Assembly (NCBI GenBank): GCA_013373515.1
Contig: JABXHR010000283.1
Coordinates: 1-11,912 of the forward strand
Direction: 5' to 3'
Length of the DNA stretch: 11,912 nt
Origin: Gammaproteobacteria bacterium
Lineage (GTDB): Bacteria > Pseudomonadota > Gammaproteobacteria > JABXHR01
The notes below the pieces were generated by a model. That model had not been told where the DNA came from and did not search any database. It saw nothing but the letters and a program-made list of their open reading frames with translations. Shown one piece after another: positions 1 through 11,912 of the stretch (positions are counted from its first letter, which is position 1; every line of letters begins with the position of its first letter). The position numbers and the translations under genes were made by a program.

Positions 1-65
1 CCCTCTGCGGTGAAGGCATATAGCCCCTCACCCACTTGTGAGAAGCTGATTTTCTTCTCGCTCAT
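1..65 (-). CDS. Hypothetical protein, N-terminal 21 codons only (gene continues leftwards beyond window)
   Basis: Minus-strand ATG at 65..63, preceded by a weak AAGG Shine-Dalgarno, translates MSEKKISFSQVGEGLYAFTAEG with no stop before the window edge. It sits 22 bp downstream of the FAH-family gene on the same strand, so it is probably in the same operon. The N-terminus does not resemble maleylacetoacetate isomerase. Identity unknown. Confidence 0.3.
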   Translation of the reverse strand, partial: MSEKKISFSQVGEGLYAFTAE

Positions 66-87
66 ATCGCCTTGTGAGGCAAATTTC

Positions 88-1098
88 TTAGTCATTTTGA
101 ACCACTACTGTTTGCTCTATTGCACCAAAAATCGACCGACCCTCATCGTCTAGCATTTCGATTTTGACGGTATCACCGGCGGCCATAAATGGCGTCTTTG
201 GCCCGCCGTGTAAGATTGTTTCGACTGTACGCACCTCGGCTAGGCAGGAATAACCCAAGCCTCCCTCAGAAATCGGCTTGCCCGGCCCGCCATCAGCGTC
301 TTTGTTGGAGATGGTGCCAGACCCAATAATACTGCCCGCGCATAGTGGCCGCGTCTTGGCGGCGTGCGCCACCAGCTGCGCCATATCAAACACCATATCG
401 ACATGGGTTTGCGTGCGTCCCAGAGGCGAACCATTCAAATCAACCGCCATCGTGCCCTGAAGTTTGCGGCCATCCCAGCGTGCGCCTAGCGCGTCTGGCG
501 TCACAGCCACCGGCGAAAATGCGCTGGAGGGCTTGGATTGGAAAAAACCAAACCCCTTGGCGAGTTCACCTGGAATCAACCCACGCAGCGAAACGTCATT
601 AACCAACATCAGCAGACGAATCGCCTCAGCGGCTTGCTCCACTTTTGCGCCCATCGGCACATCGTCGACAATCACAGCAATTTCCGCTTCCATATCAATT
701 CCAAGCCCATCGATGGGCGGAACCGAGATGTGATCGCGCGGTCCAATAAAGCTGTCACTTCCGCCCTGATACATCAGTGGATCAGTCCAGAAGGTCTCGG
801 GCATCTCAGCGCCACGGGCCTTGCGAACCAACTCCACATGATTGACATAGGCTGAGCCGTCGGCCCACTGATAGGCACGCGGCAATGGTGAATGGCAATT
901 GGACGCAGCAAAGGCTTCACCGAGTGTGTCATCATCGGCCAATGACTCTGACAATGCGTACAATGCTGGCGCAATTGTTGCCCAATCATCCAATGCCGAT
1001 TGTAGGGTGCCGTCAAACGGCAAATAGCGACTGAGATCATCACTGACCACCGCCAATTGGCCGTCTCGGGTACCGTCCTTGATCGTGGCCAGTTTCAT
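88..1098 (-). CDS. Fumarylacetoacetate hydrolase (FAH) family protein, probable terminal hydrolase of the homogentisate pathway
   Basis: 336-aa ORF with FAH-fold hallmarks (GPRDHISVP..., metal-binding acidic cluster EAEIAVIV, glycine-rich [10 protein letters not shown]...GGPGKP). Its start ATG (1098..1096) overlaps the hmgA stop TGA (1097..1095) as ATGA, indicating translational coupling with hmgA. At 336 aa it is shorter than canonical fumarylacetoacetase (~430 aa), like the FAH-family gene found in Vibrio-type hmgA operons. Confidence 0.8.
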
Positions 1099-2405
1099 GC
1101 TTTTACTCCAGGTGTTCCATCAAATTTCTTTTCTAATCCCGACCAACAATCGGCGTAGTTTTTCTGCAAGAGCGGACTCTCGGCCGCAAAGCGCGTTGGA
1201 TGTTGCGGGAAACGGGTTTCAAACATAAAAGCCAGTGTGTCACGCATTCGTTCGGGCTTCAGTTCTGCATTGCTAGCGCCTTCAAATGAAGCATGATCTG
1301 GCCCGTGCGGGAACATCATATTGTGCAAGCTCATGCCGCCTGGGCTGAAACCATCGGGTTTGGCATCGTATTGCCCTTTTATGAGACCCATAAATTCCGA
1401 CATGATGTTTCGGTGAAACCAAGGCGGCCGGAAGCTGTGTTCCGCAACAGACCAACGCTCCGGGAAAATCACAAAATCGATATTAGCAGTGCCTTCCGTG
1501 TCAGTCGGCGAAGTCAGCACCGTAAAAATCGACGGATCAGGGTGGTCAAACAGCACCGCACCGACCGGTGAGAATGTCCTTAAGTCATACTTGTAAGGAG
1601 CATAATTGCCGTGCCAGGCGACCACATCTAGCGGGCTATGACCGATTTTGGTCGCGTAAAAGCGCCCGCACCATTTGTAAACCAGCGTGTGCGGTGTATC
1701 GAGATCCTCATAGGCAGCAACAGGGGTTTTAAAGTCGCGCGGGTTCGCAAGACAGTTGGCTCCGATCGGTCCACGATTGGGCAAGGTCAGCTTTGCACCG
1801 TAGTTTTCCAATACATAGCCAATGGCACACTCATCTAGCACTTTGACCTTCACGCCCATGCCACGAGGCAACACGGCAAGTTCGTTCGGCTCAACTTGAA
1901 TCCGACCCAGCTCCGTGTGTAATTCCAATCGCCCCTGCTGCGGAAGTATCAAAAGCTCGCCGTCAGCGTTGATCAAAACGCGATCTTCCATCGAGCAATT
2001 GCAGCTATACATCCCCGCTGTCATGCCCGAGTGCGTGTTGACGTCGCCCGCCGTGGTGATCGTGTAGAGGCCATCGATGAAATCCACTTCCTCAGTTGGT
2101 GCTGGGAATGGATTCCAACGATATTGGCCAAACGCCAGCACGTGCTGCTCAGCATAAGGCGCCGTTTTCCAGTGTGGAACCGTCACCTCGCTAAACGAAA
2201 CGCCATGACGCACTGAGGGACGGATGCGATACAACCACGAACGCTCGTTTTGCCCATGTGGCGCGGTAAACGGTGAACCACTCAGCTGTTCGGCATACAG
2301 GCCATAGTTACACTTTTGCGGAGAATTTTGACCTTGCGGCAAGGCGTCGGGCAATGATTCGGTTTCGAAGTCGTTGCCAAAACCGGGCATGTATTGCAAT
2401 GACAT
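1095..2405 (-). CDS. hmgA: Homogentisate 1,2-dioxygenase
   Basis: Full-length homology signature of Hmg[32 protein letters not shown]-terminus, cupin-fold core, ~436 aa. The ORF track starts at a TTG (2423). The ATG at 2405..2403 gives the canonical MSLQYM start and is preferred. The stop overlaps the FAH gene start. Confidence 0.9.
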
Positions 2406-2417
2406 GATTGAATTTCG

Positions 2418-2458
2418 TTTCAAATGAACAGATTTACGTATATTCTGTTCATTTGAAA
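2418..2458. promoter_or_regulatory. Perfect 15-bp inverted repeat (TTTCAAATGAACAGA-N11-TCTGTTCATTTGAAA), candidate operator in the divergent hmgA / MarR promoter region
   Basis: Read directly from the sequence: arms 2418..2432 and 2444..2458 are exact reverse complements, separated by tttacgtatat. It lies 13 bp upstream of the hmgA ATG and 25 bp upstream of the MarR ATG, and overlaps plausible -35/-10 elements for both divergent promoters. This is the typical geometry of a dimeric wHTH repressor site. Confidence 0.5.
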
Positions 2459-2482
2459 TGAATTACAAGTTTTTTTGACGCC

Positions 2483-2929
2483 ATGACGAGCCAAATTTTT
2501 GATCTAGAACAGTACTTGCCCTACCTCGCCGCGCGGTTTGCAGGCCGTATCAGCCGTGCGCTGGCCGCTCGTTATCAGCAGCAATTTGACCTTAGTATTG
2601 CCGATTGGCGAATCATTGCTAACTTGTCGCAATTCGACGAAGTCTCGGTCAAGGACATCGTGGCAAGAGTGGAACTTGATCGCGTCAAAGTGACTCGTGC
2701 CGTGCAACAGTTGGTGCAGCGAGGGCTGTTGAGTAAGCACATCAATGCAGGAGATCGTCGACTGGTAAAATTGTCACTTACCCCGCAGGGCGTGGCGCTA
2801 TTTCAGGCACTGAAAACCATTGCGATACAGTTCGAACAAGAGGCGCTTTACGGCCTCACTGACGATGAAAAGCATACGCTAACCCACCTATTTTCCAAGA
2901 TTGAGAACAACTTACGTGAGAATCGATAA
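2483..2929 (+). CDS. MarR-family winged-helix transcriptional regulator, probable local regulator of hmgA
   Basis: 148 aa, the MarR size class. It has a central wHTH pattern (SVKDIVARVELDRVKVTRAVQQLVQRGLL...DRRLVKLSLTPQG). It is divergent from hmgA, with the palindromic operator candidate between the two genes. Confidence 0.8.
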   Translation: MTSQIFDLEQYLPYLAARFAGRISRALAARYQQQFDLSIADWRIIANLSQFDEVSVKDIVARVELDRVKVTRAVQQLVQRGLLSKHINAGDRRLVKLSLTPQGVALFQALKTIAIQFEQEALYGLTDDEKHTLTHLFSKIENNLRENR

Positions 2930-3189
2930 ATTAGAATGGCTATTCGTTAACCATTTTTAAGAAAATTTGAATTAATTTAATTTATCCAACACGCAACTTT
3001 CCATTCGGCAACATCATCAAAATCAAAGATCACGAAGCATGATCCCCACTAACATCACCAAAATATTGCAATTTACGCCGTTTCCTAATAAAAGTTAGCG
3101 TAAACTATCAGCTAATAGCACTGTCTTTTCTCCGTTATTGACGTGAAACATTTATTTGCTGCTATGACAACCGCCCCTTTTCACCGCAA
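2930..3189 (+). promoter_or_regulatory. AT-rich 260-bp intergenic region upstream of the GGDEF-EAL gene (promoter region; weak hairpin+T-run after the MarR gene)
   Basis: No ORFs here; AT-rich. A weak 5-bp hairpin AATGG-N11-CCATT followed by TTTTT at 2935..2958 could be a feeble terminator for the MarR gene. TTGACG at 3138..3143 is followed by TATGAC at 3163..3168 after a 19-nt spacer; this is only a weak sigma70-like match. The region is much longer than needed for a simple promoter, which suggests regulatory input. Confidence 0.3.
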
Positions 3190-5160
3190 GTGGATATGCG
3201 CTGGATGAATACACGAGTAGATGACCACGATCTCACCAAAACTTCCCTTTCCAGAAGGCTGACGCTGATCATCGCCCCCATCCTGCTTTCAATCAGTTTG
3301 ATCGCGGGTTACTTGGTGGGTCTCTACAGCCAGAAGCTAGAGTACCAACGGCTTACCGAATCTCGCCAAGATCAGACCGACAATATCACGCTATTGATCA
3401 CTGATCAGGTGAGCTATTACCAGTACCATGTGGCAAGTGGCATCGCCGAAACACTGCGTCGTGCAGGCGAAGTGACTGCGCTCGAATTTATCGACAACGA
3501 CGATGTCAGGCGGGTCGCGGTAGGAGATACTGACGACCGTCAAACCGCTACGACGTCCATTGAGCTTCTCAATCGCCAACAAAGCTTTGTCGGCACCTTG
3601 TACCTCTGGTTTCCAGAAATCGATGTGGTACTCGACTGGCGCTGGGTCGTGATTCCACTGAGCAGCGCCGCTCTATTGTTGCTGTGTCTAGTGGCAGCGA
3701 TGGCTTTTATTTGGCGCAAACAGGTTGGCACACCGCTTAACCTAATTTACAACGCGATGCGCCAGACTCGCGGTGGTCGCGAAGTCCGCGTTTCCCTGCA
3801 ACGGGACGATGAGCTGGGCTACATCGCTGACAACTACAACCGAATGCTGGACCGCCTACAAGAGCATCGACGTGAAATAGAAGCGATGGCACATTACGAC
3901 CATCTAACCGGTGCAAGCTCACAGGCTTATTTTATTCAACGCCTTGAAACATTGATTAACTCGAAGAACACGCAGTCATACGAATTGTATTTTATTGATA
4001 TCAATCGATTTAAATGGATTAATGACACCTATGGCCATAGTGCAGGTGATCTTGTGATTAAAGCGTTCTATGAGCGTATCAAGGCGGCACTACCGCCAGA
4101 CACCCTGATAAGTCGCTTCGGTGGTGACGAGTTCGTATTTGTCATTCCGACCTCCGAGCTCGATCACCAGAGCGTTATAGCCAAGATTCAACTCGCTCAA
4201 AGCGCCGAATTCAAGATCAAGGGTGATATCGGGCTAAAGTTGACCGCCAGCATTGGTCACGCCAACTACCCTCAAGATGCCGGCGATTTTGAGCTACTAC
4301 TTCAAAAAGCCGACGCGGCCATGTATATCAATAAGCGACTAAGTGGCAACTGGAATAATTTAGACGCAACCACCCAGTACAGCTCACTCAATCGAGAAAA
4401 CCAACAGATATTCGCCATTTTGCAACACGGCAATTTCGAAGATGTGGTCACCATCGAATACCAACCCATCATTAATATCGACACCAATGAATTGAGCGCG
4501 CTTGAAGCGTTGCTGCGCTTGCACATCGACGGCAAAGTCATTCGCAATATATCGACCGAAACCATCATTCATTTGGCGGAGAAATCTGGTCTGATCAAAA
4601 ATATTGATCGCCAAGTCAGGCACGCAGTTTACACCCAAATTCAGCAATGGATGGCCGCAGGTATCTCAACGCCGCCAGTTCACCTCAACATCTCACCCGC
4701 CCTGCTCTCGGCAAGTCACTTCAAGCAGGAGCTAATCAAAGACACTGAGCAATTTGGTTTGAAAAACCGTAAAATTGTGCTTGAAATTACCGAGACTGTT
4801 GCGGTCTCGACAGATGCCCTGCCATTGATACAAAGTCTTAGACAAAGCGGTTTTCAGGTGGCATTGGATGATTTTGGCAAAGGCTACTCCTCACTTTCAA
4901 CACTTGCCAAGCTGCCTATCGATATCTTGAAACTAGACAAAGAGTTTTTCCAGTGTACAGAGGATCAAAAAGAGACCATTGCGCTGATTCGCTGCGTAGT
5001 TGATATGGCAAACGCTGTCGGTTGCAGGCTCATTGCAGAAGGGGTCGAACATAAACAAATTCACGAGGCGCTCGTTGCGCTAAATTGTCAATATGTACAG
5101 GGTAATTATTACGATTTCCCGATGTCTGCGGACGATATCAAAACCAAATATTTCACCTAG
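3190..5160 (+). CDS. Membrane-anchored sensor diguanylate cyclase/phosphodiesterase (periplasmic domain - TM - HAMP - GGDEF - EAL)
   Basis: 656-aa ORF with a GTG start at 3190; alternative ATGs at 3196 and 3205, no strong Shine-Dalgarno. Two TM helices (aa ~24-45 and ~153-175) flank a ~107-aa periplasmic region. HAMP-like linker at aa ~176-235. GGDEF domain with intact RFGGDEF (nt 4120..4134) and DINRFKWINDTYGH. EAL domain with EALLR (nt 4504..), LEITE, DDFGKGYSSL, KLDKEFF, AEGVEHK and QGNYY; all catalytic motifs are present. Confidence 0.9.
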   Translation: MDMRWMNTRVDDHDLTKTSLSRRLTLIIAPILLSISLIAGYLVGLYSQKLEYQRLTESRQDQTDNITLLITDQVSYYQYHVASGIAETLRRAGEVTALEFIDNDDVRRVAVGDTDDRQTATTSIELLNRQQSFVGTLYLWFPEIDVVLDWRWVVIPLSSAALLLLCLVAAMAFIWRKQVGTPLNLIYNAMRQTRGGREVRVSLQRDDELGYIADNYNRMLDRLQEHRREIEAMAHYDHLTGASSQAYFIQRLETLINSKNTQSYELYFIDINRFKWINDTYGHSAGDLVIKAFYERIKAALPPDTLISRFGGDEFVFVIPTSELDHQSVIAKIQLAQSAEFKIKGDIGLKLTASIGHANYPQDAGDFELLLQKADAAMYINKRLSGNWNNLDATTQYSSLNRENQQIFAILQHGNFEDVVTIEYQPIINIDTNELSALEALLRLHIDGKVIRNISTETIIHLAEKSGLIKNIDRQVRHAVYTQIQQWMAAGISTPPVHLNISPALLSASHFKQELIKDTEQFGLKNRKIVLEITETVAVSTDALPLIQSLRQSGFQVALDDFGKGYSSLSTLAKLPIDILKLDKEFFQCTEDQKETIALIRCVVDMANAVGCRLIAEGVEHKQIHEALVALNCQYVQGNYYDFPMSADDIKTKYFT

Positions 5161-5178
5161 CAACTCTATTTGCATATC

Positions 5179-5207
5179 TTGCATTACCAATCGAAACAGC
5201 GAATAAT
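5179..5207 (+). promoter_or_regulatory. Predicted sigma70 promoter for the SPFH gene (-35 TTGCAT, 17-nt spacer, -10 AATAAT)
   Basis: -35 TTGCAT at 5179..5184 (a second TTGCAT at 5170..5175), a 17-nt spacer, then -10 AATAAT at 5202..5207. This gives a TSS near 5214, an AAAGGAA Shine-Dalgarno at 5227..5233 and a GTG start at 5238. Pattern match only. Confidence 0.35.
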
Positions 5208-5237
5208 TATTGCGTTTAGCAACACAAAAGGAACATT

Positions 5238-6641
5238 GTGGAATTCATTATTTTGGGCGCGATACTGATCGCAGCCGGCTATCTGATTAACAACAAAATC
5301 CAACAACTTAACAACCTCCCTGTAAAACCATTATTAACTTTAATCGGCGCGGCTGCAGTGGGCTGGGGCGTTTTCACCGGCGCATTTTTCTATGCAGAGC
5401 CCGGTTACAAATACCATGTGCGCACCATTACGGGTAATGAAAGCATGGTCAAGGATGTTGGCTATAACATATACCTATTCGGTCGATATAACGCGTGGAA
5501 AAACGCCATGACGGTACAAGCCACCAAAGAAGGCTCCGGTACAGTTGTCGCCGAAGAAGAAAGCGCATCGACCAGTGCCAACTTGGGGCCGCAGACGCTG
5601 GTATTTTTGGATCAGGTCGACGCCGAAGTCACCGCGACCGCGCGTTTCTTGCTGCCCGATGACGAAACCAGCTTTTTACTGCTGGCCCGTCAATTTCGAT
5701 CACCAGAAAATTTGCTGCGCACAGAACTAATTCCTGCCTTTCAAGAAACGCTTGGCTCGACGGCATCTTTGCTGTCCGCAGAAGAGTATTTCTCGGGTGG
5801 ACGAACCCAATTCAATACAGAGTTCCAAAACCAAATGGAGCAAGGCATCTACAATGTCCGCCGCCGCGAGACCATGCAGCGCGTGTCACGTTCGCAAACC
5901 TCGAGCGCCAATGCAAGCTTAGGTATGGATCAACAGGATTTTGGCGATGACCAGCAAGTGGTATTCGTGGTAGAAAAAATCCTAGATGCCAACGGCCAAC
6001 CGCTTCGCAAGTCTCAGAACTTCTCGAAGTTTGGCATTTCTGTGGTGTCGGCGCGTATTACCGATGTCAATCCCAATAGCCGCTTCCGTGAACGTATGGA
6101 GCAAAAGCAAGCCGCAGCCGCAGCCAGAGCAGTTGCCCGCGAACAACGTGTTCAAGAAGAAGAGCAACGCCTCCTGGCCATCACCCGCGGCGAACGCGAA
6201 GTGGCCGAGCGTCAAGCCCAAGCCAAGGTGATCCAAATTGAGCAAACCACGCAAGCAGAGACTGAAAAACAGCTTGTAATTACCCAAGCACGTCAACGCA
6301 ACGAACAAGCCGAGATCGAACGTCAAACTGCGCTAATCAACCTTGAGCGTGCCAAGGTCGATGCCGAATCCAAACGGGTGGCTGCAGATGCTGCTGCCTA
6401 TGAAAAGCGTGCCATTTTGGAAGCGGATAATGCCCTACAGCAAAAACTCGAGGCATATGTGGAAGCGCAAAAATTCTGGGCGGATGCTTTTGCCAAGCGC
6501 AATGTTCCCACTCAAGTCTTTGGCGCGAACCAGTCAGGTGTTGGACAGGACAGTGATATCCAAACCTTTATGGATATCATGACCATGAAAGCGGCCAAAG
6601 ACCTATCTTTCGATCCCTCAATCGAATCGATTGGCAATTAA
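5238..6641 (+). CDS. Flotillin-like SPFH/band-7 domain membrane protein with a long C-terminal coiled coil
   Basis: 467-aa ORF with a GTG start and a good Shine-Dalgarno. Two N-terminal hydrophobic helices are followed by an SPFH-type core (…FGISVVSARITDVNPNSRFRERMEQKQAAAAARAVAREQ matches the conserved C-terminal SPFH block). Then comes ~130 aa of E/Q/R/A-rich heptad-like sequence, resembling the EA-repeat coiled coil of YqiK-type bacterial flotillins. Confidence 0.6.
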   Translation: MEFIILGAILIAAGYLINNKIQQLNNLPVKPLLTLIGAAAVGWGVFTGAFFYAEPGYKYHVRTITGNESMVKDVGYNIYLFGRYNAWKNAMTVQATKEGSGTVVAEEESASTSANLGPQTLVFLDQVDAEVTATARFLLPDDETSFLLLARQFRSPENLLRTELIPAFQETLGSTASLLSAEEYFSGGRTQFNTEFQNQMEQGIYNVRRRETMQRVSRSQTSSANASLGMDQQDFGDDQQVVFVVEKILDANGQPLRKSQNFSKFGISVVSARITDVNPNSRFRERMEQKQAAAAARAVAREQRVQEEEQRLLAITRGEREVAERQAQAKVIQIEQTTQAETEKQLVITQARQRNEQAEIERQTALINLERAKVDAESKRVAADAAAYEKRAILEADNALQQKLEAYVEAQKFWADAFAKRNVPTQVFGANQSGVGQDSDIQTFMDIMTMKAAKDLSFDPSIESIGN

Positions 6642-6839
6642 TGTGGTCGAACGGCGTGCACTCGGGCACGCTTGGGAGCTTTTAAAAGCCCCTCGCATCT
6701 TTCGCGGGGGTACTTGAGGGGTCGACCCTACGACGCTCTGAGCGAGGAAACGTTCGATGCGTCGTTGGGTACTAACGTGGGCAATGATAATCGAGTCCAC
6801 CAACCGCCGAGCGACTTGGAACGCACAAGGCGTAGCCCC
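6642..6839. other. GC-rich, hairpin/palindrome-dense convergent intergenic region (candidate structured RNA, bidirectional terminator cluster or decayed repeat element)
   Basis: No credible ORF; several short overlapping ORFs in different frames are typical of non-coding GC-rich DNA. The region contains consecutive stable hairpins and perfect palindromes:
- GCGTGC-ACTCGG-GCACGC (6654..6671);
- GCTTTTAAAAGC (6678..6689) inside GGGAGCTTTTAAAAGCCCC;
- CCCC(T)CGC-atctttc-GCGGGGG (6689..6710);
- GGGTCGACCC (6719..6728);
- ACGACGC-N22-GCGTCGT (6730..6765) with an inner GAAA-containing hairpin;
- AACGTT;
- CCTTAAGG (6838..6845).
GGGTACT recurs at 6708 and 6767. Confidence 0.3.
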
Positions 6840-7289
6840 TTAAGGCCACCGATAGGCCAAACCAGCGCACAGGCTAAAAAACGCCGCCCAATAAGGCAAA
6901 GCGCCTGACAGTAACAACTCAAAAATCACTTCTGATGTGGTCCATGTGCTGCCAGTCATTGCCATGTATGACCAACAGAGGCCGTAACTTAGCCACAAAA
7001 TACTGACATAAACGCCAATCACTGCAATCAAAGTTCGCCCAGTCATCCCGCTGATTGCGCGACTAAGCACTGCAACACCAATGCTCACCATCAGTGCCAG
7101 CGCAATTGAAACCCACAAATGTTCTGCGATAACCCCCTCGTAAACCGAAAGTCTGCTCAGTGCAGTCACCTCAGCCATGTGCGGCCAAAGACTCCCCCAA
7201 AAGAAACTCAAGCCACCGAGCCAAATGGCCCAAAAACTCACCAGTAAGACACGCATCTGCCACCTGGTCGCTGACCTAAATACACGCAC
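6840..7289 (-). CDS. Small hydrophobic inner-membrane protein, 4 predicted TM helices, unknown function
   Basis: 149-aa ORF from a GTG at 7289. A more likely ATG start at 7256 (MRVLLVSF...) is preceded by AGGTGG. Four hydrophobic stretches of 18-25 aa (LLVSFWAIWLGGLSFFWGSLW; LWVSIALALMVSIGVAVL; LIAVIGVYVSILWLSYGLCWSYMAM; VIFELLLSGALPYWAAFFSLCAGLAY). No recognisable family. Confidence 0.5.
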   Translation of the reverse strand: MRVFRSATRWQMRVLLVSFWAIWLGGLSFFWGSLWPHMAEVTALSRLSVYEGVIAEHLWVSIALALMVSIGVAVLSRAISGMTGRTLIAVIGVYVSILWLSYGLCWSYMAMTGSTWTTSEVIFELLLSGALPYWAAFFSLCAGLAYRWP

Positions 7290-7444
7290 TCACCCTTCGC
7301 ACCGCCGGTGAAAATTTTGATGAATAAAATATGAATTTCAAAAGAATGTTCTTCTGCGGCCGATAGCACCGATGATGATACCGCCATGGAGGCGGAGGCC
7401 AACGCCACAATGTGACTGTGGCAGGTCGTGAACAGGAATCGGTT
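7290..7444. promoter_or_regulatory. Divergent promoter region between the 4-TM membrane protein gene and the large protease/lipoprotein ORF
   Basis: An AT-rich block at 7308..7355 (gtgaaaattttgatgaataaaatatgaatttcaaaagaatgttcttc) contains TTGATG -35-like and TATGAA/AATAAA -10-like hexamers. An AGGAA Shine-Dalgarno at 7433..7437 sits 7 nt before the ATG at 7445. Confidence 0.3.
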
Positions 7445-10400
7445 ATGAATATTGTCAATCTCCTCTGCACTCGTTTATCTCGTTACCGCCTATTGGCTTG
7501 GTTGGCGGCAGCCCTCCCAGTGGCCGGTATTTCAATGGAATATTACCTGCCCGAGCAGCCCGAATCTGCAATCGCTGCGACGCTGCCCCTAGGTGACGTC
7601 ACGCTCGCATCGAGCTACCACGTCTATCAAGATCAAAAAATCACGCAAGGTGATATCTTGCTGCCCAAAGCCGGACTGAACGCAAGAAGCGCCATTTTTG
7701 ACAATCGCAGTCTATGGCAGAACGGCATTGTGCCTTATGTCATTGCCGAAGGTGTCAGCGACGGATTACGTGCGCGATTAACCGATGCCATTCAACATTG
7801 GCACGATGCGACGGGATTGCGCTTCGAAGCACATACCGACACTCATAACCTCGGCGCATTTGTCGCCGTCTATGGCGCGGATATTTGCGCCTCTAATATC
7901 GGCAAAGTGGGCACGGTAAATTACCTTCTGCTCTCTGAGTTCTGCTCAACGGGGTCTATCATCCACGAGCTGGGCCATACAGCAGGCCTACTCCACGAAC
8001 ATATGCGGTCTGATCGAGACGCCTACATTCAGATCAATACAGAGAACATCCGACCGCAAGCGCTGCACAATTTCACCGAGACTGCGCCGATCGGATTTCG
8101 CAATTTTGGTGACTACGACTTCGACAGCATAATGCACTACACAGCGACCGCGTTTTCAGCCAACGGCTCACCGACGATCACGGCTAGATATGCAAACGTC
8201 GAATTCGGGCAGCGAGATCACTTAAGTGCGCTAGACCGCGCCACGGTCAACCTAATGTACGGCAGCGATATCGCAATTCAAGCCACACTGAGCAATCAAA
8301 ATTCGACTCTGCCAACGCTAACCCTTACCGTTCACAATCAAGGGCCAATGGGTGTCAACGATATCGATCTTTCAATGGCCAGTACAGAGGGAATCGCCGC
8401 ACCACGGTTTACTGCCGGAAGCTGCGCCGAACAGTCAAAATGTGTTGTACCGCACTTGGACGCAGGCGAGCAAATTGAACTGATAGTACGCCTGTATAGC
8501 AGGGATATGGGCACGGATCACGTGAAAGTGACGGCCAGTAGTCAGGTTCACGACCACGACCTGAGCAACAACATGCACACGCTGCCTGTGGCGATCAACC
8601 ATATTTCACACCCGCCGATGCAAAACGACGAATTGACCAGTGTGGCGGGCGGCAGCCTGAGTGGATTCACGGCATTGGTATTGTCAATGCTTACACTGGT
8701 TACACGACAAACTCGACAGCGACCTCAGACGAAGTTACCCATCATCACAGTGGGCCCCCTGGCCGCCTTGTTGATGGTGTTAACGGGTTGCGAGCAAGGC
8801 TCAACTGCCATCGAAATCCGCGACCTTCAAAGCGATACAGCCTCCGTTAGTCAAGATGCCATCACACGCAATCTTTGGGCAAGCACCATACCCTTGGAGG
8901 CGGCCGACTCCATCCGACTATTAAAGACCACCGTTCGTGATCGACGGGGAGTCCACCACAATTGGGACGATGTCAGCGAGCGGATCGACACCAACCAGGC
9001 CACGATGAGCTTGCCTGCCTTCGAAAGCGATGAGGAGTTCTTAGGGGAAGTTTATCGATTGGAGGCAGATTTTGACGGCTACGTGATCGGACGCGTTCTT
9101 TACCAAGATCAAAATACGCCAAAAACACTTGCGCTAGAAATTTTGCCGATCCACGACCTTATTTATCAGTCAACACGCTGGACGGCACAGCGCACTGTTA
9201 GCCAAATCGAAGATGAAAAAGTCGACCAAATGGTCAATCTCGGCCTGAGCTTGATCAAGCGGATCGACTCGATTTGGCGCACATTGACGCTTGGGAAAAC
9301 ACATGCCTACACGCCGTTTGACGCCGATGCCGCCAAGCTCATTGACTTTAATAAGCCCATCGTTCTATCGCATTACGCCGAGCGGGTACACAAACAACAG
9401 GACAGAGGGCCAATAGTCACTGAACTGTTAAGCATGCACAGCTACGTGCCAGATCGCCGGCTCGACGACATTCTGCAAATTGGCAAGCAAGTGATTCTGA
9501 GCAACCAAAGTGCCTGCACCTGGTTAACCCAACGCTATCAGAGCGGATTCTTCAATATCAGCGATCAAGACCTCTGCCTAGATCCTGCAGACTTAATAGT
9601 GCACAATCACAACGCGATCGTCCTGCGCGTCCAACCCAATGTGCTGCAGCTCTACACGCTCAGCAACGAACGACTGATTTATGAAGATCGCCTGACTTTG
9701 GATGTGCCGATTTTAGATGTTGCCGCCTATGACAGTGGCTTCGCCATACTCGGCGACGATAAGGTGCTTTATTACTATCGCACCGACGGGGCCAAGTTTG
9801 AGTCAATCGACAGCATAGCAGTCAAATTTGGTCCGGTTGGATTACAAGTGTTTGATAACCAGCTGATGGTCTATGGCGTCCAAAATCATCTTTATCACCT
9901 GCAGGACAATCTGCTCGTTCATCAAAAGAAATTGCTCACCAAGGGTATCGTCGCTCAGGGCGGTGTAAGTGGAAAAGACTTTGTTATTTTGCACGGCAAG
10001 ACACGTCTATTGGTTTACCGACAAGCGGCAGACGGACTGCTGGCATACACAGAGCACCTAACTTGGGCTCCCATCTACTTCAGTCCCCCGCGCTCCGATC
10101 TTACCCTCGACGATGTGGTACTGATCGATGACCAACTTCATGGCATCTTCAGCTGGGCGTTCCACACAGGAGATGGGACACCAAGCGCAAGGCATTACTA
10201 CGATACGGCACACGTGATTCACGACGACAGTGGGCTACATGTCGATACCGCCTACACCCCCGTCAAAATTGGCGATCGAAAAAACAATGCCAAACTCAAA
10301 ATGGTGGGCACTACATTGATGATGGTACACAGTGACGGCCCACCGATTTCCCTTGGGACGAACTTTATCGAAGTATTGGAAAGTGCCCACAAATTCAATT

Positions 10401-11386
10401 ATCTAACCGACATCGAGCTGTTCGACACCAACGCAGCGAAAAATAGCGCGGTAGCGCTTGGCAAGGTGCCCGGTCAAGTCGACGCCTACTTGCGCGACAA
10501 TCTGTACATCGTCGAAGGTCATGACCGCTTGTATTACTACTACGCCCCGCTTGAAGACAGTGCAGTCTACCAAGTCGATCAAGGGATCGATTGGATGGGC
10601 AAGGTGGGTGATCAGTATTGGCTGACCTCCATGGACGGTCGATTGATACGGCTGACGCATGATAGTGACAACCAACAGTTTATTGAAACGCACAATACAA
10701 CCACCAAGCCAATCGAGTCAGCGGCTTCCGGCGATCATTTTGTAGCATGGAATCTCTATGGCAGCGGGCTGCATCTGAGCGCGCTTGAAGCAGATACACC
10801 ACAGAACGCCACGATTGCACTCGACATGGACAACATCAGCCATTACAAAGTTCACCGCAACCAAATCGCGGTCGGCGGTTTAGGTGAGTTGGCCGTATGG
10901 GAAATCGCACCCGATCTTGAGCCAACGCTACGCTACCGTGCAAACACCGCCAGTGTGATCGACGACATTGTGTGGCTGGACGACAACACCATCGCGTACA
11001 CAGACGGTGCACTCGGCGTCAAAGTGCTCTCGATCGATGGCCAATCCGTCCAAACCCTGTCCAGTATTGAAACCTACAGCACCGTCCGACAACTGGCCTA
11101 CGCGGATGGCTACCTTGCATTGGCTGACGAATCAAATACTCTGCTGGTCTATGACCTCAAAGACCCCAGCAAACCCCAAAATATCGGCGTGCTCGCACTG
11201 GTGCCAGAAATAAAGTCGATCGCGTTCAATCAAGTGCCCGTGCCGGGTACAGACTTAGTCAACCCCTATCTACAGCTAAGTCTTAGCGGCAGTACGCTCT
11301 ATCAGCTTTTTGTGCCACAACGACAGCTTGCATGTGATGGTCTTGCCGCGCTGGAGGATGGTCGACGGCATTGTAGGGTGAATTAG
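7412..11386 (+). CDS. Large secreted multidomain protein: signal peptide, astacin-family (M12A) zinc metalloprotease, CARDB/DUF11-like domain, GlyGly-CTERM-like segment, lipoprotein-type signal/lipobox, then an LVIVD-repeat beta-propeller-like region. Apparent in-frame fusion of two genes.
   Basis: Continuous 1324-codon ORF. The likely real start is the ATG at 7445 (MNIVNLLCTRLSRYRLLAWLAAALPVAGIS is a signal peptide) with an AGGAA Shine-Dalgarno.
- Astacin signature HELGHTAGLLHEHMRSDRD at nt 7964..8020 (HExxHxxGxxHExxRxDRD) and Met-turn SIMHY at 8126..8140.
- DUF11/CARDB-like beta domain, aa ~290-400.
- aa 412-439, AGGSLSGFTALVLSMLTLVTRQTRQRPQ (nt 8645..8728), matches the GlyGly-CTERM architecture.
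- aa 441-460, KLPIITVGPLAALLMVLTGC (nt 8732..8791), is a lipoprotein signal peptide with an LTGC lipobox.
- The C-terminal ~860 aa carry LVIVD-type repeats (e.g. VRQLAYADGYLALADESNTLLVYDLKDPSKPQNIGVLAL at nt ~11084..11203) and other YYY/propeller-like repeats. Confidence 0.85.
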   Translation: MTVAGREQESVMNIVNLLCTRLSRYRLLAWLAAALPVAGISMEYYLPEQPESAIAATLPLGDVTLASSYHVYQDQKITQGDILLPKAGLNARSAIFDNRSLWQNGIVPYVIAEGVSDGLRARLTDAIQHWHDATGLRFEAHTDTHNLGAFVAVYGADICASNIGKVGTVNYLLLSEFCSTGSIIHELGHTAGLLHEHMRSDRDAYIQINTENIRPQALHNFTETAPIGFRNFGDYDFDSIMHYTATAFSANGSPTITARYANVEFGQRDHLSALDRATVNLMYGSDIAIQATLSNQNSTLPTLTLTVHNQGPMGVNDIDLSMASTEGIAAPRFTAGSCAEQSKCVVPHLDAGEQIELIVRLYSRDMGTDHVKVTASSQVHDHDLSNNMHTLPVAINHISHPPMQNDELTSVAGGSLSGFTALVLSMLTLVTRQTRQRPQTKLPIITVGPLAALLMVLTGCEQGSTAIEIRDLQSDTASVSQDAITRNLWASTIPLEAADSIRLLKTTVRDRRGVHHNWDDVSERIDTNQATMSLPAFESDEEFLGEVYRLEADFDGYVIGRVLYQDQNTPKTLALEILPIHDLIYQSTRWTAQRTVSQIEDEKVDQMVNLGLSLIKRIDSIWRTLTLGKTHAYTPFDADAAKLIDFNKPIVLSHYAERVHKQQDRGPIVTELLSMHSYVPDRRLDDILQIGKQVILSNQSACTWLTQRYQSGFFNISDQDLCLDPADLIVHNHNAIVLRVQPNVLQLYTLSNERLIYEDRLTLDVPILDVAAYDSGFAILGDDKVLYYYRTDGAKFESIDSIAVKFGPVGLQVFDNQLMVYGVQNHLYHLQDNLLVHQKKLLTKGIVAQGGVSGKDFVILHGKTRLLVYRQAADGLLAYTEHLTWAPIYFSPPRSDLTLDDVVLIDDQLHGIFSWAFHTGDGTPSARHYYDTAHVIHDDSGLHVDTAYTPVKIGDRKNNAKLKMVGTTLMMVHSDGPPISLGTNFIEVLESAHKFNYLTDIELFDTNAAKNSAVALGKVPGQVDAYLRDNLYIVEGHDRLYYYYAPLEDSAVYQVDQGIDWMGKVGDQYWLTSMDGRLIRLTHDSDNQQFIETHNTTTKPIESAASGDHFVAWNLYGSGLHLSALEADTPQNATIALDMDNISHYKVHRNQIAVGGLGELAVWEIAPDLEPTLRYRANTASVIDDIVWLDDNTIAYTDGALGVKVLSIDGQSVQTLSSIETYSTVRQLAYADGYLALADESNTLLVYDLKDPSKPQNIGVLALVPEIKSIAFNQVPVPGTDLVNPYLQLSLSGSTLYQLFVPQRQLACDGLAALEDGRRHCRVN
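8645..8791 (+). other. Internal junction carrying two sorting signals: GlyGly-CTERM-like motif (8645..8728) directly followed by a lipoprotein signal peptide with lipobox LTGC (8732..8791)
   Basis: Read directly from the translation: GGS, a hydrophobic helix and the basic cluster TRQTRQR, then KLPIITVGPLAALLMVLTGC-EQG. No stop codon separates the two. A GTG at 8750 (V447) is a possible but Shine-Dalgarno-less internal start. The ACG AAG at 8729..8734 would read ATG AAG (MKLPII...) with one substitution. Confidence 0.5.
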
Positions 11387-11396
11387 TGCCCGAGTT

Positions 11397-11912
11397 CTAG
11401 CCCTCCAGCGTCAGGCGCAACAGGCCCCACAGCGCTAGCCCCAACAGCAATGCTAAGCAGAACGGTCGGTAATAACGCTCCCACTCGGGGCGGAACAATG
11501 CCTTACCGACACCAATGCCTAAGGTCACAGCGGGCAGCAATGCCAACGCTCGCCAAGACGCCGTTGAATCCATCACGCCCGTTATCATCAGTGCAGCCAG
11601 CGAAAACACTTCGCTCAGCGCCAAATAAAGTACCAAGCTCGCGCGTACAACCGCTGCCGGTGCAGTTGAACTGAGCATATACAGCGCAACCACCATCCCC
11701 CCTACGGACGCCAAACCGGTCGCCATGCCTGCGCCCGCGCCCATCAGCGCAGTGCCAACTGGCGTGTGCAGCCGAGAAAGGTTCAGCCTCAACAACAAGG
11801 CGCTTGCCAATAGCGCAATCACCAACAGCGCCACCAAACGTGATACGTCAACCGCAATGGCCTGGGTTAACATCAAGCCAAACACCACCGCAATGGCCGA
11901 GGTCAGCGCCAG
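11397..11912 (-). CDS. TSUP (TauE/SafE-type) family inner-membrane permease, C-terminal part; 5' end lies beyond the window
   Basis: The hydrophobic ORF continues in frame past 11888 to the window edge (upstream codons read LALTSAIA). It has the glycine-rich TSUP-like motif TALMGAGAGMATGLASVGGMVVALYML and a C-terminal helix pattern typical of 4+4 TM TSUP proteins. The stop at 11397..11399 is only 10 bp from the stop of the convergent large ORF. Confidence 0.55.
   Translation of the reverse strand: MALTSAIAVVFGLMLTQAIAVDVSRLVALLVIALLASALLLRLNLSRLHTPVGTALMGAGAGMATGLASVGGMVVALYMLSSTAPAAVVRASLVLYLALSEVFSLAALMITGVMDSTASWRALALLPAVTLGIGVGKALFRPEWERYYRPFCLALLLGLALWGLLRLTLEG

Follow-up and report, generated by a model that had tools for sequence, protein, structure and literature searches.

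Extragenic palindromes of the REP/BIME type serve as stabilizers of mRNA 3′ ends in enterobacteria and pseudomonads, and small RNAs of the DapZ, MicL, and CpxQ types are derived from the 3′ UTRs of messengers. These two systems, together with face-to-face intrinsic terminators and the integron cassette, were compared with a structured spacer located in a stretch of gammaproteobacterial DNA of 11,912 nucleotides (the window). The window encodes an FAA hydrolase and a homogentisate dioxygenase on the − strand, a MarR protein and a GGDEF-EAL protein on the + strand, an SPFH/Band-7 protein (5238–6641, + strand; Pfam PF01145), a hydrophobic orphan ORF of 138 or 149 aa (4-TM ORF; 6840–7256 or 7289, − strand) that is convergent with the SPFH gene, an astacin-like protein of 1313 aa on the + strand, and TauE on the − strand. 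As described in the original prediction, the spacer lies between the convergent SPFH and 4-TM stops and occupies positions 6642–6839 (198 bp), the SPFH stop TAA being at 6639–6641 (+) and the stop of the 4-TM ORF at 6840–6842 (−). The C-terminus DLSFDPSI of the SPFH protein was found to be kept in its homologs, indicating that this is the natural end of the gene, and the last ∼30 nt of the gene are able to pair into the structured region. The GC content of the spacer (59.6%) is the highest among the 14 intergenic regions of the contig (others 28.6–55.2%; contig mean 52%). All 11,912 bases of the window were identical to part of a 73-kb Logan contig of the sequencing run SRR11434631, and the contig-wide comparisons given here refer to 31.3 kb of this source contig, recovered with the window-encoded proteins as handles.

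We consider it about an even chance that the spacer is a non-coding, lineage-specific region holding the 3′ ends of two convergent transcripts. Of the features listed in the original prediction, the folding excess is the only one that exceeds chance. The + strand of the spacer (6642–6839) folded with z = −2.69, with 2 of 200 shuffles as stable, and the segment 6600–6812 reached −85.3 kcal/mol with z = −3.97, with none of 200 shuffles as stable and with the minimum free energy (MFE) structure identical to the centroid. When all 198-nt segments on both strands of the 31.3 kb were ranked by GC-corrected MFE, the one at 6608 on the + strand was placed first of 3114. The − strand showed no excess over shuffles (z = −0.93 and −1.53), and the + strand was more stable than the − strand by 15–19 kcal/mol. 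The spacer had been called unusual for both its structure and its length; the abnormal structure is upheld by the z value of −3.97 and the first rank, but the length alone is ordinary, as another convergent spacer on the contig measures 162 bp. That second spacer is unstructured, and hence structure is no general property of such spacers on the contig. Values of z ≤ −3.97 were also observed in 13 of the 77 homologous SPFH 3′ flanks (17%), so the structure is not exceptional for the 3′ flank of a gene.

The hairpins were judged for persistence by folding with 540 nt of context. Four local hairpins, P3, P5, P6, and P7, persisted with pair probabilities of 0.83–0.99, and the weaker hairpins P2, P4, and P8 also formed, so that the claim of at least five stable stem-loops holds for the presence of several hairpins, four of which persist and three of which are weaker. 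P3 (6653–6672, + strand) is a 7-bp GC-rich hairpin of −11.1 kcal/mol (pair probability 0.97) situated 11 nt past the SPFH stop, and TTTT (6680–6683) lies 7 nt downstream of it. P5 (6689–6710) has −12.1 kcal/mol on the + strand. Its − strand counterpart P5′, in which the hairpin CCCCCGCGAAAGATGCGAGGGG (6710–6689) is followed by CTTTTAAAA, was delimited as CCCCCGCGAAAGAUGCGAGGGG followed by CUUUUAAAA, with −8.1 kcal/mol at 130 nt past the 4-TM stop. The strongest hairpin is P6 (6725–6770; 46 nt with 16–17 pairs; −25.6 kcal/mol on the + strand and −21.2 kcal/mol on the − strand), which showed a pair probability of 0.98–0.99 on both strands and has no T-tract on either side. P7 (6777–6800) is a 6-bp hairpin of −7.0 kcal/mol (+) and −3.6 kcal/mol (−), with a pair probability of 0.99 on the + strand. 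An optional closing stem, P1, is formed on the + strand by a 12-nt inverted repeat (I1; 6610–6621 with 6714–6725; 92% complementary), the left arm of which is conserved SPFH coding sequence. P1 encloses P2–P5 in the isolated 213-nt fold, in both the MFE and the centroid structure, and is replaced by other pairings in the 540-nt fold.

The motifs named in the original prediction were all located in and at the edge of the spacer, namely, GTGCAC at 6656–6661, GGGTCGACCC at 6719–6728, AACGTT at 6749–6754, CCTTAAGG at 6838–6845, and the 12-bp perfect palindrome GCTTTTAAAAGC at 6678–6689, between P3 and P5, as well as GGGTACT at 6708–6714 and 6767–6773. The region had been described as packed with palindromes; these are indeed present, but not in excess over chance. 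Shuffling gave P = 0.26, 0.06, 0.02, and 0.05 for palindromes of at least 6, 8, 10, and 12 bp, respectively, and an equal number was found in 3–21% of segments of this size along the contig. Along the contig, palindromes of at least 10 bp number 40 (∼31 expected) and are evenly spread, and the 12-bp palindrome taken alone is not significant (P = 0.05), as 9% of contig segments hold one. The GGGTACT duplication, likewise, is real but unremarkable, as ∼1.1 repeated 7-mers are expected arithmetically in 198 nt.

The arrangement of P3 and P5′ resembles that of face-to-face intrinsic terminators, since two GC-rich hairpins past convergent stops flank a single T/A tract that offers a U-run on either strand. 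According to the transcript-end reading, the SPFH mRNA (+ strand) would run into P3 as its 3′-end hairpin, and the 4-TM mRNA (− strand) would run into P5′ as its terminator. The two hairpins would face each other across the common tract TTTTAAAA (6680–6687), which could provide a short U-run for either strand; such a shared tract would account for the 12-bp palindrome, here taken as a putative T-tract/A-tract common to both convergent transcript ends. P6 and P7, lying between the 4-TM stop and P5′, would fall within a ∼155-nt 3′ UTR of the 4-TM gene that would also be crossed by read-through from the SPFH gene. In this position they may hinder 3′→5′ exonucleases in a generic way and keep read-through from entering the opposing gene, and thereby possibly stabilize the messengers.

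The spacer differs from standard terminator pairs in that its U-run is only 4 nt, that P3 stands 7 nt away from it, that neither hairpin passes the standard scan, and that it has three further hairpins unneeded for termination. The criterion of the scan was at least 5 T in 8; in P5′, CUUUUAAAA gives 4 U after 1 nt, and in P3 the UUUU starts 7 nt past the stem, and both fall below 5 T in 8. Window-wide, the scan performed at chance level (17 sites found versus 14.5 expected); none of the canonical terminator-like sites in the window was at a gene end, and none was found on the + strand of the spacer. The earlier claim that, of the hairpins, only the minus-strand one looks like a canonical terminator was upheld, as P5′ with CUUUUAAAA is the only terminator-like unit.

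The evidence for transcript ends includes the GC-rich stem-loop found after each stop, i.e., P3 at 11 nt past the SPFH stop and P5′ with CUUUUAAAA downstream of the 4-TM stop. The persistence of GC-rich hairpins in long context, the real folding excess of the + strand, and the lack of an RNA family, coding potential, and further copies were also counted in its favor, as were the hairpin that follows the SPFH gene in the sister genome described below and the ordinary terminators that follow the more distant SPFH homologs of other lineages. Against it stand the short U-run, the distance of P3 from it, and the unsatisfied scan. The folding excess is on the + strand and not on the − strand that would form the putative 3′ UTR (z = −1.38 to −1.53, not beyond shuffles), a pattern more readily reconciled with an RNA from the + strand; the stability of P6 exceeds what a simple barrier requires; and the other long convergent spacer of the contig is unstructured.

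Like REP/BIME elements, the spacer contains a cluster of GC-rich imperfect palindromes (P3, P5, P6, and P7) of 20–46 nt that are 3′ extragenic and non-coding, and a role of its hairpins as exonuclease barriers is plausible. Unlike REP/BIME elements, the hairpins do not follow a common consensus, and no other copy was present in the 31.3 kb searched. A RAYT (TnpA-REP) gene was absent among the genes called in 31 kb. Searches of the spacer with blastn and nhmmer against the 31.3 kb of source contig returned self-matches only, no repeat family of any kind was found there, and the same searches against 80 SPFH loci from GTDB genomes revealed no similar sequence. Within the 31.3 kb covered, the REP-like repeat element suggested in the original prediction is thus not supported. 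Comparison with plasmids by blastn in distant mode gave one 31-nt match (E = 0.2), and comparison with phages gave none. A metagenome scan with the arms of P6 retrieved two near-identical high-GC contigs from one unrelated organism with dissimilar flanks, when ∼1 chance match was expected. Viral scans with P5, with the arms of P6, with P3, and with the P1/P6 junction retrieved only the P3 19-mer; the two contigs that carry it are related, the match falls within coding sequence, and it is attributable to chance.

The Rfam covariance-model scan proposed with the original prediction was run and matched no family. At gathering thresholds, Rfam 15 gave no match in the whole window, and at E ≤ 10 the only match in 6540–6940 was epsC with 13 bits (E = 9.4; threshold 42 bits). 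ARAGORN detected no tRNA or tmRNA gene. This is in agreement with the statement made by eye that the region matches no housekeeping RNA.

Among species-representative genomes and 90%-identity cluster representatives, no relative of the SPFH protein above 69% identity was found, and no synteny was observed at the 80 genomes with SPFH homologs. The 90% cluster of the SPFH protein contains one other member, from GCA_030425885.1 (locus L088), which is 99% identical. The MarR, GGDEF-EAL, and SPFH genes share 84–92% DNA identity with this sister genome, with third codon positions 66–77% identical, and the intergenic regions between MarR and GGDEF-EAL (66%) and between GGDEF-EAL and SPFH (73%) also align. 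The alignment ends at 6635, at the last SPFH codon, and homology is regained only at ∼7302–7340, ∼100–140 nt upstream of the astacin start. Hence, the segment from 6636 to ∼7300, comprising the spacer and the orphan ORF, is lineage-specific and absent from GCA_030425885.1, which carries at the corresponding site ∼360 bp of unrelated, AT-richer sequence without folding excess (z = −1.28). The sister genome has an unrelated 10-bp GC hairpin of −21.1 kcal/mol at 1 nt past the SPFH stop, without a U-tract, of which P3 is the positional analog. As hairpins follow the SPFH stop in both genomes and most other gene ends of the contig have no comparable hairpin, a hairpin is retained at this place though its sequence is not. 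The original prediction had held that a lack of transcription beyond terminator read-through, of further copies, and of conservation would reduce the region to an idiosyncratic spacer; of these, within the available data, no other copy occurs in the 31.3 kb and the region is not conserved in the one relative. Owing to its single-copy status, the lack of an RNA family, and its absence in the closest relative, the spacer is most likely an idiosyncratic transcript-end region.

The astacin-like gene next to this segment was also found to differ in GCA_030425885.1, where it is represented by two overlapping ORFs of 319 aa and 597+ aa (L088 4596–7329). The astacin-like protein shares 63–75% aa identity between the two genomes, and the adjacent SPFH protein shares 99%. 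The split and diverged state of the sister astacin suggests either that the gene is frameshifted or a pseudogene in that genome, or that the two genes have evolved at very unequal rates.

The orphan 4-TM ORF (6840–7256, − strand) encodes a product of 138 aa if started at the ATG, or of 149 aa if started at the GTG at 7289, in which hydropathy indicates 3–4 hydrophobic helices; this product corresponds to NVK32774.1 (HWE20_17350). Searching 5.8 billion clusters and 1.84 billion representatives returned only the self-match, and tblastn showed no trace of the ORF in L088. Of the six frames, it has the best codon score, which is weakly positive. The window contains fewer sigma-70 promoter-like matches than its shuffles (4 versus 10.6 ± 3.4), and two of these matches are located upstream of the orphan ORF, in the divergent region 7314–7402 on the − strand. 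Based on the lack of homologs, its absence from the sister genome, the weak codon score, and the two promoter-like sites, the 4-TM ORF could have arisen very recently or have been newly acquired. Because the spacer varies as a single block with the orphan ORF, a common origin or joint arrival of the two is probable.

Among the explanations that compete with transcript ends, it is unlikely, though worth weighing, that the block 6636–∼7300 was acquired as a unit and that the hairpins are leftover ends or repeats (REP/BIME-, MITE-, or cassette-like) with little present function. The absence of the whole block from the sister genome, where the neighboring intergenic regions align, supports such an insertion, and the ORF without any homolog, the GC content of the spacer, and the sequence CCCT…GGGTACT with which both P5 and P6 start and end, hinting at a duplicated hairpin unit, are consistent with it. 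Among the four readings put forward in the original prediction, the remnant, or part, of an inserted element is the only one that gains support from the sequence comparison, and this support comes from the absence of the block in the relative; a mobile signature and a second copy were lacking in the 31.3 kb. The boundaries of the block have no terminal inverted repeats or target duplication, the sole long inverted repeat has one arm in conserved coding sequence, and transposase, integrase, and RAYT genes were not found within 31 kb. Furthermore, with two genomes compared, the difference may be read as an insertion here or as a replacement in the relative. Rather improbable is a structured small RNA on the + strand (∼6590–6810), either a processing product of the SPFH 3′ UTR or a transcript with an internal promoter of its own. 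Like 3′ UTR-derived small RNAs, the structured domain extends on the coding strand from the last SPFH codons into the 3′ UTR, and the + strand fold, its first rank in 31 kb, its greater stability than that of the − strand, and a promoter-like site at 6553–6580 all speak for it, as does the finding that the two synonymous positions at which the left arm of P1 differs from the relative both favor pairing in the window. Unlike such RNAs, the spacer lacks a + strand terminator, a credible internal promoter, and an Rfam family, and it is not conserved in the sister genome. The promoter-like site, which matches 9 of 12 positions, consists of just the arms of GTGATATCCA…TGGATATCAT, a 10-bp inverted repeat in the SPFH coding region; this repeat forms a high-probability hairpin that mimics a promoter match, and its conservation in the sister genome is explained by the encoded peptide DIQTFMDIM. 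P1, moreover, is lost in longer context, and equally strong z values are common in 3′ flanks. The small structured RNA of the original prediction was therefore not borne out.

It is very improbable that the perfect palindromes act as DNA sites bound by a protein, whether of the operator or of the restriction type. Two palindromes of at least 10 bp do occur within 50 bp, but their counts are in the chance range (P = 0.02–0.06, and 40 versus ∼31 in the contig), a spacer between convergent genes offers no promoter for regulation, and the palindromes are accounted for as parts of hairpins or as the common T/A tract; with no enrichment of palindromes, this part of the original prediction was not sustained either. 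Scarcely to be expected, too, is a hidden small-protein gene or the remnant of a decayed gene in the spacer. Both convergent frames stay open beyond their stops across the whole spacer, that of SPFH to 6908 (89 codons) and that of the 4-TM ORF to 6621 (73 codons), but by simple arithmetic open frames of such length are expected at ∼10% each in sequence of 60% GC. The codon scores of the spacer are negative in all six frames, the read-through peptides do not resemble the C-terminal ends of the SPFH homologs, tblastx of 6600–7420 against all loci gave no match, and PADLOC and NCBIfam searches of the neighboring genes and spacer ORFs gave none. Quite improbable, finally, is a more novel reading, in which the block would be a new kind of small acquired module, with an orphan membrane-protein gene and a GC-rich multi-hairpin 3′ end serving as its recombination or insertion site, or in which the + strand domain would be a lineage-restricted structured RNA from the SPFH 3′ UTR.

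Two specific mobile-element candidates were tried and rejected. The repeat 6610–6621/6714–6725 could be read as a MITE; however, its left arm is conserved SPFH coding sequence, and it shows no target duplication and no copies. P6 could be read as an attC site, since this imperfect palindrome comes after the orphan ORF on the strand of the latter, as in an integron cassette, in which a promoterless orphan ORF is joined to an attC. The first bases of P6, ACCCAAC, match RYYYAAC, and its last bases, GTAGGGT, come close to GTTRRRY. However, P6 measures 46 nt compared to the 57–141 nt of known attC sites, its helix is almost continuous, with neither an unpaired central spacer nor extrahelical bases, the ORF strand reads GTA in place of the essential GTT, and the variable block reaches 83 nt beyond P6. 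Checking by hand showed one perfect core per strand, the partner of which is mismatched in the AAC/GTT triplet, and no intI gene or attC array was found within 31 kb. The attC reading was hence rejected on the basis of length, helix geometry, the GTT triplet, and context.

The locus is of little general significance; at most, it documents how a convergent spacer and an ORFan turn over jointly, as a single block, when two closely related genomes of marine gammaproteobacteria are compared. If the hairpin block were repeated genome-wide, or were a discrete RNA, it would represent a new REP-like family or a new small RNA from an unsampled lineage.

Some further observations were made on other gene ends and intergenic regions. 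An exact 18-nt repeat, CAGCTTTTTGTGCCACAA, is present at 11303–11320 and at 17262–17279 of locus L083, with ∼0.004 such repeats expected by chance in 24 kb. The copies are located ∼70–110 nt before the stops of the + strand astacin and FGE-sulfatase genes, respectively, both of which are convergent with a − strand gene across tiny spacers (10 and 29 bp). They are read in different frames (QLFVPQ versus SFLCH), and the FGE-sulfatase copy lies within a hairpin of −12.7 kcal/mol. The stops of the astacin (+) and TauE (−) genes are only 10 bp apart (11387–11396), leaving no room for terminators. Homogentisate dioxygenase and MarR are separated by an AT-rich divergent region that likewise counts among the most structured segments of the contig. 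It contains a 25-nt inverted repeat (2408–2432/2444–2468), 88% complementary with an 11-nt gap, which looks like the operator of a MarR-type repressor of the homogentisate pathway.

Follow-up and report, generated by a model that had tools for sequence, protein, structure and literature searches.

An astacin protease and a predicted lipoprotein share one reading frame

In the window, the whole 11,912-nucleotide stretch of DNA analysed here, a single reading frame on the forward strand, which carries all of the features described below, is free of stop codons across 7412..11386 (1,324 codons, from GTG 7412 to TAG 11384-11386). The likely start codon is ATG 7445 rather than the GTG that opens the mechanically defined ORF. 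ATG 7445 is preceded by an AGGA-type Shine-Dalgarno (SD) sequence (-4.3 kcal/mol), and the ortholog in a second genome (L002, described below) begins at the same methionine. The resulting precursor of 1,313 amino acids (7445..11386) is identical to the deposited protein NVK32775.1, and the NCBI metagenome-assembled genome (MAG) and the Logan assembly yield the same protein, both probably from the same reads. A sequence-only reading of this DNA had described one uninterrupted ORF encoding a protease followed by a lipoprotein; the frame and the protease domains bear this out.

The protease half opens with a putative N-terminal Sec-type signal peptide (7445..7534), recognizable from its basic n-region and the h-region LLAWLAAALPVAGI (nt 7490-7531), and a counterpart is present in L002. 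The motif QGDILLP (7646..7666) in the pro-peptide is the "aspartate switch" of astacin zymogens, whose role is well established for this family; homologs P0002-P0004, P0008, P0150, and P0156 contain xGDI(L/I)L upstream of the catalytic domain. The astacin (M12A) catalytic domain (7715..8260, aa 102-283; Pfam PF01400, E = 1.2e-42) includes the zinc motif HELGHTAGLLHEH (7964-8002) and the Met-turn SIMHY (8126-8140), both of which aligned with PDB chains of BMP-1, TLL1, and astacin that matched the domain with E values of 1e-27 to 1e-20. A DUF11/CLIPPER β-sandwich domain follows (8267..8581; Pfam PF01345, E = 4e-6 to 2e-5). This pro-astacin and DUF11 part is intact in the window gene. The same module stands alone in P0151, a 499-residue protein with lpxB as the next gene, in which astacin, DUF11, a Gly-rich stretch, and a hydrophobic segment are followed by an RRR tail that ends the protein.

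The predicted mature lipoprotein module (8789..11383, 865 aa) consists of a polar tether after Cys460, a homolog-free region, and a β-propeller. In both alleles, the tether is a poorly conserved, S/T/E/D-rich stretch typical of lipoproteins. Residues from about 485 to 1040 had no detectable homologs; searched against 5.8 G proteins, the module recovered itself alone, and neither Pfam nor the PDB yielded a match to it. With phmmer, we obtained 141 matches, every one to 10544..11311 (best E = 1.8e-11), where LVIVD-like blades such as DGYLALADESNTLLVYDLKDPSKPQNIG (nt 11105-11188) form a repeat register visible in the alignment. Strong PF08309 LVIVD repeats were present in seven of the eight matches that we scanned, the remaining one (P0010) being a WD40 protein. 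An AF2 model of the propeller (pLDDT 66-94, model residues 50-300) resembled β-propellers, including BamB, in Foldseek (E about 1e-8). The LVIVD propeller named in the sequence-only reading is therefore supported as a distant relationship, by phmmer matches to LVIVD proteins and a predicted β-propeller fold, although the Pfam LVIVD model did not report the C-terminal region.

Two hydrophobic segments and a lipobox form the junction

Between the two halves lie the back-to-back signals (nt 8645..8791), which match their earlier description. Hydrophobic segment 1 with its GlyGly-CTERM-like motif, AGGSLSGFTALVLSMLTLV (aa 412-430, 8645..8701), is a proposed stop-transfer anchor. It is followed by the basic loop TRQTRQRPQTK (aa 431-441, 8702..8734), which has four positive and no acidic residues and is predicted to be cytoplasmic, and by the internal lipoprotein-type signal LPIITVGPLAALLMVLTGC (aa 442-460, 8735..8791), in which the h-region LPIITVGPLAALLMV leads to the lipobox L-T-G-C, ending at Cys460 (8789-8791). 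Only these two segments exceed a mean Kyte-Doolittle value of 1.5 (19-residue window) in the ORF, and their order fits the positive-inside rule, which would make the junction a hairpin with its second limb oriented like a signal peptide. Beyond the N-terminal signal peptide, where C19 lies, Cys460 alone among the cysteines has no partner nearby. The remaining ones in the mature region are closely spaced in pairs (159/178, 338/344 in the DUF11 domain, 702/722, and 1308/1321), of which the last three, including both cysteines of 338/344, are invariant in L002 as far as it covers them.

Compared with domain models, as the sequence-only reading had proposed, the two segments fared unevenly. Segment 1 had been called a textbook GlyGly-CTERM, which goes too far. 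It has the Gly-Gly and hydrophobic layout, but TIGR03501 (GlyGly-CTERM) did not report the window segment even at E ≤ 10; the isolated L002 counterpart, IAGGGSLGWLGMMGLAIAAVAKWL, scored 15.8 bits, 0.3 above the cutoff of 15.5, and the segment lies inside the precursor rather than at the extreme C terminus that defines this signal. The isolated segment 2 of L002 weakly matched three lipoprotein models (NlpD, YgdI/YgdR, and NF038215) in their N-terminal signal regions (E = 0.03-0.09), the level at which a canonical Lpp signal matches unrelated lipoprotein families. A curated model from NCBIfam, NF058595 ("lipo-invert putative C-terminal anchoring domain"), matches the whole junction in both alleles, at the same positions of the model (31-76 and 32-86), and this match needs both segments and the cysteine, all in this order. 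Since its scores (15.5-18.7 bits) are far under the cutoff of 37, and one shuffle within segments that preserved LTGC reached 16.5 bits, the match is one of architecture and is no sign of homology.

A diverged allele keeps the junction in frame

The second genome, GCA_030425885.1, contains a syntenic allele, L002, with the shared gene order GGDEF-EAL, Band_7, astacin. Its junction is likewise a single frame with no stop codon (...IAGGGSLGWLGMMGLAIAAVAKWLSSRRRKIGKIVCMAMLALWISGC, followed directly by DSETT...). Across a 50-aa junction window, the alleles are 23% identical, with a dN of 1.19 and a 3-codon indel, yet both keep AGG, hydrophobic segments 1 and 2, the basic loop (SSRRRKIGK in L002), and the lipobox [LI][TS]GC, in which G-C is invariant. 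The L002 internal signal, IVCMAMLALWISGC, has a hydrophobic run of only about 13 residues, a usual length for the h-region of a signal peptide and on the short side for a segment that spans the membrane permanently. In a collection of 168 fetched proteins, most of them large and secreted and together 154,959 residues long, the window precursor alone has an internal basic-hydrophobic-lipobox signal. Because the junction feature set is unique in this collection and conserved in a diverged allele, it is beyond chance. The ortholog alignment suggested by the sequence-only reading thus recovered the same one-frame architecture in the one ortholog found.

Both flanking modules are under purifying selection. 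Against L002, the astacin part has a dN of 0.19 and aa 461-944 have values of 0.15-0.35; dS is 1.7-2.8 or saturated, giving a dN/dS of roughly 0.07-0.1. A 56-nt deficit in the L002 DUF11 region puts the astacin part of that allele in a different frame from the junction, leaving the window's gene as the only intact example. We found no further relatives in any collection searched, and the two-module arrangement is known to us from two related genomes only. The locus is much more diverged between these genomes than are the neighboring genes.

Alternative explanations for the joined modules

Could the fusion be artefactual, or have arisen by mutation very recently in this one MAG? In favor, six of nine codons in 8705-8728 (CGA, CAA, CAG) are one substitution short of a stop, and the sequence comes from a metagenome-assembled genome. 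An error of sequencing or assembly is nevertheless unsupported because the diverged L002 allele, from an independent genome, keeps the same unbroken junction. The agreement of the NCBI and Logan assemblies points the same way, though probably from the same reads, as do GC and codon-position composition, which are alike on either side of the junction. Moreover, no frame contains a stop codon across 8700-8760, and two genes could therefore not be recovered by any single indel. The first possibility raised by the sequence-only reading, that a stop or start was recently lost, is likewise unsupported: the same allele has the unbroken junction, with R-K-I-G-K where an ancestral ATG at 8729 had been suggested. 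We regard error and fresh stop-codon loss alike as scarcely credible. Separate translation of the lipoprotein with its own N-terminal signal, from a start near 8729-8750, is only slightly less improbable. The codon pair ACG AAG at 8729 is one substitution from ATG AAG, and GTG 8750 and several TTG, ATG, and GTG codons lie in frame inside hydrophobic segment 2. However, neither position has an SD-like sequence: the energies at 8729 and 8750 (-0.2 and -0.5 kcal/mol) are no stronger than the background within the ORF (mean -1.8), the median for annotated starts being -4.3, and a start at 8750 would drop the basic n-region. In L002, no ATG, GTG, or TTG lies between hydrophobic segment 1 and the basic loop, and the only available starts, of the MAMLALWISGC type, lack any n-region. 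A usable internal start is therefore lacking in both alleles. The sequence-only interpretation is thus partly supported: of its three alternatives the evidence favors the last, a two-module precursor, shorn of the initiation at GTG 8750 that it had included.

Two other explanations accept the gene as real. The signals could be relics of an anchored-protease gene and a lipoprotein gene that fused in the common ancestor of the alleles and are tolerated with no selected role, at a locus that may be decaying. The completeness of the N-terminal module and its stand-alone existence in P0151, the frame-breaking deficit in L002, the unusual divergence of the locus, and the tiny family all fit such a history. 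But unselected segments, loop, and lipobox would not all outlast a turnover of ~77% of residues with the frame intact, a random run of 50 codons is stop-free only about 9% of the time (estimated as (61/64)^50), and both modules show a dN/dS of roughly 0.1 or below; we consider a relic distinctly unlikely. A better case, though still an unlikely one in our judgment, can be made for a protein that stays whole, its permanent inner-membrane hairpin tethering a periplasmic protease to a periplasmic propeller, with L-T-G-C unused or Cys460 lipidated but uncut. Hairpin anchors are common, and two hydrophobic segments around a basic loop are most simply read in this way; the 18 residues of the window's segment 2 are long enough for a permanent membrane span, and the name of NF058595 says "anchoring," not cleavage. 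Against it stand the short hydrophobic run of the L002 segment, the resemblance of that segment in isolation to real lipoprotein signal peptides, the invariance of G-C within an otherwise poorly conserved stretch, and the lone unpaired state of Cys460.

A model for processing of the precursor

We give about an even chance to the view that this is one genuine gene whose product, an envelope precursor of two modules, is split after export, most likely by the ordinary lipoprotein-processing machinery. According to this model, the N-terminal signal peptide would direct Sec export of pro-astacin and DUF11 until the Gly-Gly hydrophobic segment (aa 412-430) halts transfer, with the basic loop (aa 431-441) remaining cytoplasmic. 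Residues 442-459 would then re-enter the membrane in signal-peptide orientation, allowing export of the remaining 864 residues. Lgt would diacylglycerylate the lipobox at Cys460, and signal peptidase II (LspA) would cut between Gly459 and Cys460, so that one chain would give two products in a 1:1 ratio. One would be an astacin zymogen anchored in the inner membrane through its C-terminal hairpin; the other, a lipid-anchored β-propeller protein, might speculatively serve the protease as a partner, inhibitor, or docking factor.

The hairpin could later be removed by a rhomboid or rhombosortase cut at the Gly-Gly motif, by analogy with VesB, which is cleaved by such an enzyme at its Gly-Gly motif; there is no rhomboid gene within 10 kb on either side of the locus. 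Internal prolipoprotein signals made by engineering have been examined in E. coli and B. subtilis (Hayashi et al., 1985, J Biol Chem 260:5753; Coleman et al., 1985, Cell 43:351; both cited in PMC2114505), where they were reportedly modified and processed. Since the anchor tail of the protease runs directly into a lipoprotein signal and propeller, a single precursor probably gives rise to two proteins of the envelope.

Organization of the gene

The open reading frame (ORF) at 7412..11386 (+) of the window is free of interruptions. Its likely start codon, ATG 7445, has an AGGA-type ribosome-binding site upstream, and the resulting 1313-aa product is identical to NVK32775.1, 'MAG: hypothetical protein HWE20_17355 [Gammaproteobacteria bacterium]'. 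An identical protein is predicted on a 73-kb contig in the Logan assembly of SRR11434631; the same reads probably lie behind this assembly and the NCBI assembly of the window's contig. Residues are numbered from the beginning of the ORF.

Within the ORF, strong hydrophobicity over 19 residues is confined to aa 412-430 and 442-460. The sequence-only reading had given the letters of this junction correctly: AGGSLSGFTALVLSMLTLV (aa 412-430; segment 1), TRQTRQRPQTK (431-441) and LPIITVGPLAALLMVLTGC (442-460; segment 2), together nt 8645-8791. No stop codon occurs in any reading frame across 8700-8760, and GC content and codon-position composition are equal on either side of the junction. The gene is real and unusual. 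Its parts (an astacin, a GlyGly-CTERM-like anchor, a lipoprotein signal and an LVIVD-type propeller) are already known, and no description of this natural arrangement was found in the literature searched. The window holds the only intact example of the fused gene.

The N-terminal module is of a type that also exists by itself

The Pfam astacin model PF01400 (peptidase M12A) matched aa 102-283 at 146 bits (cutoff 22.5, E 1.2e-42), and PDB chains of astacin, BMP-1 and meprin matched with E values down to 9e-27. The zinc motif HExxHxxGxxHE is present as HELGHTAGLLHEH (aa 185-197) and the Met-turn (SxMHY) as SIMHY (aa 239-243). An xGDILL motif common to other bacterial astacins lies upstream of the catalytic domain, and a DUF11/CLIPPER domain (Pfam) follows it. 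Judged by these motifs and matches, the N-terminal module is an intact pro-astacin.

A stand-alone homolog, P0151 (499 aa, 35% identity, 5391-6890 of locus L003), consists of an astacin domain, DUF11, a Gly-rich stretch, a hydrophobic segment and RRR, and then ends (GGGGS...LLALVLMLLARRR). Its tail runs from a long Gly/Ser/Asp/Thr-rich repeat (SGDTGGGGNSGDTGSGSNSGDTGSGGNSGGGGS) into the hydrophobic segment and RRR, and is GlyGly-CTERM-like, yet scores under the cutoff of the TIGR03501 model. Since P0151 ends at this point, the upstream module makes up a whole type of protein by itself, and the fused gene is probably the derived state. The gene adjoining that of P0151, directly downstream, is lpxB rather than a lipoprotein gene, in an lpxB/lpxD/fabZ/bamA neighbourhood.

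A strongly diverged allele has the same open junction

The two halves of the protein, which the sequence-only reading had advised searching separately, gave different results. The N-terminal half led to P0150 (74% identity), the astacin part of a related allele on L002, a 7.3-kb contig of GCA_030425885.1 that has the same junction; the C-terminal half found itself only in a word-indexed database of 5.8 billion proteins. The gene order in L002 equals that of the window: GGDEF-EAL, Band_7, astacin. In a tblastn comparison of the window protein with L002, aa 5-314 and aa 338-944 aligned in different frames, the latter stretch reaching the contig end. The frame break is a 56-nt deficit within the DUF11 domain, away from the junction: L002 has 13 nt at ~5504-5518 where the window has 69 (8354-8422). 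Gene prediction splits the L002 gene into an astacin of 319 aa and a fragment of 597 aa, and the downstream frame is open to the contig end. The break may reflect true decay or a recent disruption of the gene, or else a fault in the assembly; a repeat-mediated deletion was rejected as its origin, as no flanking direct repeat was found.

The L002 junction is without a stop (...PPVQQDELASIAGGGSLGWLGMMGLAIAAVAKWLSSRRRKIGKIVCMAMLALWISGCDSETT...). In it, a Gly-Gly motif leads into a hydrophobic segment; RRRK and a hydrophobic run of 13 residues come next, followed by the lipobox I-S-G-C and then a polar tail. Identity between the two alleles is 23% over these 50 residues, with a dN of 1.19 and a 3-codon indel, and the AGG and the lipobox G-C are invariant between them. 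The flanking modules are conserved far better than the junction, with dN/dS of ~0.07-0.1 (dN 0.19 and dS 2.6 for the astacin, aa 12-314; dN 0.15-0.35 and dS 1.7-2.8, or too saturated to compute, for aa 461-944). Drift in sequence combined with strictly kept physical features is the look of signal and anchor segments under selection.

These data bear on the explanations that had been proposed for the fused frame, namely loss of the stop and start between adjacent genes, a sequencing or assembly error, or a genuine precursor, possibly with internal initiation. Because the second, strongly diverged allele is equally open, both an error in this metagenome-assembled genome (MAG) and a fresh loss of a stop codon in it are excluded. 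The imagined ancestral ATG AAG likewise has no counterpart in L002, which shows R-K-I-G-K there. We also rejected internal initiation. At ACG 8729 and GTG 8750 the Shine-Dalgarno energies are -0.2 and -0.5 kcal/mol, whereas 19 annotated starts have a median of -4.3 and the background averages -1.8; both candidates are devoid of Shine-Dalgarno complementarity. In L002, ATG, GTG and TTG are all absent between hydrophobic segment 1 and the basic loop. Of the earlier proposals, the one supported is a genuine two-module precursor, the uninterrupted junction being kept in one ortholog, the diverged L002 allele.

The C-terminal module ends in a distant relative of LVIVD propellers

Pfam, NCBIfam and PDB sequence searches with aa 461-1324 returned no match, and a whole-ORF query of the word-indexed protein database returned only distant astacin-domain matches. 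Searched exhaustively with phmmer, a library of 1.84 billion representatives yielded 141 weak matches (best E 1.8e-11), all at ORF residues ~1045-1275, and nothing for the junction or aa 461-1040. The query protein itself is absent from this library (0 matches below 1e-30), which is present in the 5.8-billion clustered database, so the lack of relatives there is slightly weaker than it appears. Seven of the eight phmmer matches that we scanned have 4-20 LVIVD repeats; the remaining one is a WD40 protein. An alignment of the C-terminal blades (A2) showed the LVIVD repeat register, and an AlphaFold2 model built on it reached pLDDT 66-94 over 250 residues; a single-sequence model of the C-terminal half was unusable (pLDDT 35). 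With the A2-based model, Foldseek returned beta-propellers (E ~1e-8) including BamB, which is itself a lipoprotein. The earlier assignment of an LVIVD propeller is therefore right in kind, by phmmer, A2, AlphaFold2 and Foldseek, although Pfam's own LVIVD model, PF08309, does not report the protein (no match at E<=10 with the C-terminal thirds or at E<=0.1 with the whole protein).

The two alleles are older than their genomic frame

The word-indexed database, the 1.84-billion library, GTDB genomes and JGI metagenomes yielded no further relative, either of the downstream module or of the fused architecture. The GTDB and JGI scans were pattern-plus-tblastn searches that used single queries at first and later the alignment of the two alleles (A1). 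An exact search for the Band_7 neighbour, which is nearly invariant, brought up no further strains.

We compared the divergence of the gene (window 7445-11386) with that of its neighbours (2483-6641) against L002 (1-7330). Relative to GCA_030425885.1, Band_7 is 98.7% identical in amino acids (dS 0.45), GGDEF-EAL is 89% identical (dS 0.83) and the dS of MarR is 0.64. For the astacin-lipoprotein gene, amino acid identity is 63-74% and dS is at least 1.8 or saturated. With a dS so far above that of the neighbours, the two alleles are much older than the genomic frame they sit in. A pattern of this kind is frequent among surface or secreted proteins, through diversifying selection or allele exchange; for this locus it suggests that alleles have been exchanged or have diversified over a long time.

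Upstream of the gene and divergent from it, the window carries a 138/149-aa hydrophobic, membrane-like ORF (6840-7289, -) that has no match in Pfam or NCBIfam. L002 lacks a counterpart of it: the intergenic gap there measures only 490 nt, of which just the ~72 nt next to the start codon can be aligned (74% identity). The GGDEF-EAL and Band_7/SPFH proteins are encoded immediately upstream of the gene. One side of the locus carries a homogentisate-degradation cluster (a fumarylacetoacetate hydrolase family protein, hmgA and a divergent MarR regulator), and the other side a TauE-family exporter followed by a sulfatase and its FGE-type maturase (window 88-2929; locus L001, 14916-17376). No functional link between these neighbours and the protease is evident.

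Segment 1 resembles a GlyGly-CTERM signal away from the C terminus

Secreted proteases of the GlyGly-CTERM type, such as Vibrio cholerae VesB, carry an N-terminal signal peptide and end, after an unstructured linker, in a Gly-rich motif, a hydrophobic helix and a basic cluster (PMC3237569, PMC6219818, PMC13393428); 0-5 residues follow the basic cluster, and there is no second transmembrane segment (PMC3237569). Both alleles have this tripartite layout, as AGGS + LSGFTALVLSMLTLV + TRQTRQRPQTK in the window and AGGGS + LGWLGMMGLAIAAVAKWL + SSRRRK in L002, and share with VesB-type signals its location behind a linker at the end of a secreted protease. The L002 segment (GGGSLGWLG...) scored 15.8 bits against TIGR03501 when isolated and 13.8 in an 82-aa context (cutoff 15.5), and the window segment gave no match even at E<=10. 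The core of the window's segment is rich in S/T/V/M, whereas that of TIGR03501 members is rich in Leu and Gly. Further, ~883-884 residues, including a second hydrophobic segment, follow the basic cluster (last basic residue K441) of the window protein, while TIGR03501 members have no other transmembrane segment. As the defining C-terminal position is lacking, we do not file the segment as a GlyGly-CTERM member: the layout that had been called textbook is present, whereas in the window neither the position nor a TIGR03501 match accompanies it.

Segment 1 may nevertheless work like a GlyGly-CTERM signal, by analogy with other rhomboid substrates, which have at least 40 residues past the helix. 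As a speculation, cleavage by LspA followed by loss of segment 2 could expose a proper tail. No rhomboid gene was found in the ~26 kb that we read of the 73-kb contig.

An internal lipobox may split the precursor

Both alleles then present a lipoprotein-type signal, with a basic n-region, an h-region and a lipobox ([LVI][ASTVI][GAS]C) with a conserved Cys: K441 + LPIITVGPLAALLMV + LTGC in the window and RRRKIGK + IVCMAMLALW + ISGC in L002. The signal begins at about aa 431 and has no internal start, so it is not N-terminal. The L002 h-region appears signal-peptide-like and, by its length, too short for a stable membrane span. The L002 segment alone gave weak matches to the N-terminal signal regions of the NlpD, YgdI/YgdR and NF038215 models, a level at which the canonical Lpp signal also matches unrelated lipoprotein families. 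Cysteines of the mature regions are closely paired (159/178, 338/344, 702/722, 1308/1321), and Cys460 is without a nearby partner. A variable polar tether follows the Cys in both alleles.

The order of elements (signal peptide, exported domains, segment 1, basic loop, segment 2, Cys) points to a stop-transfer event, a cytoplasmic loop and re-insertion. Segment 1 would act as the stop-transfer segment, with the basic loop in the cytoplasm, and segment 2 would be re-inserted in the orientation of a signal peptide. Lgt and LspA would then act at Gly459|Cys460, yielding a hairpin-anchored pro-astacin and a separate beta-propeller lipoprotein. We regard this cleavage as the most likely outcome, with the chances about evenly balanced; it is favoured by the invariant G-C, the short L002 h-region, the matches to lipoprotein models, the unpaired Cys460 and the polar tether. 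The broader proposal is somewhat less secure, and we put it forward tentatively: that the gene encodes a natural polyprotein cut by Lgt/LspA at an internal lipobox, its topology set by the adjacent upstream stop-transfer segment of the sorting-signal type, to give a rhomboid-releasable astacin and a propeller lipoprotein partner in a 1:1 ratio at the same membrane site.

Cys460 is followed by Glu in the window (8792-8794), and the corresponding residue of L002 is Asp. An Asp at position +2 is, in E. coli, the inner-membrane retention (Lol-avoidance) signal, which Glu is not. Given the E. coli rules, the two alleles might sort the lipoprotein differently.

Significance

Annotation pipelines and researchers treat C-terminal sorting signals and lipoprotein signals as strictly terminal. 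If the proposed processing is true, both can work back to back within a single chain that yields two envelope proteins with different anchors, and signal peptidase II joins the short list of enzymes that split bacterial polyproteins. A GlyGly-CTERM-like signal would work, or be unmasked by processing, away from the end of the primary product, and the gene would be a natural test of whether rhombosortase-type signals require a free C terminus. It would also be a warning that predictors confined to the N and C termini overlook such proteins. The gene also brings an astacin protease together with a beta-propeller lipoprotein that is not otherwise known, the two being putative functional partners. 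Its general importance hinges on more examples, as the case consists of two alleles from Gammaproteobacteria that are uncultured or poorly described.

Comparison with known systems

The top NCBIfam model for the junction of both alleles, and the only one reported for that of the window, was NF058595, the 'lipo-invert putative C-terminal anchoring domain' (invert_tail). The scores, 16.7-18.7 bits for the window and 15.5-17.5 for L002, are below the cutoff of 37. The match covers positions 31-76/86 of 113, corresponding in both alleles, and requires both hydrophobic segments and the Cys, in order. It was lost in all four whole-peptide shuffles and upon a segment swap, and was kept in one of five within-segment shuffles, the one retaining LTGC; Lpp did not match. 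These controls led us to reject homology and to read the match as shared architecture. The two also differ in what follows: the model has ~30-40 positions past the matched region, whereas the window's protein has 864 residues after the Cys. A publication describing the NF058595 family was not found in the literature searched.

With bacterial lipoprotein signals handled by Lgt, LspA and Lnt, the window's signal shares a basic n-region, an h-region of 13-18 residues, [LI][TS]GC with its invariant Cys, and a polar tether. The typical signal is N-terminal, whereas this one lies ~430 residues into the chain, right behind another membrane segment. In the literature searched, no account turned up of an internal lipoprotein signal that occurs naturally. 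The modification and processing of engineered prolipoprotein signals placed inside a polypeptide were examined in E. coli and B. subtilis in 1985 (Hayashi et al., J Biol Chem 260:5753; Coleman et al., Cell 43:351; both cited in PMC2114505). Such signals were reportedly modified and processed. Those were laboratory constructs and this is a natural gene, in which, unlike in the constructs, an upstream stop-transfer segment would set the topology.

The P0151 cluster has the N-terminal module of the window's protein, and BamB-like and LVIVD proteins are likewise known; in each of these the module is a separate gene product, unlike in the window's gene. For a bacterial chain that is divided at an internal signal into two membrane or periplasmic proteins, a counterpart is Bradyrhizobium japonicum FbcH, a cytochrome b/c1 polyprotein split at a signal peptide that lies inside the chain, behind transmembrane segments. 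Type I signal peptidase cuts FbcH into two subunits of one known complex, whereas the signal in the window's putative precursor is of the lipoprotein (type II) kind.

What the first reader, a model, noticed from the sequence alone, without database searches (positions are those of the whole stretch)
7694..8611. Astacin-family (M12A) zinc metalloprotease domain with CARDB/DUF11-like beta domain in a bacterium
The extended astacin zinc-binding consensus HExxHxxGxxHExxRxDRD is matched exactly (HELGHTAGLLHEHMRSDRD, nt 7964..8020), followed at the canonical distance by the Met-turn SIMHY (8126..8140). Astacins are predominantly metazoan. Bacterial members (flavastacin/myroilysin-like) are sparse and patchily distributed. 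The domain is followed by a DUF11/CARDB-type beta-sandwich and the GlyGly-CTERM motif, which implies a cell-surface-retained or secreted protease, a candidate virulence or nutrient-acquisition factor.
Basis: partly seen in the sequence, partly recalled or inferred. Interest (0 to 1): 0.55.

Follow-up and report, generated by a model that had tools for sequence, protein, structure and literature searches.

The report
Bacterial astacin protease in two-module protein
The window holds a genuine astacin-type zinc protease gene from a marine bacterium, but the supposed C-terminal sorting signal lies in the middle of a 1313-residue protein, directly followed by a lipoprotein-type signal and a large domain with almost no relatives, so the gene may encode two membrane-tethered products.

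Summary
The astacin call is correct. Pfam Astacin scores E=1.2e-42. The predicted fold superposes on BMP-1 (TM 0.89, rmsd 2.1 A). A signal peptide, a GD(I) aspartate-switch propeptide and a DUF11 beta-sandwich are also present.

The gene boundaries and the "GlyGly-CTERM" reading are wrong. The ORF runs 7445-11386 (1313 aa). The GG/hydrophobic/RQTRQR segment (aa 401-426) is internal. It is followed in frame by a lipoprotein-type signal ending in the lipobox LTGC (Cys449), then by 864 residues. These have no close relative except one ortholog, and only aa 1048-1266 weakly resemble LVIVD beta-propellers.

The same GG / TM / basic / short hydrophobic / ISGC arrangement is kept in the one ortholog (63-74% identity). 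There the downstream module is under strong purifying selection.

Best reading: an exported astacin zymogen joined by a membrane hairpin built from two sorting signals to a beta-rich partner module. The precursor is probably split at the lipobox. That processing is inferred, not shown.

The protease itself is a new member of a known kind. The architecture is an unusual variant supported by only two genomes.

The parts
7445..11386 (+). Whole gene: 1313 codons plus TAG. Identical to NCBI MAG protein HWE20_17355. The ATG at 7445 is preferred over the upstream GTG at 7412.
   Evidence: ORF list. P0001 is 100% identical at 1313 aa. The ortholog starts at the aligned ATG. AGGA lies 6-9 nt upstream of the ATG. 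The same ORF appears in the 11.9-kb MAG contig and in the 73-kb Logan assembly.
7445..7528 (+). Predicted Sec signal peptide (aa 1-28, MNIVNLLCTRLSRYRLLAWLAAALPVAG). Cleavage after VAG is inferred.
   Evidence: One of only three hydrophobic segments in the protein. Modelled as a helix, residues 2-23. The ortholog has SVG at the same place. No signal-peptide predictor was available.
7529..7687 (+). Propeptide (aa 29-81) with the aspartate-switch motif QGDIL (nt 7646-7660, Asp70). The probable activation site is around NAR|SA.
   Evidence: D70 is nearly invariant in the 15-sequence alignment, as xEGDI in bacterial homologs. The model aligns to the proastacin zymogen 3lq0 over 225 columns. The FXGDI motif and its role are described in PMC9848320. 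The activation site is inferred from the alignment to the BMP-1 N-terminus.
7688..8263 (+). Astacin (M12A) catalytic domain. It carries the zinc motif HELGHTAGLLHEHMRSDRD (7964-8020), the Met-turn SIMHY (8126-8140, Tyr232 is the fifth ligand) and the Cys148/Cys167 pair.
   Evidence: Pfam PF01400, E=1.2e-42. PDB phmmer hit to BMP-1, 1e-26. Model pLDDT is 82-96 over most of the domain, dipping to 72 in one loop block. Foldseek to 3edg: TM 0.89, rmsd 2.1 A. H174, H178, H184, E185, R188, D190, R191 and M230 are invariant; E175, Y232 and C148 are nearly invariant.
8267..8581 (+). DUF11 (PF01345) beta-sandwich domain, aa 275-379.
   Evidence: Pfam DUF11 at 25.4 and 28.2 bits against a cutoff of 24.6; CARDB is below its cutoff. 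The model shows six beta strands at moderate confidence, pLDDT 52-77.
8645..8722 (+). GlyGly-CTERM-like segment in an internal position: AGG-S, a hydrophobic helix (SLSGFTALVLSMLTLVT), and the basic cluster RQTRQR. It is read as a stop-transfer helix (TM1).
   Evidence: Hydropathy peak at aa 400-420. No TIGR03501 hit for the window segment. The ortholog segment GGGSLGWLGMMGLAIAAVAKWLSSRRRK scores 16.3 bits against a cutoff of 15.5 when excised. There is no stop codon after it.
8723..8791 (+). Internal lipoprotein-type signal: PQTK, then the hydrophobic LPIITVGPLAALLMV, then the lipobox L-T-G-C (Cys449, nt 8789-8791).
   Evidence: Strongest hydropathy peak in the protein, aa 429-449. The ortholog keeps RRRK-IGK-IVCMAMLALW-ISGC while the rest of the hairpin is only 30% identical. 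NF058595 'invert_tail' gives weak hits at 18.8 and 15.4 bits, cutoff 37.
8792..11383 (+). C-terminal module (aa 450-1313, 864 residues). No family could be assigned to most of it, and it looks beta-rich.
   Evidence: The word-based search found only the protein itself. Exhaustive phmmer over 1.84 billion representatives gave a best E of 2.6e-12, all hits local. There were no Pfam or NCBIfam hits above cutoff and no PDB sequence relatives. Against the ortholog, amino-acid identity is 65-75%, pN 0.15-0.21, with pS saturated. The single-sequence AlphaFold model is unusable, pLDDT 35.
10586..11242 (+). Region resembling an LVIVD-repeat beta-propeller (aa 1048-1266). The clearest blade is aa 1209-1249 (…YADGYLALADESNTLLVYDLKDPSKPQNIG).
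   Evidence: All 162 weak phmmer hits map to this region. Five of the six top hits scanned are LVIVD-repeat proteins; the sixth is a WD40 protein. A profile built from the hits covers aa 1048-1266, and a single-repeat profile matches 1209-1249. Pfam LVIVD itself does not hit.

Best explanation
Gene 7445-11386 encodes one 1313-residue envelope precursor with two extracytoplasmic modules.

Module 1 is a pre-pro-astacin. It has a Sec signal peptide, a propeptide whose Asp70 (QGDIL) blocks the zinc site until it is removed, a complete M12A catalytic domain, and a DUF11 beta-sandwich.

Module 2 is an 864-residue, probably beta-rich domain with LVIVD-like propeller blades near its end.

The two are joined by a membrane hairpin that looks like two sorting signals placed back to back. 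The first is a GlyGly-CTERM-like stop-transfer helix with a basic cluster on the cytoplasmic side. The second is a lipoprotein-type signal with a conserved lipobox cysteine on the periplasmic side.

Inferred mechanism:
1. Sec exports module 1.
2. TM1 stops transfer.
3. The second hydrophobic segment re-initiates export of module 2.
4. Lgt and Lsp lipidate and cleave at Cys449. This splits the precursor into a membrane-tethered astacin and a lipoprotein partner made in 1:1 ratio.
5. The astacin part may additionally be released from TM1 by a rhomboid-type protease.

What is shown: the astacin identity and fold, the intact catalytic residues, the single continuous frame, conservation of the hairpin features, and purifying selection on module 2.

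What is inferred: the topology, both cleavages, activity and substrate.

Sub-confidences: active exported astacin zymogen 0.9; single polypeptide with a hairpin 0.8; cleavage at the lipobox about 0.5; rhombosortase cleavage about 0.25.
For: Astacin identity:
- Pfam Astacin E=1.2e-42.
- PDB sequence hits to BMP-1, TLL-1, hatching enzymes and astacin, 1e-26 to 1e-20.
- Model-to-structure TM 0.79-0.89, including the proastacin zymogen.
- Zinc ligands, general base, Met-turn, Tyr and the propeptide Asp are invariant or nearly invariant.

One gene, not two:
- There is no stop codon between 7445 and 11384.
- The identical ORF is in two assemblies, the MAG contig and the Logan 73-kb contig.
- The ortholog in GCA_030425885.1 is in frame through the hairpin.
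- No promoter-like site lies on the + strand inside the gene, and there is no Shine-Dalgarno before the internal ATG at 8686.

Hairpin features conserved despite 30% identity:
- GG, hydrophobic helix, RQTRQR/SSRRRK, second hydrophobic stretch, and [LI][TS]GC are all kept.
- The ortholog's second hydrophobic stretch is only 13 residues (IVCMAMLALWISG). That is signal-peptide length and short for a permanent span (interpretation from general knowledge).
- The ortholog's first segment passes TIGR03501 when excised.

Module 2 is functional: pN 0.15-0.21 against saturated pS.

Protease and propeller pairing recurs. Other bacterial astacins are fused directly to PD40 or NHL/SGL propellers, and LVIVD proteins are fused to C13 peptidases.

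One 35%-identical relative (P0010) is astacin + DUF11 + Gly-rich linker + a true C-terminal hydrophobic/RRR tail and nothing else. That is the likely ancestral state of module 1.
Against: - Only two genomes carry this architecture. In one of them (L002) a ~56-nt gap with a frameshift interrupts DUF11.
- The window's GG segment does not reach the GlyGly-CTERM model.
- No rhombosortase, T2SS, lgt or lsp genes could be looked for, because only about 24 kb of the genome was readable.
- No signal-peptide, lipoprotein or topology predictor was available. The lipobox call rests on the consensus pattern and its conservation.
- I found no report of a natural bacterial precursor split at an internal lipobox, so the processing step has no direct precedent.
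- The hairpin is modelled at pLDDT below 50.
- The fold and function of module 2 remain unknown.
Confidence: 0.55

Rival explanations
1. The hairpin is a permanent anchor that is never cleaved. The product is a single ~140-kDa inner-membrane protein, with the astacin-DUF11 module and the beta-rich module both on the periplasmic face. The resemblance to sorting signals is a relic of a past gene fusion.
For: The continuous frame and conserved hairpin fit this equally well. The window's GG segment fails TIGR03501. The window's second hydrophobic stretch is about 18 residues, long enough to span the membrane. There is a weak similarity to NF058595, described as a C-terminal anchoring domain.
Against: The lipobox [LI][TS]GC is conserved exactly at the periplasmic end of the second segment, while the surrounding residues diverge to 30% identity. 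The ortholog's second stretch is only 13 hydrophobic residues. A periplasm-confined astacin would have no obvious access to external protein substrates (inference).
Confidence: 0.28
2. One reading: the protease ends at the GlyGly-CTERM tag (about nt 8722) and is an ordinary rhombosortase/T2SS-sorted surface protease. What follows is a separate downstream lipoprotein gene.
For: The segment has the tripartite GG / hydrophobic / basic layout. The ortholog's version reaches the TIGR03501 cutoff when excised. A distant relative, P0010, ends in a comparable tail. The downstream part begins with a good lipoprotein signal.
Against: Neither genome has a stop codon, intergenic spacer or ribosome-binding site between the two parts. 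The basic cluster is shared by both signals. Two assemblies agree on the sequence. The defining 'extreme C-terminus' position (PMC3237569) is not met.
Confidence: 0.05
3. Two proteins come from one frame through internal initiation. The full-length or N-terminal product is made from ATG 7445, and an independent lipoprotein is made from an internal start such as ATG 8686 (MLTLVTRQTRQRPQTK…LTGC).
For: Both orthologs have Met codons inside TM1. In L002 the upstream frameshift would leave module 2 dependent on its own start, yet module 2 is still under purifying selection.
Against: There is no Shine-Dalgarno sequence before 8686 and no promoter-like site on the + strand. The resulting signal peptide would have an odd hydrophobic-basic-hydrophobic N-terminus. 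The L002 lesion may be an assembly error.
Confidence: 0.08
4. The long ORF is an artefact or a decaying fusion (chimeric assembly or pseudogene) with no functional meaning.
For: The source is a metagenome-assembled genome. The only ortholog carries a frameshift. Module 2 has no relatives elsewhere.
Against: The identical ORF is recovered in the MEGAHIT co-assembly contig and in the Logan assembly of a single run. The arrangement is syntenic and in frame in a second species at 63-74% identity. Purifying selection acts on all parts, and GC content is uniform across the junction.
Confidence: 0.04

Closest known systems
Astacin family M12A (crayfish astacin, BMP-1/tolloid, hatching enzymes, meprins)
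   Same: It has the full HExxHxxGxxHExxRxDRD motif, the SxMHY Met-turn with the Tyr ligand, one conserved Cys pair and a GD(I) aspartate-switch propeptide. Identity to BMP-1 and HCE-1 catalytic domains is 29-35%, with TM 0.84-0.89.
   Different: It is bacterial. The second astacin disulfide appears absent, because the catalytic domain has only two Cys. The downstream domains are DUF11, a membrane hairpin and a module of unknown family, instead of CUB, EGF, MAM or TRAF.
Bacterial astacins: Legionella LegP (NCBIfam NF045530), flavastacin, myroilysin
   Same: It has the same catalytic family in a bacterium. The LegP model aligns over almost its whole length (positions 21-242 of 244) at 174 bits. 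Bacterial relatives at 35-43% identity share the xEGDI propeptide.
   Different: It scores below the LegP equivalog cutoff of 300 bits. It has a Sec signal peptide, whereas LegP is described as a Dot/Icm T4SS effector. Myroilysin is a much poorer structural match (E~1e-9, TM 0.5-0.6) and uses a cysteine switch, not the Asp switch (PMC9848320).
GlyGly-CTERM / rhombosortase substrates (V. cholerae VesB, VesA, VesC, VCA0065)
   Same: A protease domain is followed by a linker, a GG motif, a hydrophobic helix and an Arg-rich cluster. In VesB this directs cleavage by rhombosortase, lipid attachment and surface display through the T2SS (PMC6219818, PMC13393428).
   Different: Here the tag is internal, with 887 residues after it. 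The window's copy fails TIGR03501. Presence of a rhombosortase in the genome is unknown.
Bacterial lipoprotein precursors (Lgt/Lsp pathway)
   Same: There is a positively charged n-region, a 13-18-residue hydrophobic region and a lipobox [LI][TS]GC, with the Cys conserved in both orthologs.
   Different: The signal begins at residue ~427 of the precursor instead of residue 1. I found no natural precedent. Engineered internalised lipoprotein signals have been reported to work in E. coli (my recollection, not checked here).
Stop-transfer plus internal-signal hairpins at junctions of flavivirus and pestivirus polyproteins (functional analogy only)
   Same: The logic is the same: an anchor helix is followed by a second helix that acts as an internal signal and is cut on the lumenal side, so one translation product yields two membrane-associated proteins (established textbook knowledge, not tested here).
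   Different: There is no homology. Those systems are eukaryotic ER and signal peptidase I, whereas this is a bacterial inner membrane with a presumed signal peptidase II.

Membership tests
Astacin, MEROPS M12A / Pfam PF01400 | Extended zinc-binding consensus HExxHxxGxxHExxRxDRD | tested here: met
   HELGHTAGLLHEHMRSDRD at nt 7964-8020. H174, H178, H184, E185, R188, D190 and R191 are invariant across 15 homologs.
Astacin, MEROPS M12A / Pfam PF01400 | Met-turn SxMHY with the tyrosine fifth zinc ligand at the canonical spacing | tested here: met
   SIMHY at nt 8126-8140. M230 is invariant and Y232 nearly invariant. There are 46 residues from the third His to the Met.
Astacin, MEROPS M12A / Pfam PF01400 | Family HMM above the curated threshold, with no better-scoring metzincin family | tested here: met
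   146.2 bits against a cutoff of 22.5. It is the only protease family reported.
Astacin, MEROPS M12A / Pfam PF01400 | Astacin fold by superposition on solved structures | tested here: met
   The model's catalytic part has pLDDT 82-96 over most of its length, 72 in one loop block. Foldseek gives 3edg TM 0.89 / 2.1 A, 3vtg 0.85, 1ast 0.84 and the proastacin zymogen 3lq0 0.79. MMPs and snapalysin reach only E~1e-4.
Astacin, MEROPS M12A / Pfam PF01400 | Propeptide with the FXGDI aspartate switch | tested here: met
   TQGDIL at nt 7646-7660 (QGDIL). D70 is nearly invariant, and homologs have xEGDI. The Phe of FXGDI is Thr here. The motif's role is taken from PMC9848320.
Astacin, MEROPS M12A / Pfam PF01400 | Zinc-dependent endopeptidase activity | not testable with these tools
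   This needs expression and zymography.
LegP (NCBIfam NF045530, equivalog) | Score at or above the equivalog cutoff (300 bits) | tested here: not met
   174.2 bits. It is LegP-like but not a LegP equivalog.
GlyGly-CTERM sorting domain (TIGR03501) | GG signature directly followed by a hydrophobic helix and a basic cluster | tested here: met
   AGG-SLSGFTALVLSMLTLVT-RQTRQR. The ortholog has GGG-SLGWLGMMGLAIAAVAKWL-SSRRRK.
GlyGly-CTERM sorting domain (TIGR03501) | Location at the extreme C-terminus of the protein | tested here: not met
   887 residues follow in frame, and this holds in both orthologs. The C-terminal position is stated as part of the definition in PMC3237569.
GlyGly-CTERM sorting domain (TIGR03501) | HMM score at or above 15.5 bits | tested here: not met
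   The window segment gives no hit at E<=10. The ortholog's excised segment scores 16.3 bits, which drops to 14.1 when the following hairpin residues are included.
GlyGly-CTERM sorting domain (TIGR03501) | Rhombosortase encoded in the same genome | not testable with these tools
   Only about 24 kb of the 73-kb contig was readable, and it holds no rhomboid gene.
Bacterial lipoprotein signal peptide (Lgt/Lsp substrates) | Lipobox [LVI][ASTVI][GAS]C preceded by a hydrophobic region and a basic n-region | tested here: met
   RQTRQRPQTK-LPIITVGPLAALLMV-LTGC in the window and RRRKIGK-IVCMAMLALW-ISGC in the ortholog.
Bacterial lipoprotein signal peptide (Lgt/Lsp substrates) | Signal located at the N-terminus of the precursor | tested here: not met
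   It starts at about residue 427 of 1313.
Bacterial lipoprotein signal peptide (Lgt/Lsp substrates) | Diacylglyceryl modification and Lsp cleavage at the Cys | not testable with these tools
   This needs globomycin treatment, palmitate labelling or mass spectrometry.
DUF11 (Pfam PF01345) / CARDB (PF07705) | HMM above the gathering threshold | tested here: met
   DUF11 scores 25.4 bits in the whole protein and 28.2 alone, cutoff 24.6. CARDB scores 15.7 against 22.7 and is not met.
LVIVD-repeat beta-propeller (Pfam PF08309) | Pfam LVIVD repeat hits above 20.2 bits | tested here: inconclusive
   Pfam LVIVD gives no hit. However, phmmer matches LVIVD proteins locally (best 2.6e-12), and a profile built from them covers aa 1048-1266.
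NF058595 'invert_tail' (lipo-invert putative C-terminal anchoring domain) | HMM score at or above 37 bits | tested here: not met
   18.8 bits for the window and 15.4 for the ortholog, over model positions 30-75 and 30-86 of 113. No description of the family was found in the literature library.

The most novel reading that the evidence does not exclude
The gene encodes a bacterial envelope 'polyprotein'. A C-terminal-type sorting signal (GlyGly-CTERM-like, cut by a rhomboid-type protease) and an N-terminal-type lipoprotein signal (cut by Lsp) are fused back to back and share one basic cluster. A single Sec-inserted precursor would then be resolved into two separately lipid-anchored surface proteins, an astacin protease and a beta-propeller partner, plus a discarded hairpin peptide of about 45 residues. 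As far as I could find, this would be the first natural case of an internal lipobox used to split a bacterial precursor.
Probability: 0.2. Interest if true: 0.65.

Novelty: new variant of a known kind. Interest (0 to 1): 0.4.

Why it matters
The protease alone adds little. It is one more bacterial astacin, this time from a free-living coastal bacterium and not an animal-associated one. It also carries the aspartate-switch propeptide motif that a 2023 review (PMC9848320) describes as shared among animal orthologues.

The architecture is the more useful lead. If the internal lipobox is processed, it would show that bacterial sorting machineries (Lgt/Lsp, and possibly rhombosortase) can act on internal signals to produce two stoichiometric envelope proteins from one gene. 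That would also imply that genome annotation pipelines miss such products when they look for these signals only at protein termini.

The practical lesson for this scan is that a 'CTERM' motif should be checked against the actual stop codon.

Tried and rejected
- Three word-based protein searches were run: whole protein, C-terminal module and N-terminal 462 aa. The whole-protein and C-module searches found only the protein itself plus astacin-domain hits. The N-terminal search found one ortholog fragment.
- Exhaustive phmmer of the C-terminal module gave only weak local hits to LVIVD and other propeller proteins.
- Two scans of genome contigs and two of metagenome contigs, using patterns from the C-module and from the astacin subfamily, found no relatives.
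- Single-sequence AlphaFold of the C-terminal module had pLDDT 35.5 and was unusable, so no fold search was made on it.
- A PDB sequence search of the C-terminal module found nothing below E=0.9.
- The afdb50 fold library was not available.
- Literature searches for 'lipo-invert' and for internal lipobox or polyprotein lipoproteins found nothing useful.
- P0010's neighbourhood was checked for a separate lipoprotein partner that could represent a pre-fusion state. The next gene is lpxB, so this gave no support.
- Rejected: serralysin, adamalysin or MMP assignment.
- Rejected: LegP equivalog.
- Rejected: recent horizontal transfer judged from composition, because GC is 0.49-0.55 across the gene and similar to the flanks.
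Full report
**1. Observation**

The window contains one long ORF on the + strand, from GTG 7412 or ATG 7445 to TAG 11384-11386. HELGHTAGLLHEHMRSDRD is at nt 7964-8020 and SIMHY at nt 8126-8140, exactly as stated. The third zinc histidine and the Met-turn methionine are 46 residues apart.

Pfam Astacin PF01400 matches residues 102-283 (GTG numbering) at 146 bits, E=1.2e-42. DUF11 matches the next ~105 residues just above its gathering score. The sequence features inside the coordinates are therefore real and far beyond chance.

**2. The gene**

The protein is 100% identical to the NCBI entry 'MAG: hypothetical protein HWE20_17355 [Gammaproteobacteria bacterium]', 1313 aa, starting at ATG 7445.

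The window appears to be the whole 11,912-nt MAG contig. The same ORF sits on a 73-kb Logan assembly of run SRR11434631. That run belongs to a study of coastal seawater communities enriched on phytoplankton exometabolites, in which the MAG was co-assembled with MEGAHIT (PMC7378039). Two assemblies therefore agree on the sequence, and the organism is a free-living or phycosphere marine gammaproteobacterium.

**3. The astacin module**

By sequence, the nearest solved structures are BMP-1, tolloid-like 1, fish hatching enzymes, Limulus and crayfish astacin, and meprins (E 1e-26 to 1e-16).

An AlphaFold2 model of the first 462 residues, built with a 15-sequence alignment, has pLDDT 82-96 across most of the catalytic domain, dipping to 72 in one loop block. 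Foldseek places it on:
- BMP-1 3edg (TM 0.89, rmsd 2.1 A);
- HCE-1 (0.85);
- astacin 1ast (0.84);
- the proastacin zymogen 3lq0 (0.79 over 225 columns).

Myroilysin is a weaker match (E~1e-9). MMPs and snapalysin are at E~1e-4.

In the alignment of homologs, H174, H178, H184, E185, R188, D190, R191 and M230 are invariant. E175, Y232, C148 and D70 are nearly invariant (ATG numbering).

D70 lies in TQGDIL, and bacterial relatives have xEGDI there. This is the FXGDI aspartate-switch motif of astacin propeptides. A recent review describes that motif as shared among animal orthologues and notes that bacterial myroilysin uses a cysteine switch instead (PMC9848320).

An N-terminal hydrophobic segment (aa 15-32) has VAG/SVG at the likely signal peptidase site in the two orthologs. 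This indicates Sec export.

NCBIfam's Legionella LegP model aligns nearly end to end but scores 174 bits against a cutoff of 300. The protein is LegP-like, not a LegP equivalog.

All catalytic residues are intact, so an active, exported zymogen is the straightforward reading.

**4.

The segment AGGSLSGFTALVLSMLTLVTRQTRQR (nt 8645-8722) has the GG / hydrophobic / basic layout of a GlyGly-CTERM tag. But no stop codon follows it.

The frame continues with PQTK-LPIITVGPLAALLMV-LTGC (nt 8723-8791). This has the features of a lipoprotein signal peptide ending in a lipobox. A further 864 residues follow. These two hydrophobic stretches and the N-terminal signal are the only hydrophobic segments in the protein.

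The window's GG segment gives no hit to TIGR03501, even when excised. Position at the extreme C-terminus is part of that family's definition (PMC3237569) and is not met here.

**5. The ortholog**

One close relative exists, in GCA_030425885.1 (locus L002). It is syntenic with the same GGDEF-EAL and Band_7 neighbours. Identity is 74% over the pro-astacin part and 63% over the rest.

Its junction reads GGG-SLGWLGMMGLAIAAVAKWL-SSRRRK-IGK-IVCMAMLALW-ISGC-D, in frame. All five features (GG, helix, basic cluster, second hydrophobic stretch, lipobox Cys) are kept, although this region is only 30% identical.

The ortholog's excised GG segment just passes TIGR03501 at 16.3 bits against 15.5. Its second hydrophobic stretch is only 13 residues. 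That is typical of a cleaved signal peptide and short for a permanent membrane span.

Both junctions hit NCBIfam NF058595 ('lipo-invert putative C-terminal anchoring domain') weakly and below cutoff. I found no description of that family.

L002 lacks about 56 nt inside DUF11, which shifts the frame. Even so, the downstream module shows pN 0.15-0.21 against saturated pS (~0.75). The lesion is therefore recent or an assembly error, and the downstream module is a functional coding sequence in both lineages.

**6. The C-terminal module**

- The word-based search found only the protein itself.
- Exhaustive phmmer over 1.84 billion representatives gave 162 weak hits (best 2.6e-12). All map to aa ~1130-1260.
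- Five of the six top hits scanned are LVIVD-repeat beta-propeller proteins and the sixth is a WD40 protein.
- A profile built from the hits extends the similarity to aa 1048-1266. One blade (aa 1209-1249) is a clear LVIVD-like repeat. Pfam LVIVD itself does not hit.
- Residues 450-1047 have no detectable relatives. There is no PDB sequence match, and the single-sequence AlphaFold model is unusable.
- Four scans of genome and metagenome contig collections found no further members.

Other bacterial astacins are fused directly to PD40 or NHL/SGL propellers. LVIVD proteins are also found fused to C13 peptidases. A protease-propeller partnership is thus a recurring theme. A 35%-identical relative (P0010) is astacin + DUF11 + Gly-rich linker + a genuinely C-terminal hydrophobic/RRR tail, with lpxB as the next gene. 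That looks like the ancestral form of module 1.

**7. Mechanism**

Shown:
- astacin identity and fold;
- intact catalytic and latency residues;
- a single continuous frame in two assemblies and two species;
- conserved hairpin features;
- selection on module 2.

Inferred:
1. Sec exports module 1.
2. The GG helix stops transfer, with the basic cluster held in the cytoplasm (positive-inside rule).
3. The second hydrophobic stretch re-initiates export of module 2.
4. Lgt/Lsp act at the conserved lipobox and separate a lipoprotein (module 2) from a hairpin-anchored astacin.
5. A rhomboid-type protease might further free the astacin at the GG site, as rhombosortase does for VesB (PMC6219818, PMC13393428).

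The design resembles the anchor-plus-internal-signal hairpins at flavivirus polyprotein junctions (textbook knowledge; an analogy only).

I give 0.9 to 'active exported astacin zymogen', 0.8 to 'one polypeptide with a hairpin', about 0.5 to lipobox cleavage and about 0.25 to rhombosortase cleavage.

The main rival is an uncleaved hairpin anchor (0.28).

**8. Novelty and verdict**

Bacterial astacins are known but sporadic. The review counts fewer than 400 sequences outside Holozoa, including Legionella, Bacillus, flavastacin and myroilysin. My searches found further diverse multi-domain bacterial examples. The protease is therefore a new member of a known kind.

The internal back-to-back sorting signals joining it to the 864-residue C-terminal module are an unusual variant. 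I found no precedent for this arrangement. It rests on two genomes and no experiment.

Interest is 0.4. The astacin claim is correct but ordinary. The architecture is a testable oddity worth a modest follow-up.

Noticed in passing
L002:5480-5560 (GCA_030425885.1, JAUHZQ010000061.1): The only ortholog lacks about 56 nt inside the DUF11 domain. This shifts the frame, so the gene is called as two ORFs (4596-5555 and 5539-7329). The downstream part is nevertheless under strong purifying selection, which suggests a recent lesion or an assembly error.
   Followed up: partly
window 88-2423 (-) and 2483-2929 (+): A fumarylacetoacetate hydrolase gene and a homogentisate 1,2-dioxygenase gene (tyrosine/phenylalanine catabolism) lie next to a divergently transcribed MarR-family regulator. 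This looks like an ordinary catabolic operon.
   Followed up: no
window 3190-5160 (+) and 5238-6641 (+): A membrane-anchored GGDEF-EAL protein and a Band_7/SPFH protein with a long Q/E/A-rich coiled-coil tail lie upstream of the astacin gene. Both are syntenic in the ortholog's contig. NCBI calls the Band_7 protein 452 aa and Logan calls it 467 aa, so the start codons differ.
   Followed up: partly
window 6840-7289 (-): A 149-residue, very hydrophobic ORF (called as 138 aa in the Logan annotation) with no recorded Pfam family is transcribed divergently from the astacin gene. No such gene is called in the shorter corresponding gap of L002.
   Followed up: no
P0003, P0004; P0025, P0028: Other bacterial astacins are fused directly to PD40 or NHL/SGL beta-propellers. 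Several LVIVD-propeller proteins carry a C13 (legumain-type) peptidase domain. Protease-propeller pairing therefore seems to be a recurrent design.
   Followed up: partly
window 8591-8830 (+); L002 5700-5920: Both hairpin regions give weak, sub-threshold hits to NCBIfam NF058595 'invert_tail' (lipo-invert putative C-terminal anchoring domain). I could find no published description of that family. It may describe a related two-helix anchor.
   Followed up: partly
window 8267-8581 (+): Pfam PF01345 is labelled DUF11 in the HMM library used here, but 'CLIPPER' in the precomputed domain tables of the contig look-up tool. The family seems to have been renamed.
   Followed up: no
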